A stretch of 64,000 nt of DNA from Eubacteriales bacterium (GTDB taxonomy: Bacteria > Bacillota > Clostridia > Oscillospirales > CAG-272), in contig JBGVPY010000022.1 of NCBI GenBank assembly GCA_045127235.1, positions 264-64,263 on the forward strand. The letters are read 5' to 3'. The notes beneath the pieces are model-generated. The model made no database searches. It saw only the letters and a program-made list of their open reading frames with translations, and had not been told where the DNA came from. Position numbers and translations under genes: made by a program. Positions 1-64,000 of the stretch are shown in pieces. Each line of letters begins with the position of its first letter. Positions within the stretch are counted from its first letter, which is position 1.

Positions 1-197
1 TATGCATCCACCTTACGCTCTGTCAATCAACAAAGCTTCTCTATAACGGGAGAACCCGTCCAAATCTACTTGCATTTGTGCTTTCGGTTGGCAACTCAGG
101 GATGAGATATTTCATATTTTCACACTGTCTTACACCAACCGACAGCTCTCTATGCTGAATAATTATGAATTTTGTTCCCTTCAAGGTCTTTTAATAT
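1..197 (-). promoter_or_regulatory. Putative T-box-type leader RNA, 5' part only (continues past the left edge toward an off-window gene)
   Basis: Minus-strand transcript from the 204-232 promoter has no ORF. It contains AGAGAG followed by hairpin ctgtc-GGTTGGTGTAA-gacag (Stem I distal-loop-like), an F-box-like CCGTTA, and AAGGTGGA close to the window edge. Confidence 0.4.
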
Positions 198-203
198 AAA
201 TAT

Positions 204-232
204 ATTATAAAGATTTGACAATAATTTGTCAA
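204..232 (-). promoter_or_regulatory. Sigma-A type promoter TTGACA-17-TATAAT
   Basis: Reverse complement of 227-232 is TTGACA and of 204-209 is TATAAT, with an exact 17-nt spacer. The -35 lies in the palindrome TTGACAATAATTTGTCAA. Confidence 0.6.
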
Positions 233-335
233 GCATGAAAATGAATATTTTTTCACTTTTGATTTTTATCACTAAAATAAATAAAAATCACGCCATTTTT
301 TGTGCATATTGCACATACTTTGGCGTGTTTTTTAT

Positions 336-2096
336 TTATTCATATTTAGTTTCGTTTTCTATCTTCTTTGATATTTGCTCTTGAATCAATTTTTCATATG
401 CATAAAAAGCTCCGCCCTCAGCATCTAAAACTTCTTGAGCTTTCAGCCTTGCGGTTTCTTCATCCTTGCCCATTGAAATATAAAGATTTGCATATTCTTC
501 CAATATTTCTTTTTCTTTTTGTGATATCTGCTCTTGCGTTGGATTTATGCCTTCGTTTTGTGCATATGCATATAAGATCATTTTTTGTTTCATTGCTTCT
601 TCAAGATATTCATCTATTGACATATTTAAACTTTTTTCTACATAGTCCTCGAAGCATACGCCATTCATCATTATGAAATCTCTATCTGCTCTTTGGAATT
701 TAGCTAAAAGCTCTTGTTTTTCAAGCTCGGGATATTGCAATATTACAGAATTATCTTCAATATAATTAACATAATTATTTTCTGCCATTTGTCTCTTTAA
801 ATATTTCTCATATTCATATGTCGTATTACAATCAGTACCTGAGTAATTTTGAACAAATTCATCGTTATATTCCTGCACTACATGTAAGCTATCAACGTTA
901 ACCACAAATTCAACCTTTTTTCCTGCAAGCTTATATTCGTAGTAATCATTCGGCATTTGAAGTATAAAGCTTTTTGTTTCGCCTACCTTCATTCCTATAA
1001 TGCTTTGTTCAAATTCAAAATAAGATAAATTTGAGCCAAGATAAAATCTTATTGGTGGGTTTTCAAGAAGAAGCACATCCTCGCCGTTTTCCTTTACTCT
1101 GTTTCCGTTTTCATCAACTAAGTAAGCCAAGTAGCCTACTAACGGTACATCGCCTATATTAACTTCCTTTGTTTTAATTTCAACAATAAAGCGCACCTCT
1201 TTTCCTCTTAGCTCATCGTTTTCGTAGTCATGTGGAATTGTTAACCTGACATATTTTCTTTCACCGATTTTCATTCCTACGATTGCCTTTTGGATTTCTT
1301 CAAGATAAGAGCCTTTTTCAGCGTTTGAAATCAGAAAATTTTCAACACTTAATTCCTCAATTTTATTGCCAAATGTTTCTATTTCACCGGTATAACTTAT
1401 TTCATTAGCATACAAATCCACATATACGCTATCGCCAAGCTGTACGGTATATTCTTTGCTGTACCTCAAAAGCATATCGCAAATCATTCTTTGAATTTCA
1501 AGCATATCAACATTTACTGTATCATCTTTATAATTTGGAAGAATAACATACTCGTTCATATCATAAGAATAAAAATGCTCTCTTGAAAAATCATAGGTTA
1601 TCCATTTAGCATAAACATTTATATTCTCTTTTTTCTCGGAAACATTAATTTTGGCATTTATCACTGCATTATTAAAGTTGTTATCGTAATACCATCCGTT
1701 AAAAACATATCCTCTTTTGGTTGGTGATTTCAATACAATTTCATTATCCTCTATTGTATATATTTCTTTGTTATCCTTGTTGTTTTCCCCACCGTTTAGC
1801 TCGTATGTTATTTTGTATTCTATCGCATTCCATTTGGCTTCAAGAATTATATCAGATGTTACGGTGTCAGATAAAAATGACCATTTTTCCGTACCCACAT
1901 ACCAGCCTATAAATTCATAGCCATCCTTAGTTGGCTCTTGTGGCTCGGTTGCTTTTTCGTGTTTTGCAATTTCCTGTGTCTGAACCTCGCTTCCACCGTT
2001 TGAGTTAAAGGAAACTGTATATGTATCTTTTTTCCCACATCCAATTAGGAGTAACAAAAATAATGATACTACAAAAAACAATAATACTTTTCTCAT
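336..2096 (-). CDS. Lipoprotein with Listeria-Bacteroides (InlB B-type) repeats plus FKBP/trigger-factor-like PPIase-type segments
   Basis: Lipobox LLLIGC. Repeats GYEFIGWY and GYVFNGWYYD. FKBP-like blocks GDSVYVD...RGKEVRFIVEIK and VGETKSF...AGKKVEFVVNV. ATG at 2096 is 7 nt after GGAGG; the track start at 2102 is TTG. Confidence 0.6.
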   Translation of the reverse strand: MRKVLLFFVVSLFLLLLIGCGKKDTYTVSFNSNGGSEVQTQEIAKHEKATEPQEPTKDGYEFIGWYVGTEKWSFLSDTVTSDIILEAKWNAIEYKITYELNGGENNKDNKEIYTIEDNEIVLKSPTKRGYVFNGWYYDNNFNNAVINAKINVSEKKENINVYAKWITYDFSREHFYSYDMNEYVILPNYKDDTVNVDMLEIQRMICDMLLRYSKEYTVQLGDSVYVDLYANEISYTGEIETFGNKIEELSVENFLISNAEKGSYLEEIQKAIVGMKIGERKYVRLTIPHDYENDELRGKEVRFIVEIKTKEVNIGDVPLVGYLAYLVDENGNRVKENGEDVLLLENPPIRFYLGSNLSYFEFEQSIIGMKVGETKSFILQMPNDYYEYKLAGKKVEFVVNVDSLHVVQEYNDEFVQNYSGTDCNTTYEYEKYLKRQMAENNYVNYIEDNSVILQYPELEKQELLAKFQRADRDFIMMNGVCFEDYVEKSLNMSIDEYLEEAMKQKMILYAYAQNEGINPTQEQISQKEKEILEEYANLYISMGKDEETARLKAQEVLDAEGGAFYAYEKLIQEQISKKIENETKYE

Positions 2097-2153
2097 AATC
2101 AAACCTCCTATGCTTGTTATTCAAATTATAGCACATATTTCCTATAAAATCAA

Positions 2154-2190
2154 GCAACCGCAGGTTAACATTTGTCAACCTGCGGTTTGC
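2154..2190 (-). terminator. Intrinsic terminator downstream of ilvE
   Basis: aaccgcaggtt / aacctgcggtt stem, T-rich tail on the minus strand. Confidence 0.55.
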
Positions 2191-2193
2191 ATT

Positions 2194-3258
2194 TTAGCAT
2201 ATTTTGTATATCCAACCAAAGTCATCATTTAGCTTGCCCCATTGGATGCCTGTTAAGGTATCGTAGAGCTTTTGAGTAACCTCACCGATTTTACCACCGT
2301 TTACATCGTACTCTGTTCCGTCATAATAAAATCTTCCGATTGGAGACACAACTGCGGCTGTTCCGCATCCCCACGCTTCCTCTAATTTGCCGTTCTTTAA
2401 AGCTTCGATAAGCTCATCGACAGAAATAAGTCTTTCGCTTACCTTGTAGCCCATTTTCTTTAAAACCTCAATGCAAGATTTTCTTGTAATGCCCGGAAGG
2501 ATTGAGCCTGAAAGCTCAGGAGTTACGATTTCGCCATCAAGCTTAAACATAACATTCATAGCGCCAACCTCTTCGATATATTTTCTATGAATACCATCAA
2601 GCCATAATACCTGAGAATAGCCCTTCTTTGCTGCCTTTTCGCCTGCTCTGTTTGATGCTGCATAGTTACCGCCACATTTAACTGCGCCTGTGCCGCCCTT
2701 TACTGCTCTTACATCCTCGTTTTCAATCATGATTTTAACAGGGTTAATGCCCTCTGCATAATAGCTTCCGCTTGGGGATGCAATAATCATAAATGTTGCT
2801 CTATGTACTGTGTGAACGCCTAATGTTTCATCATTACCAAACATATATGGGCGAAGGTATAATGATGTACCGAATGAGTGTGGAACAAAGTCCTTTTCAA
2901 GCTCAACGAAGGTTGTGAGAGCTTGTAAAAAGTCATTTTCATCAATTTCAGGTAAGCACATACGGTTAGCTGAAGCGTTCATTCTTCTTATATTTTCCAT
3001 TGGTCTAAATAAGCGAATTTCGCCGCTTTCTGTTCTATATGCCTTTAAGCCCTCAAAGATCTCAGAGCCGTAATGTAAAACAGTTGATGCGGGGTGGATT
3101 GAAAGGTATCCAAATGGTACAATTCTTGCATTTTGCCATCCTTTACCCATTTCATAATCCATAATAAACATATGGTCTGTAAATACCTTGCCAAAGCCTA
3201 GTGAAGCTTCGTTTGGTAATTCTGATTTATTTTGTGATTTTGTAATTGTTATTTCCAT
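2194..3258 (-). CDS. ilvE: Branched-chain amino acid aminotransferase (class IV)
   Basis: 354 aa, FGKVFTDHMF N-terminal signature and typical BCAT length. RBS GAGGA. Confidence 0.9.
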   Translation of the reverse strand: MEITITKSQNKSELPNEASLGFGKVFTDHMFIMDYEMGKGWQNARIVPFGYLSIHPASTVLHYGSEIFEGLKAYRTESGEIRLFRPMENIRRMNASANRMCLPEIDENDFLQALTTFVELEKDFVPHSFGTSLYLRPYMFGNDETLGVHTVHRATFMIIASPSGSYYAEGINPVKIMIENEDVRAVKGGTGAVKCGGNYAASNRAGEKAAKKGYSQVLWLDGIHRKYIEEVGAMNVMFKLDGEIVTPELSGSILPGITRKSCIEVLKKMGYKVSERLISVDELIEALKNGKLEEAWGCGTAAVVSPIGRFYYDGTEYDVNGGKIGEVTQKLYDTLTGIQWGKLNDDFGWIYKIC

Positions 3259-3330
3259 TGTTGTATCCTCGTTTTAATTTGCTAAAATACTATGTAAATT
3301 ATAATAGCACAATGATTTTTTCAAGTCAAT

Positions 3331-3345
3331 ATATTTTTGAAAATT
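3331..3345. promoter_or_regulatory. CodY-box-like site upstream of ilvE
   Basis: ATATTTTTGAAAATT matches the CodY consensus AATTTTCWGAAAATT at 12 of 15 positions, about 75 nt upstream of the ilvE start. Confidence 0.3.
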
Positions 3346-3457
3346 TTTGTGAATATTTATTCATTAATATTTTTTTCAAAAAACGAACATTTTTTGAAAA
3401 AATGTGGTAAAATAAACTTATGAATCAAATTAATGACGATTTGTGAGGATATATTAA

Positions 3458-4783
3458 ATGAACAAAAAAGTTTCTAAAGCTTTGCTTTTAATGTTAACGC
3501 TATTATTTGTACTTGGCATGACAAGCTGCATGTTTCTTAGTAGCTATCTAGACTCTTCTGCTTCAACAGATGATATGAAGCCTGATAAAAATGAGGGGCT
3601 TCAAATAAGCTCTGTTGATATAAATAACGATGGGGAGCTAATAATTACTTACACTAATGGTAGCGTACAGAACCTAGGATGTGTTGTCGGTAAAGATGGA
3701 AGCGTAAATGTTGACATAAACGGAAATAGCAACGATGCTTCATTTGCTGTGGCAAATGGTCTTCGCAGTGCGGTTAGCATACAATGTGTTCATAATGTTT
3801 ACAATAAATACGGCAGCTTATCCACATCTGCTTCTGCCGGCTCTGGCGTAATATATAAAATTGATAAGGAAGCAAGCAGCGCATTTATCATTACAAATTA
3901 TCATGTTGTTTATAATGAAAACGCGGTAAATAAAAATGGTATTGCTGACAGTATTAATGTTTTATTTTACGGTAGCGAATATGGTGATATGAAGGTGTCT
4001 GCCACATTCGTTGGCGGTTCAAACAATTATGATATTGCTGTTTTAAGAATTGATAATTGCGAATATTTCAAAAACAATGTATTTATTGAAGCTGATTTTG
4101 ATGACTCGGACAAAATATATGCAGGTCAAAGCGCTATTGCGATTGGTAATCCTGATGGTGCGGGAATTTCGGCATCTTACGGTATTGTAAGTGTATATTC
4201 TGAGCATATCACTTTAAATATCGGCGGTGCTGTTTCCCTTCGCGTTATGAGAATTGACACTCCTGTTAACTCCGGTAACAGCGGTGGTGGTCTATACAAT
4301 GAAAATGGTAAGCTTATTGGAATTGTAAATGCAAAAACAAGTGATACAAGTCTTGAAAACATTGGATATGCTATTCCATCCAATATTGTAAAGGCTGTGG
4401 CTGACAATATAATTGACCATTGCTACGGCACAGAGCTTGAAAGAGTTCAAAGAGCTTTACTAAACATTACCGTGGGAATTTCCGATTCAAGTGCATATTT
4501 AACAGATGATGGACATGTAATGATTAAGGAAACAGTATTTGTTTCCGAGGTAAATAGTGGTGGAATTGCTTATGGCAAGCTAAAGAAAAATGATGTTTTA
4601 CTTTCTGCTAAATTAAATGATAAGGAAATAGCTATTACAAAGCAGCACCAAATCATTGATTTTCTTTTGAATGCAAGAGTTGGAGATACACTATATGTTA
4701 CAGTTGAAAGATCAACATTAACAGGTGTTGAAAATGTTACTGTGGAAATACCTATTACCAAGGATGCAATAAACGAATATTAA
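3458..4783 (+). CDS. Trypsin-like serine protease (S1C/HtrA-like) lipoprotein with C-terminal PDZ-like region
   Basis: Lipobox LGMTSC. TNYHVV (His), NYDIAVL (Asp), NSGNSGGGL (Ser) catalytic motifs. Confidence 0.8.
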   Translation: MNKKVSKALLLMLTLLFVLGMTSCMFLSSYLDSSASTDDMKPDKNEGLQISSVDINNDGELIITYTNGSVQNLGCVVGKDGSVNVDINGNSNDASFAVANGLRSAVSIQCVHNVYNKYGSLSTSASAGSGVIYKIDKEASSAFIITNYHVVYNENAVNKNGIADSINVLFYGSEYGDMKVSATFVGGSNNYDIAVLRIDNCEYFKNNVFIEADFDDSDKIYAGQSAIAIGNPDGAGISASYGIVSVYSEHITLNIGGAVSLRVMRIDTPVNSGNSGGGLYNENGKLIGIVNAKTSDTSLENIGYAIPSNIVKAVADNIIDHCYGTELERVQRALLNITVGISDSSAYLTDDGHVMIKETVFVSEVNSGGIAYGKLKKNDVLLSAKLNDKEIAITKQHQIIDFLLNARVGDTLYVTVERSTLTGVENVTVEIPITKDAINEY

Positions 4784-4814
4784 GAAAATGCTACGCTTGA
4801 TGCGTAGCATTTTC
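4784..4814. terminator. Bidirectional intrinsic terminator
   Basis: gaaaatgctacgc / gcgtagcattttc hairpin between convergent genes. Confidence 0.6.
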
Positions 4815-5468
4815 TTATACAAGTAGATTTTCTATTTCCTTTAGAGATGACACAATATAAGTAGCTCCCGCTTTCTTTAATTCCTCATAAGTGCCGTAGC
4901 CGAAGGTTACGCCAATTGAGTCAAGGCTATATGCTTTTGCTCCGTTAATGTCAAAGCATCTGTCGCCTATCATAAGTATTTTTGTTCTATCCTTTTCCTT
5001 GATATTATCAAGGGCGTATTCAATAACATGCTCCTTGGTGTAGCGCGTTTTTTCGTCTATGGTTGCGCCGCTGATAAAGTCAAAATATTTGTGAATATCA
5101 TAATTTTGTAGGACTATGTGTGCGAAAACCTCTGGCTTTGAGGTGGCAAGGGCAATTTCATAGTCGTTATTCTTTAATGATTCAAGAAACTCCTTAATGC
5201 CATCAAAAAGCTTGCACTCGTTTATTCCCTTAGCCTTATAATATTCTCTGTAAATTTCTATCGCTTTTCTTGATTTTTCTTCATCAAAGCCATAGTATTT
5301 TGAAAACGAATCTACAAGAGGTGGTCCTATAAATTTGCAAAGTGATTTTTTGTCTTCAACGGATATACCATATTTATTTAAAGCATACTCAACGGAGTTG
5401 ATTATACCCTCGCCAGGGTCGGTTAATGTACCATCTAAATCGAATAAAATTGTGGTGTATTTATTCAT
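4815..5468 (-). CDS. HAD-superfamily hydrolase (phosphoglycolate phosphatase-like)
   Basis: FDLDGTLTD motif I, ATSK, GDRCFD motifs. Start moved to the ATG preceded by GAGGAA, 1 nt after the SulP stop. Confidence 0.75.
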   Translation of the reverse strand: MNKYTTILFDLDGTLTDPGEGIINSVEYALNKYGISVEDKKSLCKFIGPPLVDSFSKYYGFDEEKSRKAIEIYREYYKAKGINECKLFDGIKEFLESLKNNDYEIALATSKPEVFAHIVLQNYDIHKYFDFISGATIDEKTRYTKEHVIEYALDNIKEKDRTKILMIGDRCFDINGAKAYSLDSIGVTFGYGTYEELKKAGATYIVSSLKEIENLLV

Positions 5469-5469
5469 T

Positions 5470-7050
5470 TTATTCCTCATAGGTTACAGGGGTGTAATCA
5501 TCTACAATACCTGTTTTAGCCATGATTTTTTCAATTTGGCGGCTTGGTGTGTGAATAATAAGTGTTTTTCCGTTTTCTTCAAGTAGCTTTTTAGTCTCTG
5601 TTAGCATTTCAATTCCCGATGCATCAATGTAGATTACATTCTCTAAGGAAAGAAGTGTATTTGTGGTTTCAGTTGACAAAATTACCTTCTCTATTTTCTC
5701 AATATTGTTAAAGAAAATTGAGCCGTTTATATCAACTTTGCTTCTTATGTGCTGTCTGTTTAGCTCTACTGTTGTTTTTGTTGGCTTAAACTTAACGGTA
5801 ATAAGATACGAGAAAATTGAAAATACGATACCAATAATAATAGCGATTGTTAAATCAAATGCAACGGTTGCAATCATTGTGATTAAGAATTCTGCAATGG
5901 CAATATAGTATTTTTTAGAGAAAATTTCTTTTATTGATTTCCATTCGTTCATTCTAAATGCAGTTACCATTAATACGCCTGCAAGTGCGGCAAGTGGAAT
6001 TTTTGCCATTACAGGGCCTAAAAGGAACATTGAAGCAAGTAAGCCAAGAGCGTGAACGATACCTGCAATTCTTGTTTGACAGCCTGATTTGATAGCTACG
6101 CTTGTTCTTGCAATAGCTGCGGTTGCAGGAACGCCACCGAAGAATGGTATTACTATATTTCCCACACCCTGTGCGATTAATTCTTGGTTTGCATCAAATT
6201 CTTCATTTTTCATTTTTGAGGCAGATGCTCCGCAAAGTAAGCTTTCAATTATAGCAAGTGCTGCTACGCTAAATGCTGGGGATACGTATGAGAAGAAGTT
6301 TTTCCACTGAATTGAGTTAAATGAAAATCTGTCATCAAGGAATATTTTCTTTGGAATGTCGCCAACAACAGCCATATTTTCGCCACCGAAAATTGGAGTT
6401 AAGGATAAAAGTGTAGCAACAATAATACCTACTAATGATGATGGCACTACTGCATTTAGCTTTTTAGGCCAAGCTATCATAACTACAATAACGATTAAGC
6501 CAATAAATACTGAGTAAATATTAAATTGAAAGCCTTCCTTGATAAAGCCGATTATGTTTAAAAAGGAGTTTTCGTGCTTTTCTACTAGGTTTGGAAGTCC
6601 AAAGAAGTTTTGAACCTGACCGAATGCGATAATAAGAGCAATACCTGATGTAAAGCCTGTGATTACAGGGCGTGGAATTTTAGAAACGAATCTGCCTAAT
6701 TTAAATATTGCGCAAAGCAAAATTAAAATGCCGGCAAAGAATGAAACTACAAATACACCCTTAAGTCCTAATGATGAGCCTACAACACCGATAAGCACGG
6801 CTGACATAGCGCCTGTTGGACCGCTTATTTGGAATGATGCGCCTGATAATGCACCGATAATGACACCTGCGATTATTGCGGTAATAAGTCCTGCCTCAGC
6901 ACTTGCTCCGCATTGGATACCAAATGCCAATGCAAGAGGTAATGCTACCGCAGTAACGGTAAGACCTGCAAGTATGTCCTTTAAAAACTTTTTTGAGTTG
7001 TAGCCGCTAAACTCTCTTTTGAGCATAGATGCATATTTTTTAATAAACAT
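5470..7050 (-). CDS. SulP-family anion transporter with C-terminal STAS-like domain
   Basis: 526 aa, multi-TM N-terminal body and a soluble C-terminal ~100 aa, typical SulP layout. Confidence 0.85.
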   Translation of the reverse strand: MFIKKYASMLKREFSGYNSKKFLKDILAGLTVTAVALPLALAFGIQCGASAEAGLITAIIAGVIIGALSGASFQISGPTGAMSAVLIGVVGSSLGLKGVFVVSFFAGILILLCAIFKLGRFVSKIPRPVITGFTSGIALIIAFGQVQNFFGLPNLVEKHENSFLNIIGFIKEGFQFNIYSVFIGLIVIVVMIAWPKKLNAVVPSSLVGIIVATLLSLTPIFGGENMAVVGDIPKKIFLDDRFSFNSIQWKNFFSYVSPAFSVAALAIIESLLCGASASKMKNEEFDANQELIAQGVGNIVIPFFGGVPATAAIARTSVAIKSGCQTRIAGIVHALGLLASMFLLGPVMAKIPLAALAGVLMVTAFRMNEWKSIKEIFSKKYYIAIAEFLITMIATVAFDLTIAIIIGIVFSIFSYLITVKFKPTKTTVELNRQHIRSKVDINGSIFFNNIEKIEKVILSTETTNTLLSLENVIYIDASGIEMLTETKKLLEENGKTLIIHTPSRQIEKIMAKTGIVDDYTPVTYEE

Positions 7051-7125
7051 TTTTATCCCTCTTATGTAAATTTAATTTTATGGTATTTATTTTAGCACTA
7101 AATATTAAAATGTCAATATAGTATA

Positions 7126-7156
7126 AAGAAAAAATTGCTCCGAAGAGCAATTTTTA
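7126..7156 (-). terminator. Intrinsic terminator
   Basis: aaattgctc-cgaa-gagcaattt hairpin with a T-run on the minus strand. Confidence 0.55.
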
Positions 7157-7726
7157 TTTAACAAATCTTTTTTTGGCGATTTCTATGATGCGTAAAATAG
7201 ATGGGCATAGAATAATATTTAAAACTAATTCTATTACGAAATTAATTCCACCAAGTCCAACTAATAACATTCCCATACCTACACCAGCTTCGTTTGCTAA
7301 TACCATAAGATCATCAATGATAAAGATGAAGCAGCCAAGGAAGAAAACACCGGTATTAACAATCGGTGCTATTATTGCAGAGCAAAATACTGCTCCCGTT
7401 GGATGTTTTTTTGATAACAGCTTATATGCAAGTGCAGATAAAAAGCCTGCCAAAAGTCCCTTTAATAGCATTGTTGTAATTCCGCCTGCCGGGCTGTATT
7501 GAACAAACAACGTTGCCTCCGGTATTGCTACTATTGCCGGAATTACCGTTAACCATGCTCCAACTATTGGACCGCATAATGCACCGCCGATTACCACCAC
7601 AGGTAACACAAGAGTTATTGTAACTTGGCTAAAAATAGGAATTTTAATAAAGCTCAATACAGCCGCCAATGCAGTTAAAATTCCCACCAAAGCTATTTTG
7701 CGAATCATGTCCTTATTATTTTTCAT
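7154..7726 (-). CDS. Small polytopic membrane protein, ECF-transporter S-component-like
   Basis: 190 aa with about 5-6 TM segments, good RBS AAGGAGAAG. Substrate not assignable. Confidence 0.45.
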   Translation of the reverse strand: MKNNKDMIRKIALVGILTALAAVLSFIKIPIFSQVTITLVLPVVVIGGALCGPIVGAWLTVIPAIVAIPEATLFVQYSPAGGITTMLLKGLLAGFLSALAYKLLSKKHPTGAVFCSAIIAPIVNTGVFFLGCFIFIIDDLMVLANEAGVGMGMLLVGLGGINFVIELVLNIILCPSILRIIEIAKKRFVK

Positions 7727-7736
7727 AGTCTTCTCC

Positions 7737-8696
7737 TTAACTATCTAAGTGGTTAAATATTTCTTTCCAAACAGCTTCGTCCTGCTCAGTCATTTTATCC
7801 CAATCAAATGACGAAACAAAAAGCGATTTTTCTTCCTTTGTTGCTTTTTTATTACGGGCAAGCTTTGCTCTTTTTTTACCGAATTCTTGAAGATATTTCA
7901 CTGCATTTTCTGTGTAATTTGGATTATGCCCCTTATTTTGAGCAAGCAAGAATTTAATGTTTTCATTATCTTCAAGTCCGTTTTTAAGTATATCATAATG
8001 TACCTTTTTGCACATTTGATCATTTTCAGAATAAATTAAAAGTGCCTTTACATTTGAGTTACTTAGTGATTCTAATGAATTGAATTCAACAAATTTTGGA
8101 TTACACTGTCTTTCAAATTCTACAATGGTTTTACGATATCCCTTTAATATTCCCGGGAAGAACGTGCCTATCATTTTATCAACCGATACAAAGCCGCACA
8201 TTGCTACAATATACGAAATGTCGGGATGTAATGCGGTAATATTAAGTGTGGAAAACGCCCCCCAGCTATGTCCCATTACTGAGATGTCATAAGATGAGTA
8301 TATTTCGTGGGATTTAAGCATGGTAATACAATCGTTAAGGTCGCATAGGGATTGAGCAAGACCGTTTGGAGTTTCGCCCTCGGATTCCATACATCCTGTA
8401 TGGTCGTAGGAGAAAACCTTGTAGCCGTGTCTGCATAAAAGCTCAATTTCCTTCATATATGCTCTGTGTCCACCGCCAAAGCCGTGGTCAAAAACTACTA
8501 ATCTGTTTGGAATTGGATTTTCGTACTGATAAAAGTAGCCTTTAAGTGTATGATTCTTAGATGATTTAAAGGAGTGCTCTGTTTTTTGAAGTCCTTTAAA
8601 ATCCTCGTTTGAAAAATAGAATACAGTTTCAGTATCATCGCATCTATTATGCATCATACTCTTATATAGGTTTAAAATTTGCTTTTCAAAAATCAT
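7737..8696 (-). CDS. Alpha/beta hydrolase
   Basis: GHSWG nucleophile elbow. Track start is GTG; the ATG at 8696 follows AAAGGAGAAG. Confidence 0.7.
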   Translation of the reverse strand: MIFEKQILNLYKSMMHNRCDDTETVFYFSNEDFKGLQKTEHSFKSSKNHTLKGYFYQYENPIPNRLVVFDHGFGGGHRAYMKEIELLCRHGYKVFSYDHTGCMESEGETPNGLAQSLCDLNDCITMLKSHEIYSSYDISVMGHSWGAFSTLNITALHPDISYIVAMCGFVSVDKMIGTFFPGILKGYRKTIVEFERQCNPKFVEFNSLESLSNSNVKALLIYSENDQMCKKVHYDILKNGLEDNENIKFLLAQNKGHNPNYTENAVKYLQEFGKKRAKLARNKKATKEEKSLFVSSFDWDKMTEQDEAVWKEIFNHLDS

Positions 8697-8738
8697 ACTG
8701 CTTCTCCTTTTCACATACTGTTCTACGCCTTTATGATA

Positions 8739-9365
8739 TCATATTTTTTTGCAAAGGTCAATAAAGTACTTAAAAATTTCTATTCCGTTTTCGGTTTTAT
8801 CGGTGGTCATTCTTTCGGGGTGGAACTGCACGCCGATATATGGCTTTGAGATATGCTCTACCGCTTCTACGGTGCCATCCATTGAATAGGCAGATACTAT
8901 AAGTCCTTTACCTAATTGGTTTATTGCTTGATGATGGGAGCTATTGACAAAGAAATAATCGCCGTACAGATTAAATAACACGCTTTTGGGGTTAGCCTTT
9001 AATGTGTGAATGTTATCATTACCATTTTTTGAAGTATGGTCAGATGCATTTGATAGGTGCTGGATAAGATTACCACCTAAAATGACATTTAAAAGCTGAT
9101 GGCCTCGGCATATTCCTAAAATAGGCTTGCCTGTTTCAAGGAATTTTTTTGTAATTTCAAATTCTCTTTTATCCCTCTCTATATCAAAATCATAGCTACC
9201 GTTTACACCTTCGCCATAATATGATGGTTGGATATCGTTGCCGCCACAAAGGATGAGTCCATCGCAATCGGTTGTGTCCTCATTTAGCACCGCTTCTGCT
9301 CCGCAACTTTCTACGAAATTTATATAATTTTCGCTTTTTTGGTTTGCTAATAAAAGTATTTTCAT
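8739..9365 (-). CDS. Class I glutamine amidotransferase / peptidase C26 (gamma-glutamyl hydrolase-like)
   Basis: GICRGHQLLN and VQFHPE motifs. The start is uncertain, either 9365 or 9395. Confidence 0.75.
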   Translation of the reverse strand: MKILLLANQKSENYINFVESCGAEAVLNEDTTDCDGLILCGGNDIQPSYYGEGVNGSYDFDIERDKREFEITKKFLETGKPILGICRGHQLLNVILGGNLIQHLSNASDHTSKNGNDNIHTLKANPKSVLFNLYGDYFFVNSSHHQAINQLGKGLIVSAYSMDGTVEAVEHISKPYIGVQFHPERMTTDKTENGIEIFKYFIDLCKKI

Positions 9366-9447
9366 ATTTTGCCTTTTTGTATTGAAATTTTTCATTTAAA
9401 ACATTATAATATACATATATTAAAAAGTCAACTATTGGGAGATAATT

Positions 9448-10722
9448 ATGGACATTAACTCTATTTTAAACGGTGTAAAATGCGATGCGTGTGGAAAAAT
9501 GCACGATTGTACTATTAAATATGTGTTTATTGAAAAGGATGCTTGCAGACATTTAAGTGATTTATGCAAGGATTATAAAAGGATTTTGATTGTTGCTGAT
9601 GAAAACACGTTTAATGCAAGCGGCAAGCAGGTTGAGATTGCTCTTTGCGGAATAGAATACAATAAGGTTATTTTTAGTGGCAAGAGTGTTGTTATTCCTG
9701 ATGAAAACGCTATTGAACGTGTAAGAGCGGAGCTTGACAACGTTGATTTAATTATTGGCATTGGCTCAGGCGTTATGCAGGATTTATGTAAATATGTTGC
9801 TCATTTTGCTCACATACCTTATATGATAGTTGCTACTGCTCCATCAATGGACGGTTACGCCTCAAGCGGGGCGGCTATGATTCTAAAAGGAATGAAAGAA
9901 ACTGTGCCTGCTTCATTGCCATATGCAATTATAGCAGATACTGAGGTTTTAAAAAATGCGCCTATGGAGATGATTAAAGCAGGATATGGGGATATTATCG
10001 GTAAATATTCTGCGCTTAATGACTGGAAGCTTGCAACGGCTGTAAACGGCGAATATTTTTGTCAGTATATCTATGACGTAACATACGATATGATTTTAAA
10101 GACACTTGAAACTGCAAAAGGTCTTTTAGAAAGAGATGAAAACAGCGTTAAAATTTTAACTGAGGCACTTATGATTGTGGGAATTATGATGAGCTTTGCT
10201 ACAACATCAAGACCTGCTTCAGGTAGTGAGCATCATTTATCACACTTTTTTGAAATTACCGGCATTATTAACGGAGAGGAATATTTTCCACATGGAATTG
10301 ATGTGGTTTACTCTACTGTTATTACTGCTAAGATTAGAGAGATTATTTTAAATAGTGAATTTCCTAAAAAATCGTTCGTAATGGATAGATGTGCTTATGA
10401 AAATAAGATGGCAGAGGTTTATACCGTTATTAAAGATGAATGCATTAAATTACAGGATAGAATTGGCAACTATACAAGAGATAGACTTCCTATTTATTTA
10501 GAAAAAGAAAAGGAAATCCGTGGTATTTTAAGTGAAATGCCAAGTGCTGATAAAATAAAGGAAATGCTTGAGCTTGCCAAAATAGATTACAGTGAGTTTT
10601 TCGGCTTATATGGCAAGGATAAAATCAATACTGCCATTCACTATGCTAAGGATTTAAAGGACAGATATACTGTTTTGTGGTTGTATTACGATTTATTTGG
10701 AGTAGATAATGAGATTAACTAA
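9448..10722 (+). CDS. sn-glycerol-1-phosphate dehydrogenase-like iron-containing alcohol dehydrogenase family protein
   Basis: 424 aa. GIGSGVMQD, GYGD, SGSEHHLSH motifs of the Fe-ADH/AraM-EgsA type. RBS GGGAGA. Confidence 0.7.
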   Translation: MDINSILNGVKCDACGKMHDCTIKYVFIEKDACRHLSDLCKDYKRILIVADENTFNASGKQVEIALCGIEYNKVIFSGKSVVIPDENAIERVRAELDNVDLIIGIGSGVMQDLCKYVAHFAHIPYMIVATAPSMDGYASSGAAMILKGMKETVPASLPYAIIADTEVLKNAPMEMIKAGYGDIIGKYSALNDWKLATAVNGEYFCQYIYDVTYDMILKTLETAKGLLERDENSVKILTEALMIVGIMMSFATTSRPASGSEHHLSHFFEITGIINGEEYFPHGIDVVYSTVITAKIREIILNSEFPKKSFVMDRCAYENKMAEVYTVIKDECIKLQDRIGNYTRDRLPIYLEKEKEIRGILSEMPSADKIKEMLELAKIDYSEFFGLYGKDKINTAIHYAKDLKDRYTVLWLYYDLFGVDNEIN

Positions 10723-11476
10723 TGATGCTTATATGACTGTGGCGGGACACCGTGGAGATAGCTACAATTATTATGAAAATACATTGACCGCTTTTAAGAT
10801 GGCTATTGAAAATGGCGCTGACATGATTGAAACGGACGTGCGCTTATCAAGCGATGGATATCTTATTATAATGCATGACGATAAGGTTGACAGAACTACT
10901 AATGGACGCGGCTACGTTAAGGATATGACCTTTGATGAATTAAGAAAACTTAACTGCGGAGACAGTCAATACTTTGAGGTAATGCCTACATTAAAGGAGC
11001 TTTTTGACATTGTTAAGGATACGGATATTACTCTAAACATTGAGATAAAGGAATATTACAACGAGGGTAATTTTGAAAGATGTGAAAAATGCATTGATGA
11101 CGTGCTTGAGTTGGTTGAGGCGTACAACCTTGGAGAAAGAATTTTAATAAATAGCTTTGATGCATACGTGCTGGAATACGTATATAAAAAGTACGGAAAG
11201 AAATATTTATTGCACGGATTTTATCCTTACTCTATTATGGGTAACGTGAATATTTGTCCTGATGAATATTTATATTGCGCTTGTATTTTTGATAATGAAA
11301 ACAAGACGCTTTATGATGACTTGATTAAAAGAGGTATTGAGCCTTGGGTGGGAGCTAGTGTTACGCAGAAAAGCAAGCTTGAGACTTGCGTTAAGTATGG
11401 CGCGAAGCTTATTACAACTAACAATCCCAAGGATATTAAAATGAAGCTAGAGGAAATTTACAATGGAAATAAATAA
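10709..11476 (+). CDS. Glycerophosphodiester phosphodiesterase
   Basis: AGHRGDS...ENT...IETDVRLSSDG GDPD signature. Overlaps the upstream gene by 14 nt. Confidence 0.85.
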   Translation: MRLTNDAYMTVAGHRGDSYNYYENTLTAFKMAIENGADMIETDVRLSSDGYLIIMHDDKVDRTTNGRGYVKDMTFDELRKLNCGDSQYFEVMPTLKELFDIVKDTDITLNIEIKEYYNEGNFERCEKCIDDVLELVEAYNLGERILINSFDAYVLEYVYKKYGKKYLLHGFYPYSIMGNVNICPDEYLYCACIFDNENKTLYDDLIKRGIEPWVGASVTQKSKLETCVKYGAKLITTNNPKDIKMKLEEIYNGNK

Positions 11477-12188
11477 AATTAAGCTTATTGCTATGGACCT
11501 TGATGGAACACTAACACAGCATAAGGAAAAGCTATCATCTAAGCATAGAGAAATTTTAAACAAGCTTGCGCAAAGATATAAGCTTATTATGGTGGGTGCA
11601 GGTCAGGTTATGAGAATTTTTAATCAAATGGAAAGGTTTCCTATTGATATTATCGGAAACTATGGATTGCAGTATGCTACATATAATGCTGAAACATGCT
11701 CAATGGACATAAAGAGAGATTTGACATTTGACGTGGATAAAAACAGCATTGAAGAAAAGGTTAATTTTTTCAGAGAAAAGTATGGATATACGAAGTATCG
11801 CGGAGAGAATGTGGAATACCATGCTTCAGGCTGTGTTACTTTTCCTATTTTAGGCACAAAGGCTATACAAGAGGACAAATTAGCATTTGACCCTGACAGA
11901 AGTAAGCGCAGATTATTTTATGATGAGGTATGCTCTGTTTTTAGTGATTATAATGTATTTGTTGGTGGGTCTTCATCATTTGATATGTCGCCAAAGCCAT
12001 ACAATAAATATTATGCCCTTGATTTATATTGCAAGGAAAACGGTTTAAGTCATGAAAATGTTGTTTATATTGGCGATGATTACGGATATGGTGGTAATGA
12101 TGAATCTGTTTATAAGTCGGATTTTAATTATTTGACTATTGATGATTACAGAGATTTTTACAAGGTTGTTGAAGCTTTACTACAATAA
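11463..12188 (+). CDS. HAD-IIB (Cof/PMM-like) phosphatase
   Basis: AMDLDGTL motif I and GDDYGYGGND motif. Overlaps the upstream gene by 14 nt. Confidence 0.65.
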   Translation: MEINKIKLIAMDLDGTLTQHKEKLSSKHREILNKLAQRYKLIMVGAGQVMRIFNQMERFPIDIIGNYGLQYATYNAETCSMDIKRDLTFDVDKNSIEEKVNFFREKYGYTKYRGENVEYHASGCVTFPILGTKAIQEDKLAFDPDRSKRRLFYDEVCSVFSDYNVFVGGSSSFDMSPKPYNKYYALDLYCKENGLSHENVVYIGDDYGYGGNDESVYKSDFNYLTIDDYRDFYKVVEALLQ

Positions 12189-12226
12189 AAAAAATGCTTG
12201 TTGCACTTGGCAACAAGCATTTTTTA
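12187..12226. terminator. Bidirectional intrinsic terminator
   Basis: atgcttgttgc-acttg-gcaacaagcat flanked by A-run and T-run. Confidence 0.7.
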
Positions 12227-13582
12227 TTTATAGATTATGTTTTGAATTTTGCCGCTAGCTGTGGAAGGAATGTCTGTATAGAGGTTGTTAAACTCTATTT
12301 GTTTTACAAATGGTGTTATATCTGCTGGTTTTTCTCCGTTTACGGTTATGCTTTCAAGATGAATGTTTTCAACCGTTGATGAAAAATAGGGGTCAAAGAC
12401 TTCTATGCCATCATCGAAGCGGACGGATTTAGGTCCTATGCAGATAAGGTAGGAATGTGGGTATTTTTCACGGTGGAGTGTGAGGTTTATGTTTTTGAAG
12501 CTGATGTTTTTGGCATTCAAGCCAAGCTCAAATGCAGCAAAGGTGCCTGTTTTTTCATCGTTGGTTATATAGCCACCGATTAGGTCAATGGGAGCATCAA
12601 GATTTACGATAATATCTTCAAAAAAGATGTTATTGCCGCTGCCAACATCTGCTTTTTCGGGGTTATTTCCAGGGAAATACGGTGGAGTTTGGCAATATAG
12701 CTTAAAGGTTTTTATGTTGTGAATACGGCGAAAAATTGCATTTGTTAGGGAGCAATCAACTTGGTTACCGTCATCGAAGGTATAAATGCCCGGCTCTATG
12801 CGAATTGCTTTATAGTGGCTATTTAAGGATAGCGTTAAATCCTCGCAAATAGCGTTTTTACAAGGTCCGAAATTTACCGATGAATCTTGCCAGTCAAACA
12901 TATTAAATGCAACTAAATCATCCCCTACTTCTCCGCGGACATTTTTTATGTGGATGTTTTCGGTATTGCCGTTTACATGTATGCCGTCGGCAAAGCAATT
13001 TTCAAATACGATATTTTCAATTATAATATTTTTTGCTTCGCCTATTTGGATTGCAAAGCCACCACAATTTTTGAAGGTCATATTTTTTAGAGTTAAGTTG
13101 TCGATATTTTCAAAAAGCATGTAGGTAGATACGCCGTAAAAGCTTCTTTGCTCATCGTATTTTCCGCTATTACCGTAGCCCATTCTGTGAGGACACCAAT
13201 CCTCCCATCTGCCACCCTCTATTGAGATGTTTTGGTTGCGTGGTGAGGTGATTGGCATATGAGTGCCGTCGGCGGTGTTTGAGTTACGGAGCATTAAAAC
13301 CTTTGTTGTATCTGTTAAGCGAATAACAGCACCTGCTTCGGCTATAATTCTGCGGTTTGATGGAATTATGACTGAGTTATCAATATAGTATGGCTCATTG
13401 GCGCTTGGAATAATGACAATTTGATGTTCGTTAAGAGCAGCTTGAAATGCTTCTGTCCAAATTCCGTTGTTTGACTTGTAGTCTGTTAGGTAGGCTACAT
13501 CAGTTAATTTAGAATATAGGCTTATATTTTTTGCGGCTACATTTTTAAGTAGCGCTTCTATTGATAATTTAATGCTTTCCAT
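12224..13582 (-). CDS. Right-handed parallel beta-helix protein (pectate-lyase-fold / GH28-related), no signal peptide
   Basis: 452 aa with periodic short repeats containing N/G/I-V typical of the pectin-lyase fold. RBS GAGGA. Confidence 0.55.
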   Translation of the reverse strand: MESIKLSIEALLKNVAAKNISLYSKLTDVAYLTDYKSNNGIWTEAFQAALNEHQIVIIPSANEPYYIDNSVIIPSNRRIIAEAGAVIRLTDTTKVLMLRNSNTADGTHMPITSPRNQNISIEGGRWEDWCPHRMGYGNSGKYDEQRSFYGVSTYMLFENIDNLTLKNMTFKNCGGFAIQIGEAKNIIIENIVFENCFADGIHVNGNTENIHIKNVRGEVGDDLVAFNMFDWQDSSVNFGPCKNAICEDLTLSLNSHYKAIRIEPGIYTFDDGNQVDCSLTNAIFRRIHNIKTFKLYCQTPPYFPGNNPEKADVGSGNNIFFEDIIVNLDAPIDLIGGYITNDEKTGTFAAFELGLNAKNISFKNINLTLHREKYPHSYLICIGPKSVRFDDGIEVFDPYFSSTVENIHLESITVNGEKPADITPFVKQIEFNNLYTDIPSTASGKIQNIIYK

Positions 13583-13695
13583 AATAAATCCTCATATTTT
13601 ATTTACTTAAGTATAGCATAAATACGCGTAAATTTGTTGATTTTGATGGATATTTTTGCTTGTAAAAAATATTTTTAAAAAAATTAAATTTACTA

Positions 13696-13724
13696 TTGAC
13701 AAATAGATATTTGTCTGCTATAAT
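13696..13724 (+). promoter_or_regulatory. Promoter TTGACA-17-TATAAT for tRNA-Pro
   Basis: Exact consensus hexamers with a 17-nt spacer, about 28 nt upstream of the tRNA. Confidence 0.7.
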
Positions 13725-13751
13725 ATGTAGGCAATCAAGAAAAGCACCTAT

Positions 13752-13824
13752 CGAGATGTAGCGCAGTTGGTAGCGCGCATGGTTTGGGACCATGATGCCG
13801 TAGGTTCGAATCCTATCATCTCGA
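13752..13824 (+). tRNA. tRNA-Pro (anticodon UGG)
   Basis: Cloverleaf: acceptor CGAGATG/CATCTCG with C1-G72, U8, D arm GCGC-AGTTGGTA-GCGC, anticodon arm CATGG-TTTGGGA-CCATG, T arm GTAGG-TTCGAAT-CCTAT, A73. CCA is not encoded. Confidence 0.9.
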
Positions 13825-13830
13825 TAAATA

Positions 13831-13863
13831 AAAGCACTATACCATTCGGTATGGTGCTTTTTA
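13831..13863 (+). terminator. Intrinsic terminator after tRNA-Pro
   Basis: agcactatacc-attc-ggtatggtgct followed by TTTTT. Confidence 0.75.
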
Positions 13864-13879
13864 TTTCTCTAAACGATAC

Positions 13880-14007
13880 GGATTTGAACCTACCTCAAGC
13901 TTTGCTTGAATTAGGTTCGGCTAGCAACCAAGCCGAGAGGTGCTTGCACATTAAAGGCGCGGGCAGCGTTACGAGCGTAGCGATGTCATCCTATCATCTC
14001 GATAAAT
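13880..14007 (+). repeat. tRNA-Pro-linked module copy 1: GC-rich ~120-nt element ending in a 20-nt copy of the tRNA 3' end and flank
   Basis: 13988-14007 is identical to 13810-13829 (ATCCTATCATCTCGATAAAT). Internal hairpins at 13886-13918 and 13917-13936. Confidence 0.6.
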
Positions 14008-14008
14008 T

Positions 14009-14045
14009 AAAATACCGTACCTTTTGGTACGGTATTTTTATTTTA
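14009..14045 (+). terminator. Intrinsic terminator after module copy 1
   Basis: aataccgtacc-tttt-ggtacggtatt followed by a T-run. Confidence 0.7.
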
Positions 14046-14054
14046 CGATGATGT

Positions 14055-14171
14055 GGATTTGAACCTACCTCAAGCCTTGTTTGAATTAGGTTCGGCTAGC
14101 AACCAAGCCGAGAGGTGCTTGCACATCAGAGGCGCGGGCAGCGTTACGAGCGAAGCGAAGTCATCCTATCA
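14055..14171 (+). repeat. tRNA-Pro-linked module copy 2
   Basis: Near-identical to 13880-13998 (8 substitutions over about 117 nt, counted by eye). Ends in the partial repeat TCATCCTATCA. Confidence 0.6.
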
Positions 14172-14192
14172 CTTAACCACACAAAAGTACCC

Positions 14193-14221
14193 TTGACTTT
14201 TTGTATAAAATCTGATACACT
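14193..14221 (+). promoter_or_regulatory. Promoter-like TTGACT-17-TACACT (copy 1)
   Basis: Conserved with 14821-14849. The predicted +1 coincides with the first base of the hairpin RNA. Confidence 0.45.
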
Positions 14222-14227
14222 ATAAGA

Positions 14228-14295
14228 GTAGGTTTTTCCTGATATGAGGGCAACGCTATTTTTAGCGCCCCGATTTGTTGGAGAGCCTATTTTTT
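14228..14295 (+). ncRNA. Candidate small hairpin RNA, copy 1 (unclassified)
   Basis: GTAGGTTTTTCC pairs with GGAGAGCCTA. An inner GGG/CCC + CGCT/AGCG helix sits above an 8x8 internal loop, and the RNA ends in TTTTTT. Confidence 0.4.
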
Positions 14296-14495
14296 GTATT
14301 TATTGCATGAAGTTTACCAAATACATTCTTTTCCGTTAATTTACGATAATAAAAGCTGGACGCTTAATATACCGATGGTGCTGTTGTTAGTTTTAATTGT
14401 GCTTTTCTTAGGAACAGAAAAGCGGGATAGTTTAGCCCAAGCTGTTAGTTTGATTTCTAAAAGAAGCGCCTCGAGCCGGCGCAGATTAATTTTTT

Positions 14496-14595
14496 GACAA
14501 TGCGATGGAAAACTCTTAGTAAAATTTATGCTTGTTTAAATTGAAAATTTAATTTGATAAATTTAATTTACTGTGGAGTTTCCCACAACATTGTC
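14496..14595. repeat. Imperfect 20-nt inverted repeat flanking a 60-nt AT-rich core; arms homologous to 24761-24816
   Basis: gacaatgcgatggaaaactc versus gagtttcccacaacattgtc, 16 of 20 positions complementary. Confidence 0.4.
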
Positions 14596-14677
14596 ATCGC
14601 TTTATGCTAAAAATAAATCGGGCTTTTACTTTTTGGCGCTGCGCTAAAAGTAAACAAAACTATTATTTTGATTCAGC

Positions 14678-14750
14678 TTTCATAAATTGGTGCTTATATG
14701 GCGTACAAGTCGGCGGTTATGGAGTAATCAACAGTCGGCGAGGATAGTCA
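14678..14750 (+). repeat. Conserved 73-nt block, copy 1 (contains AGTCGGCG twice)
   Basis: tttcataaattggtgcttatatggcgtacaagtcggcggttatgg... is almost identical to 15119-15190. Confidence 0.5.
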
Positions 14751-14820
14751 TTTATGAATGCTGCTACTGTTTTTATGTATGATTCAGAATTTTGCTCTAT
14801 AATTAGCACTATGAATGTAC

Positions 14821-14849
14821 TTGACTTTTTATATAAAATTTGCTACACT
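14821..14849 (+). promoter_or_regulatory. Promoter-like TTGACT-17-TACACT (copy 2)
   Basis: Same hexamers and spacing as copy 1. Confidence 0.45.
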
Positions 14850-14855
14850 ATAATC

Positions 14856-14922
14856 GTAGGTTTTCCTGATATGAGGGCAACGCTATTTTGAGCGCCCCGA
14901 TTTGTTGGAGAGCCTATTTTTT
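14856..14922 (+). ncRNA. Candidate small hairpin RNA, copy 2 (unclassified)
   Basis: Differs from copy 1 only by one T fewer in the 5' arm and one T-to-G change in the apical loop. Ends in TTTTTT. Confidence 0.4.
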
Positions 14923-14978
14923 AGTTTATTGCGTAAAGTTTTTAAACTTTTTAAAGCGTCTCTTTTTCAGAATTTGTA

Positions 14979-15007
14979 TTGAATTTTTCCCTGTTTTCAT
15001 GTATACT
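14979..15007 (+). promoter_or_regulatory. Promoter-like TTGAAT-17-TATACT
   Basis: Good hexamers with a 17-nt spacer. Points toward the 15119-15190 block and the 15319 gene. Confidence 0.4.
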
Positions 15008-15118
15008 AATCATAAGAACATCACCAAGGAAGGTGTACGATGGATTATTTCCATAGCGAGACACCATGTCCTTTGTGATGTTTTCTTTTTTTATACCGAT
15101 TTAGTTTGATTTAGTTTC

Positions 15119-15190
15119 TTTCATAAATTGGTGCTTATATGGCGTACAAGTCGGCGGTTATGGAATAATTAAACAGTCGGCGAAAATAGT
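15119..15190 (+). repeat. Conserved 73-nt block, copy 2
   Basis: See 14678-14750. Lies about 130 nt upstream of the 15319 start codon. Confidence 0.5.
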
Positions 15191-15318
15191 CTTTATAAAT
15201 ATAATGCTGATTTTATTATACTGCTTTTATAGCTTTTAAATTTGCTTATAATGATTGAAAAAATCGTGATGTTATGCTAAAATAGATTTATTACAATTTT
15301 ACATATCTAGGAGCTTTT

Positions 15319-16563
15319 ATGATTATAGATAGCAAAAAATATAATATTGATTGCCCATGCGGTAAAAAGCATGAAATGACAACGGAAGCGTGCTTCATTG
15401 AGGCGGGTGCTTTAAAGAATATAGACACTTATATTAAAAATTGTGGTTTGAGTGGTTATTGTGTGGCTATATATGATGAAAACACATATCGCGCAACTGA
15501 TGGAGTGCATCCTTATGCAGATAAGGAAATTATACTCTGCCCAGATGGGTTACATGCAGATAATCACGGTGTGGCTCTTGCTATGGCGCAGCTGCCTTTA
15601 AATTTTGATTATTTAATTGCGGTGGGGTCTGGTACTGTACATGATATTACGAGATACATTGCTTACAATAAAAATGTACCATTCATTTCATGTCCGACTG
15701 CTGCAAGTGTTGATGGCTTTTGTTCTTCCGTTGCAGCTATGACTTGGGATGGTTTTAAAAAGACCTTTACTGCTGTTGCACCTAAAATTGTTGTTGCGGA
15801 CCTTGATATAATATCAAAAGCACCTTCTTTTCTTACTAATTCTGGTTTTGGCGATATGATAGGAAAATTTATTGCTTTAGCAGATTGGAAAATCGCTCAT
15901 GCTTTGACAGGAGAATATTTTTGTTCTACCATACACGATATGACATTAAACGCTACGAAAGCTGTTATAGAAAGCACGGAAGCAATTAAAAATGGAGACA
16001 TCTCTGCATTTGAAAAGCTTATTTACGGACTTTTAATGTCGGGGCTTGCAATGCAGTTGCTTGGTAATTCAAGGTGCGCTTCAGGTGCTGAGCATCATAT
16101 TTCGCATCTAATTGAGATGCAGCCAGAGGGCTTAGATGCTTATAGCGATGCTTTACACGGAGAAAAGGTTGGCGTTGGCACTTTACTTGCATGCAAGGAA
16201 TACCACAGAATAAAATGCTGCGATATTTCATCATGGAAGGACTACAAAAAGGCTGATGATGAATACATTTATAAAATGTTTGGAGACAGATTAAGTCTTT
16301 CTATAATTCATGAAAATGCAAGCGATTGCGCTTCTAATATAAAAGCAAGTGATATTTTAAATAAGTGGGATGAAATATGCAAAATTATTGAATCTATTCC
16401 TACATATGAGGAGCTTTTAGAAAAGTACAGGGTGCTTGGTGCATATTCCTCTCTTAATGATATTGGAATTTCGGAAAACAAGCTTGATATTTTGCTTGAA
16501 TATTCTCCGTTAGTACGAAACAGAGTTACTCTTATGCGACTTCGCAGAGGAATGAATTATTAG
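15319..16563 (+). CDS. sn-glycerol-1-phosphate dehydrogenase-like iron-containing alcohol dehydrogenase family protein (paralog of 9448-10722)
   Basis: 414 aa. AVGSGTVHD, GFGD, SGAEHHISH motifs and the same N-terminal Cys motif region. RBS AGGAG. Confidence 0.7.
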   Translation: MIIDSKKYNIDCPCGKKHEMTTEACFIEAGALKNIDTYIKNCGLSGYCVAIYDENTYRATDGVHPYADKEIILCPDGLHADNHGVALAMAQLPLNFDYLIAVGSGTVHDITRYIAYNKNVPFISCPTAASVDGFCSSVAAMTWDGFKKTFTAVAPKIVVADLDIISKAPSFLTNSGFGDMIGKFIALADWKIAHALTGEYFCSTIHDMTLNATKAVIESTEAIKNGDISAFEKLIYGLLMSGLAMQLLGNSRCASGAEHHISHLIEMQPEGLDAYSDALHGEKVGVGTLLACKEYHRIKCCDISSWKDYKKADDEYIYKMFGDRLSLSIIHENASDCASNIKASDILNKWDEICKIIESIPTYEELLEKYRVLGAYSSLNDIGISENKLDILLEYSPLVRNRVTLMRLRRGMNY

Positions 16564-16637
16564 AGCTTAACATTGTCATTTTTGTATTTTTGTCATAATA
16601 TATAGATGAGAGGTTTTCCTCTCGGAAAGGAATTATT

Positions 16638-17489
16638 ATGGCAAGCTTTACTAATCAAGCACAGTTGACTTACAGAGATACTGTTACCAACTCAAATATT
16701 GCAGTTGGCGAGGTTTTAGAGGTGCTTTCTGTAAGCAAAACTGCTGTTTCAAATATATATAGCTCTAATGATACTGTAACCTATATTGTAAGCATTGTTA
16801 ATACAGGTGCAACTGCTATTACAGGGCTTACCTTAAATGATAACTTAGGCGCGTATTCATCAACCGTTGGTACACTTGTTCCTCTTACCTATACTGATGG
16901 AACAATTAGATATTATGTCAATGGTGTCTTGCAGCCTGCTCCTACGGTTAGTGCAGTTGGAGATTTAACAATAAACGGTATTTCCGTTCCTGCAAATGGT
17001 AATGCTACCTTAGTTTATGAGGTATCTACAAATGAATTTGCTCCGCTATCCCTTGACTCTACGATTACAAATACCGCCACAGTATTAGGAAACGGCTTTA
17101 CTCCCGTTACAGATGATGAAACAATTACTGTTGCAAGTGCGCCAAGCTTAACAATTACTAAGTCAATTAGTCCAGTGCCTGTAAATGATAACGGTGTTGT
17201 AACATACACATTTGTTATTCAAAATACAGGTAATACTCCTGTTGTGGCAACAGATAATTCATTTATTACAGATTTATTTGACCCAACACTTTCTAATGTA
17301 AGCGCAACATTCAACGGCGCATTATGGACCGAGGGCACAGATTACAACTATACTGAGGCTACCGGCTTATTTGAGAGCGTGGCAGGAAGTATTACTGTAC
17401 CTGCTGCAACATTTACTCAAGACCCAATAACAGGTGCTTGGAATGTTACTCCTGGCACATCTACTGTTGTAGTTACCGGTACAATATAG
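16638..17489 (+). CDS. DUF11-like repeat (beta-sandwich) protein without signal peptide
   Basis: 283 aa, rich in T/N/V/S. Two similar halves: SVSKTAV...YIVSIVNTGATAITG and TITKSISP...YTFVIQNTGNTPV. N-terminus is MASFTNQAQLTY. Confidence 0.5.
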   Translation: MASFTNQAQLTYRDTVTNSNIAVGEVLEVLSVSKTAVSNIYSSNDTVTYIVSIVNTGATAITGLTLNDNLGAYSSTVGTLVPLTYTDGTIRYYVNGVLQPAPTVSAVGDLTINGISVPANGNATLVYEVSTNEFAPLSLDSTITNTATVLGNGFTPVTDDETITVASAPSLTITKSISPVPVNDNGVVTYTFVIQNTGNTPVVATDNSFITDLFDPTLSNVSATFNGALWTEGTDYNYTEATGLFESVAGSITVPAATFTQDPITGAWNVTPGTSTVVVTGTI

Positions 17490-17493
17490 CTTT

Positions 17494-17535
17494 AAATCGT
17501 TATACAGGCTTATGTCTGTATAACGATTTTTTATT
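17494..17535 (+). terminator. Intrinsic terminator
   Basis: aaatcgttatacag / ctgtataacgattt stem followed by a T-run. Confidence 0.7.
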
Positions 17536-17598
17536 TTGGTATTGAATTATGCTTTGATTTAAGGTATAATTTTACTATACTTTTTCAAGGAGCGTATT

Positions 17599-19653
17599 AT
17601 GAGAGTTTTTTCATGTAGCGATTTAAATTTAGAGATTGACACAGAAAATGGTGTTATTTCATCTCTTAAAATAAAAAATCGTGAGGTATGTGTAGATAAA
17701 TGCCCTATTTTTGTTATTAGACTTCGTGATTTAGAGGGAAAATGCTATTACATAAATTCTACTGAGGGAAAGCTACTTTCCATGGGTGGAGTTGGCTTTA
17801 TTTATGGTGGTTTTAGCGACACATATGGGGATATTTTTGTTACTGTAAGCGTTTTAGAGGGAGAAAACATTTCCTGGGGAATAGAAATTCAAGGTTTGTG
17901 CGATAAGTATGCTATTGAGTATGTAGAATTTCCTAAAATATGCTTACCCCGCTTAACCCAAAACGAAAAAAACGGTGGTAGAATTTTGTTTCCATATAAT
18001 GAGGGAATGATTGTTTCCGATGAGAAGCTACTGCCAAGATATGAGATGGAATTTCCTTCCTCGGGTGCTTACTTTATGTTTCCTAATATGGTATCATCTC
18101 AGTTTATGTCGTATTTATTTGAGGACTTTGGACTTTACATTGGCGCACATGATACAAAAAGAGCTTTAAAGGGAATTGATTTTTATCCTTATAATGACGG
18201 TCTTGCTTTGCAAATTCGTTTATATTCGGGTACTAACTATGGGGACGGATTTAAGACAGATTATCCTATTGTATGGCAGGTATCTTGCGGGGATTGGAGA
18301 GCAAGTGCGGAAATTTACAGAAGCTGGTTTGAGAAAAATTTACCATCTAATGTTGTGCCAACTAAGGAAAATAAGTGTTTGCCGAAATGGTATGAGGATA
18401 TGCCTTTAATTGTTACCTATCCTGTAAGGGGAATTTTTGATATGGACAAGATGGAGCCTAATCCTTTATTCCCTTATAAAAATGTATTGCCTATTTTTGA
18501 TAAAATCAAGAAGGAAACAAATTGCCGTTTAATGTCTCTACTTATGCATTGGGAGGGCACAGCACCTTGGGCTCCGCCTTATGTTTGGCCACCCTATGGC
18601 GGTATTGATATGTTTAATGAATTTAGAGACACACTACATAAAAACGGAGACTTGCTTGGAGTTTATTGCTCGGGATTTGGTTACACATTACGAAGCACCT
18701 TAATGGACTATGACTGTGAGCAAAAAATCAAGGATGAAAATGTTCTTGAGGGCGTATGCTGCTCTCCTGAAAATAAGCCTGAGCTTGGAAAAACCTGTAC
18801 GCCTTATCAAAGATATGGATATGATATTTGCCCTGCCTCTAAGCGTGGTCGTGAGATTATAAATGAGGGATTTAAGCCATTATTTGAAAGCGGTGTTGAC
18901 TATGCGCAAATACTTGACCAAAATCACGGTGGCGGTCAATATATGTGCTTTGCAAGAGAGCATAATCATCCACCTATGCCAGGCGAATGGATGACAACTA
19001 ATATGCAGGAGCTTTTATCACAATGGAACAAAGAAAATCCAAACATGATTTTTGGTTGTGAAAGCACTGCGGCTGAGCCATTTATTGGTAATCTTTTGAT
19101 GAGCGATAATAGATTTGAGCTTAACTATCCATTTGGAGACGTTGTGCCTCTGTTTGCATTTATTTATCACGAATATTTAAGAAACTTTATGGGAAATCAA
19201 TGCGGATGTCCCTTTGAGCCAAGCGTTGATACGTTAAGATACAGACTAGCTTACTCCTTCTCCATTGGAGATATGATGACTCTTATTTTAAATCCTCACG
19301 GTGGACTTATGAGCCATTGGGGTACACACGATTTTGAAAGTAAGCCTGATTTTGATTTAACACTTACATTTATTAAAAACGTTATGATGTTTTATAATAA
19401 TGAGGGCAAAAAGTACCTTTTCGGTGGCAAAATGAAAAACGCAAATACCATTGAATGTGATACTATTGAGATTCCGCTGTTTAGAGGGCGCAAGAGCGCG
19501 TCGTTGCCTAAGCTGCTCTCCTCTATATGGGAGACAGAGAGTGGCAAGAGTGCTTACATTGTGGTAAATCCTGAAAATGAAGATGTTAAGTTTAAAATTA
19601 ACAATGAGGAATTTACAATTAGCGGACTTAATGCAATTTTGATTGAGCGATAA
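17599..19653 (+). CDS. Hypothetical 684-aa cytoplasmic protein (possibly glycoside-hydrolase-like; function unassigned)
   Basis: Long ORF with RBS AAGGAG and no signal peptide. Trp/Tyr/Pro-rich segments such as HWEGTAPWAPPYVWPPYGG. No motif I can name. Confidence 0.5.
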   Translation: MRVFSCSDLNLEIDTENGVISSLKIKNREVCVDKCPIFVIRLRDLEGKCYYINSTEGKLLSMGGVGFIYGGFSDTYGDIFVTVSVLEGENISWGIEIQGLCDKYAIEYVEFPKICLPRLTQNEKNGGRILFPYNEGMIVSDEKLLPRYEMEFPSSGAYFMFPNMVSSQFMSYLFEDFGLYIGAHDTKRALKGIDFYPYNDGLALQIRLYSGTNYGDGFKTDYPIVWQVSCGDWRASAEIYRSWFEKNLPSNVVPTKENKCLPKWYEDMPLIVTYPVRGIFDMDKMEPNPLFPYKNVLPIFDKIKKETNCRLMSLLMHWEGTAPWAPPYVWPPYGGIDMFNEFRDTLHKNGDLLGVYCSGFGYTLRSTLMDYDCEQKIKDENVLEGVCCSPENKPELGKTCTPYQRYGYDICPASKRGREIINEGFKPLFESGVDYAQILDQNHGGGQYMCFAREHNHPPMPGEWMTTNMQELLSQWNKENPNMIFGCESTAAEPFIGNLLMSDNRFELNYPFGDVVPLFAFIYHEYLRNFMGNQCGCPFEPSVDTLRYRLAYSFSIGDMMTLILNPHGGLMSHWGTHDFESKPDFDLTLTFIKNVMMFYNNEGKKYLFGGKMKNANTIECDTIEIPLFRGRKSASLPKLLSSIWETESGKSAYIVVNPENEDVKFKINNEEFTISGLNAILIER

Positions 19654-19654
19654 A

Positions 19655-19700
19655 AATAAAGCAAATCGGTTGAGTTTTTGCCGATTTGCTTTATTTTTTG
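19655..19700 (+). terminator. Intrinsic terminator
   Basis: aaagcaaatcgg / ccgatttgcttt stem followed by TTTTTT. Confidence 0.7.
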
Positions 19701-19774
19701 GTATATTTTATATTATTATATGCGAATATGTTCATGTGTTTATTGTATTTTTGACATTTTTTGTTGGTTTTGGA

Positions 19775-19812
19775 GAAAAAAGAAGAATTTGCAATTTTGC
19801 AAATTCTTCTTT
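19775..19812 (-). terminator. Intrinsic terminator of the three-gene operon
   Basis: agaagaatttgcaa / ttgcaaattcttct perfect 14-nt arms with a T-run on the minus strand, directly after the 19816 stop. Confidence 0.7.
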
Positions 19813-19815
19813 TTA

Positions 19816-20898
19816 TTAGTTTTCTTCTGTTTCGTTTGTGTGATTATAGGTTTTGAAAATTTCCTTACACATATCGGCGTGGGCTTCGCAATCAAAAAAA
19901 TGTGCGATTTCCTCTTGCTGATCCTTTGGGAAAATGCGGTAGCGTTCTTGCGCTAAGGCATATTCTCTAAAGTACTCATACCATGAGTTATCAAGAAGCG
20001 ATTTACTTCTTTCGTTAAGCTCGGAAAGGAGTTTTGATGATTCGCTTTCGTTTGCTAAGCGAATTGATGGTCCATCAACTACTGTTGGAATAAATTCAAT
20101 ATCAAGAGATTTGTCTATTACGAGCTTGACCATAAGTCCCGTGTTCCACATATAGCCGCCGTCTTCTCCATTTTCAAACTTTTTAGAAACGAAGTGGAAG
20201 TTGCCTTGCCCGTAGAGAATGTGACCGTTTTGGAATTTCTCGTAGCAGCCGATGCAGTGGCTATGCTGACATAAAACAACGTCTGCGCCGTGCTTTACCA
20301 TGGCTCGGCATAGTTTTAAAAGCCTTGGGGATGGGTATCTGCAATCCTCTTTACCGCCGTGATAGATAACTATAACATAATCATTATTTTTCTTTGCTTC
20401 TAATATATCGTCGTTTGTGTCGTATGGGTCGTATTCTCTTGCACCCTCACGATTATCAAGAGCGTAGGTGTATTCATGCTCGCAAACTGCAATAACTGCT
20501 ATTTTGATTTTGCCGTCTGTTATAATTAAGTCCTTGCGGGCATCAACGTTGTTTTTGCCGTAGCCGGTATAGTTTATACCGTACTTTTTTAGTTCGTTTA
20601 TTGTGTCGCTAACGCCCAATTTACCAAAGTCAAAAATATGGTTGTTTGACAATATACAATCGGTAACGCCTGCATTTTTAAGAGTTTTTACTGTATTTAT
20701 GGGCGCGTTTAGGTTTGGACCGATTTTCTTTATTGGAGTGTTTTTGTCAGTAACAGCGCATTCTAAATTAACTATTACACGGTCAGATTTTTTAAATTCA
20801 TTTATTACGTCGTTAAAAAGCTTATTATGTTGACAGGTGTCAAATAGATTCCAACAATCCTCTTTTACGGATATGTCGCCGCCTATAATTAGTTTCAT
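19816..20898 (-). CDS. CapA/PGA_cap-type calcineurin-like metallophosphoesterase, cytoplasmic (no signal peptide or TM)
   Basis: Motifs in CapA order: IGGD, NLE, SNNHIFDFG, YHGGKE, QHSHC, GNFHF. RBS AAGGAG. Confidence 0.7.
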   Translation of the reverse strand: MKLIIGGDISVKEDCWNLFDTCQHNKLFNDVINEFKKSDRVIVNLECAVTDKNTPIKKIGPNLNAPINTVKTLKNAGVTDCILSNNHIFDFGKLGVSDTINELKKYGINYTGYGKNNVDARKDLIITDGKIKIAVIAVCEHEYTYALDNREGAREYDPYDTNDDILEAKKNNDYVIVIYHGGKEDCRYPSPRLLKLCRAMVKHGADVVLCQHSHCIGCYEKFQNGHILYGQGNFHFVSKKFENGEDGGYMWNTGLMVKLVIDKSLDIEFIPTVVDGPSIRLANESESSKLLSELNERSKSLLDNSWYEYFREYALAQERYRIFPKDQQEEIAHFFDCEAHADMCKEIFKTYNHTNETEEN

Positions 20899-20907
20899 AT
20901 TTGCTCC

Positions 20908-22101
20908 TTATAAAATAATTTCTTCCTTATCATTCGGTACATATACGTTATAATTCTTGAATACGTCCTTAAATTTTTCGGGTGTTTCTGTGTGCATTGG
21001 TATTATAATATCAGGCTTTGCTAAGTCAACAACGGATATTAAGTCTTTTCCAGATACATGCCCGCTTGTATGTAAATACTCCCATTTGTCAGTTAAATTT
21101 AAAAAATCCGGGATTGTGCTATTTGTTTTAGTGCGGTATCCGTCCCATAAGGAATATAGAATTATGCCTTGACTTTTGTCAAACTTTTTTATTATTTTTC
21201 TAAATTCACTGTTATCTCTAACGGTCATTAAAAAGCCTTTATCACGAAGCTTTTCGTATATGTTATCTCCGTATACAACTTTTTTGATGTTTTTATAGAA
21301 CGATGAATAGCTTTGATAATGCGTTTCAAATAAATCTAAAAGTTCATTTTGATATTTATCACAAACAAAATATTTGCCTTTAGGAACAGATTTTGATAAT
21401 GCACATATTCTTTCAAGGTAAGTTGTTGAACAAAATACATATACGTATTTATACTGTTTTAAATATTCTTTTACCTTTTGTTGAAGTTCAAATTCGGAAA
21501 TCAATGCACTCTCAGGTCGGGAAAGATTTGTTCCTTCTGTGATTAGCGCGTCAATTTTTCCTTTTTCGGCTAAGATTTTATTTATGATTTTCGGTATTGC
21601 TTTACCTCTAAATCCATGCAAACGAAAATCGCCTGTATATAAAACTCGTTTTCCCTCTGCTTCGATTAAAAACATATAGCTATCGCACGCGGAATGGTCA
21701 ATTGAATAGGGTGTGACACTAATATCTCCAAACAAAAGAGTTTGACCGCCCATAAATGTGTTTAACTTTTCTATTTTGCTACATAGCGCTTGATTTACAT
21801 TTATTGCTCTTTTAGCGCTTTTTAGCATTATTTCCTTTGCAAGAGCGCCTGAGTACATAGGAATATTGTCTAAAATTTGTGTCATTTGTCCTATGTGGTC
21901 TCCGTGGTAGTGAGTAAAAAGAACGCCATTACAAAATCCATTGTTGTTGGTTATTCCGTCAATACTTAAAGAGGCTTGAACATAGCTTGGTTCAAGGGAA
22001 AGCTCATCGCCCATGTCAATTAAAACACGTGAACTTTCGGTTGATATTTCCGTGGAAATACCGCCTATTTGATGTGTACCTCTATGTATAACAATTTTCA
22101 T
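20908..22101 (-). CDS. Metallo-beta-lactamase fold nuclease of the beta-CASP type (RNase J/CPSF/SNM1-like core)
   Basis: H64-Y-H-G-D-H69, SIDHSACD, YTGDFR, ITEGT, HTSGH, IPMHTE in canonical order. The start overlaps the upstream stop (TGATG). Confidence 0.7.
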   Translation of the reverse strand: MKIVIHRGTHQIGGISTEISTESSRVLIDMGDELSLEPSYVQASLSIDGITNNNGFCNGVLFTHYHGDHIGQMTQILDNIPMYSGALAKEIMLKSAKRAINVNQALCSKIEKLNTFMGGQTLLFGDISVTPYSIDHSACDSYMFLIEAEGKRVLYTGDFRLHGFRGKAIPKIINKILAEKGKIDALITEGTNLSRPESALISEFELQQKVKEYLKQYKYVYVFCSTTYLERICALSKSVPKGKYFVCDKYQNELLDLFETHYQSYSSFYKNIKKVVYGDNIYEKLRDKGFLMTVRDNSEFRKIIKKFDKSQGIILYSLWDGYRTKTNSTIPDFLNLTDKWEYLHTSGHVSGKDLISVVDLAKPDIIIPMHTETPEKFKDVFKNYNVYVPNDKEEIIL

Positions 22102-23051
22102 CAGTTTATTTTTTTCATTCTGTCAGAATATAGGCAATAACCCATATTTGATGAATTGGCAATGATAATAGGAAAACTATAATCTTGATTTTTGCTATCA
22201 TTGATAATATCTTCTAATACTTGACTATCAGGGTCATGATTGGCAAAAATAAATATTACCTCGGGATAGTTTGCGGTTATTTCAAATTTTTTTAATTGAT
22301 GAGATTGGATGCCGTCTACTAGCCCTAATTCACATTTTTGCTTAAATACCTCGGTCATATCTTTGCAAAAGAATTTCAGGTTTTCTTCATTGGCTAAAAA
22401 TCTATTAAAATCCTCTAAATGCTTATTAACTCCTGCATTATTTTTTAAAGCTCCGTCACCGTATTTCACTTCTATTAATGCTAAGGAAAGCGCATCTGAT
22501 TTTTTGCGCGAAGCCCCATCAGATAACCATTTTAACGCTACCATATCAAATCTGGCATTATTAGATTTATGCTCGTCGTTGCTTTCGCCTACGTTTTCAT
22601 ATTCTTGCTCAATTTCGTCGTCTATATCAAGCTTGTTTGCATACTCTATATCTATGATATAGTAATCGGTGCTTCTTGAAATTTTTCCGATATTATTATT
22701 TTCTCTGACTATAATTTGTTGAAATTCTCTTTCTAACTTAGGATGTTTTTTAAACCATAAATCCATAGCGTACTTATAAAGCGGTATATTTTCTATCGCT
22801 TCAACTACTGTCATAGGGGATTTTAGTTGTCTTTTTTGTCCTCTACAATAATTTTCGTTAAAGTAAATTTCACATTTATCTTTTTTATAAAAAACTTTAA
22901 AAAGGCTTCCGCCACGGTAGTAGATATTTGCAAAGCTACCTCGTAATTCAAGATCTAAGGTGTCATCTGCTTTTACAATATCTAACAAAGGTTTTAATTC
23001 GCCTTCTTTCAATGCGTTGTATAAGGTATCATTTAATTTTCTTTCGTTCAT
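22101..23051 (-). CDS. Hypothetical protein with PD-(D/E)xK nuclease-like signature
   Basis: 316 aa. RFD169MVAL ... LALIE194VK196YG, plus upstream acidic residues (EREFQQIIVRE). RBS AAGGAG. Visibly AT-rich. Confidence 0.5.
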   Translation of the reverse strand: MNERKLNDTLYNALKEGELKPLLDIVKADDTLDLELRGSFANIYYRGGSLFKVFYKKDKCEIYFNENYCRGQKRQLKSPMTVVEAIENIPLYKYAMDLWFKKHPKLEREFQQIIVRENNNIGKISRSTDYYIIDIEYANKLDIDDEIEQEYENVGESNDEHKSNNARFDMVALKWLSDGASRKKSDALSLALIEVKYGDGALKNNAGVNKHLEDFNRFLANEENLKFFCKDMTEVFKQKCELGLVDGIQSHQLKKFEITANYPEVIFIFANHDPDSQVLEDIINDSKNQDYSFPIIIANSSNMGYCLYSDRMKKIN

Positions 23052-23082
23052 ATTTTTGCTCCTTATTTACTTTTGCATTTAA

Positions 23083-23111
23083 ATTATACGTATGGTAAGT
23101 CTTTTCGTCAA
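23083..23111 (-). promoter_or_regulatory. Promoter TTGACG-17-TATAAT of the three-gene operon
   Basis: Reverse complement of 23106-23111 is TTGACG and of 23083-23088 is TATAAT, with an exact 17-nt spacer, about 30 nt upstream of the start codon. Confidence 0.65.
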
Positions 23112-23138
23112 ATATATTTTGTGCTAAACCGTAGACTT

Positions 23139-24011
23139 TTAAAGATTAACTAATACTATTGCCATTATACCTAAGATAAGGACGATTACATCTCTTTTAT
23201 CCATTTTTTCCTTGTACATAATGATGCTTAAAATAAGAGATATTAAAATTGAACCTACATTTAAAAGTGGGAATAAAACTGCACTGTCAAGGACACCTGC
23301 AAGGTAGGTATTCATTATATTACATAGAGAGAATATAACACCTACGATAAGAGCAGAGGACATTGATTTTCTTTTTAGAGATGGTTCGCCCTTCTTTAAA
23401 GCCAAGGATAGAATTACCGACAAAGTAAAGGCAATCAAGAATGATAAGAGAATAAATGCGTTTAGCTGATTTGCATACTTGGATTGTTGGTGAATTTTTT
23501 GCATAATACCAAGTCCGCCCGATGCAAGTAATGCTATTATTAGTGGAATGACAAAAAATTTTGAGGTCTGTTTATTTTCATGTTTTTTGGGACTTGTGCC
23601 TGAAATGATAAGTATAGGCAACAAAATAATTATTCCTAAATATCCAAAAATTGTAATTGTTTCATTCCAAAACAGTGTGCCAGATAACGTTGGCACAACA
23701 AATCCAAAGGAATATATTGTTGCACAAACTGCTGTTTTTCCTTGACTTAATGCTAAGGTGTAGCACCAAAGAGCGGCTACAAGCATAATGCCGTAGAAAA
23801 TCGAGCAAATTACGGTAAATTTTGATATGCCGTTAAAGCTTATTAAATTTGCTATGGCTAAAACTACACTTCCTGCGCCGAAAATTGATGCTTGAAGTAT
23901 AAAGAATTCTCGATTTTTAATATGATGTACGGAAAATCCTTTAATTAGCACATTTTTTGTTGCGCCAAAAAGGATGCTGCAAATTAAAATCAATGCTGTT
24001 ACTACTGTCAT
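23139..24011 (-). CDS. Integral membrane protein, ~10 TM, DMT/EamA-like
   Basis: 290 aa, two similar 5-TM halves. The start is 1 nt after the upstream stop. Confidence 0.5.
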   Translation of the reverse strand: MTVVTALILICSILFGATKNVLIKGFSVHHIKNREFFILQASIFGAGSVVLAIANLISFNGISKFTVICSIFYGIMLVAALWCYTLALSQGKTAVCATIYSFGFVVPTLSGTLFWNETITIFGYLGIIILLPILIISGTSPKKHENKQTSKFFVIPLIIALLASGGLGIMQKIHQQSKYANQLNAFILLSFLIAFTLSVILSLALKKGEPSLKRKSMSSALIVGVIFSLCNIMNTYLAGVLDSAVLFPLLNVGSILISLILSIIMYKEKMDKRDVIVLILGIMAIVLVNL

Positions 24012-24012
24012 T

Positions 24013-24708
24013 TTATTCTTGCTCCGGAATAATTAGCGTGTATGCGCCTTTACGAAGGGTTGCTACTAAATCTTGAGGGTTTTTAATGCGCTTTTCCGTC
24101 ATAATACCGCCGTATGCAACTCTATCTACTGAGTGGGCATCTGCGCTTGAGGTTTTTATAAGGTGTGGGTTTTCGTTTGCAAAATCTACTGCCTTTTGGT
24201 TCATTTCCTGTGTGCTATTTCCTCTGTTGTAAACCTCAACGCCGTCTATAAATTCAAGCGGTAAATGTCCCGGATTGGGGATGTAAAACGCCTCTCTAAA
24301 CGGGTGAGGTTGGATAAGTAATACTCCGTTTTGGCGTAAAATTTCCACCTTTCTTTCAGGGGTACAGTCTCTAAGCTCGGGGTTAGCATAAAGAATTTCA
24401 GGTGTTACGCCGTAGCAAAGAATTTCAAGACCCGGAATAAGCACCTCTTCAACGCTGAAAATGATGTCAAGGTCGTATTTTTTTGCTTCTTCTAAGCATG
24501 CAAGATAGTCCTTTTCATATGCGGATACAAAATTGTTCCAGGATAAGCTTCTGTCAACGCCTGAGTTTCCGTGGTAAAAGTGGTTTGTTAAAACTGTGCC
24601 TTGGTATCCTTTTTCGTACAGTGCTTCACATAGCTCGGCAGGGGACATTCTGCCACAGGCTGAGCAAGGGGATGTATGAATATGCATTTGATATTTATAG
24701 CTTGCCAT
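24013..24708 (-). CDS. PHP-domain metal-dependent phosphoesterase
   Basis: MHIHTSPCS N-terminal His motif, then HPFR and DAHS motifs. 231 aa. Confidence 0.7.
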   Translation of the reverse strand: MASYKYQMHIHTSPCSACGRMSPAELCEALYEKGYQGTVLTNHFYHGNSGVDRSLSWNNFVSAYEKDYLACLEEAKKYDLDIIFSVEEVLIPGLEILCYGVTPEILYANPELRDCTPERKVEILRQNGVLLIQPHPFREAFYIPNPGHLPLEFIDGVEVYNRGNSTQEMNQKAVDFANENPHLIKTSSADAHSVDRVAYGGIMTEKRIKNPQDLVATLRKGAYTLIIPEQE

Positions 24709-24760
24709 AATAATTTTCCTTTTTTATTTTATAAGTAGATTATACAACTAAATAAGAATA

Positions 24761-24816
24761 TTGTCAATCGTGGAAAGTGGAAAAATCAAGATTTTCCCAC
24801 AACCCATGCTAAAAAG
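24761..24816. repeat. Second copy of the TTGWCAAT..GGAAA / TTTCCCACAAC element
   Basis: ttgtcaatcgtggaaa...gattttcccacaacccatgctaaaaa parallels 14494-14612. Local hairpin gtggaaaaatc/gattttcccac. Confidence 0.4.
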
Positions 24817-24978
24817 CTTCCAACACGGAAAACGGGGTTTCCTACTTTGAAAGCTTTGCTACTACTGCTACTATCGCAAAAGCAAGCCAAAAGCTCCGCT
24901 TTTATGTAATTTTTATTATTTCGATTGATTTGTTTTTATCTATGTGCTATAATGTAAAAAAATCGCAAGGGGGATTTT

Positions 24979-25332
24979 ATGGATATTTCGGTGTTTGAAA
25001 AGCTACAACATAGCTTTATTATGGTGCGATTTTATCATACAACCGGTCACTACAATAAAGACGAATTAGATAAAGAAATTAAAAGTTTAAAACAGATAAA
25101 AGAACAATTTTCTTCGAATAATGATTACTCAATTCTAATATACTGCATAGATACATTATTTAATTGTCTAAATGAAGGAAATAATGAAAAAATATTTGAT
25201 TTTGCTGATGCTATACACAATATTCCTGAAATTTTTATTGATAAAAGAAGCTCAAAATCATTCAAATTAGATGTTAATATATTCAGAAACAAATATGGAA
25301 AAGAATATTTTTCCGATTTCTTTAATTTTTAA
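24979..25332 (+). CDS. Hypothetical protein (117 aa, AT-rich orphan)
   Basis: Strong RBS AAGGGGGA. No recognisable motif. Confidence 0.5.
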   Translation: MDISVFEKLQHSFIMVRFYHTTGHYNKDELDKEIKSLKQIKEQFSSNNDYSILIYCIDTLFNCLNEGNNEKIFDFADAIHNIPEIFIDKRSSKSFKLDVNIFRNKYGKEYFSDFFNF

Positions 25333-25375
25333 TAAAAAAATCTCTCCATTAGGCAGACCTAATGGAGAGATTTTT

Positions 25376-26200
25376 TTAGAATGTTACTGTTTCGCCAGGG
25401 TTTACTACGTATTTTTTGCCTTCGTGGATCATATATACGGGAAGCGCTGATGGGTTATATACCTTTGATCTATCCTGTGAGTAGATAAGATTACGATATG
25501 CTTCTACATATTCGTAAATTTCAATGTTGGTTGCGTACCAAACATCATCGCGGTTTGAAACCATTGAAACAAAGCCTTCCATACGGAGCCAGTCCTCTTC
25601 TGTTCTGAATTCGTAAGAGTGTCCCCATACATAAAAGAGCCATCCTGTGTATTTAAACCATTCCTTGCTGGGCTCGCCTGCTACGAATTTTTCTGCAAGC
25701 TCAAAAAGCTTATCATCGGCGTGGTGGCATGTTGCAGGGAGTCTTAGCCAATCGTATGTAACTTCAAAATTGTGTGTGGAATGTACTGTTCTTGAATATT
25801 TAATACCAGCTTTACCACAGATATCTACAACATTATCGTTATATGTACCAAATGGGTATGCCATACCTTGTACTATGGTGTCGGAAAGTGCTTCAAGGTT
25901 GGCTTTATCCTCAGTTATTTCCTGGGAAATAAGGTTACTTGGTAAAAGCTCTAAGCGTGGGTGTGTAACTGTGTGAACAGCTACCTCGTGTCCCTTATAG
26001 AGCTCCTTTACCTCAGTTTTAGAAATGTTGTTTGGCTTTCCATTTTCAGCGAAAATTTCACTATTTAAATTAAATGTACCTTTAACTCCGTATTTATTAA
26101 ATAATGCTACTAAGTCTCTATCCTTGATGTTTCCATCATCATAGCTGAAGGTTAATGCTTTTTCCTTCCAATTTGGATAACACATAAAATTGTTTGTCAT
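25376..26200 (-). CDS. Polysaccharide deacetylase (NodB homology, CE4)
   Basis: FSYDDG, HTVTHP, AYPFG motifs. 274 aa. Confidence 0.8.
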   Translation of the reverse strand: MTNNFMCYPNWKEKALTFSYDDGNIKDRDLVALFNKYGVKGTFNLNSEIFAENGKPNNISKTEVKELYKGHEVAVHTVTHPRLELLPSNLISQEITEDKANLEALSDTIVQGMAYPFGTYNDNVVDICGKAGIKYSRTVHSTHNFEVTYDWLRLPATCHHADDKLFELAEKFVAGEPSKEWFKYTGWLFYVWGHSYEFRTEEDWLRMEGFVSMVSNRDDVWYATNIEIYEYVEAYRNLIYSQDRSKVYNPSALPVYMIHEGKKYVVNPGETVTF

Positions 26201-26272
26201 AGTTTTTCCTTTCTTTATTTACACCTCATCCGTCAACAAAGTTGACCCCTTCTCCTCAAGTAGAAGGCTGTT

Positions 26273-26328
26273 GACCACTGACCACTGACCACTGACCACT
26301 GACCACTGACCACTGACCACTGACCACT
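26273..26328. repeat. Perfect tandem heptanucleotide repeat (GACCACT)x8
   Basis: Counted directly: 56 nt, 8 units. The last unit overlaps the tgt stop codon by 2 nt. Confidence 0.95.
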
Positions 26329-27463
26329 AGTTAGTGCTTCTTTCGCCTAAGATATTACGGTATTTTTGATAGAAGCTTTCAAAGTAGTCATTATCAAGTG
26401 CTTCTCTGATTTTTTCCATAAGGTCATTGTAGAAATAGAGGTTATGAAGCACACAAAGGCGCATACCGAGCGTTTCCTTTGCCTTGATAAGATGTCTTAT
26501 ATATGCTCTTGAATAATGCTGACAAGCAGGGCATTTACAGTTTTCATCTATTGGCTTCGCATCATCACGGTATTTTTCGTTCATGATATTCATTTTACCG
26601 TGCCATGTAAAGAGGTTACCGTGTCTTGCATTTCTTGATGGCATTACACAGTCAAAGAAGTCAATACCGCGATGTACGGCTTCAAGAATGTTACAGGGTG
26701 TGCCTACTCCCATTAGGTATCTTGGTTTATTTGCAGGCATATGAGGCTCTACGATGTCAATTATACGGTACATTTCCTCAGTTTCCTCGCCTACGGCAAG
26801 ACCGCCAATTGCGTAGCCATCAAGGTCAAGCTCTGCAATTTCTTGCATATGCTTAATTCTTAAATCCTCGTATGTGCTACCTTGGTTAATACCAAAAAGC
26901 ATTTGGTTTTTATTGATTGTGTCGGGAAGTGAATTAAGTCTGTCAAGCTCTACCTTACAACGCTTTAACCATCTTACTGTACGGTCGCAGGACTGCTTGG
27001 TGTAGTCATATTTGGCAGGGTTTTCAATACATTCATCAAATGCCATAGCGATTGTTGAGCCTAGGTTTGATTGAATTTGCATTGATTCCTCAGGACCCAT
27101 AAAAATACGCTTACCGTCAATGTGAGATGCGAATTTAACGCCCTCTTCGGTTATTTTGCGTAATTGAGCAAGGGAGAAAACCTGAAATCCACCGCTATCG
27201 GTAAGAATTGGCTTATCCCAATTCATAAACTTATGAAGTCCGCCTAAATCGTGAATAAGTCTATCGCCCGGGCGAATGTGTAGGTGGTATGTATTTGATA
27301 ATTCAACCTGACATTTAACGTCCTTTAAGTCCATTGAGGATATACCGCCCTTGATAGCGGCACATGTGCCTACATTCATAAAGACAGGTGTTTGAATTGT
27401 GCCGTGAACTGTTTCAAATTCACATCTTCTGGCCCTGCCGTCAGTTTTTAATATTTTTAACAT
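26327..27463 (-). CDS. tgt: Queuine tRNA-ribosyltransferase
   Basis: 378 aa. TDSGGFQ, GLAVGE, and the zinc site CxCxxC...H (CKCPACQHYSRAYIRH). Confidence 0.95.
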   Translation of the reverse strand: MLKILKTDGRARRCEFETVHGTIQTPVFMNVGTCAAIKGGISSMDLKDVKCQVELSNTYHLHIRPGDRLIHDLGGLHKFMNWDKPILTDSGGFQVFSLAQLRKITEEGVKFASHIDGKRIFMGPEESMQIQSNLGSTIAMAFDECIENPAKYDYTKQSCDRTVRWLKRCKVELDRLNSLPDTINKNQMLFGINQGSTYEDLRIKHMQEIAELDLDGYAIGGLAVGEETEEMYRIIDIVEPHMPANKPRYLMGVGTPCNILEAVHRGIDFFDCVMPSRNARHGNLFTWHGKMNIMNEKYRDDAKPIDENCKCPACQHYSRAYIRHLIKAKETLGMRLCVLHNLYFYNDLMEKIREALDNDYFESFYQKYRNILGERSTN

Positions 27464-27480
27464 TTCTGTTTCCTTTTCTT

Positions 27481-29472
27481 TTATTTAATGCGTTCAAATT
27501 CTTTTTCAAGGAAGTGCTTTGTAATTTCAAATGCTACGGGGCGACCGTGTGGGCAATACTTAATATTGTCAAGCGTTAGCGTTCTTTCAACTATCCATTT
27601 AATATGGGCGCTATCGTAAATTCTGCCTGCCTTAATTGCAGCCTTGCATGATGATTGATAAAGCGCTTTTTCAAATATTTCATATCTTGATTTTGATGCT
27701 TCCTTGCCGCTTGCTAGCTTTGACACAAGCTCTAAAAACGCATCCGTGCCTGCGCCTACCTCAATTTCAGATGGGATTTCGTTTACATATGCGCATCTTT
27801 CTTCAATTGTAAAGCCGTAGCCTGTTTTATTTATTTCTTCCTTGTACTCGTTTAGTGCAGCTATTTCCTCACTTGCAAGGGGAATTTCAAGAGGAATTAA
27901 GAGCATTTGCGATGATGGATTTGCTTCGCTTATTTTCTTCTTTAGGTCCTCAAAAATAATTCTTTCGTGGGCGGCATGCTTATCTATAAGATAAAGTATT
28001 TCGCCTAATTCTACGATTACATAGGAATTAAATGCTTCGCCTATGATTTTATAGTCGGGGACTATTTTTGGAGCTATGATTTCTTCTTTTATTTTTTCTT
28101 TTGGTGCTTCTTGTGCTTCATCTACCTTGATTTCGGGAATGATAGCTTTATTATTCTCGGTTGTAGCTCTTGGAGTAAATGATGCAGATACCTTTAACTG
28201 TGATGATACAGGATTATCATACTTTCTAAGGAAATCGGGAACGAAATCATCCTCGCTTGGTAGCTCTATTTTTGTTGCTTGTATTGGTTTGCTTTGAGCC
28301 TCTGTTTTTTGTATAGGCTTTGTTGGTTGAATATAGGATATGGTTTTATCCTTATTTTCTGTGCCTATATTACCATTTGTATCAAATACGATTTTTTCAT
28401 TTTTAGGTGCTTCTCTATCAAATGCCTTAAATGGTGCATTTGCAATACTTTCCTTTGGCTCGTTAAAGAGCGTTGGGCGTTCAATTTTTGTGGCTAATGC
28501 TGTTCTTACGGCGTAATATATTGCATCAAAAATCACTTGCTCGTTTGAGAATTTAACCTCTAACTTAGATGGATGCACATTGACATCTACATATCTTGGG
28601 TCAATTTCTACATTAATTACACAAACGGGGAATTTATCGCCTGGTATATAAGAGTCAAATGCTTGCTCGAGCGCCTTTACCATAACGGCGCTTCTTATAT
28701 AGCGTGAGTTTATGTAAAAGATTTCAAGGTTTCTGTTGCTTCTGTTTAGGTTAGGGGATGAGATAAAGCCTTCGATTTTTATGCCGTTTTCCTCACGGAA
28801 AACCTTGATTGTTTTCTTGGCTACATCACTACCTAAAATTGCATAGATTGCATTTTGGGTGTTGTTATCGCCTGAGGTTATAAACTTAACCTCGCCGTCT
28901 ATTATGTACTTAAAGGAAATATCGGGGCGGGACATTGCAACCTTTTCAACTATTGACGTTATATAGGATGCTTCGGTTGCATCACGCTTTAAGAATTTTT
29001 TTCTTGCAGGGACATTATAAAATAAGTCCTCAACAATTACTGTTGTGCCCTCTTGACATCCTGCATTTATGTGAGTTAAAACCTTGCCTGCGTGTGCTTC
29101 AAGCATTGCGCCCATTTCGTTATTTTTTGTTTTTGATAAAATTCTCATTTTGGAAACAGAGGAAATTGCTGCAAGAGCCTCGCCTCTAAATCCTAATGTT
29201 ACAATGCTATCAAGGTCCGATGCTTCCTTAATTTTGCTGGTTGCATGGCGTAAAAGCGCAGTTGGTAAATCCTCGTATTCAATGCCGCATCCGTTATCGG
29301 CAATTCTTATAAAGGACGTGCCACCGTTTTTAATTTCTACTGTTATCTTGTCTGCGCCTGAGTCTATGGCGTTTTCAAGTAACTCCTTAACCACAGAGGA
29401 AGGACGGTCAACAACCTCGCCTGCGGCTATTAAATTGGCAATATCAAAGCCTAATACGTTAATTTTTCCCAT
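27481..29472 (-). CDS. mutL: DNA mismatch repair protein MutL
   Basis: N-terminal GHKL ATPase motifs (IAAGEVV, ELLENAIDSGA, DNGCGI). 663 aa. Confidence 0.95.
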   Translation of the reverse strand: MGKINVLGFDIANLIAAGEVVDRPSSVVKELLENAIDSGADKITVEIKNGGTSFIRIADNGCGIEYEDLPTALLRHATSKIKEASDLDSIVTLGFRGEALAAISSVSKMRILSKTKNNEMGAMLEAHAGKVLTHINAGCQEGTTVIVEDLFYNVPARKKFLKRDATEASYITSIVEKVAMSRPDISFKYIIDGEVKFITSGDNNTQNAIYAILGSDVAKKTIKVFREENGIKIEGFISSPNLNRSNRNLEIFYINSRYIRSAVMVKALEQAFDSYIPGDKFPVCVINVEIDPRYVDVNVHPSKLEVKFSNEQVIFDAIYYAVRTALATKIERPTLFNEPKESIANAPFKAFDREAPKNEKIVFDTNGNIGTENKDKTISYIQPTKPIQKTEAQSKPIQATKIELPSEDDFVPDFLRKYDNPVSSQLKVSASFTPRATTENNKAIIPEIKVDEAQEAPKEKIKEEIIAPKIVPDYKIIGEAFNSYVIVELGEILYLIDKHAAHERIIFEDLKKKISEANPSSQMLLIPLEIPLASEEIAALNEYKEEINKTGYGFTIEERCAYVNEIPSEIEVGAGTDAFLELVSKLASGKEASKSRYEIFEKALYQSSCKAAIKAGRIYDSAHIKWIVERTLTLDNIKYCPHGRPVAFEITKHFLEKEFERIK

Positions 29473-29502
29473 TGCTTTCCATCCTTTCTAATAGTTTATT
29501 TA

Positions 29503-32082
29503 TTAAAATAGCTTTTTAAGCTCAAAAATGAAGTTCATAGCTTCAATTGGGGTAAGGGTATTTAAGTCTACCTTTTTAATTCTGTCGGCTGCCTCGTAAA
29601 CGCTCATATCCTCAAAGGACATTTCCATACCGATTTCGGTTGTTTTTGGTTTAGGAGCTTTTTCGGTAACAACGCCATTTTCTACCATTTCGGCAAGGAT
29701 ACTCTTTGCGCGTTTAACTACCTCATTTGGTACACCTGCTAATTTGGCAACCTCAATACCGTAGCTATCATCGGTAGGTCCTTTAACGATTTTACGAAGG
29801 AATATAATATCCTCGCCACGCTTTTTAGCGGCAATATTATAGTTTACTATACCGTTTTGTCCGTTTTCGAGGGATGTAAGCTCGTGGTAGTGGGTAGCAA
29901 ACATAGATTTTGCACCGATTTTCTTGCCTGCGGTATATTCGGCAATAGCTCTTGCTATGCTCATACCATCATAGGTTGATGTGCCTCTGCCGATTTCATC
30001 ATAAATGATAAAGCTCTTTTTAGTTGCATTTGCAAGAATGTAGGCAACCTCGGTCATTTCAAGCATAAACGTTGACTGACCTGACGCTAAGTCATCAGAT
30101 GCGCCTACTCTTGTAAATAATTTATCTACTATGCCTATTCTTGCTTGCTTAGCAGGAACAAATGAGCCAATTTGCGCCATTAAAACTATTAAAGCACTTT
30201 GGCGCATGTAAGTTGACTTACCTGCCATATTCGGTCCTGTGATAAGCGCTAAGCGGTCGCTTGACGTGTTTAGATACGTATCGTTAGGAACGAAGTAGCT
30301 ATCCTTTACAAATTGCTCAACTACCGGGTGTCTGCCATCCTTAATGTCAATTATATCGCTATAATCAACCTCAGGGCAAACATAGTTATTCTTAATCGCC
30401 ACCTCGGCAAGTGAGATATAGGTATCTAATTTTGCAAGCATATTTGCAGACCTTTGTACACGCTTAAGGTTTTCCTCAAGCTTGGCGCGAAGTGCTACAA
30501 AAAGCTCGTATTCAAGGGTGCAGAGCTTGTCCTTTGCTCCTAACACCGTTGATTCCATATTTTTTAAATCCTCTGTAATGTATCTTTCACAGTTGGATAA
30601 TGTTTGCTTTCTTATATATCTATCAGGTACTTGGTTTATAAAGGATTTTGTTACCTCTATATAGTAGCCAAATACTCTGTTATAGCCTATTTTAAGTGTT
30701 TTAATTCCTGTGAGCTCACGCTCGCCCTCTTCGATTGTATCTATCCAACCCTTACCGTCGCTCATTACTGTACGGAGATAGTCAATATCCTTATTGTAGC
30801 CATCCTTAATAAAGCCGCCCTCTCTTACAGAGAATGGTGGAAGCTCTATAAGCATATCATCAATAAGTGTATAGATATCCTCAAGGGTGTCAAGGTTTTC
30901 TCTAATTTCGGAAAGCTCTCTATCATTTACTGTATAGAGAAGGTTTTTAATTTCAGGAATTACCTTTATTGTGGATGCGATTGCTCTTGCATCCTTTCCA
31001 TTCGCGGTGCCATAGACTACCTTTGTCATAAGTCTTTCAAGGTCAAGGACATTTGACAAAAGCTTAGAGATTTCATCTCTTAGCACCATGTTGGAATAGA
31101 GAGTGTTTATTGCGCCTTGGCGGGCAATAATTCTTTGTACATCAATTAGCGGATGCTCAACGAAATGGCGAAGCATTCTTGCGCCCATTGATGTTTTTGT
31201 TTTGTCAAGAACCCAGTAAAGGCTTCCGCGCTTTTCCTTAGTTCTCATTGACTCGCATAATTCAAGGTTACGGCGTGTGTTAAGGTCCATTTCAAGATAC
31301 TGTCCCTCGCCGTAAATGCTTATGTTGTTGATATATGATATATCTGTTTTTTGAGTTTTTAATATGTACTCTAAAATTGCGCCGATGGCACACATTAGGT
31401 GGCTATCAGACTCGTATTTGTTTATAAAGTCTTGACCGAATTGACAAAATACTCTGTCATCGCACTCGCTTTTATTAAAATACTCTGTCATTTCAAAGCC
31501 ACAAAGCGCACTAAGTCTTGATTTTGCAAACTCGCCAATATATCCGCCTGCAAGCTTAGGCAGGTTGGTTATGATTTCCTTTGGCGCGTATGTGCCAAGC
31601 TCATTTAAAAGCTTAGCTTGCTCATTTTCAACGGTAGTAGCATAGATTTCGCCTGTTGAAACATCGGCAAAGCATACGCCTACGCTATCTCCCTCAAAGT
31701 AAAGTGAGCAAAGATAGTTGTTTTTATTTTCAGTTAAAAGGTTGGTTTCAACTACTGTACCCGGAGTAATTTCTCTTACTACCTCACGTCTTACAATGCC
31801 CTTTGCTTGTGAGGGGTCCTCCATTTGCTCGCAAATTGCAACCTTATAGCCCTTGGAGATAAGCTTACCGATATAGCCCTCGCAGCTATGGTAAGGAACG
31901 CCACACATTGGCGCTCTTTCAGGCTCTCCGCAGTCTCTACCTGTTAATGTTAATTCAAGCTCTCTTGATGCAGTAATAGCATCATCAAAGAACATTTCAT
32001 AGAAATCTCCAAGACGGTAAAACAATATAAAATCCTTATATTGCTTTTTTATCTCGAGATATTGTAGCATCATTTGAGTCAT
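29503..32082 (-). CDS. mutS: DNA mismatch repair protein MutS
   Basis: MMLQYLEIK, GDFYE, Walker A GPNMAGKST. 859 aa. Confidence 0.95.
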   Translation of the reverse strand: MTQMMLQYLEIKKQYKDFILFYRLGDFYEMFFDDAITASRELELTLTGRDCGEPERAPMCGVPYHSCEGYIGKLISKGYKVAICEQMEDPSQAKGIVRREVVREITPGTVVETNLLTENKNNYLCSLYFEGDSVGVCFADVSTGEIYATTVENEQAKLLNELGTYAPKEIITNLPKLAGGYIGEFAKSRLSALCGFEMTEYFNKSECDDRVFCQFGQDFINKYESDSHLMCAIGAILEYILKTQKTDISYINNISIYGEGQYLEMDLNTRRNLELCESMRTKEKRGSLYWVLDKTKTSMGARMLRHFVEHPLIDVQRIIARQGAINTLYSNMVLRDEISKLLSNVLDLERLMTKVVYGTANGKDARAIASTIKVIPEIKNLLYTVNDRELSEIRENLDTLEDIYTLIDDMLIELPPFSVREGGFIKDGYNKDIDYLRTVMSDGKGWIDTIEEGERELTGIKTLKIGYNRVFGYYIEVTKSFINQVPDRYIRKQTLSNCERYITEDLKNMESTVLGAKDKLCTLEYELFVALRAKLEENLKRVQRSANMLAKLDTYISLAEVAIKNNYVCPEVDYSDIIDIKDGRHPVVEQFVKDSYFVPNDTYLNTSSDRLALITGPNMAGKSTYMRQSALIVLMAQIGSFVPAKQARIGIVDKLFTRVGASDDLASGQSTFMLEMTEVAYILANATKKSFIIYDEIGRGTSTYDGMSIARAIAEYTAGKKIGAKSMFATHYHELTSLENGQNGIVNYNIAAKKRGEDIIFLRKIVKGPTDDSYGIEVAKLAGVPNEVVKRAKSILAEMVENGVVTEKAPKPKTTEIGMEMSFEDMSVYEAADRIKKVDLNTLTPIEAMNFIFELKKLF

Positions 32083-32124
32083 ATTGTTTTACCTTCCTCT
32101 TGGTTTTCGTTAGATTAGTTTAAA

Positions 32125-32517
32125 TTAGTGGTGGTGTCCACAGTCTGAGCCACATGAATGGCAGTCATGTGTGCATGGGCGTTGACCTGTGATGTTATAT
32201 TCAATTTCGCCGTTGACTGCTTGCATAAGAGCGTTAACTGCTTCGTTTGCCTCATTAAGTGCAACAAAAACATCCTTTTCTGTTACTTCCTTAACGATAG
32301 CATCAAGTCTTGCTTCGATTGATTCAATGATTGCTGGGTCAACCGTTTCCTTCTTATATTCCTCAGCAAGTGCTGTTTGTTGAACATTGTATTCAAGCAT
32401 AAGCTTTTGAAGGTCCTCATCCTTTTCGTAAGCTTCTCTTGCCTCGTTCATTTTTGTGATTCTTTCATCTGCCTTAATTGCTTTTCCAAGCTCAGCAGCA
32501 AGTTCCATAATTGTCAT
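32125..32517 (-). CDS. YlbF/YmcA-family protein with C-terminal Cys/His-rich tail
   Basis: Helical 110-aa body resembling YlbF-family regulators. Tail is CTHDCHSCGSDCGHHH. Confidence 0.55.
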   Translation of the reverse strand: MTIMELAAELGKAIKADERITKMNEAREAYEKDEDLQKLMLEYNVQQTALAEEYKKETVDPAIIESIEARLDAIVKEVTEKDVFVALNEANEAVNALMQAVNGEIEYNITGQRPCTHDCHSCGSDCGHHH

Positions 32518-32536
32518 AATTTTATACTCCTTTTTA

Positions 32537-33937
32537 TTATTTTTCTATAATTTCACCATACAGCGCAAAGGTGTCTGTTTTGATGATTTTTACTGTTATA
32601 AATTGTCCCGTGTAGTCAGTATCACTTTCAAAGTGGACTATTTTGCCACCCTCTGTGCGTGAGGTATATACGCTTTCGTTATTTTTGCTTTTGCCGTCAA
32701 CTAATACTCTAACTGTTTTGTTTAGATATTTGGCGTTAAGCTCATAGGAAATTTCGTTTTGCACCTGACATAGACGGTCATAGCGAATGTGCTTTATTTC
32801 CTCAGAGATATGGTCCTCCATTTTGTCAGCAGGAGTGCCTTTTCTTCTTGAATAGATAAAGCTGAAAATTGAATCGTATTTTACCTTTTTGATTATATCT
32901 ATTGTTTTTTCAAAGTCCTCGTCGGTTTCTCCCGGGAAGCCTACTATTATATCGGTGGTAAGGACAGTGTCCTCTCTGCCGTCTCGTAGCTTGTCTATGA
33001 TAGAGAGATATTTTTCAGTATCATAATGGCGGTTCATTTTTTTAAGAATATCATCTGAGCCAGATTGCAAAGGCAGATGGAAGCAATTAGCACAATGCTT
33101 ATTATTCTTTAATGCTTCTATCATTTCATTTGATGCATCCTTAGGGTGTGAGGTCATTAAGTGGATTAAGAAGTCGCCCTCTATTTTGCCAATTTCGTTA
33201 AGAAGGTCAGCAATTGTTGGCTTTCCTTCTAAATCCTTGCCGTAGGAGTTTACATTTTGACCAAGTAATGTTATATCGTGGTAGCCCTCTTTTGCAAGCT
33301 CTTTTATTTCTTCAATAATGTCCTCCATATTACGGCTACGCTCTCTGCCGCGGACATATGGGACTATACAGTAGGTGCAGAAGTTATTACATCCGTACAT
33401 AATGCTTACCCATGCCTTGTAGTTGCTTTCACGCACAACTGGAAGTCCCTCGGCAATTTCGGGGGCTTGTGGGTCGATTGTAAATAATCTTTTGCCTTTA
33501 TTAAGTGCGTTTGAAACATATTCGGGCAAGCGATACATTGTGCCTGTGCCGAATACAAAATCAACATAATGGTATGAGCGTTTAAAATGGTCAATTCTAT
33601 GCTGTTGGGCGGTCATACATCCGCATACGCCTATAATAAGGTCGGGATTTTTAGTTTTATAATGCTTATATCTGCCGATAATGGAAAGTGCGCGTCTTTC
33701 GGCATGCTCTCTTATGGCGCAGGTGTTTACAAGCAGTAAATCTGCCTCTTCCTCCTTATAGGTAATTTCATAGCCAAGGCTTTTTAAAATGCCTCTCATT
33801 CTTTCGCTATCTGCCTCGTTTTGCTGACAGCCAAGAGTGAATACACAGGCTTTAAGTCCTTTGCCGTTAATTAGTGTGCGAACATTATCTATAAAGAGCT
33901 TTTGTTTTTTCATTTCTTCTATACTGACAAAGCTCAT
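32537..33937 (-). CDS. miaB: tRNA-2-methylthio-N6-dimethylallyladenosine synthase
   Basis: N-terminal UPF0004 Cys triad, radical SAM motif CNNFCTYC, C-terminal TRAM. 466 aa. Confidence 0.9.
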   Translation of the reverse strand: MSFVSIEEMKKQKLFIDNVRTLINGKGLKACVFTLGCQQNEADSERMRGILKSLGYEITYKEEEADLLLVNTCAIREHAERRALSIIGRYKHYKTKNPDLIIGVCGCMTAQQHRIDHFKRSYHYVDFVFGTGTMYRLPEYVSNALNKGKRLFTIDPQAPEIAEGLPVVRESNYKAWVSIMYGCNNFCTYCIVPYVRGRERSRNMEDIIEEIKELAKEGYHDITLLGQNVNSYGKDLEGKPTIADLLNEIGKIEGDFLIHLMTSHPKDASNEMIEALKNNKHCANCFHLPLQSGSDDILKKMNRHYDTEKYLSIIDKLRDGREDTVLTTDIIVGFPGETDEDFEKTIDIIKKVKYDSIFSFIYSRRKGTPADKMEDHISEEIKHIRYDRLCQVQNEISYELNAKYLNKTVRVLVDGKSKNNESVYTSRTEGGKIVHFESDTDYTGQFITVKIIKTDTFALYGEIIEK

Positions 33938-34134
33938 TTTTTCCTCTTTGATGTTATTCTTTGTTATATTTAAGTTATTTTAACACATTTTCGTTAAATA
34001 ATCAAGTTTTTTATAATATATTATTATAGAAAACCGTTTAAATTTCTTTAATTTAGTATCTTGATTTTTTGGTATGACATATGATATAATTAAAGTACAG
34101 CGGTTTCGTTGTAATTTTTGAAAGGAGAATCATT

Positions 34135-34377
34135 ATGGCAAATCAATCTTTAACTGCTCAATACGAAGCACTCCCAAAGATCATCAAGATCATCATCCAA
34201 CTTTTTCTTGGTGCATTAGTAGGTGGCATTTACCGTATCGTTCGTTTTCTTGAAACAAAGAATATCGTTACTCTTGTTGCTGGTATTCTTAATTTCGTTG
34301 GTCTTGGCTTTATTTTTTGGATCATTGACCTTGTTACAGAAATTACAAGCAATAAGATTACAGTTTTAGCTGAATAA
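34135..34377 (+). CDS. Small membrane protein (80 aa, 2 TM)
   Basis: RBS AAAGGAGA, two hydrophobic segments, followed by hairpins. Confidence 0.6.
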   Translation: MANQSLTAQYEALPKIIKIIIQLFLGALVGGIYRIVRFLETKNIVTLVAGILNFVGLGFIFWIIDLVTEITSNKITVLAE

Positions 34378-34427
34378 ATTAAAATACATAGGCGCTTCTA
34401 TTAAGAGGCGCTTTTGTTTTATAAAAC

Positions 34428-34451
34428 AAAAACGGCGTAATGCCGTTTTTT
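34428..34451. terminator. Bidirectional terminator-like hairpin
   Basis: aaaaacggc-gtaat-gccgttttt. Confidence 0.5.
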
Positions 34452-34560
34452 ATTTGCTATCCTCTACTAGCTTATCGTACACATCAAATACCTTATCAAT
34501 TATTTCTTCATCAAATAATGCATCTATTGGCTTTTGGTATTCTCTCATAAGTTATCTCTT

Positions 34561-34812
34561 TTAGTTTTCTTCATTCATGTTGCAACAGAGGTATGCATAT
34601 TCATAATAGGTTTTGTAGCTCGCTCCGTTATTATCCTCGCCTATACCATCATTTACATATACGGTTGCGCCAAAAACCTTAATGCCTACAATATATTCGC
34701 CGCTATATAAAATTTCAAGGTTGTTTGAGTAGTTTTCAAATGTATCGGTGTTTTCGTAAAATTTTTCGCTATCAATTTGACCGTATGATGACCACACATA
34801 ATTACTTGACAT
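34561..34812 (-). CDS. Hypothetical protein (83 aa)
   Basis: ORF 18 nt downstream of the preceding gene on the same strand. No motif recognised. Confidence 0.45.
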   Translation of the reverse strand: MSSNYVWSSYGQIDSEKFYENTDTFENYSNNLEILYSGEYIVGIKVFGATVYVNDGIGEDNNGASYKTYYEYAYLCCNMNEEN

Positions 34813-34830
34813 TGGTTATGAGTTAAATAT

Positions 34831-35424
34831 TTATGTGCTTGATATAATTTCCTCTAGATTTTCTACTATAAATAGCTGTGCGCTTGGCTCAAGCTTTATT
34901 TGCGATTTTACTTCACCTGTCTTTTTATCAACGGTTTCCTCGCAGGTAATTCCTATTTTGTTTGCTAATTCTGATGGAGTATATACTGTTTTATTCACAA
35001 CCGCTTGGACCTTTTTCGTTTCAAAAAAGCCTTTATTTGTCAGCCACTCGTTTATTCTTGTGGATGATAGCTTTTCGGTTGTATCAGCATCAATTACTGC
35101 ATTGATATTTTTCATAAATGAAAGAACGGTTACAGGCTCCTTAGAAAGCTTGATGCTATCAATTTGCTCACGGGTGATATTAAATTCTTGTTTTTTGTGA
35201 ATTACAACTGTGTTTTTGTCCTTTTCAGCTTCAAGCTTTTTAACCTTCTTTTTTAGGTCAACATATTCATCAAGAATGTCTGTAATAAAATCAAAGCATT
35301 TTAGTACCCTTTCATCCATAAAAACGGAATCGTTAGGAATTTCAACTCCTGTTATAGGATGCACTCCATCGCTAAGAAGCTTTAGGTACATTTTGGCTCT
35401 TTCTATAAGCTCTGTGTTGTCCAT
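34831..35424 (-). CDS. Hypothetical protein (197 aa from the ATG with RBS AAGGCGGTG)
   Basis: Track ORF 34831-35463. The internal ATG at 35424 has the better RBS. Coiled-coil-like KKKVKKLEAEKDK linker. Confidence 0.5.
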   Translation of the reverse strand: MDNTELIERAKMYLKLLSDGVHPITGVEIPNDSVFMDERVLKCFDFITDILDEYVDLKKKVKKLEAEKDKNTVVIHKKQEFNITREQIDSIKLSKEPVTVLSFMKNINAVIDADTTEKLSSTRINEWLTNKGFFETKKVQAVVNKTVYTPSELANKIGITCEETVDKKTGEVKSQIKLEPSAQLFIVENLEEIISST

Positions 35425-35529
35425 ATAATCACCGCCTTTTTTACATTTTATCATATTTTTCAAAACAAATCAAGGTAGATTTAGCTTTTAAAAAAGACTA
35501 TTATTTTGCAACAAAATTAAAATCTTTTT

Positions 35530-35541
35530 TGGTGCGAGAAA
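35530..35541. repeat. 12-nt direct repeat of the tRNA-Leu 3' end (TGGTGCGAGAAA)
   Basis: Identical to 36539-36550. Both copies are preceded by a T-run. Confidence 0.6.
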
Positions 35542-35767
35542 TGTCGCGCGTTAAGAAAATGATTGATAATCATTTTTAGCGCGAAGACCGAGGTAGGCGA
35601 GGTCTGTCCCGTTTCTCCTCGGAGTAAAGACCTATTGATTGCAAAAAAATAAAGACTAAGATGAACTTAGTCTTTACTCTGCGGAAGAACAGCGAAAAGG
35701 TGTATAAATGTAGGTAAGAATAATAAAAAGGTGTGTAAGTCGGTGCGATAAACCACAAATTAGATGA

Positions 35768-36241
35768 TTATTTCGATACATACCACGCTTGTTTATTATA
35801 TTCATCCCATTCTATGCTTGCATTTTTAAAGTTAAAGCAAACTGTAAAAAATGGATCTTTTGACATTGCATCAATAAAATAGGTATTTGGCTCTTTTTCA
35901 CCTAAATCATATATTGTTAGACCGTTTTTCAATTGTTCTAAAAAACGAGCACGTGCATACTCGTCGGTTAAAGTAATCTGTGGTTCGGTAGGATGAAACT
36001 CGCCGTGTTCGTCTTCTTTCCAGGCTACCCCTGGTTCATAGGACAACAAATTGAACTCTTCAAAGGTAATGTAGGCAAGGTTGATTTCCATATCGGTTAC
36101 ATGTTGGTTTTGCTCTGCGTCTTTATGAATATTTAAGTAAATTGCCTTAACTCTTAAGCATTTGTTGTCAAAGATCTCAAGTGCAAATTCTGCATCATGA
36201 AATTCGAAATCAGAGAGTTTATTAACAGAAATGTATTTCAT
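35768..36241 (-). CDS. Hypothetical protein (157 aa from the ATG with RBS AAAGGAG)
   Basis: Track ORF 35768-36262. The minus-strand terminator hairpin aaagactaag/cttagtcttt plus T-run lies near 35648-35680. Confidence 0.5.
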   Translation of the reverse strand: MKYISVNKLSDFEFHDAEFALEIFDNKCLRVKAIYLNIHKDAEQNQHVTDMEINLAYITFEEFNLLSYEPGVAWKEDEHGEFHPTEPQITLTDEYARARFLEQLKNGLTIYDLGEKEPNTYFIDAMSKDPFFTVCFNFKNASIEWDEYNKQAWYVSK

Positions 36242-36307
36242 ACAATTGCACTCCTTTGTCAAATTTAATGTTGTTGAAATTATTATACCATAATTTTATA
36301 AATAAAT

Positions 36308-36493
36308 CAAGGCGTAAGCCTTGTATATCATCAATTCCGCAAGGAATTGCATATCATCAATACGGAGTGTTGTATATCATCAAGCCGCAGAAAAATACAC
36401 GCTGGCGCGTGATGAGATGCAAGGGCGGCTCGCCGCCCTTGATGATATGCACCGCACTTCGTGCGGCGATGATATGCCAAGCCTGCGGCTTGG
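36308..36493 (+). repeat. Array of 3 direct + 3 inverted ATATCATCAA motifs interleaved with GC-rich hairpins (structured RNA or iteron array)
   Basis: Motifs at 36324, 36350, 36373 (direct) and 36410, 36441, 36468 (inverted). Hairpins carry GTAA, GCAA, CTCG, TTC and TGC loops. Confidence 0.6.
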
Positions 36494-36500
36494 ATAAACA

Positions 36501-36538
36501 AAAAAGGAACTTTTGGTATACAAAAGTTCCTTTTTTGT
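36501..36538. terminator. Bidirectional intrinsic terminator (serves tRNA-Leu and any + strand RNA)
   Basis: aaggaacttttg-gtata-caaaagttcctt flanked by A-run and T-run. Confidence 0.7.
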
Positions 36539-36621
36539 TGGTGCGAGAAACGGGACTTGAACCCGTACGGTTGCCCACACGCCCCTCAAACGTGCGCGTC
36601 TGCCGATTCCGCCACTCTCGC
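36539..36621 (-). tRNA. tRNA-Leu (anticodon GAG), class II, CCA encoded
   Basis: Reverse complement is GCGAGAG-TG-GCGGAATCGGCAGACGCG-CACGT-TTGAGGG-GCGTG-variable arm-ACGGG-TTCAAGT-CCCGT-TTCTCGC-ACCA. Confidence 0.9.
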
Positions 36622-36831
36622 ATATATGTGGTCTTGCGACCTTGCTTGACTATTATACTAAAACAAATGCCATTTGTCAAGTCTTTTTTGAAATTTTTTT
36701 AATAATTTTTTAAATGATTAAATTTCCGTTATTTAAAGCATTATGCATATTTTTTAGAAAGAAATATTGCAACATTTCCAAATTTGTGATATTATATAAG
36801 TTGATATATATCTTAAAGGATTTTTTAAACT

Positions 36832-38133
36832 ATGAAAAAAGATTTAAAAACGAAGCTGATTAACAGAAAAATAAGAAAGCCTAATTGGTTTCTTATGACG
36901 TTTGTTATGTCGGTGCTTGGATTTCTCAATTGGAGATATAAAGTAAAATTCAAATATGATTATGACCATAGGTCCTTAAAGAAGCAGCCTGTTATTTTAC
37001 TTTCATCACATGCATCAAGGCTTGAATTTATATATTCGCTTTACGGATTTAAGCGCAAGGATATAAATATGGTATGCGGATACCAAAACATATTATCTAA
37101 GGGGCTGTATCGCTTATTTATAGGTTTAGGTGTAATTTCTAAATACTTATATCAGCCTGATTTAATGTGTGTTAAGAGCATGCTTAAGGTATTAAAAAGA
37201 AATGGTGCTTTAGGTCTTTTTCCTGAGGGAATTCAATCTACAAGCGGAAGCACACATCCGATAAATCCTGCAACTGCTCAATTTATTAAGCGAAGCAAAT
37301 CAAATATTGTGGTTGCTACATCAAAGGGCGCTTATTTAGCCACTAACAGATATTCATCTGACCGTAAGAGGGGATATATCGGTATTGAGTATTCTCTGCT
37401 CTTTACTCCCGAAATGCTAGAGAGCTTAAGTGAAAATGAAATTTATACTATGCTTCTTGAAAAAATCAAATATAATGATTTTGAATTTAATAAGATAGCA
37501 CGCAATAAGTACATAGGCAAAAAGCCAAATGCATACTGCATTGATAAAATACTTTATAAATGTCCTAACTGTAATGATGAGCACACACTATATGTTGAAA
37601 ATGATGAAATTATATGTAAAGAGTGTGGTCTTAAAATAAGGGTAAACGAATATTACGATTTAATAAGTAATGATAACAAAAAAGCGCCAGCCAGTATAGA
37701 TGAATGGTACAAATGGCAACGGCGCTGTGTTGCTAATGAGGTTAAAAGTGATGATTTCAGCTTAGAGCTTAACGGAAGCATTTGCACACTATATCTTGAC
37801 AAATTAAGAAAAGAGCCGAAAAACAGAAATGTTTTATCTGTTGGTTGTGCTAAGCTGACAAATCAAGGTCTTTATTTTAAAGGTTTTTTAAATGGGGAGC
37901 AGGTTGATTTTAGCTTTGATGCAAAATCCATTTATTCTCTTACATTTTCGACCACGGGATTTTTGGAATTTTATCACAACAATGATTATTATATGATAAT
38001 TCCAGACAACAAGGATGAGGGTCTTATAAAGTGGACCTTAGCATCTGAGGAAATACATAATCTTTACGACAAGAGATGGAGAGATGCTTGTCTTGATGTA
38101 TATGATTATGAAAAAGGAGAGATTTATGAGTAA
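36832..38133 (+). CDS. Lysophospholipid acyltransferase (PlsC-like) family protein with internal zinc-ribbon
   Basis: N-terminal TM, SSHASRLEF (HX4D/E-like), FPEG block, CPNC...CKEC ribbon. 433 aa. Confidence 0.6.
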   Translation: MKKDLKTKLINRKIRKPNWFLMTFVMSVLGFLNWRYKVKFKYDYDHRSLKKQPVILLSSHASRLEFIYSLYGFKRKDINMVCGYQNILSKGLYRLFIGLGVISKYLYQPDLMCVKSMLKVLKRNGALGLFPEGIQSTSGSTHPINPATAQFIKRSKSNIVVATSKGAYLATNRYSSDRKRGYIGIEYSLLFTPEMLESLSENEIYTMLLEKIKYNDFEFNKIARNKYIGKKPNAYCIDKILYKCPNCNDEHTLYVENDEIICKECGLKIRVNEYYDLISNDNKKAPASIDEWYKWQRRCVANEVKSDDFSLELNGSICTLYLDKLRKEPKNRNVLSVGCAKLTNQGLYFKGFLNGEQVDFSFDAKSIYSLTFSTTGFLEFYHNNDYYMIIPDNKDEGLIKWTLASEEIHNLYDKRWRDACLDVYDYEKGEIYE

Positions 38134-39604
38134 CAAGGAAATAGATGTAAAGGTTAAATTTGGTCTTAAAAGCTTTATTACGGTTGTTGCAATATTATTT
38201 GTTGTTTTATTTGTTGTTGGTATTCTTACATTTGTTATACCAGCAGGACAATATACAATTTACACCACCGATATATCAAAGGCAGAGCTTCCATTTTATG
38301 AATATACTACCGATGAATCATTAAATAAGCAAATTGTGGTTGACTCTTACCGAGAGCTTACTGATGAAGAAAATTCAACAAGGCTCCCTGTATGGAGATG
38401 GATATTATCTCCATTTGAAGCTTTGATTTTTGGAAGCAATAGCTCAAATATGATAATGATTATTGCTCTGCTTTTAGTTCTTGGCGGTACATTCAAGGTG
38501 CTTGAGGAAAGCGGCGGACTTGTTTCTCTTGTGAGAGTTATTATGGTTAAGCTTCAATCTAAGCGATTTGCAGCCATTTGGGCAATTACGGCTGTTATTA
38601 TGATTTTATCTGCTGTTTTTGGTCTTCAAGAGCAATTACTTATTTTATATCCTGTGTTTGCAATGCTTTGCACGGCTCTTAACTGGTCAAGATTTACAGC
38701 TATTTCATTTGTACTAATTTCTTCCGGTGTTGGCTTCACTACTGCTATTACAAATCCGTTAACTATTGGTACAGCATCAATCGCGGCAGGCGTTAATGTA
38801 ACTGATGGCATTTGGTACAGAATTATAATTTTCTGTGTAATGTATGTTGTTACATCCTTATTCTTAACTGCTTTAGCTAAGCGTGATGAAAGAAAGGCTA
38901 CTGATAAATTTGATGTTCAAGGCTTTATAGATGTTTCAAATGATGAGCATGCTGCTGATATCAGCAAAGCAAAAATGATAGTTGTTTTGTTTTCAATAGC
39001 TCTTCTTTCGGTTATTATAACAACTATAATTCCTTCACTTAGATCACTTGCTATGGTATTTATGGCGGTTGCATTTATCGCCGGAACTGTTATTATCGGT
39101 AGAATTTTATTAGGCTCATACAAAAAGCTTGGAATTAGCTTTATAAATGGTGTTAAGGATGTGCTTCCATCAATCGTAATTATTATGGTTGCATTCGGTA
39201 TTACATATATAGCGCAGCAGGGCAATATATTACATACTATTTTCTATTATTTTTATAATTCAGTAACAAACATTTCCCCTTATCTTGCGGTTGTTATTTT
39301 ATATGCTTTTGTGCTTATTGTTGAATTCTTTATTCCAAGTGCATCTGCTAAGGCGGTTTTAATTATTCCTATGCTAACTCTTGCGCCTATTGAGGGAATT
39401 AGCAAGACTGTTATTATTCTTACATATTTATTTGCTGATGGATATACAAATGTTTTATATCCTACATGCGGTACGCTTCTTGTTGGAATAGGTCTTGCAA
39501 ATGTTAGCTTTGCAGAATGGTTCAAGAAAACAATTCTTTTCCAATTATTATTATTTGCAATTTCACTAGGATTTTTAATGCTAGCGGTTTTCATCGGTCT
39601 TTGA
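38126..39604 (+). CDS. YfcC/DcuC-like polytopic membrane transporter
   Basis: About 12 TM. ATG at 38126 follows AAAAGGAGAG; the track start at 38084 lies inside the upstream gene. Confidence 0.6.
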   Translation: MSNKEIDVKVKFGLKSFITVVAILFVVLFVVGILTFVIPAGQYTIYTTDISKAELPFYEYTTDESLNKQIVVDSYRELTDEENSTRLPVWRWILSPFEALIFGSNSSNMIMIIALLLVLGGTFKVLEESGGLVSLVRVIMVKLQSKRFAAIWAITAVIMILSAVFGLQEQLLILYPVFAMLCTALNWSRFTAISFVLISSGVGFTTAITNPLTIGTASIAAGVNVTDGIWYRIIIFCVMYVVTSLFLTALAKRDERKATDKFDVQGFIDVSNDEHAADISKAKMIVVLFSIALLSVIITTIIPSLRSLAMVFMAVAFIAGTVIIGRILLGSYKKLGISFINGVKDVLPSIVIIMVAFGITYIAQQGNILHTIFYYFYNSVTNISPYLAVVILYAFVLIVEFFIPSASAKAVLIIPMLTLAPIEGISKTVIILTYLFADGYTNVLYPTCGTLLVGIGLANVSFAEWFKKTILFQLLLFAISLGFLMLAVFIGL

Positions 39605-39624
39605 TTAAATATATTTACTTTGAA

Positions 39625-39669
39625 TAAAAAAACGGAGCAAACGATTCATTTCGTTTGCTCCGTTTTTTG
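39625..39669. terminator. Bidirectional intrinsic terminator
   Basis: aacggagcaaacga-ttcatt-tcgtttgctccgtt with flanking A and T runs. Confidence 0.75.
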
Positions 39670-39678
39670 CATTACCTA

Positions 39679-39804
39679 TTAGCAATTAATTAATGTAACA
39701 ACGATTGTTGCTATTGAGCCGATAACCATAAGTCCAGCTAAAATTCCGCAAAGAATTCTAGTTGCGCCAAGTTTAACCTTCTTGCGCTCGTTTTTGTTTG
39801 CCAT
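39679..39804 (-). CDS. Small membrane peptide (41 aa), not in ORF track
   Basis: MANKNERKKVKLGATRILCGILAGLMVIGSIATIVVTLINC. ATG is 5 nt after the upstream stop. A GGAGGA inside the upstream gene end serves as RBS. Confidence 0.4.
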   Translation of the reverse strand: MANKNERKKVKLGATRILCGILAGLMVIGSIATIVVTLINC

Positions 39805-39808
39805 TTCT

Positions 39809-42058
39809 CTAATCCTCCAAATCCTCTATTTTAAGTTGTTTTTTTGCTATGTTTTTATGATTCATTAAAACTCCTGTTGCAGGAATTTTTAATTTTCTAT
39901 AAGAAGCTGCATCGGGATATTTCTTAGAATAATCGCCACATACCTCAGTGATTTTTTGTTTTTTCTTTAAGTTCATTGCAAATACAGTTGTACCTACCGA
40001 TGTTCTAGTTGTCTTAATTGGAATAAGTGATGGGCGAATTAAAATTGCCTTAGACTCAGAATTGATAATCAAAACTGGCTCATCATCCTTGCCTTCCCAT
40101 ACTATACCAACTATTGGAGAAGTATCGGTAAATGCTTTTTTAAGCTTTTTCCTTGCACCCTGTGTCGCATATTGGCTTGCTGGTACTCTTACCGCCTTAC
40201 CATTTTCAAACACGAAAATAATATTTTGATTTTCATCAAAATTAGGATTTATCTTCATAAATACAGGCTTTTCATCAGCCTCAAAATTAAGCTTTTTAGG
40301 TACATATACGCCCATTTCCGAAGCCTTTGATAATTCAAAGTCGGAGATTTTTGCAAAGTAAAGCTGAGCCTTGTTTGTAAAGAATATTACCTCATCCTTA
40401 TTATTAACATCAGCCTCAAATACAAGCTCATCATCTTCCTTGAATTTTTGCTCGGAATTTCCGCGTAATGACTGCTGAGTAATTTTCTTTAAATAGCCAT
40501 CCTTGGTATAGAACAATCTTGCAACATAATCTTCAATCATTATTTCCTTATCAAAGGATACGATGCTTGATGCATCTATAATATCTGTTCTTCTAGGCTT
40601 AGCATATTTCTTTTTAATAACTGTAAGCTGCTTTACGATTTGAGCCTTTAATTTTAGGTCATCGCTTAAAATTTCATTATAGAAAGCAATTTCCTTTCTA
40701 AGCTCTTCAATTTCAGTAAGTCTATTTAGGATATATTCTCTATTAAGGTGGCGAAGCTTAATTTCAGCAATATATTCTGCCTGTTCCTTATCAATACCGA
40801 AGCCTGTCATAAGGTTTGGTACTACATCCTCATCCTTTTCTGTTTCCTTAACTATCTTTACAGCTTTATCAATATCAAGAAGGATTTTGCTAAGGCCTAA
40901 GAGTAAGTGAAGCTTAGCGTTTTTCTTAGCAAGCTCAAATGTATATTCTCTTGTTAGGCACTCTTTTCTAAAGCGTATCCATTCAACTAATATTCCGCGG
41001 ATACCAAGCTGTCTTGGTGCGCCATCAATAAGAACGTTGAAGTTACATGCGAAGTTATCTTCCATTGTTGTGAACTTATAGAGCTTTTGCATAACCTGCT
41101 CAGGGTCCATGCCCTTCTTTAGGTCAATGGTAAGCTTTAAGCCCTTAATATCGGTTTCATCACGAACCTCGTTAATTTCCTTTAGCTTGCCTTCCTTATA
41201 AAGCTCGGAGATTTCCTTCATTATAGCTTCAACGGTTGTTGAATAAGGAATTTCTGTAATATCTATACAGTTTGCCTTTTCATCATATGTATATTTGCCA
41301 CGAAGTCTAATTGGGCCCTTACCTGTTTCATATACTCTCTTGATTTGCTCTCTATCGTAAACAACCGTACCGCCACACGGGAAGTCAGGGGCTTTTACAA
41401 TTTCCATTATTTTATCAATATCAGTTCTTGGAGCTCTTAAAAGTGCTATTGTAGCATCGCAAATTTCGCCTAAATTGAAGGAGCAAATTGATGAAGCAAG
41501 ACCAACGGCAATACCCATATTAGCAGACACTAAAATATTTGGGAAGGTGGTTGGCAATAGTCTTGGCTCTTTCATTGTACTATCGTAGTTATCTACCATA
41601 TCAACAGCATTTTTGTCAATGCCTGAAAATACCTCTGTGCAGAACGAGTCAAGCTTTGCCTCGGTATATCTTGATGCGGCAAATGCCATTGTACTGTATT
41701 GCTTACCGAATGAACCCTTAGAGTCAATAAAAGGATGTAAAAGCGCTTCGTTACCTCTTGTTAAACGAACCATTGTTTCGTAAATTGACATATCGCCATG
41801 AGGATTGAGCTTCATGGTTTCGCCTACAATGTTGGCGCTTTTTGTTCTATGACCGTTTAAAAGTCCCATTTTATACATAGTATAAAGGAGCTTTCTATGA
41901 GATGGCTTAAAGCCGTCAATTTCAGGAATTGCACGAGATACCATTACGCTTACTGCATATGGCATATAGTTAGTTTCAATGGTTTCAGTTATAGGTTGAA
42001 CGAAGGGTTCTCTTTCAATGTATTCTGCTTTTTCCTGCTTTTTCTTTGTCCTTGCCAT
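39809..42058 (-). CDS. Type IIA DNA topoisomerase subunit A (ParC/GyrA family)
   Basis: YMPYAVSVMVSRAIPEIDGFKPSHRKLLY and NPHGD motifs, catalytic Tyr region, C-terminal beta-pinwheel-length tail. 749 aa. Confidence 0.85.
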   Translation of the reverse strand: MARTKKKQEKAEYIEREPFVQPITETIETNYMPYAVSVMVSRAIPEIDGFKPSHRKLLYTMYKMGLLNGHRTKSANIVGETMKLNPHGDMSIYETMVRLTRGNEALLHPFIDSKGSFGKQYSTMAFAASRYTEAKLDSFCTEVFSGIDKNAVDMVDNYDSTMKEPRLLPTTFPNILVSANMGIAVGLASSICSFNLGEICDATIALLRAPRTDIDKIMEIVKAPDFPCGGTVVYDREQIKRVYETGKGPIRLRGKYTYDEKANCIDITEIPYSTTVEAIMKEISELYKEGKLKEINEVRDETDIKGLKLTIDLKKGMDPEQVMQKLYKFTTMEDNFACNFNVLIDGAPRQLGIRGILVEWIRFRKECLTREYTFELAKKNAKLHLLLGLSKILLDIDKAVKIVKETEKDEDVVPNLMTGFGIDKEQAEYIAEIKLRHLNREYILNRLTEIEELRKEIAFYNEILSDDLKLKAQIVKQLTVIKKKYAKPRRTDIIDASSIVSFDKEIMIEDYVARLFYTKDGYLKKITQQSLRGNSEQKFKEDDELVFEADVNNKDEVIFFTNKAQLYFAKISDFELSKASEMGVYVPKKLNFEADEKPVFMKINPNFDENQNIIFVFENGKAVRVPASQYATQGARKKLKKAFTDTSPIVGIVWEGKDDEPVLIINSESKAILIRPSLIPIKTTRTSVGTTVFAMNLKKKQKITEVCGDYSKKYPDAASYRKLKIPATGVLMNHKNIAKKQLKIEDLED

Positions 42059-42059
42059 T

Positions 42060-43088
42060 TTATCCTCCTATTACTCTGTGCGCGCAAGCGCGTATCATTC
42101 TGTTGTAAATTGCCAATGATTCTCCATCATCAGATGGAAGGTGCGCATAAACGGTTTCAACCTTTAAGTCATCCGCCTTGCGCAGTAGGTCAAACAATCT
42201 TTTTGTTTGTTCCTTAATATCTTCTTTTTTGCCTACCGCTAAAAGATTTTTGTTTTCTAGAAGCGTTACTTCCTCATCATAGCACATAATTGCGCAATTT
42301 TCAGTTTTTTGCTTCTCTTTTGCTAATTCAATAAAATCTACCGTTTTATCATTAACCAAATACAAATTAGCCTTTGGTGCATAATGCTTGTACTTCATGC
42401 CTGGGGAAAGTGCTGTTTCGCCTTGCTTTAGCTCCTCTTTAACTGCATTTGCAATAGTTACATTTTCGCATACTGCTTTTAGCATTTCAACAGTTATTGC
42501 ACCCGGGCGAAGCAGGATAATTGAATTATCGGTAATGGAAATTACCGTTGACTCAACGCCTACCTCACATTCTCCACCATCAAGGATAAGTGGAATTCTT
42601 CCATTCATATCATCAAAAACATGCTTTGCGGTTGTTGGGGACGGCTTTCCCGATGTATTTGCAGAGGGGGCGGCTATTGGAATCCCTGCAATTTCAATAA
42701 GCTTATTTGCTACCTTATGGATTGGGCATCTTATGGCTACCGTATTAAGCCCTGCTGTTACCTCATAGGGAATTATATCCCTTTTAGGAATAATTACGGT
42801 AAGAGGTCCGGGCATGAATTTTTCTGCTAATTTATAATATAAGTTGTTTGTGTAAGCAATTTTCTCGGCATCCTGCGGCTTTGATATATGCACAATTAAA
42901 GGATTGTCGTTTGGTCTGCCCTTTGCCTTAAAAATATTAAGGCAGGCATTTTTATTAAGAGCGTTAGCTCCTAATCCATAGACAGTTTCCGTTGGTATTG
43001 CAACTAACTCGCCGTCGTTTAATAGCTTAGAAGCTTTATTTAGCTCTAATATACTATTTTCTGTTACCTTGAAAATTTCGGTTTTCAT
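42060..43088 (-). CDS. tsaC: L-threonylcarbamoyladenylate synthase (Sua5/YwlC type)
   Basis: YrdC-like N-domain (PTETVYGLGA, KGRP.DNPLIVH) plus the Sua5 C-terminal domain. 342 aa. Confidence 0.85.
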   Translation of the reverse strand: MKTEIFKVTENSILELNKASKLLNDGELVAIPTETVYGLGANALNKNACLNIFKAKGRPNDNPLIVHISKPQDAEKIAYTNNLYYKLAEKFMPGPLTVIIPKRDIIPYEVTAGLNTVAIRCPIHKVANKLIEIAGIPIAAPSANTSGKPSPTTAKHVFDDMNGRIPLILDGGECEVGVESTVISITDNSIILLRPGAITVEMLKAVCENVTIANAVKEELKQGETALSPGMKYKHYAPKANLYLVNDKTVDFIELAKEKQKTENCAIMCYDEEVTLLENKNLLAVGKKEDIKEQTKRLFDLLRKADDLKVETVYAHLPSDDGESLAIYNRMIRACAHRVIGG

Positions 43089-43102
43089 TTTTACTTCTTT
43101 CT

Positions 43103-44170
43103 TTATTGGTTTCCGCCCTTAAGCTTCTCTGCTGCATCTGCGGTTGCTAATTTTTCAAGCATTTCGCCGATATCGCCATTTAAGAACGCTTCAAGGGAAT
43201 AAATTGTATAGCCGATTCTATGGTCGGTTACACGGCTTTGTTGATAGTTGTAGGTTCTGATTTTTTCACTTCTATCGCCTGTACCAACCTGACTTTTTCT
43301 TTCTGATGCAATTTTGTCATTTTGCTCACGAACCTTAATGTCGTAAAGCTTTGTTCTTAAAATTTTAAACGCCTTGTCCTTGTTCTTAAACTGGCTTCTT
43401 TCATCCTGACATTCAACAACAATTCCTGTTGGCTTATGGATAAGACGGATAGCGGATTCAGTCTTATTTACATGCTGACCGCCTGCTCCACTTGATTTAC
43501 AGGTTTCAACGATAACATCGCCCATGTTAAGTTCAACCTCAACATCCTCTGCCTCAGGTAAAACGGCAACGGTTGCTGTTGATGTTTGAACTCTGCCCTG
43601 TGATTCTGTTTCAGGTACTCTTTGAACTCTGTGAACGCCGCTTTCAAACTTAAAGCGTGAATATGCGCTCTCGCCTGAAATCATAAATGTAACTTCCTTA
43701 AAGCCCTTTAATCCTGTTTCATTTGCGCTGGTAAGCTCAAATTTAAAGCCATTAGCTTGGGCGTACATTGAGTACATTCTATATAGGTCATAAGCAAAGA
43801 GGGCTGCCTCCTCGCCGCCTGCACCTGCGCGGATTTCAACAACAACGTTTTTGTCATCGTTAGGGTCTTTAGGTATAAGAAGAATCTTTAATTCTTCCTC
43901 AATAACCTCAATTTTAGCCTTGCAATCCTTATATTCCTCAACGGCAATATCGTACATTTCGCCGCTTTCCTCTTCCATAAGGAATTTTGCGCCCTCCATA
44001 TCGCTTTCAGTTTTCTTGTACTCACGGTACTTTTCAATGATTGGAGTTAAATTCTTATATTCCTTCATTAAAGAAGTGAAAAGCTGTTGATTTGATACGG
44101 TTTCGGGGTCTTCAAGGCTTTTTTCTATTTCTTTATATCTGTTTTCTGCTTCTAAAAGTTTATTAAACAT
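43103..44170 (-). CDS. prfA: Peptide chain release factor 1
   Basis: GGQ motif (SGAGGQHVNK) and PxT-type tripeptide PET. 355 aa. Confidence 0.95.
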   Translation of the reverse strand: MFNKLLEAENRYKEIEKSLEDPETVSNQQLFTSLMKEYKNLTPIIEKYREYKKTESDMEGAKFLMEEESGEMYDIAVEEYKDCKAKIEVIEEELKILLIPKDPNDDKNVVVEIRAGAGGEEAALFAYDLYRMYSMYAQANGFKFELTSANETGLKGFKEVTFMISGESAYSRFKFESGVHRVQRVPETESQGRVQTSTATVAVLPEAEDVEVELNMGDVIVETCKSSGAGGQHVNKTESAIRLIHKPTGIVVECQDERSQFKNKDKAFKILRTKLYDIKVREQNDKIASERKSQVGTGDRSEKIRTYNYQQSRVTDHRIGYTIYSLEAFLNGDIGEMLEKLATADAAEKLKGGNQ

Positions 44171-44191
44171 ATAAAACCTATCTATTTTGAA

Positions 44192-45157
44192 TTATGCTTT
44201 CTTTACTAAGTGAATTGCAAAGCCTGCGATTTCCTCTTTGAGGTAAATGATTTTAAGGTTGCCCTTATCAGCATAGCCGGCAGTTTCATCAATAAACTCA
44301 ATGCCTTGGCTTTCAAGATATGCTTTTGCTCTATCAGGGAAGTTTGTTGCGATTGCGATATGACCGTTCTTGCCGTAGTATGGTGTATGCATAAGCTCAA
44401 ATTCGCTACCGCAGAAGGTTGACTTATTGCCTTCCTTGTAGTCAAGACCGAATAATGTGCAAATAAGCTTTGCGCTTGATGTTGCGCTTTCCTTGTTTTC
44501 GCAGTTGATGCCGATGTGTGCAAGCTTAAAGCCGAGCATTTTCATAACTGCGCTCTTTGTGAGCTTTGTGATTTCCTCAAAGTTGCCTGCATCAATAAGT
44601 GAGTCCTTAACCATAAAGCTACCGCCACATGCGATAATTTTATTGAAAGCAAGGTATGCAAGCATATTTTCCTCGTTAATGCCGCCTGTTGGCATAAACA
44701 TAAGGTTGCCGTATGGGGCGCTCATGGACTTAATCATATTAAGACCGCCTGCTGCCTCAGCTGGGAAGAACTTAACTGCCTTTAAGCCAAGCTCTAATGC
44801 TTGTTCAACCTCGCTTGGTGTTGCACAGCCTGGAAGCACTGGAACGCCTCTTTCAATGCAATGCTTAACTACTCTTGGGTTAAGACCTGGAGATACGATA
44901 AACTTTGAGCCTGCTGCGATTGCCTCATCTGCTTGCTCAGGAGTTAAGATTGTGCCTGCACCAACAAGCATGTCAGGAACCGCCTTTGTAATTTCAGCGA
45001 TGGCTTCCTTTGCGCAAGCTGTTCTAAATGTAATTTCTGCACAGTTAAGACCGCCTGCCTTTAAAGCCTTAGCAAGTGGAACTGCATTTTCAACCTTAGT
45101 AATTTTAATAACAGGAACTAATCCAAAATCGTGAAGCTGTTCAAAAATATCTTTCAT
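44192..45157 (-). CDS. eda: KHG/KDPG aldolase fused to a C-terminal glyoxalase/VOC-like domain
   Basis: N-terminal ~205 aa carry Eda motifs (GLNCAEITFRT, GAGTILT, KFFPA). There is an extra ~110-aa C-terminal domain. Confidence 0.7.
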   Translation of the reverse strand: MKDIFEQLHDFGLVPVIKITKVENAVPLAKALKAGGLNCAEITFRTACAKEAIAEITKAVPDMLVGAGTILTPEQADEAIAAGSKFIVSPGLNPRVVKHCIERGVPVLPGCATPSEVEQALELGLKAVKFFPAEAAGGLNMIKSMSAPYGNLMFMPTGGINEENMLAYLAFNKIIACGGSFMVKDSLIDAGNFEEITKLTKSAVMKMLGFKLAHIGINCENKESATSSAKLICTLFGLDYKEGNKSTFCGSEFELMHTPYYGKNGHIAIATNFPDRAKAYLESQGIEFIDETAGYADKGNLKIIYLKEEIAGFAIHLVKKA

Positions 45158-45186
45158 TTTTTTAATCCTCGTTTTCCGTAAGCAAA

Positions 45187-46578
45187 TTATTTGCAGAATG
45201 CAACTAAAGCCTTATGAGCTTGATAAATATCGTTCTTAGAGATAACCTCAAGTGGAGCGTGCATTGAAAGAACTGCAACGCCTAAGTCAACTGTGTTGAT
45301 GTTTTGGTTAGCGATATACATAGCAACTGTTCCGCCACCGCCTACATCAATTTTGCCAAGCTCAGCAGTTTGCCAAATTACGCCTGCATCCTTGAATACC
45401 TTTCTTAAGTAGCCTACATATTCAGCGCTTGCATCGTTTGTGGAGCTCTTTCCGCCACCGCCTGTGTATTTGTTCATAACAACGCCACAGTTCATAATTG
45501 CGCTGTTTCTCTTTTCAAATACGTCTGGGTACATTGGGTCATATGCTGCGCTAACGTCAGCAGATAAGCACATTGAGTTAGATCTAACTACATTTGCGTT
45601 ACCGCCTAAGTTTCTTGAAATTTCTTCAATTAAGTCAACGATAAGACGGCACTTCATACCGCTTACGCCCTCAGAGCCAATTTCTTCCTTATCAGCTAAA
45701 ATACACATAATTGTATGCTCGCTATTCTTACATTCCATAATAGCTGTAAGTGATGGGTATGCGCAAACTCTGTCATCGTGGCCGTATGCGCCAATCATTG
45801 AGCGGTCAAGGCCTAAGTCTCTTGATTTGCCTGATGGAACTGCCATAAGCTCAGCGCTTACAAAATCGCTTTCTGTAATGCCGTATTTTTCATTTAAGAT
45901 TTTAAGCATATTGAACTTAACCTTATCCTCAGTTGCACCGTCAAGTGGCTCAGAGCCGATTAAAAGGTTAAGGCTTTCGCCTGCATGAGCTGTGCCAAGC
46001 GGCTTTTGGCTTTGCTCTCTTGCAAGGTGTGGGAGAAGGTCTGTAATGCAGAATACAGGGTCATTATCATCTTCGCCGATAACTACCTCTACATTTTGAC
46101 CGTCAACGGTTGTAACAACGCCGTGTAATGCAAGTGGAATTGTTACCCATTGGTACTTTCTAATACCGCCATAGTAGTGTGTCTTTAAGTATGCAAAGCC
46201 CTCGTTTTCAAACATTGGGTGTTGCTTTAAGTCAAGGCGTGGAGAGTCAATGTGAGCGGCACAAATTCTGATTCCGTTTTCGATATTTTCTGTACCTGCA
46301 ACGAATGCGAATAAGCTCTTGTCTCTATTGTTAAGGTAGTATTTGCCACCCTTTTCAATTTTTTCGCCAAGCTTGTATTCCTTAAATCCTTCATTTGAAA
46401 GCATTTTGATTGCTTCCTTAACTGCTTCTCTTTCTGTTTTTGCATTGTCAAGGAACGCTTTATAGCCCTCGGAATAATCCATAACAGCCTTTGCTTCCTT
46501 TGCGCTTGCTACATCAAAAGCGTTTTCCTTTTTGTAGAAAAGCTTTTCCTTTAATTCTTTGAGTTCCTTCTTGTTCAT
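45187..46578 (-). CDS. M18-family aminopeptidase
   Basis: 463 aa. AAHIDSPR, HDDRVC, DKEEIGS, SMHAP metal-site motifs. Confidence 0.75.
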   Translation of the reverse strand: MNKKELKELKEKLFYKKENAFDVASAKEAKAVMDYSEGYKAFLDNAKTEREAVKEAIKMLSNEGFKEYKLGEKIEKGGKYYLNNRDKSLFAFVAGTENIENGIRICAAHIDSPRLDLKQHPMFENEGFAYLKTHYYGGIRKYQWVTIPLALHGVVTTVDGQNVEVVIGEDDNDPVFCITDLLPHLAREQSQKPLGTAHAGESLNLLIGSEPLDGATEDKVKFNMLKILNEKYGITESDFVSAELMAVPSGKSRDLGLDRSMIGAYGHDDRVCAYPSLTAIMECKNSEHTIMCILADKEEIGSEGVSGMKCRLIVDLIEEISRNLGGNANVVRSNSMCLSADVSAAYDPMYPDVFEKRNSAIMNCGVVMNKYTGGGGKSSTNDASAEYVGYLRKVFKDAGVIWQTAELGKIDVGGGGTVAMYIANQNINTVDLGVAVLSMHAPLEVISKNDIYQAHKALVAFCK

Positions 46579-46592
46579 TTTATATACTCCTT

Positions 46593-47201
46593 TTAATAAT
46601 TTTTCGTTTCAAGATTTGATATGATTTCGGTAATTTGAGCTTCTACGCTTTTGTTACCGGAATTATCAATTTCATAGGTGCATTTTGCTCTTAATTCATC
46701 ATCTGTTAATTGACTACTTACGCGAGCTAATGCTTTTTCATAAGTGATTCCGTCGCGGCTGATTATTCTTTGAAGCTTTGTATCTAACGGTGCGGTAACA
46801 CAAATTGTTACGTCGCACAAAATGTAAAATCCACTTTCAAAAAGCACAGGCGCGTCTACTAAAACGCCCTTATAGCCGTTTTGCTCGCTTTCCTTTATTA
46901 TTCTTTCAGTTTCCCTTTGAATATAGAAGTGAGTGATTTTGTTAAGCTGATTTAGTCTTTCCTTGGAGTTCTCTCCCTCAAATACGCTTTTAGAAAGCTC
47001 CTTTCGGTTTAGACTTCCGTCGGGATTAAGAATTGAAGTGCCAAAGTATTCCTTAAGCTCCTTGACGCACTCGGATTTTGGTGTGGCTAAATCACGATAC
47101 ACTCTGTCGGTGTCAATCCATTTATAGCCGTAGGTTGAAAAAAGCTTACAGACATATCCCTTGCCTGAGCCACTTGAGCCGCATATGCCGATTTTAATCA
47201 T
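46593..47201 (-). CDS. coaE: Dephospho-CoA kinase
   Basis: P-loop GICGSSGSGKG and DAPVLFE. 202 aa. Confidence 0.9.
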   Translation of the reverse strand: MIKIGICGSSGSGKGYVCKLFSTYGYKWIDTDRVYRDLATPKSECVKELKEYFGTSILNPDGSLNRKELSKSVFEGENSKERLNQLNKITHFYIQRETERIIKESEQNGYKGVLVDAPVLFESGFYILCDVTICVTAPLDTKLQRIISRDGITYEKALARVSSQLTDDELRAKCTYEIDNSGNKSVEAQITEIISNLETKNY

Positions 47202-48327
47202 GGTCGGTTACCTCAACTCTCATTTCAGAGCCTAATTCATCTGAAGCGTATGCTTTTTCAAGAACTAGCTGAACATATGCTCCGTCATCAAATGAAATAG
47301 ATGGCTTTTCATTATTAGCAACACAGTTAACGAAAGAGTAATAATTACCAAGGTGGCCTCTTAGCCAACCGATTGGCGCTTTAATGCCTGGAAAAATTCC
47401 GCCCGGGGAAGGATAACGGTTAACACACTCAATTTTTGTGTATCCCCTTTCGCCACCATATTCTCCATCGTTTGCTTCGCATGAATAGTATTCAAGAAAG
47501 TTTATATCCATAAGGCTGAAGCGTATGCTTCCCTTTTCGCCATGAATTTCAAAATTCAGGTCATCGTTAGAGCCTGTTGTAATTTTGCTAACTGTTATTG
47601 TGCCGACTGCACCGTTTTTAAGTGTTGCAAGCATGTAAAACGCTTCATCGGCATTGGTGCGCCAATTTTTGCCGTTTAAGCCCTTACGCCTTGGAAATGC
47701 AATTTGTCCTTTGCCGTAAACGGATTTGAATTTACCACACAGATAATAAATCAGGTCAACAGCATGTGAGCCTAAGTCAAAAAGCACTCCGCCACCGCAT
47801 ACTGTTCTGTCCTGCTTCCAGCCTGTTTTATTAACATCCAACGCGCTTGAATGATGATATTCTGCGCTGAATGAAAGAATTCTGCCAAGCTTGCCGTTTT
47901 CAATTAGCTCCTTTGCTTTTATGACAGGGGAAAGAAAGCGGTTATTAAATACCATATGGCATTTCACTCTATGTAGTCTTGCAAGGCGAGAAAGCTCTCT
48001 TGCTTGCTCATAGGTTACGGCAAGAGGTTTTTCACAGTAAATGTGCTTTCCTGCCAAAATAGCTTTTTTTGCGGTTTCGTAATGGTATATATTCGGTGTG
48101 CAAATATCAATAGCGTCAATGGATTTATCGTTTATGATATTGTCCTCGTTATCGGTATAGCGTGGAATTCCAAATTGCTCGCTTGCTTTTTTAGCATTTT
48201 CAATATTTTTAGTGCATACCGCTACAATTTCTGCATGGGGAGCATTTTCAAAAAAGAATTTTAAGTTATTAACACAATATAGATGTGTTTTTCCCATTGA
48301 GCCAAAGCCTAAAAGTCCTATTTTCAT
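47194..48327 (-). CDS. Gfo/Idh/MocA-family oxidoreductase
   Basis: Rossmann IGLLGFGSMG and the EKP motif (YCEKPLA). 377 aa. Confidence 0.8.
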   Translation of the reverse strand: MKIGLLGFGSMGKTHLYCVNNLKFFFENAPHAEIVAVCTKNIENAKKASEQFGIPRYTDNEDNIINDKSIDAIDICTPNIYHYETAKKAILAGKHIYCEKPLAVTYEQARELSRLARLHRVKCHMVFNNRFLSPVIKAKELIENGKLGRILSFSAEYHHSSALDVNKTGWKQDRTVCGGGVLFDLGSHAVDLIYYLCGKFKSVYGKGQIAFPRRKGLNGKNWRTNADEAFYMLATLKNGAVGTITVSKITTGSNDDLNFEIHGEKGSIRFSLMDINFLEYYSCEANDGEYGGERGYTKIECVNRYPSPGGIFPGIKAPIGWLRGHLGNYYSFVNCVANNEKPSISFDDGAYVQLVLEKAYASDELGSEMRVEVTDHD

Positions 48328-48448
48328 AAAGCGTCTCCTTTACCAAAATTGCATTTTCATTATATTATAACATTTAAATATTTATTTTGCAATAGCTTAT
48401 ATAAAATAAATAAAAATAAATACCTCGCAAAAGCAAGGTATTTACTGT

Positions 48449-50131
48449 TTAATAATTGAAATTGAAATGAGACATTGTTAAGCCTGTGTTTGAATTTGCA
48501 AGATACGCTTTTAGACTTTCCATAATCGCTTGGTAGCATAAAAAATACGCTTGTCTCATATTTTCGGCGGGGGGAGTGTCGCTATCGTTGTATCTAAACA
48601 CAGAAATGTCAAACAAATTATTGAAGTCGGTAGCGTAATTTTTTGCAGGATTTTTGACGTTTACCATACCCATAATGGTTGTTTGGTCAAGCTTCATATC
48701 GTAGAAGGATAATAAATATTTTTCTGACACTCCGTTTATGTAGAGCTCTGCATAATGAAGTCTTTTTGAATTTTGTAAGAGATACATTCTGATAGTAATT
48801 TCCGATGTTTCGGAGTTCATTATGTAATAGAATTCAAAGCCTATTTCGTTTCCGTCTCCGCCTTGCTTTTGATAAATCGTGTATTCATCGCCATCTACTG
48901 CCTGAGCGTGAAGCATAATATTTACAGAAAGAATATCAAAGGCGTTATCTGCCAGCATCTTTGAGTACAAGCTTGATACGGTTATTGGGGTGCTTGTATT
49001 AAGAGTTGTAATTTGAGTTGCTTTTACTGAGAAATTAAGATTTTGAGCCTCTTCAATGGTAAGAGTGTTAATTCCAACCACTTGTCCGTTCTTATTGAGG
49101 AGTGGTCCTCCGCTGTTTCCTGATGAAATTGGCGCGGTAATTGCAATGCAATCCATGCCTGAAATTTTAACCGAAGGATTAGATACAATGCCTACGCTAA
49201 AAATATCAGTAACGCCCATTGGGCTGCCTAAGGTATATACAGTATCTCCTGTTTTAAGTGGCTCGGTTGAAAGCTCTAAGCACGGCGTGTTTTGCTTTTC
49301 TATTTGAATTATAGCCACATCCTCGGCTTTATTGTAGCCAAGAACATTGGAAACGGTGTAGGTTGAGTTATCGGAATAAAGAGTTACCTTTAAGGAATAT
49401 GCGGTGTTTATTACATGGAAGTTGGTGGCGATTTTTCCGTCATTGCTGATAAAGAAGCCTGAGCCTAATGAATATCTACGACCCGCCTTATCGTAGGCAT
49501 CTATTCTAACCATTGCATTAGACACCATATCGTAAATTTCGCCGTTGGTTAATGTGCTGTCTGTTGGGTCATCGGAAATTTCGATTTTAGGAACAAAATC
49601 ATCCTTTTTAGTAAAATCGCAAATTTTACATGTATATGTGGTGTAGCCATCTTCCGTTGTTGTAGGTAATGTTACGAATGATGCAAAATTATGTTCTTCT
49701 GTTACTGAAAGCATTTTTGTTTCAAGGTCAATGCCGCAGCTACTACAAAATAGCTTTTCTGTGCCTGTATCCTTACAGGTTGGATTTTTTGTAACTGTCC
49801 ATTTGCCATTTGTGTGTCCTAATTTTGCTATTGCTCTTGAATCTACTACCTTGTTACAGGATGTGCAAATTCTTTCCTCTGAGCCCGGGAGCTGACATGT
49901 TGGCTCTTTTGCTATTCTCCAAACATCGCCTGTATGATTGCCCTTTGGCTTAAAGTCAAATAAAAGCTCATCGCCACAACCGGTGCAAAGCCTTTGGGTG
50001 TGTCCGTTTTCAACACATGTTGATGGAAATACGGTTTCCACATAGTTGTGCTCATGCTTGTCCTTGCAGGATGACATTACAAAAATTGAAATTATTATTA
50101 AAAATACAGTAGGTATGATTTTTTTGAGCAT
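48449..50131 (-). CDS. Secreted/lipoprotein trypsin-like serine protease with N-terminal Cys-rich repeats
   Basis: Lipobox VMSSC. About 3.5 repeats of H-x(n)-TC-x(3)-G-x(5)-C-x(2)-C. Protease motifs TNFHV and SSGNSGGPL. Confidence 0.7.
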   Translation of the reverse strand: MLKKIIPTVFLIIISIFVMSSCKDKHEHNYVETVFPSTCVENGHTQRLCTGCGDELLFDFKPKGNHTGDVWRIAKEPTCQLPGSEERICTSCNKVVDSRAIAKLGHTNGKWTVTKNPTCKDTGTEKLFCSSCGIDLETKMLSVTEEHNFASFVTLPTTTEDGYTTYTCKICDFTKKDDFVPKIEISDDPTDSTLTNGEIYDMVSNAMVRIDAYDKAGRRYSLGSGFFISNDGKIATNFHVINTAYSLKVTLYSDNSTYTVSNVLGYNKAEDVAIIQIEKQNTPCLELSTEPLKTGDTVYTLGSPMGVTDIFSVGIVSNPSVKISGMDCIAITAPISSGNSGGPLLNKNGQVVGINTLTIEEAQNLNFSVKATQITTLNTSTPITVSSLYSKMLADNAFDILSVNIMLHAQAVDGDEYTIYQKQGGDGNEIGFEFYYIMNSETSEITIRMYLLQNSKRLHYAELYINGVSEKYLLSFYDMKLDQTTIMGMVNVKNPAKNYATDFNNLFDISVFRYNDSDTPPAENMRQAYFLCYQAIMESLKAYLANSNTGLTMSHFNFNY

Positions 50132-50325
50132 TGTTTTTTCCTTCTTTAAAAAATTTACATTGTTATTTTAACATATAAGTATAAAAAAGTCAATAATATT
50201 GCACTTGGACTTTTTATGCCTGATAAACTTGACATTTTATGAAATACATTATATAATCAAATTACAGAACAAAAAATTCAAGGTGGAGATATAGAACTGT
50301 CTCCTGTCTCCATAAAAAACAATAA

Positions 50326-50362
50326 CAAAATACCGACCTGAAAACAGGTCGGTATTTGTTTT
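50326..50362 (-). terminator. Intrinsic terminator
   Basis: aaataccgacctg-aaaa-caggtcggtattt with a T-run on the minus strand. Confidence 0.7.
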
Positions 50363-50369
50363 GTTGGGA

Positions 50370-51794
50370 TTAGTTGTTTTCGAATTTGCCCATGATGTAT
50401 TCATCGATGGCTTTTGCAGAGGCTTTGCCTGCGCCCATGGCGAGAATTACGGTTGCGGCGCCTGTTACGGCATCGCCGCCTGCGAATACGCCTTCGCGAG
50501 AGGTTTGACCGTTTTCATCGGCTATGATTCCGCCCCATGAATGTGTATCAAGTCCCTCTGTGGTGGATTTGATAAGTGGGTTTGGAGATGTGCCAAGAGC
50601 CATAATTACGCAGTCAACATCAATAATGTGATGGCTATCAGGCTTGATTGATGGTCTTCTTCTTCCGCTTTCATCAGGGTCGCCAAGTACCATTTTCACA
50701 CACTTGATGCCACATACTGTGTTATTTTTTGGGTCTCTTTTATCGTTTTCATTATAGTAGCCAAGGATTTCGGTTGGGTTGGTTAATGTTTTAAATATAA
50801 CGCCTTCCTCTTGTGCATGCTCAACCTCTTCTGCTCTTGCAGGTAATTCCTCGATACCTCTTCTATAAATTATATAGACCTCTGCGCCAAGTCTTTTTGC
50901 ACAACGAGCTGCATCCATTGCAACATTACCGCCACCTACTACTGCAACCTTTTTGGCTTGCATAATTGGTGTATCGGAGTTGTTTTCATAGGCTTTCATA
51001 AGAGTCATTCTTGTTAAAAACTCGTTAGCTGAATAAACGCCCTTAAGTCCCTCGCCCTTGATATTCATAAACTTAGGAAGTCCTGCACCTGAGCCGATAA
51101 ATACGGCTTCATAGCCCATATCGTCCATAAGCTCATCAATGGTAATTGTTTTGCCTACAACTACATTGGTTTGAATTTCAACACCTAATGCTTCAAGTCC
51201 TTTAATTTCCTTTTTTACAATTTCCTTTGGAAGTCTAAATTCGGGAATACCATAAACTAAAACTCCGCCGGGAGTATGTAATGCTTCAAAAATTGTTACC
51301 TTATAGCCTTTTCTAACTAAATCGGATGCACAAGCAAGACCTGATGGTCCTGAGCCAATTACTGCCACCTTGTGTCCGTTATTTGATATATTTTCAGGCC
51401 AAGATTTGCAATTTTGGTTATGGTAATCGGCTACAAATCTTTCAAGTCTGCCTATGGCTACGCTTTCGCCCTTTATACCTCTTACACATTTGCCCTCGCA
51501 TTGGTTTTCTTGTGGGCAAACTCTACCGCAAACGGCGGGGAGTGAGGATGAAATTGAAATAATTTCATATGCTTCCTCAAATTTGCCCTCTGCTACCTTA
51601 GCGATAAATTCGGGAATATATACCTTTACGGGACAGCCGCTAACGCATGGCTTGTGTCTGCAATTAAGACATCTTTTTGCTTCATCAATGGCTTGCTCGG
51701 GGGTATAGCCTAATGCTACCTCGTTAAAGTTCTTATTTCTTACATTTGGGTCTTGTACTGGCATTTGATTTCTTTTTAAGGACATATTTGGCAT
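50370..51794 (-). CDS. nfnB: NADPH-dependent glutamate-synthase-small-chain-like flavoprotein (NfnB / GltD-like)
   Basis: N-terminal Fe-S Cys clusters (CLNCRHKPC, CPV, CGRVCP...C..C) and two dinucleotide folds (GSGPSG, GGGNVAMD). 474 aa. Confidence 0.7.
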   Translation of the reverse strand: MPNMSLKRNQMPVQDPNVRNKNFNEVALGYTPEQAIDEAKRCLNCRHKPCVSGCPVKVYIPEFIAKVAEGKFEEAYEIISISSSLPAVCGRVCPQENQCEGKCVRGIKGESVAIGRLERFVADYHNQNCKSWPENISNNGHKVAVIGSGPSGLACASDLVRKGYKVTIFEALHTPGGVLVYGIPEFRLPKEIVKKEIKGLEALGVEIQTNVVVGKTITIDELMDDMGYEAVFIGSGAGLPKFMNIKGEGLKGVYSANEFLTRMTLMKAYENNSDTPIMQAKKVAVVGGGNVAMDAARCAKRLGAEVYIIYRRGIEELPARAEEVEHAQEEGVIFKTLTNPTEILGYYNENDKRDPKNNTVCGIKCVKMVLGDPDESGRRRPSIKPDSHHIIDVDCVIMALGTSPNPLIKSTTEGLDTHSWGGIIADENGQTSREGVFAGGDAVTGAATVILAMGAGKASAKAIDEYIMGKFENN

Positions 51795-51795
51795 A

Positions 51796-52635
51796 TTATT
51801 TTACCTCCTTAAAAAGATTGCATGTATCCTCGTGCTTATGTCTTTCAAAGCCGTGGTACATATTTGAACGGGACATTGCTTCATCAAAATCTATTTGATG
51901 TCCGTCAAATTCGGGACCGTCAACACAAGCAAACACCATTTTGCCGCCTACGGTAAGTCGGCATCCGCCACACATACCTGTGCCATCAATCATAATCGGG
52001 TTCATTGATGCTACTGTTTTAATACCATATTCTTTTGTTAATTGACAAACGAATTTCATCATAATAAGTGGACCGATGGTAATAACCTCATCGTATTTTT
52101 CGCCACCTTCAATGAGTTGCTTTAAAGCATCGGTTACAAGCCCTTTTTCACCTGCTGAACCGTCATCGCTCATTAAAACATATTTTGATGATGCATTTTT
52201 AAATTCGTTTTCTAAAATCACTAAATCCTTTGTTCTAAATCCACAAATTGCATGTACCTCACAGCCTAAGGAATATAGCTTTTTAGCCACAGGGTAGGCT
52301 ATTGCACATCCTACGCCACCACCAACAACAGCAACCTTTTTAAGTCCGTCTGTGTGAGTTGCTTTACCAAGAGGACCTACAAAATCATGTAAATAATCGC
52401 CCTCGTTTAAGTGGTTTAGCTTTTCAGTTGTTGCACCTACAATTTGGAAAATGATTGTAACTGTGCCCTTTACTCTATCGTAATCTGCAACTGTTAATGG
52501 AATTCTTTCGCCATTTTCATCAGTTCTTAAAATGATGAATTGTCCCGGCTCTGCCTTTTTAGCAACCATAGGAGCTTCAATTTCCATAAGTGTAACTGTT
52601 GGGTTTAATTCTTGCTTTTTTACTATTTTAAACAT
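51796..52635 (-). CDS. nfnA: Ferredoxin-NADP reductase-like FAD/NAD-binding subunit with C-terminal 2Fe-2S (NfnA / SudB-like)
   Basis: 279 aa. GQFIILR, RIPLT, GGGVG and the C-terminal CGGC...C motif. Adjacent to nfnB-like with a 1-nt gap. Confidence 0.7.
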   Translation of the reverse strand: MFKIVKKQELNPTVTLMEIEAPMVAKKAEPGQFIILRTDENGERIPLTVADYDRVKGTVTIIFQIVGATTEKLNHLNEGDYLHDFVGPLGKATHTDGLKKVAVVGGGVGCAIAYPVAKKLYSLGCEVHAICGFRTKDLVILENEFKNASSKYVLMSDDGSAGEKGLVTDALKQLIEGGEKYDEVITIGPLIMMKFVCQLTKEYGIKTVASMNPIMIDGTGMCGGCRLTVGGKMVFACVDGPEFDGHQIDFDEAMSRSNMYHGFERHKHEDTCNLFKEVK

Positions 52636-52636
52636 A

Positions 52637-53467
52637 TTAATTATTCGCCTTTGATAATTTTTCCTTTAATAATTGGTAGAAGCTGCGTTCGCTTACCTTA
52701 ATAACCTTTGCGCTTCCCTCTGATTTTTTTATTCTAACTATGTCGCCGTTCTTGATGTCTATGCTATCGCTTCCATCAACCTCAAGTGTTACATTGCCCT
52801 TTTTAGTAATGTTATCTATTGTAACCTTAATTTCAACCACATCATCCCCTGCAATAACTAATGGTGTTGATGGGAAATATATTGGAGCAATTTGAGTTAT
52901 AACCATATTATTTGCAGTTGGTGTTAGAATAGGACCGCCTGCTGAAAGATTATATGATGTTGAGCCTGTTGGTGTAGAAACGATAATTCCATCGCCGAGT
53001 GCTGTATTGGTATGCTTGCCGTTTATGTAAAGCTCCATTTTAAACGCCTTCATAAGAGTGGCTCTGTTTAAAACAACCTCGTTAAGTGATATAAAGCTAT
53101 TTAGCGTTTTGCCATCACGAATAATTTCGCAATTTAACATTAAGCGATTTTCCACAATGTATTCGCCCTTGATAACCCTGTTTATCGCCTCTATTGCGCC
53201 ATCGGGATTACATTCAGTAAGATAGCCTAAGTGTCCAAAGTTTATACCTAAAACAGGGATATTGCTTGGATAAAGCTGTTTGCTTGCTCTTAAAACTGTG
53301 CCATCTCCGCCTAAGACTAGGGCAAAATCAGCATTGCCTTTAAATTGCTCATTTTCGCCTAAAATTATAGGGTTATAGCCTGCTTCAATAAGAACCTTTT
53401 CTGCTTCTTTTGAAAATGCAAGGCTTTTTTCCTTTAAGTAGTTAGGAATAATTATTGCGGTTTTCAT
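52637..53467 (-). CDS. nadK: NAD kinase
   Basis: GGDGT motif and TPTGSTSYNLSAGGP. Start moved to the ATG following GAGAGGG. Confidence 0.85.
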   Translation of the reverse strand: MKTAIIIPNYLKEKSLAFSKEAEKVLIEAGYNPIILGENEQFKGNADFALVLGGDGTVLRASKQLYPSNIPVLGINFGHLGYLTECNPDGAIEAINRVIKGEYIVENRLMLNCEIIRDGKTLNSFISLNEVVLNRATLMKAFKMELYINGKHTNTALGDGIIVSTPTGSTSYNLSAGGPILTPTANNMVITQIAPIYFPSTPLVIAGDDVVEIKVTIDNITKKGNVTLEVDGSDSIDIKNGDIVRIKKSEGSAKVIKVSERSFYQLLKEKLSKANN

Positions 53468-53571
53468 TTTTGCCCTCTCTTTCATATTATGGTAATATAT
53501 TTTAACATTTTATTATATATTTGTCAATTATAAAATGAAAAACAAACGCAAAACGCGCTTGTTTTTCGGTT

Positions 53572-54180
53572 TTATATTTTTTTAACCTTATCAAATGCAG
53601 GGTTGTAGCCATAGAAGTTCTTACTATCCATATGGTCTTGAGCTATGCCTAAGGCGTCGCAGAAGCGTTGGTAGTGAACTACCTCTCTTGCTCTTAAGAA
53701 TTTAATTGCATCGCAAACATCGGGGTCATCAACTAAGCGAAGGATGTTGTCGTAGGTTGCTCTTGCCTTTTGCTCAGCTGCTAAGTCCTCGTGAAGGTCG
53801 GCAAGCACGTCGCCCTTGGATTGGAATTGAGCAGCAGTATATGGATACCCGCTGGCGGCAACGGGGTATATACCTGTTGTATGGTCAACAAAATAGGTAT
53901 CAAAGCCGCTCTTTACGATTTCATCGGGAGTTAGGTTTCTTGTGAGCTGATAAAGTATAGATGAAACCATCTCAACGTGACCGAGCTCCTCTACTCCAAC
54001 GTCCGTTAAAATGCCTACTACCTTATCGTATGGCATTGCAAATCTTTGAGTAAGATAACGAAGTGATGCGCCAATCTCGCCATCAGGACCGCCAAGTTGT
54101 GACACAATGATTTGGGCGTATTTAGGGTTTGGATTTTTTATTTTAACGGGGTACTGTAATTTTTTCTCGTATAAAAACAT
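53572..54180 (-). CDS. cotJC: Manganese-catalase-family spore coat protein CotJC
   Basis: GGPDGEIGA, EELGHVEM, ferritin-like motifs. Directly follows cotJB. Confidence 0.85.
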   Translation of the reverse strand: MFLYEKKLQYPVKIKNPNPKYAQIIVSQLGGPDGEIGASLRYLTQRFAMPYDKVVGILTDVGVEELGHVEMVSSILYQLTRNLTPDEIVKSGFDTYFVDHTTGIYPVAASGYPYTAAQFQSKGDVLADLHEDLAAEQKARATYDNILRLVDDPDVCDAIKFLRAREVVHYQRFCDALGIAQDHMDSKNFYGYNPAFDKVKKI

Positions 54181-54183
54181 CTC

Positions 54184-54438
54184 TTATCTCCTTTCCTCGT
54201 CTTGCCAAGGCCATGGTCCCTTTGTCCATTGCCAATTATCTGTTTCATAGGGCATTGTTAGAGGGCCGTATTTTTGCTCGTATTCCTGCCTTGCTCTTTG
54301 GCTGAGCTTACTGCATTTATTATAGTAGCATTGGGCTTCCTTTGAGTCTGGATATGCATCAAGATATAAGAGTGTATCGTATAAAGCGAAATCGTATGCT
54401 TGGATTTGCTTTAAAAGTCTTTCTCTGTTATTCATCAT
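54184..54438 (-). CDS. cotJB: Spore coat protein CotJB
   Basis: 84 aa. LLKQIQAYDFALYDTLLYLDAYPD signature and operon position. Confidence 0.75.
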   Translation of the reverse strand: MMNNRERLLKQIQAYDFALYDTLLYLDAYPDSKEAQCYYNKCSKLSQRARQEYEQKYGPLTMPYETDNWQWTKGPWPWQDEERR

Positions 54439-54737
54439 AAGCAGCCCTCCTTCATTTTGCAGGAGCAGCCTGTTGGGTAAAACGGCTTGTTAAGCTGTGT
54501 GAATATCGTTCCGTTGATTAATGCTATCTCAACATCGTAAATATCACAAAATTCTTGCTTTACAGGATATACCATTGCTAAATGAGTGTTGTTTTGGCAC
54601 ACACAGGGTTCGGTGTTTGTCGGATAATTTGGCTTTTGCTCCATTCTTGGTACGATTCTGTTATTTAGTCCAAGAAGCTGAGAAAATTGCTCGTAATCCG
54701 CTCTTTGGGAGTATCTGCTATTTCCGTCAAATTTCAT
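54435..54737 (-). CDS. cotJA: Spore coat-associated protein CotJA-like
   Basis: Small ORF overlapping cotJB by 4 nt. LAMVYVP-like segment (LAMVYPVKQ). ATG at 54737 follows AAGGAG. Confidence 0.55.
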   Translation of the reverse strand: MKFDGNSRYSQRADYEQFSQLLGLNNRIVPRMEQKPNYPTNTEPCVCQNNTHLAMVYPVKQEFCDIYDVEIALINGTIFTQLNKPFYPTGCSCKMKEGCL

Positions 54738-54893
54738 ACTTTGTCTCCTTCTGAACGATTTTTTGTCGTTCATTACATATTATGACTTTTTTCGCCATTT
54801 GTTACATTTATAATAAATTTTAGATTTTTCTTCCATTTTTTAAAATAAAGTGCTATAATATAATTTACAGTCATTACGATTGGAGGTAGCTTT

Positions 54894-56249
54894 ATGAAAA
54901 TCGTTATTGTCGGTTTAGGTACGATAGGTAAAACCGTATTAAGAAGTCTTTCCAATATGGGACACACCATTGTTATCATTGATGAAAACAAGGACAAGGT
55001 TGAAAACATGATTGAAAAGTACGACGTTACAGGTGTTGTTGGTAACGGTGCGTGCATGGATATATTAAAAGAAGCAGGAACTCAGGATGCCGACCTTGCT
55101 ATTTTCTTAACTAATAGTGATGAGCTTAATGTATTTGCTTGTCTTACCGCCAAAAAGGCAGGAGTTAAAAATACCATTGCCCGCGTAAGAAATCCTGATT
55201 ACAGACAGCAAATTAGAGATATGAAGGATGAGCTTGGAATTTCTATGATTGTGAATCCTGAAAAGGAAACGGCTGAGGAAATTTTTAATCTTATTAACCT
55301 TCCATCCATTTCTCAAATGGAGCATTTTGCTAAGGGCAGAGCTTTACTTGCTGAAATTGTTGTTGATGAGGGCTGCTCTCTTATTGGCGAAACTCTTATT
55401 TCATTAGGTAAGCAATTAAAGACAAAGGTGCTTGTATGTGCTGTTCAGCGTGGAGATGATGTTATTATTCCATCAGGTACTTTTATGTTTGAGGAAGGCG
55501 ACAGAGTTCACTTTACATCTGATGCTAATTCTCTTCGTGATTTTTTGGCAGAAGCTAAGCTTGAAAAGCTACCATTTAAGAACATTATGATAATTGGCGG
55601 AGATAAAACTGGCTATTATCTTGCAGAGGAGCTATCTAAAAAGAAATTTAACATTAAGCTTCTTGAAAGCAATCTTGAAAGAGCTGAGGAGCTTGCTGAA
55701 ATGCTTCCTAAGGTTACGGTAATAAATGCAAACGGTACTCAGCATGACCTTTTAATTGAAGAGGGTATTGAGGTTATGGACGCTTTTGTTGCTCTTACTA
55801 ACATTGATGAGGAAAATATGATTGTATCAATGTTTGCAAATAAGATGGATGTAACGAAAACTATAACTCAAATTAAAAATGATGAGCTTTACGATATGCT
55901 TGGGGAGCTTGGCATTGAAAATACCGTTTCTCCAAAACGAATTGTAGCTGACAGAATTATCAGCTATATCAGAGCTTTGACAAATAAAAGAGGAAGTAAT
56001 GTTTTAACTCTTTACAGATTAGTAAATGATAGAGTTGAGGCTCTTGAATTTTTAGCTAAGAAGGAAGAAAAATTCTTTAATAAGCCACTTAAAACCATCA
56101 AAACTAAGGAAAACTGTCTTATTGCTTGCATTATTCGCGAAAATGAGGTTATTATTCCCGATGGTAATTCTCATATTCAGTTAGGGGACAATGTTATCGT
56201 AGTTACTACACACAAAAACTTTGACGATTTAAACGATATACTTGATTAA
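54894..56249 (+). CDS. trkA: Trk potassium uptake NAD-binding subunit TrkA (two RCK units)
   Basis: 451 aa with GLGTIG and GGDKTG Rossmann motifs in two halves. Confidence 0.85.
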   Translation: MKIVIVGLGTIGKTVLRSLSNMGHTIVIIDENKDKVENMIEKYDVTGVVGNGACMDILKEAGTQDADLAIFLTNSDELNVFACLTAKKAGVKNTIARVRNPDYRQQIRDMKDELGISMIVNPEKETAEEIFNLINLPSISQMEHFAKGRALLAEIVVDEGCSLIGETLISLGKQLKTKVLVCAVQRGDDVIIPSGTFMFEEGDRVHFTSDANSLRDFLAEAKLEKLPFKNIMIIGGDKTGYYLAEELSKKKFNIKLLESNLERAEELAEMLPKVTVINANGTQHDLLIEEGIEVMDAFVALTNIDEENMIVSMFANKMDVTKTITQIKNDELYDMLGELGIENTVSPKRIVADRIISYIRALTNKRGSNVLTLYRLVNDRVEALEFLAKKEEKFFNKPLKTIKTKENCLIACIIRENEVIIPDGNSHIQLGDNVIVVTTHKNFDDLNDILD

Positions 56250-56257
56250 GGTGTTAT

Positions 56258-57787
56258 ATGAATTATAAATTGCTTGGTAAGGTGCTTGGCAAAATTATGA
56301 TTTTAGAGGGCGTTTTAATGATTGCTCCCTTAATTGTTTCCATAATTTATAAGGAAGGGCTTATAAATTATATTGCCTTTATTGTACCTATTTTTGCGCT
56401 GTTTTTATGTGGCGCTTTATTGCAGCTGCCTAAGCCTAAGCGAACATCCCTTTATCAAAAGGAGGGCTTTGCGCTAACTGCGATGGTTTGGATTGTTATG
56501 GCACTTTTTGGTGCTATTCCGTTTATTATAAACGGGGATATTCCAAACTATATTGATGCTTGCTTTGAGATTATGTCCGGATTTACTACAACGGGCGCAA
56601 GCATTATAACAGATATTACAGTAATTTCATTCTCTTCACTTTTCTGGCGTAGCTTTTCGCACTGGATTGGTGGTATGGGAATTCTTGTGTTCGTGCTTAT
56701 ATTTATTCCTGAAAGCAACGACGGTTCATCAATGCATCTTCTCCGTGCAGAATCTCCCGGCCCTCAGGTTGGTAAGATTTCCTCAAAAATGAAGGTTACT
56801 GCAAGAATACTTTACCTTATTTATTTTTGCTTAACAGTATTAGAGGTCGTTTTCCTACTCTGTGGACCGCTAATTGACCACACCTCACTTGTTGAAGCTG
56901 GCTATGGTCCATATGAGGGAAATAAGCTATTTTACGCTCTACTATCAGCATTTGGCTCAGCGGGCACTGGCGGATTTGGATTTATTCCAAATAGCTTTGA
57001 GTTTTTCACGCCATATGCACAATATGTAGTTTCAATTTTCTTAATTTTATTTGGTTGTAACTTTGGTCTTTACTACCTCATTTTAATTGGAAAAATAAAA
57101 GCGGTTTTAAAAAGCGAGGAGTTCAGAACCTATGTAGCCGTATTAGTCGCTGCAATTTCTTTGATATTTATAAATTTATCGTTAAGGCTTGAAGCAATAG
57201 GCTATTCGGTTGAGGAAGCATTTAGACATTCTCTTTTCCAAGTAGCATCTATTATTACAACCACCGGATACTCAACCACAGACTTTAATCTATGGCCATT
57301 AGTTTCAAAAATGGTGCTTATTCTTCTTATGTTTACCGGTGCTATGGCAGGCTCAACTGCCGGTGGCATGAAGCTATCAAGAATTGTAATAGCCGTTAAG
57401 GGTACTTTTATAAACATAAGAAAGCTAATAAATCCAAGATATGTGCCTAAGGCAAAATTTGAGGGTAAAAGCCTTGAGGAAAAAACAACTAATGATGTTT
57501 TCTCTTTTGTAACGCTATATGTATTCATTCTTTTAGGGGCAACTCTTGTTCTTTCCTTTGACCCTATCAGCGATATTACAGAGCATGGCTTCTTTACTAA
57601 TTTTTCTGCTTCCCTTGCATGTATTTCAAATATAGGTCCTGGCTTTGAGGCTGTCGGTCCTTATGCATCATATGCAGATTATAATGGATTTTCAAAAATC
57701 ATTTTAACATTTACTATGCTAATTGGCAGACTTGAAATTTTCCCTGTGATTTTACTTTTTAATCCTCGCACATGGAAAAAATTATAG
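56258..57787 (+). CDS. trkH: TrkH-family potassium transporter
   Basis: 509 aa polytopic with repeated pore-loop motifs (GFTTTGAS, GTGGFG, TTTGYST, STAGGMK). Confidence 0.85.
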   Translation: MNYKLLGKVLGKIMILEGVLMIAPLIVSIIYKEGLINYIAFIVPIFALFLCGALLQLPKPKRTSLYQKEGFALTAMVWIVMALFGAIPFIINGDIPNYIDACFEIMSGFTTTGASIITDITVISFSSLFWRSFSHWIGGMGILVFVLIFIPESNDGSSMHLLRAESPGPQVGKISSKMKVTARILYLIYFCLTVLEVVFLLCGPLIDHTSLVEAGYGPYEGNKLFYALLSAFGSAGTGGFGFIPNSFEFFTPYAQYVVSIFLILFGCNFGLYYLILIGKIKAVLKSEEFRTYVAVLVAAISLIFINLSLRLEAIGYSVEEAFRHSLFQVASIITTTGYSTTDFNLWPLVSKMVLILLMFTGAMAGSTAGGMKLSRIVIAVKGTFINIRKLINPRYVPKAKFEGKSLEEKTTNDVFSFVTLYVFILLGATLVLSFDPISDITEHGFFTNFSASLACISNIGPGFEAVGPYASYADYNGFSKIILTFTMLIGRLEIFPVILLFNPRTWKKL

Positions 57788-57895
57788 TGAATTCATAAAG
57801 CAGACATTGATTGTCTGCTTTATTTTTTGAAATTCATTCCATTTTTATATAATTTGTGATATACTATACTTAAATCTATTATGAAGGGGGCATGT

Positions 57896-59227
57896 ATGAA
57901 ACACAAATTTGCGCTTTCTCCTGCAAAGCTTCTTGCGCTAGGCTTTCTTGGGATAATTCTTTTGGGCACATCGCTTTTATGCTTGCCCTTTGCAAGCTAT
58001 GAGGGACATACATCATTTGTTGATGCTTTGTTTACAGCTACAAGCGCAACATGTGTAACAGGTCTTGTAACACTAACAACAGCTACACATTGGACATTGT
58101 TTGGCAAGGTTATTATTATATTGCTAATACAAATTGGCGGTCTTGGCTTTATGACATTTGTTTCATTAAGTGCAATTATTTTAAACAAAAATATTTCCTT
58201 ACATGAAAGAAAGCTTATGGTACAATCTACCGGCTCTCTTGAGCTACGGGGCATTATTAATCTTATTAAGCGCGTCGCCTTAGGTACTATACTTATTGAG
58301 GGTGTTGGTGCTATACTTTTGACGGCTAGATTTTTATCCTTAGGAAATAGCTTTATAAATAGCTTGTGGCATGGAATTTTCCATTCCATTTCAGCATTTT
58401 GCAATGCAGGCTTTGATATTTTAGGCGATAATTCATTGATAAATTACAGCAGTGATCCATTTATACTTATTACCATATCATTGCTTATTATTATTGGCGG
58501 TATTGGCTTTCTTGTATGGAATGATTTTATTTCTTATAAATTTCATTTCAAAAAATATAAGCTTCACAGTAAATTAGCGCTTTCAATAACATCAATTTTA
58601 ATATTTGGCGGATGGATACTGCTTTATATTACAGAAAGAAATGCAAGTCTTGGCGCTTTTAGCGAGGGAGACAAATGGTTAAACGCATTTTTTCAATCGG
58701 TTACGCTACGCACCGCCGGCTTTGATTCAATTAATCAAGGCAGCTTAAGCCGTGGCGGAAGCGTTATTTCCGTTGTATTTATGCTTATTGGCGGTTGTCC
58801 CGGCTCAACAGCCGGCGGTATTAAGGCAATAACATTTTTAGTTGTTATATTAAACACCGTTAGCTTTGCAAGAGATAAGGATAGCATCACTATTTTCAAG
58901 AAAAGGATTAGTGATTCTACGGTTAAGCAAGCTTGCGCTATTATGACGCTTTATTTATTAGCTGTCTGCGCTGTTACTGTTGCTATATGTCTTATTGAGG
59001 GGGATAGCTTCTCTCTTGGTAACATTATTTATGAGGTTGCTTCCGCTATTGCAACGGTTGGCTTAACTCAGGGCATTACTCCGCTTCTTTCGGTAGCATC
59101 TAAAATGATTCTGTGCTTCGCTATGTATTTCGGTCGTTTAGGCGGTCTTACTTTACTTCTTGCTATTGCTGAAAAGCAACTCGGTGCAAGTCTTGAAAGA
59201 CCTTACGAGAAAATTTTAATAGGTTAG
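57896..59227 (+). CDS. ktrB: KtrB/TrkH-family potassium transporter
   Basis: Pore-loop motifs TCVTGL, CNAGF, RTAGF, STAGGIK. ATG at 57896 follows GAAGGGGG. Confidence 0.75.
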   Translation: MKHKFALSPAKLLALGFLGIILLGTSLLCLPFASYEGHTSFVDALFTATSATCVTGLVTLTTATHWTLFGKVIIILLIQIGGLGFMTFVSLSAIILNKNISLHERKLMVQSTGSLELRGIINLIKRVALGTILIEGVGAILLTARFLSLGNSFINSLWHGIFHSISAFCNAGFDILGDNSLINYSSDPFILITISLLIIIGGIGFLVWNDFISYKFHFKKYKLHSKLALSITSILIFGGWILLYITERNASLGAFSEGDKWLNAFFQSVTLRTAGFDSINQGSLSRGGSVISVVFMLIGGCPGSTAGGIKAITFLVVILNTVSFARDKDSITIFKKRISDSTVKQACAIMTLYLLAVCAVTVAICLIEGDSFSLGNIIYEVASAIATVGLTQGITPLLSVASKMILCFAMYFGRLGGLTLLLAIAEKQLGASLERPYEKILIG

Positions 59228-59236
59228 GTATAATAT

Positions 59237-59896
59237 ATGAGTAAATCTAAATCAGTTTTAATTATAGGCATGGGAAGATTCGGTAGGCATCTTGCTCTTC
59301 GCATGCTTGATATGGGAAATGACGTTATGGTTATAGACAAGGATGCTTCAATTATTGATATGATGTCATCTTATTGTCCTGATTGCAATATTGGAGATTG
59401 CACAAATGAAAATGTGTTAAAATCACTTGACGTTAGCGCATTTGATATTTGCTTTGTAACCATTGGCGAGGATTTTCAATCATCATTAGTCATTACATCT
59501 TATTTAAAATCATTGGGGGCAAAATGTGTTGTTGCTAAGGCTAATCAGGATATTCAGGCTGATTTGCTTAAAAAAATCGGCGCAGATGAGGTAATTTATG
59601 CTGAAAAGGAAATGGCAGAAAAAATCGCCATGCGCTACAATACAGATAACATTTTTGATTACATTCAATTAACAAGCGACTATTCTATTTATGAAATTCC
59701 CGTATTAAAGGAATGGATTGGAAAGACAATTGTCGAGGTTAATGTAAGGCAGAATTTCAATATTAGTATTATTGCTATTAAGGTGGGCGCTACATTAAAT
59801 CCCGCGCCGGGGGCAAATTATACATTTGGCAGAGATGACCATGTTGTTGTAATTGGTAAATCAACCGATGTATTTAAAATCACATCAAGAGTATAA
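59237..59896 (+). CDS. ktrA: KtrA/TrkA-N RCK-domain regulatory subunit
   Basis: 219 aa, IIGMGRFG Rossmann motif, follows ktrB. Confidence 0.8.
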   Translation: MSKSKSVLIIGMGRFGRHLALRMLDMGNDVMVIDKDASIIDMMSSYCPDCNIGDCTNENVLKSLDVSAFDICFVTIGEDFQSSLVITSYLKSLGAKCVVAKANQDIQADLLKKIGADEVIYAEKEMAEKIAMRYNTDNIFDYIQLTSDYSIYEIPVLKEWIGKTIVEVNVRQNFNISIIAIKVGATLNPAPGANYTFGRDDHVVVIGKSTDVFKITSRV

Positions 59897-59911
59897 CTAT
59901 ATAAGGTAAAT

Positions 59912-60370
59912 ATGAAAAGAATTAAAGAGTTAATTATAAAATATAAGGAAATACTTTTGTATTTAATATTTGGAGTTCTTACAACGGCAGTTAGCATTTT
60001 CTCATTTTGGTTTTTTAGCTTATTTATTCCACAAGAGCTATATTTGATTACGAATGTAATTTCTTGGGTAATAGCAGTTATATTTGCTTTTGTAACCAAC
60101 AAGCTATTTGTTTTTGAATCTAAAAAATGGGGTAAAGCCGAGCTTGGCTCTGAAATTCCTAGGTTTTTAGGTGCAAGAGTTTTTAGTCTTATAATTGAAG
60201 AATTAGGTTTGATTTTATTTATTGACTTACTTAATTTCAATGAATTCAGCAAAGTTATTTTCGGTTTTAATATAACCGGTGAATTGATTGCAAAAACAAT
60301 AATGTCTGTAATTGTTATTATTTTAAATTACTTTTTTAGCAAGTTTATGATTTTTAAAAAAAGCAAGTAA
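59912..60370 (+). CDS. GtrA-family membrane protein
   Basis: 152 aa with 4 TM, FxxFGxxT-like N-terminus (YLIFGVLTT) and NKLFVF motif. Confidence 0.75.
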   Translation: MKRIKELIIKYKEILLYLIFGVLTTAVSIFSFWFFSLFIPQELYLITNVISWVIAVIFAFVTNKLFVFESKKWGKAELGSEIPRFLGARVFSLIIEELGLILFIDLLNFNEFSKVIFGFNITGELIAKTIMSVIVIILNYFFSKFMIFKKSK

Positions 60371-60375
60371 AATGC

Positions 60376-60405
60376 AAAAGGGATAGATGCGTCTATCCCT
60401 TTTTA
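60376..60405 (+). terminator. Intrinsic terminator
   Basis: aagggataga-tgcg-tctatccctt followed by TTTT. Confidence 0.65.
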
Positions 60406-60424
60406 ACAAGCTTAGCATATAGCA

Positions 60425-60456
60425 AAAAATGCTTCGGAAAACCGAAGCATTTTTTA
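60425..60456 (-). terminator. Intrinsic terminator downstream of gap
   Basis: aaaaatgcttcgg-aaaa-ccgaagcattttt. Confidence 0.7.
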
Positions 60457-60471
60457 TTGTATTTACTAAAA

Positions 60472-61485
60472 TTAGATTTCAGCGAAGTACTTGATTGTAC
60501 GAACCATTTGGCTTGTGTAGCTGTTTTCGTTGTCGTACCATGAAACAACTTGTACTTGGTATGTGTCATCATCGATCTTAGCAACCATTGTTTGTGTTGC
60601 ATCAAATAATGAACCGTATGTCATACCGATAACGTCGCTTGAAACGATTTCATCTGTGTTGTAGCCGTATGAAGCAGAAGCAACTGCCTTCATAGCTGCG
60701 TTGATAGAATCCTTTGTTACATCTGTGCCCTTAACAACAGCAACGAGAAGTGTTGTTGAGCCTGTGCAAGTTGGAACTCTTTGAGCAGAACCGATAAGCT
60801 TGCCGTTGAGTTCTGGAATTACAAGACCGATAGCCTTAGCAGCGCCTGTTGAGTTAGGAACGATGTTTTGTGCACCAGCTCTTGCTCTTCTTAAGTCACC
60901 CTTTCTGTGTGGGCCGTCAAGAATCATTTGGTCGCCTGTGTAAGCGTGAACTGTTGTCATGATACCGCTTTGGATTGGGTATACATCGTTAAGAGCCTTA
61001 GCCATTGGAGCTAAGCAGTTTGTTGTACATGAAGCAGCAGAGATGATTTGGTCATCAGCTGTTAATGTGTTTTCGTTAACGCCGAATACGATTGTCTTAA
61101 GGTCGTTGCCTGCAGGAGCAGAGATAACTACCTTCTTAGCACCAGCTGTGATGTGTGCCATTGACTTTTCTTTGGAGCAGTAGAAGCCTGTGCACTCGAG
61201 AACTACGTCAACACCAAGCTCACCCCATGGGCAGTTTGCAGCATCCTTTTCTGCGTAAATTTTGATTGTCTTACCGTCAACTGTGATGCTGTCCTCTGTG
61301 CAAGATACTGTATCTGCAAGAGCGTACTTACCTTGTGCTGTGTCATACTTAAGAAGATGAGCAAGCATCTTTGGGCTGGTAAGATCGTTGATAGCTACTA
61401 CTTCGTAGCCTTCTGCGCCGAACATCTGTCTGAATGCAAGACGTCCGATACGGCCAAAGCCGTTAATTGCAACTTTAACTGACAT
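60472..61485 (-). CDS. gap: Glyceraldehyde-3-phosphate dehydrogenase
   Basis: INGFGRIGR and SCTTNC active site. Track start is TTG; the ATG at 61485 follows GGAGGA. Confidence 0.95.
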
Positions 61486-61664
61486 TTTTATGTCCTCCAA
61501 AAAAATAAATTGTGTATGGAATATTCCTTCCCTACCAGATACATATTATATACCATTTTTAATATAGTTACAAGTATTTTTTGAATTTTTCTCATTTTTT
61601 CCCTTTTGCATAATAAATTTAAGGTAATTTTTGGTTTTTTTATCATTTCAACCAAATAATATTG

Positions 61665-61693
61665 TATTTTTTATTTGACATTATCTACTTTAT
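61665..61693 (+). promoter_or_regulatory. Promoter TTGACA-17-TATAAT upstream of holB
   Basis: Exact consensus hexamers with a 17-nt spacer. Confidence 0.65.
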
Positions 61694-61735
61694 TTGTTAT
61701 AATGTATTCTGTAAAAATATTGTTTTGGGGGAGCT

Positions 61736-62725
61736 ATGGAGATTTTTAAAAATTTAATTGGCAATGATGATATTAAGAATACTCTTGGCTCTGCTATAAA
61801 AAATGGTGTATTTTCTCACGCATATATCATTGAGGGCGATAAGGGTACTGGAAAGCATACTATTGCAAGACTGGCTTCAAGCGCGATTATGTGTCAAAGC
61901 GGCGGAGATTTACCCTGCGGCAAATGTGATTTTTGTAGAAAAATCTTAAACGATAACTGCGCAGACGTAAGATTTTTTGATGCTTTTAAGGTTGATGACG
62001 TAAGAAAAATCAAGGAAACGCTTTATGAAAGTTCAACAGAGTGTCCTTATAAGGTTTACATTTTTAACGATGCACACAAAATGAATATTAAGGCTCAAAA
62101 TGCTCTTCTTATTTCCCTTGAGGAACCACCGAAAAATGTAGTATTTTTCTTGCTTTGTCAGGATGCAAGCTATTTACTTGAAACTATAAGGTCAAGAGCT
62201 CAGCTTCTTAGGACTAAGCCCCTTAGTAATGGTGTGATTTTTAAATATATAAGAGATAATATGCTTTCTTCATTAAGCGATGAAAGCTTAAATGAGATTA
62301 TTGTTTCTTCCCGTGGCTCCCTTGGATATGTTCTTGATATGCTTGATGAGAAAAAGGCTGAGGAGTTATTTAGCTCAAGAGAGAAAATTTCATCCTTTGC
62401 GGAAGCTCTCTTATCAAACGATATTTCATCATACACCAAGATTACCTCATTATTTTCTATGCAAAGAGATGCATTAAAGGAGCTTCTCTCCTCTGCTCTT
62501 ATTGCGGTAAGAGATATGGCGGTAATTAAAAAGGACAAAAATGCTACGTTATGTTTTTACGCTTCAAGGGAAAACGTGGTCAAGCTTGCATCTAAGCATA
62601 GCTTAAAAAAGATACTTGGTATATACGATGCTATTGAGAAGGGACTTTATGATTTCGGTTCAAATTCAAACGTACCGAACACACTTACGTCTATTCTCAT
62701 AAATGCAAGAAAGAAAGGAAACTAA
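61736..62725 (+). CDS. holB: DNA polymerase III delta' subunit
   Basis: HAYIIEG, GTGKHT, zinc module C..C..C.KC..C, LLISLEEPP. 329 aa. Confidence 0.85.
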   Translation: MEIFKNLIGNDDIKNTLGSAIKNGVFSHAYIIEGDKGTGKHTIARLASSAIMCQSGGDLPCGKCDFCRKILNDNCADVRFFDAFKVDDVRKIKETLYESSTECPYKVYIFNDAHKMNIKAQNALLISLEEPPKNVVFFLLCQDASYLLETIRSRAQLLRTKPLSNGVIFKYIRDNMLSSLSDESLNEIIVSSRGSLGYVLDMLDEKKAEELFSSREKISSFAEALLSNDISSYTKITSLFSMQRDALKELLSSALIAVRDMAVIKKDKNATLCFYASRENVVKLASKHSLKKILGIYDAIEKGLYDFGSNSNVPNTLTSILINARKKGN

Positions 62726-62726
62726 T

Positions 62727-63608
62727 ATGTCAGAGGAATTTATAAATAATTTAAACGAGGAAAACGAATCTGTTGAGGTTATCGGTATCCGCTTTAAGGA
62801 TGGAGGTAAGGTGTACTATTTTGACCCTAACGGATGCAAGGGTACTCTTCAAGATTTTGCTGTTGTGGAAACTGCAAGAGGCGTTGAATTTGGAAAGGTA
62901 TGTCAAGCAAATAAGCTTGTATCAAAGAATGATATTGTGCCACCTCTTCGTCCTGTAATAAGAATTGCAACTGAGAAGGATATTAAGACTAACGAGGAAA
63001 ACAAGAGAAAGGAAGCTGAGGCTATAAAGGTTTGTCAGCAAAAGGTTGCCTCTCACGGTCTTGAAATGAAGCTTATTGAGTCAGAATATGCATTTGACGG
63101 CGCTAAGCTTACCTTCTATTTTACTGCTGATGGCAGAATTGACTTTAGAGAATTGGTTAAGGATTTAGCATCTACCTTTAAGACAAGAATTGAGCTAAGA
63201 CAAATCGGTATTCGTGATGAGGCGAAGTTTATGGGCGGTCTTGGTGTTTGCGGTCGTCCGTTCTGTTGCAGTACATTTTTACCTGATTTTTGTCAGGTTT
63301 CAATTAAGATGGCTAAGGAGCAAAGCTTATCTCTTAATTCATCAAAGATTTCAGGTGCATGCGGTAGGCTTATGTGTTGCTTAAAATTTGAGCATGATAC
63401 TTATGCGCAAGAAATAAAGAAAACTCCGCCTGTTGATTCAACTGTAAAAACTCCTGATGGAACTGGTGTAGTTACTGAAATAAGTCCACTTGCGGGAACT
63501 GTTAAGGTACACATAAATGATTCAATAAAATCATATCATAGAGATGAGGTTAAGATACTATCCTTGCCTAAAAAGAAGGATGATAGCAATGATGAGGTTG
63601 AGGAGTAA
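62727..63608 (+). CDS. ricT: PSP1-domain protein RicT/YaaT (stage 0 sporulation)
   Basis: PSP1 C-terminal Cys-rich block (GVCGRPFCCSTFL, CGRLMCCLKFE). ATG at 62727 follows AAAGGAA, 1 nt after the holB stop. Confidence 0.85.
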   Translation: MSEEFINNLNEENESVEVIGIRFKDGGKVYYFDPNGCKGTLQDFAVVETARGVEFGKVCQANKLVSKNDIVPPLRPVIRIATEKDIKTNEENKRKEAEAIKVCQQKVASHGLEMKLIESEYAFDGAKLTFYFTADGRIDFRELVKDLASTFKTRIELRQIGIRDEAKFMGGLGVCGRPFCCSTFLPDFCQVSIKMAKEQSLSLNSSKISGACGRLMCCLKFEHDTYAQEIKKTPPVDSTVKTPDGTGVVTEISPLAGTVKVHINDSIKSYHRDEVKILSLPKKKDDSNDEVEE

Positions 63609-63712
63609 TTTCGACTTTTTTGTGGGAATTTCTTATAATTTCACATATGCTATTGACAAATAAGATTTTTGTGCTAAAATAAGATTGTAAAATTTACACG
63701 GAGGTAATTATC

Positions 63713-63883
63713 ATGGCATTCAAGATTACTGATGAGTGCATTGCTTGTGGTGCTTGCGTTGATGCTTGCCCATGCAACTGCATTGTTGAAGGTGATGGCA
63801 AATTCGTAATTAATGCAGACGAGTGCATTTCTTGCGGTTCATGTGCTGGCGCTTGCCCAGTTGGCGCACCTGTTGAAGAATAA
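63713..63883 (+). CDS. fdx: 2x[4Fe-4S] ferredoxin (56 aa), not in ORF track
   Basis: MAFKITDECIACGACVDACPCNCIVEG...CISCGSCAGACPVGAPVEE. RBS GGAGG. Confidence 0.8.
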   Translation: MAFKITDECIACGACVDACPCNCIVEGDGKFVINADECISCGSCAGACPVGAPVEE

Positions 63884-63903
63884 TTTAATTCTTACATACA
63901 ATG

Positions 63904-63935
63904 AAACGGAGCTACGAGTATGTAGCTCCGTTTTC
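63904..63935 (+). terminator. Intrinsic terminator
   Basis: aaacggagctac-gagtat-gtagctccgttt followed by a T-run. Confidence 0.7.
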
Positions 63936-64000
63936 ATATAAGCGCATGCTATGATAAACTAAGCTAATGGAAATTTTAGAAAATGAACGAATAAATGAAA

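What the first reader, a model, noticed from the sequence alone, without database searches (positions are those of the whole stretch)
19775..23111. Autonomous AT-rich three-gene operon: PD-(D/E)xK-like protein + beta-CASP MBL nuclease + cytoplasmic CapA-like metallophosphoesterase (best candidate for an undescribed system)
Seen in sequence: three minus-strand ORFs are packed tightly. Genes 1 and 2 overlap by 1 nt (TGATG), and genes 2 and 3 are 9 nt apart. The unit has its own consensus promoter TTGACG-17-TATAAT (23083-23111) and its own 14-bp hairpin plus T-run terminator (19775-19812), so it is a self-contained transcription unit. Gene 1 (316 aa) belongs to no family I can name, but it carries RFD169MVAL ... 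LALIE194-V-K196YG, the D...ExK arrangement of PD-(D/E)xK nucleases. Gene 2 (397 aa) has HYHGDH, DHS, YTGDF, TEGT, HTSGH and PMHTE in the order of MBL plus beta-CASP nucleases (RNase J/CPSF/SNM1), but lacks an RNase J C-terminal domain. Gene 3 (360 aa) has the CapA/PGA_cap metallophosphoesterase motifs (GGD, NLE, NNH..D.G, HGG.E, HSH, GNF) but no signal peptide or membrane anchor, so a capsule role is unlikely. Genes 1 and 2 look clearly more AT-rich than mutS or tgt by eye. The operon sits in the accessory stretch downstream of tRNA-Pro. Inference: two predicted nucleases plus a phosphoesterase under one promoter is an architecture typical of anti-phage defence or nucleic-acid processing/repair modules. 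I do not recognise it as RM, Shedu, Gabija, Lamassu, CBASS or any other named system.
Basis: partly seen in the sequence, partly recalled or inferred. Interest (0 to 1): 0.75.

Follow-up and report, generated by a model that had tools for sequence, protein, structure and literature searches.

The report
Inserted two-nuclease cassette, not a trio
A 2.2-kb cassette carrying an unnamed, probably Shedu-like nuclease and a metallo-beta-lactamase nuclease has been inserted in front of a resident CapA gene; the pair recurs across many bacterial phyla and is a plausible but unproven new defence or nucleic-acid-processing module.

Summary
The three ORFs, the TGATG overlap, the 9-nt gap, the promoter-like site, the hairpin and the motifs are all present. 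The "autonomous three-gene operon" is a chimera. A related genome has the same mutS-mutL-tgt-deacetylase-PHP-EamA-CapA context with CapA 13 nt after EamA, and no gene 1 or MBL gene. Homology breaks exactly at window 23139 and 20915. So window 20916-23138 (promoter, gene 1, MBL gene; GC 0.324) is an inserted cassette. CapA and the terminator are resident.

The real unit is the gene 1 + beta-CASP MBL pair. Gene 1 belongs to a large unnamed family (1,775 clusters at 50% identity; no Pfam, NCBIfam, PADLOC, PHROGs or PDB hit) found in at least seven phyla. An MBL gene accompanies it in 32 non-redundant loci, 31 on the same strand. CapA homologues occur in 0 of 46 loci outside the close relatives.

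Support for a PD-(D/E)xK domain in gene 1 is indirect: invariant E107, D134, E136, D169, E194 and K196, the right predicted topology, and sub-threshold Shedu/YhcG/DUF234 hits through a remote homologue. Foldseek was inconclusive. The third operon position varies (DEDD exonuclease, three unrelated metallophosphoesterase types), and HTH or WYL regulators are frequent.

The function is inferred. A nuclease-based defence module is most likely (about 0.45). DNA repair and RNA targeting remain open.

The parts
20916..23138 (-). Inserted cassette (2,223 bp): promoter, gene 1 and the MBL gene. It is absent from the otherwise syntenic empty site in L111/L112.
   Evidence: blastn: window 24749-23139 matches L111 5370-6987 (which ends at the EamA stop codon), and window 20915-19830 matches L111 6982-8069 (which starts just before the CapA RBS). 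GC is 0.324 against 0.367 for the window.
23083..23111 (-). Sigma-70-like promoter TTGACG-17-TATAAT in the 87-nt EamA to gene 1 spacer. It is part of the inserted DNA.
   Evidence: 11 of 12 consensus matches. Both hexamers and the 17-nt spacing are kept in L047 (TTGACC) and L048 (TTGATA). The region is absent from the empty site. Function has not been tested.
22101..23051 (-). Gene 1 (316 aa), the founding member here of an unnamed family. It has an N-terminal beta-beta-beta-beta-alpha domain (residues about 32-69, with the YYRGGSLF hairpin), a helical linker, and a C-terminal domain with a PD-(D/E)xK-like signature (E107, D134-x-E136, R167-F-D169, E194-x-K196).
   Evidence: ORF. No hit in Pfam, NCBIfam, PADLOC, PHROGs or PDB sequences. 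568 homologues and 1,775 clusters at 50% identity. AlphaFold2 model with pLDDT 82.7 and pTM 0.84. Invariant residues. Link to remote homologues at hhalign 95.4%, E 1.8e-8. Sub-threshold SduA_C, YhcG_C and DUF234 hits through a remote member.
20908..22101 (-). [quoted passage not shown] It has no RNase J C-terminal domain. It is probably translationally coupled to gene 1 (TGATG).
   Evidence: Pfam Lactamase_B_2, Lactamase_B and RMMBL. The RNase J NCBIfam models score far below their cut-offs. Best PDB match is 2az4/EF2904, a hypothetical protein, at 2.7e-12. Invariant H64, H66, D68, H69, H136, D158, E189, H348 and H370. Overlap sequence.
19816..20898 (-). Gene 3 (360 aa), a cytoplasmic CapA/PGA_cap-family metallophosphoesterase-fold protein. 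It is a resident gene downstream of the insertion and is not part of the conserved module. It is probably co-transcribed by read-through.
   Evidence: PGA_cap at 5e-54. 2,095 homologues below 1e-20, many at 65-80% identity. It directly follows EamA in L111/L112. 0 of 46 gene 1 loci outside the close relatives carry a homologue. GC 0.389.
19777..19814 (.). Palindromic hairpin with flanking A and T runs: a bidirectional terminator between the convergent genes CapA and DUF6259. It is a resident feature and ends any transcript coming from the cassette.
   Evidence: Terminator scan: 17 pairs, loop of 4. The convergent arrangement is conserved in L047 and L109.
23139..24708 (-). Resident upstream genes: EamA-family transporter (23139-24011) and PHP-domain protein (24013-24708). 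Together with CapA they form the pre-existing gene string that the cassette interrupted.
   Evidence: ORFs. Pfam labels and synteny in L047, L048, L109 and L111. Homology up to the EamA stop codon.

Best explanation
Shown: window 20916-23138 is a horizontally acquired two-gene cassette with its own promoter, inserted between the resident EamA and CapA genes. It encodes gene 1, a member of a large unnamed family, and a catalytically intact beta-CASP MBL nuclease. The two genes overlap by one nucleotide. They recur together in unrelated genomes of many phyla, usually in the same order. HTH/PafC-like or WYL regulators often accompany them, and so does a third hydrolase (a DEDD exonuclease or a metallophosphoesterase).

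Inferred: gene 1 is a Shedu-like enzyme. It has a small N-terminal nucleic-acid-sensing domain that controls a C-terminal PD-(D/E)xK endonuclease, whose active site would be E107, D134, E136, D169, E194 and K196. Gene 1 makes the first cut in an invading or aberrant nucleic acid. The MBL partner, probably in complex with it, then degrades the substrate from the new end as a 5'-to-3' exonuclease or endonuclease. The optional third enzymes trim the opposite polarity or clean up the ends. Where HTH or WYL regulators are present, they keep the module off until a signal appears. In characterised WYL proteins that signal is single-stranded DNA.

The most likely biological role is innate defence against phages or other mobile DNA. 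Whether the MBL acts on DNA or RNA is open. Its motif C histidine places it in the RNA-type CPSF/RNase J branch. CapA is a bystander that is merely read through.
For: Insertion: the empty site in L111/L112 and the exact homology breakpoints. Lower GC of the cassette than of CapA and the window. Presence in some close relatives and absence in others.

Pair conservation: an MBL gene accompanies gene 1 in 32 non-redundant loci. 31 are on the same strand, 29 in the order gene 1 then MBL, and 28 lie within about 1.3 kb.

Phyletic spread: the pair is found in Oscillospiraceae, Lachnospiraceae, Negativicutes, Brachyspira, Mucispirillum, Planctomycetaceae, Bacteroidales, Desulfovibrionales and Nitrospinales, at 45-55% identity.

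Reverse test: about 14-15 of 21 informative MBL-subfamily loci have an adjacent PD-(D/E)xK-like partner. These are canonical gene 1, remote gene 1-like proteins (hhalign 95.4%, E 1.8e-8), a second motif-bearing family, or PDDEXK_4.

Active sites: invariant MBL and beta-CASP residues. The only invariant gene 1 residues across the superfamily include E107, D134, E136, D169, E194 and K196.

Fold hints: the predicted alpha-beta-beta-beta-alpha-beta order, with D169 at the start of strand 2 and E194-x-K196 in strand 3. SduA_C (7.9e-4), YhcG_C and DUF234 hits over exactly this region in a remote member. Weak Foldseek hits to Shedu, EndoMS/NucS, MUS81, NotI and FokI.

Accessory genes: HTH_11/PafC-like, WYL+WCX, RNase_T and Metallophos.

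Neighbourhoods: type I, II, III and IIG restriction-modification genes, McrBC, TIR-NLR, PDC-S01, an SLFN helicase and HicAB.

Literature: the Shedu architecture and WYL regulators sensing ssDNA.
Against: No experiment supports any of this. Gene 1's nuclease fold is not established: Foldseek found no hit below E 0.1 for the full model or the C-terminal domain model, and every profile hit is below its family threshold. PADLOC v2 recognises neither gene. The defence-island signal is weak. Only about 8-10 of 140 non-redundant neighbours are defence-related, and many loci sit among housekeeping genes such as gyrA, rpsB, prfA, dnaE and holA. Gene 1 has no homologue in 50,697 phage or 72,556 plasmid records, and only 2 loci in IMG/VR, which would be unusual for a mobile defence gene. 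Gene 1 also occurs without an MBL gene in about a third of loci, for example in Selenomonas. The window's cassette has no regulator gene. The complex between the two proteins and the order of action are pure inference.
Confidence: 0.45

Rival explanations
1. DNA-damage processing or repair module. Gene 1 incises damaged or structured DNA, as XPF/MUS81 or NucS/EndoMS do. The beta-CASP enzyme then resects past the lesion, as SNM1A does after XPF incision in crosslink repair. Expression is controlled by PafBC/DriD-like WYL or HTH regulators that sense ssDNA. DEDD exonucleases or metallophosphoesterases act as end-cleaning helpers.
For: WYL+WCX and PafC-type HTH genes lie inside the operons. WYL regulators PafBC and DriD control DNA-damage responses through ssDNA. 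Several loci sit beside replication or repair genes: dnaE, holA and comEC in L004/L024, and mutS/mutL nearby in the window. Weak structural similarity to EndoMS/NucS and MUS81. The pair is absent from phages and plasmids.
Against: The distribution is patchy and driven by horizontal transfer. The cassette is present or absent among close relatives, and its partners and third genes are swapped rapidly. That pattern is more typical of conflict systems than of repair pathways. The same WYL family also regulates CBASS and BREX defence. Motif C is His, not the Val found in the SNM1/Artemis DNA-repair branch. No ligase, helicase or polymerase partner was seen in the operons I examined.
Confidence: 0.22
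2. RNA-targeting module. The MBL is an RNase J/CPSF-like ribonuclease. Together with gene 1 it degrades RNA, either as an abortive-infection or toxin-like effector or as an accessory RNA-turnover pathway.
For: Pfam RMMBL (the RNA-specificity domain) and partial RNase J/aCPSF1 matches. Motif C is His (H370) and motif A is Glu, the pattern of RNA-acting beta-CASP enzymes under the Callebaut rule. The RNase_T-family accessory gene could act on RNA.
Against: Scores are far below the RNase J and aCPSF1 cut-offs, and there is no RNA-binding module such as KH or the RNase J C-terminal domain. A Val-to-His change at motif C did not alter SNM1A selectivity, so the rule is weak. The partners are PD-(D/E)xK-like proteins, which mostly cut DNA. 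WYL regulators respond to ssDNA.
Confidence: 0.15
3. One reading: a genuine three-component system in which the cytoplasmic CapA-like metallophosphoesterase works with the two nucleases.
For: The three genes are tightly packed and probably co-transcribed. The arrangement is kept in two relatives at 92% and 84% identity. Elsewhere, unrelated calcineurin-like metallophosphoesterases sit directly after gene 1 or the MBL gene in L023, L025, L059 and L066, so a phosphoesterase helper is a recurrent theme.
Against: CapA directly follows EamA in the empty site. Its family is dense and conserved in Clostridia independently of the pair. No CapA homologue lies next to gene 1 in 46 other loci. At 61% identity a different 169-aa gene follows the pair. 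CapA's GC differs from the cassette's. Its nearest solved relative is a peptide epimerase (MslH), not a nuclease.
Confidence: 0.06
4. Selfish or mobile-element function. The pair could be an addiction or toxin-antitoxin-like module, or a replication or recombination function of an unrecognised integrative element.
For: It is a small autonomous cassette with its own promoter. XRE/Cro-like gene pairs lie upstream in L013, L020 and L044. A DnaB fragment and recurrent unknown genes lie upstream in Negativicutes. A MobA/MobL gene is nearby in one locus. The MBL N-terminus matches phrog_392 at 2.5e-14.
Against: No integrase, transposase or repeats flank the window's insertion. Gene 1 is absent from phage and plasmid collections. 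Both proteins keep complete catalytic sites, unlike a typical antitoxin.
Confidence: 0.1

Closest known systems
Shedu (SduA; DUF4263/SduA_C PD-(D/E)xK immune nuclease), including the two-component KELShedu
   Same: Both have a small variable N-terminal domain, a helical linker and a C-terminal PD-(D/E)xK-type domain. The N-domain is a beta-beta-beta-beta-alpha unit in gene 1's model and in the B. cereus SduA prediction. A remote gene 1 homologue gives its best Pfam hit to SduA_C, over the catalytic region. Weak Foldseek hits go to the Shedu nuclease domain (8ti9_B) and to EndoMS, Shedu's closest structural relative. A two-component Shedu variant exists.
   Different: Gene 1 itself does not match SduA_C or the PADLOC Shedu models at any threshold. 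The remote hit scores 20.1 bits against a cut-off of 27. There is no sequence hit to solved Shedu structures. Shedu is a single-gene system, whereas this family is habitually paired with a beta-CASP MBL nuclease, which the Shedu survey does not mention.
beta-CASP MBL nucleases: RNase J, CPSF-73/aCPSF1, and the uncharacterised EF2904 (PDB 2az4)
   Same: Gene 2 has all the MBL motifs and beta-CASP motifs A (Glu), B (His) and C (His), as in the two-metal CPSF/RNase J branch. Its best solved relative over the full length is EF2904.
   Different: It scores far below the RNase J and aCPSF1 family cut-offs (60.9 against 820; 28.6 against 580). It lacks the RNase J C-terminal domain and KH domains. 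It is an accessory gene tied to a nuclease-like partner, not a housekeeping gene.
XPF/MUS81-type endonuclease plus SNM1A exonuclease in crosslink repair, and the bacterial Lhr-MPE-Exo-ligase repair cluster (both recalled from established literature, as analogies only)
   Same: The logic is the same: a PD-(D/E)xK-type incision enzyme followed by a beta-CASP 5' exonuclease. In the bacterial cluster, a beta-CASP exonuclease is combined with a metallophosphoesterase.
   Different: Motif C is His, not Val as in SNM1. No Lhr helicase or ligase lies in the window's operon. Gene 1 shows no demonstrable homology to XPF or MUS81: the Foldseek probability is at most 0.09.
MBL-containing defence systems already described: HamMAB/AVAST-associated MBL, protease-activated MBL effectors, DRT-MBL, and Lamassu LmuA-MBL
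   Same: All use an MBL-fold hydrolase as an effector in bacterial immunity. Gene 2 gives weak PADLOC hits to RTasMBL (1.8e-5) and LmuA (9.7e-5) over its N-terminal 80-90 residues.
   Different: Those MBLs are linked to proteases, Hachiman helicases, reverse transcriptases or SMC-like proteins. None of these partners is present here, and the hits cover only the generic MBL core.
CapA/PGA_cap family (poly-gamma-glutamate capsule protein; MslH lasso-peptide epimerase)
   Same: Gene 3 matches PGA_cap over the full length at 5e-54 and keeps the metallophosphoesterase-type motifs.
   Different: It has no membrane anchor or signal peptide, and no capB or capC neighbours. Its best solved relative is the epimerase MslH, at only 5e-5. 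It is a resident neighbour, not part of the module.

Membership tests
beta-CASP metallo-beta-lactamase nucleases (gene 2) | MBL motifs 2-4 (HxHxDH, His, Asp) | tested here: met
   H64, H66, D68, H69, H136 and D158 are invariant in 12 diverse homologues. Pfam Lactamase_B_2 and Lactamase_B score above their cut-offs.
beta-CASP metallo-beta-lactamase nucleases (gene 2) | beta-CASP insertion with motifs A (Asp/Glu), B (His) and C (His or Val) | tested here: met
   E189, H348 (HTSGH) and H370 (PMHTE) are invariant. RMMBL scores 23.3 bits against a cut-off of 21.6. Full-length match to the beta-CASP protein EF2904/2az4.
RNase J (gene 2) | Score above the NCBIfam RNase J cut-off, and presence of the C-terminal domain | tested here: not met
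   NF047419 scores 60.9 against 820, and TIGR00649 scores 55.6 against 400. Only residues about 7-224 align, and the protein is 397 aa against about 550.
PD-(D/E)xK nuclease superfamily (gene 1) | Conserved acidic residue on helix 1, Asp at the start of strand 2, and (D/E)xK in strand 3 of an alpha-beta-beta-beta-alpha-beta core | tested here: met
   E107, D169, E194 and K196 (plus D134 and E136) are invariant across canonical and remote members. Predicted elements: H106-119, E130-134, E170-174, E188-197, H208-241 and E258-270. This is a motif and topology test on a predicted model only.
PD-(D/E)xK nuclease superfamily (gene 1) | Significant structural or profile similarity to a recognised member | tested here: inconclusive
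   Foldseek against the PDB gave no hit below E 0.1 for either model. Shedu, EndoMS, NucS, MUS81, NotI and FokI appear only among the weak hits. hhalign against the other MBL partners was not significant. A remote homologue hits SduA_C (7.9e-4), YhcG_C (0.01) and DUF234 (0.022), all below their cut-offs.
Shedu (SduA) | DUF4263/SduA_C nuclease domain detectable by the family model | tested here: not met
   Gene 1 has no Pfam SduA_C hit even at E<=1, and no PADLOC Shedu hit. Only one remote homologue reaches 20.1 bits against a cut-off of 27. No hit to solved Shedu sequences.
Shedu (SduA) | Single-gene system with an N-terminal sensor domain that controls the nuclease | not testable with these tools
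   The architecture resembles Shedu, but allosteric control needs biochemistry. Unlike Shedu, gene 1 is usually paired with an MBL gene.
Any system catalogued in PADLOC-DB v2.0.0 | Component proteins match the system's models | tested here: not met
   Gene 1 and gene 3 have 0 hits. Gene 2 has only weak partial hits to RTasMBL and LmuA. Remote or alternative partners give only weak nuclease-core hits. Newer catalogues such as current DefenseFinder could not be searched.
CapA/PGA_cap capsule-synthesis proteins (gene 3) | PGA_cap domain | tested here: met
   PF09587 at 5.1e-54, covering residues 2-236 against profile positions 1-253 of 255.
CapA/PGA_cap capsule-synthesis proteins (gene 3) | Membrane anchoring and a capB/capC (pgsB/pgsC) operon context | tested here: not met
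   The N-terminus MKLIIGGD starts with the first motif, with no hydrophobic segment. The neighbours are EamA/PHP (or the cassette) and DUF6259.
   A CapA homologue lies next to gene 1 only in L047 and L048 (92% and 84% identity). It is found in 0 of 46 other loci, and an empty site has CapA without the pair.

The most novel reading that the evidence does not exclude
The gene 1 + beta-CASP MBL pair is the core of a widespread, so far undescribed two-nuclease immune system. A highly diverged Shedu-like sensor-endonuclease hands its cut substrate to a CPSF/RNase J-type exonuclease. The MBL component can pair with several unrelated PD-(D/E)xK families, and the third slot is interchangeable (DEDD exonuclease or metallophosphoesterases). 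If so, gene 1 would define a new deep branch of Shedu-type nucleases, and the pairing would be a new effector logic based on coupled endo- and exonucleolytic destruction, possibly of RNA as well as DNA.
Probability: 0.35. Interest if true: 0.65.

Novelty: new variant of a known kind. Interest (0 to 1): 0.55.

Why it matters
If the pair is a defence or nucleic-acid surveillance module, it adds a large unnamed protein family (about 1,800 clusters at 50% identity, mostly from gut and anaerobic bacteria) to the catalogue of immune nucleases. It would also give a first functional context to the orphan beta-CASP subfamily represented by the 2005 structural-genomics entry EF2904/2az4. Finally, it would show a modular rule, a constant MBL exonuclease with swappable PD-(D/E)xK partners, that could be used to find more systems.

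The clean comparison between the empty and filled sites gives an exact 2.2-kb fragment to clone and test. It is also a cautionary example: tight packing under one promoter and one terminator does not make three genes a system.

Tried and rejected
(1) Whole-protein and C-terminal-domain AlphaFold2 models of gene 1 were searched with Foldseek against the PDB and BFVD. Nothing was significant: the best PDB E-value was 0.19, and the best viral hits were phage G gp54 at 7e-3 and a DUF1828 protein.

(2) Sequence and profile searches of gene 1, the family profile, the superfamily profile and the remote members against PDB sequences found no meaningful hit.

(3) Pfam scans of the gene 1 fusion proteins found nothing in the extra regions.

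(4) hhalign of gene 1 against the second partner family and against the PDDEXK_4 partner was not significant. My first run was in global mode by mistake and was discarded.

(5) The idea that the HTH regulator and the DEDD exonuclease share an N-terminal domain got only E 0.0014 and 18% probability, so I did not use it.

(6) The idea that the five-gene block PHP-EamA-gene 1-MBL-CapA is itself mobile was rejected. L048 has the same chromosomal context with small indels.

(7) An island at tRNA-Pro was rejected on synteny.

(8) The 12-nt sequence ATAAGGAGCAAA that precedes both the gene 1 and the CapA start codons was considered as a target-site duplication. It is less exact in L047 and L048 and may simply be a similar RBS context, so I left it as an observation.

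(9) Literature searches for an MBL plus PD-(D/E)xK defence pair found only protease-linked MBL systems. One search was malformed, and one paper query matched only the word 'assembled'.

(10) Source names for the family: none exist.

Full report
1. What is in the sequence

Gene 1's stop and gene 2's start overlap as TGATG. Nine nucleotides separate gene 2 from gene 3, and the gene 3 RBS overlaps the gene 2 stop codon (TAAGGAG). A TTGACG-17-TATAAT site lies at 23111-23083, and a 17-bp palindromic hairpin flanked by A and T runs lies at 19777-19814. The promoter match alone is not special. The scan found four 11/12 sites in 5.5 kb, and 31 sites in all against 21.7 +/- 4.7 in shuffles. However, it lies in the only intergenic gap, and both hexamers and the spacing are kept in two relatives.

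Gene 2 matches Lactamase_B_2, Lactamase_B and RMMBL. Gene 3 matches PGA_cap at 5e-54. Gene 1 matches nothing in Pfam, NCBIfam, PADLOC, PHROGs or PDB sequences.

The cassette genes are mildly AT-rich. Their GC is 0.315 and 0.332, against 0.372 +/- 0.034 for the window's 49 ORFs. Gene 3 is ordinary at 0.389.

2. The trio is a chimera

Gene 3 belongs to a dense Clostridia family: 2,095 homologues below 1e-20, many at 65-80% identity. Gene 1's identities fall from 84% straight to 61%.

Contigs that carry a CapA 78% identical to gene 3 (L111, L112) show mutS-mutL-tgt-deacetylase-PHP-EamA-CapA. CapA starts 13 nt after the EamA stop codon, and neither gene 1 nor an MBL gene is present. At nucleotide level, window 24749-23139 aligns to L111 up to the EamA stop, and window 20915-19830 aligns from just before the CapA RBS. 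The 2,223 bp in between (20916-23138: promoter, gene 1 and gene 2) is therefore an insertion.

A third relative (L109) has two unrelated genes at the same junction, so this is a variable spot. The hairpin at 19777-19814 is the resident terminator between the convergent genes CapA and DUF6259. The scan found no terminator between EamA and gene 1.

The cassette-bearing relatives (92% and 84% identity) share the window's chromosomal context. So the wider region is not an island at tRNA-Pro.

3. The real unit is gene 1 plus the MBL gene

Gene 1 has 568 homologues in the word-indexed search. A profile search found 1,775 clusters at 50% identity, 544 of them below 1e-30. No public source names any member I looked up.

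A scan of one genome per species found the family in Oscillospiraceae, Lachnospiraceae, Dialister, Phascolarctobacterium, Selenomonas, Brachyspira, Mucispirillum, Planctomycetaceae, Bacteroidales, Fundidesulfovibrio, Nitrospinales and Erysipelotrichaceae. Identity across phyla is typically 45-55%.

In 32 non-redundant loci that hold both genes:
- 31 have them on the same strand.
- 29 have the order gene 1 then MBL.
- 28 have them within about 1.3 kb, and 11 within about 120 nt.
- Their divergence from the window's copies is correlated (r = 0.78, not corrected for phylogeny).

A CapA homologue lies next to gene 1 in none of 46 loci outside the two close relatives. At 61% identity a different 169-aa gene follows the pair. 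About a third of gene 1 loci have no MBL gene (for example Selenomonas), and some have tandem gene 1 copies.

Gene 1 has no tblastn match in 50,697 phage or 72,556 plasmid records, and only two loci in IMG/VR.

4. The reverse test and partner swapping

I started from an MBL alignment in which every catalytic position is invariant: H64, H66, D68, H69, H136, D158, E189, H348 and H370. A metagenome scan with it returned about 21 informative loci of this MBL subfamily. Their neighbours fall into these groups:
- Canonical gene 1 is adjacent in four or five loci.
- In four more loci (L067, L073, L074, L075), an adjacent 296-357-aa protein is a remote gene 1 homologue. hhalign gives 95.4% probability and E 1.8e-8 over up to 243 columns. 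The aligned positions are the YYRGGSLF hairpin, E107-E109, D134-x-E136, R-F-D169 and E194-x-K196.
- In five or six loci the neighbour is a second unnamed family with a G-x-I-D ... E-L-K ... E-x-x-x-Y signature. This family also sits between gene 1 and the MBL gene in Phascolarctobacterium.
- In one locus the neighbour is a Pfam PDDEXK_4 protein.

So this MBL subfamily habitually sits next to a PD-(D/E)xK-like protein, and the partner family is exchangeable. Conversely, canonical gene 1 is found with two MBL subtypes that are only about 30% identical to each other.

5. Accessory genes

- An HTH_11/PafC-like protein of about 200 aa lies between gene 1 and the MBL gene in about 11 loci.
- A WYL+WCX regulator follows the MBL gene in four loci.
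- A 333-aa RNase_T-family DEDD exonuclease follows it in about eight loci.
- Calcineurin-like metallophosphoesterases, unrelated to CapA and to each other, follow gene 1 directly in L023 and L025, follow the MBL gene directly in L059, and lie about 1 kb after it in L066.

It does not hold for this CapA gene.

6. What gene 1 is

The AlphaFold2 model is confident (pLDDT 82.7, pTM 0.84). It has:
- an N-terminal unit of two helices followed by beta-beta-beta-beta-alpha (residues about 8-69);
- helices at 82-119;
- an alpha-beta-beta-beta-alpha-beta core, with D169 at the start of the second strand and E194-x-K196 in the third.

Across canonical, fusion and remote members, the only invariant residues are R4, R37, Y44, Y68, E107, D134, E136, R167, D169, E194 and K196. 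This is the pattern of a metal-dependent nuclease site.

The formal fold tests did not succeed. Foldseek against the PDB gave nothing below E 0.1 for the full model or for a separately modelled C-terminal domain (pLDDT 71). Shedu (8ti9_B), EndoMS/NucS, MUS81, NotI and FokI appear only among the weak hits.

The best positive evidence is transitive. One remote homologue (L067) hits SduA_C (7.9e-4; 20.1 bits against a cut-off of 27), YhcG_C (0.01) and DUF234 (0.022). All three are PD-(D/E)xK families, and all three hits lie over the region that aligns to gene 1's E107-K196.

According to the Shedu survey, Shedu proteins have a variable N-terminal sensor domain, a linker and a DUF4263 nuclease domain. 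EndoMS is the closest structural relative, and the B. cereus N-domain is a beta-beta-beta-beta-alpha unit. Gene 1 resembles this architecture. It fails the family's sequence test.

7. What the MBL is

Gene 2 is a complete beta-CASP enzyme. Its closest solved relative is the still-uncharacterised EF2904/2az4. It is not RNase J: it scores far below the cut-offs and lacks the C-terminal domain.

Motif C is His, as in CPSF-73 and RNase J, and not Val as in SNM1/Artemis. Under the Callebaut rule this predicts RNA as the substrate. However, a Val-to-His swap did not change SNM1A selectivity, so the substrate remains open.

8. Function

Nothing here is experimental.

Features that favour a conflict or defence role:
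- the insertion, and its presence or absence among close relatives;
- the patchy spread across phyla at high identity;
- the swapping of partners and accessory genes;
- regulators of the WYL and PafC-HTH type, which also control CBASS and BREX;
- neighbours that include type I, II, III and IIG restriction-modification genes, McrBC, TIR-NLR, PDC-S01, an SLFN-type helicase and HicAB.

The neighbourhood signal is modest. Roughly 8-10 of 140 non-redundant neighbours are defence-related, and many loci lie among housekeeping genes. The same regulators also control DNA-damage responses, so a repair role is a serious rival. An RNA-targeting role is also possible.

I rate the defence-type two-nuclease model at about 0.45, repair at 0.22, RNA targeting at 0.15, a selfish-element function at 0.10, and the original three-gene model at 0.06.

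9. Novelty

PADLOC v2 does not contain the pair. The literature I could search describes only protease- or helicase-linked MBL systems. I could not query current DefenseFinder models or machine-learning catalogues.

Nuclease-based modules are a known kind. An unnamed, probably Shedu-like family coupled to a beta-CASP nuclease would be a new variant. Candidate defence systems are now reported in large numbers, so the interest is moderate. The exact empty and filled sites and the size of the family make it a good experimental target.

Noticed in passing
window 20899-20915 and 23052-23072: Nearly the same sequence, ATAAGGAGCAAA(A/T)ATG, precedes both the gene 1 start and the CapA start. These are the two inner edges of the insertion. 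It could be a remnant of the insertion event (duplication of the CapA RBS) or just a similar RBS context. The match is less exact in L047 and L048.
   Followed up: partly
window 20915/23139 junction; L109 3592-6859; L048 6542-7834: The EamA-CapA junction and its surroundings are a variable spot among relatives. L109 carries an arabinofuranosidase and an FAD oxidoreductase there. L048 has an extra FAD oxidoreductase after CapA. L111 and L112 have nothing.
   Followed up: partly
window 24979-25332 (+); L048 209-1460: The 117-aa plus-strand ORF between the PHP gene and the deacetylase gene is replaced in the 84% relative by a SHOCT-domain gene and an HTH_3 gene. This is another small variable patch.
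   Followed up: no
L026 9231-11998, L028 9231-10268, L060 1977-2660, L061, L062 5067-5990, L064 7222-7929, L070 2-673, L056 5354-6013, L074 2902-4083: A second unnamed protein family is repeatedly adjacent to the same MBL subfamily. It has a RecB/Cas4-like signature (E ... Q-x-P ... G-x-I-D ... E-L-K ... E-x-x-x-Y) and no Pfam or PADLOC hit. In Phascolarctobacterium it sits between gene 1 and the MBL gene.
   Followed up: partly
L042 7788-9800; L037 4970-8960; L039 8001-9881; proteins P0215, P0253, P0211, P0208, P0230, P0223: Gene 1 paralogues occur in tandem (L042), in divergent pairs (L037), and as longer fusion proteins. The extra N- or C-terminal regions of about 130-230 aa have no Pfam match. 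P0215 and P0253 end in a Cys-rich, zinc-ribbon-like tail.
   Followed up: partly
L001, L026 and L028, 5800-7950; L030, L031 and L033, 6700-7900: In Negativicutes, gene 1 is preceded by recurrent unknown genes. These are a 231-242-aa protein starting MNLK.AFQ.QK, a 184-aa protein, and an 86-95-aa DnaB C-terminal fragment. They may be remnants of an integrated element.
   Followed up: no
L013, L020 and L044, 6250-7950: A divergently transcribed 280-aa XRE-family HTH gene and a 73-98-aa small gene lie just upstream of gene 1 in Oscillibacter, Zongyangia and Pseudoflavonifractor. The arrangement resembles a cI/Cro-type switch.
   Followed up: no
L109 11277-13875: In a relative of the window's organism, a 500-aa NYN-domain protein and a 368-aa RNase III-like protein form an adjacent pair downstream of DUF6259. 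This may be an RNA-targeting module.
   Followed up: no
[not shown]
   Followed up: no
L060 4252-6841: Downstream of an MBL plus family-B pair lie two genes: a 571-aa protein that by eye resembles a Schlafen/AlbA_2-type DNA-binding ATPase regulator, and a 289-aa protein of unknown family. Neither was scanned.
   Followed up: no
L051 7890-7990: In the 61% relative, gene 1 is preceded by a strong terminator hairpin of the upstream gene and then an extended -10 promoter (TGCTATGGTATAAT). Its MBL partner is of a different subtype, only 35% identical to the window's. This shows that MBL subtypes are swapped even among fairly close gene 1 relatives.
   Followed up: partly
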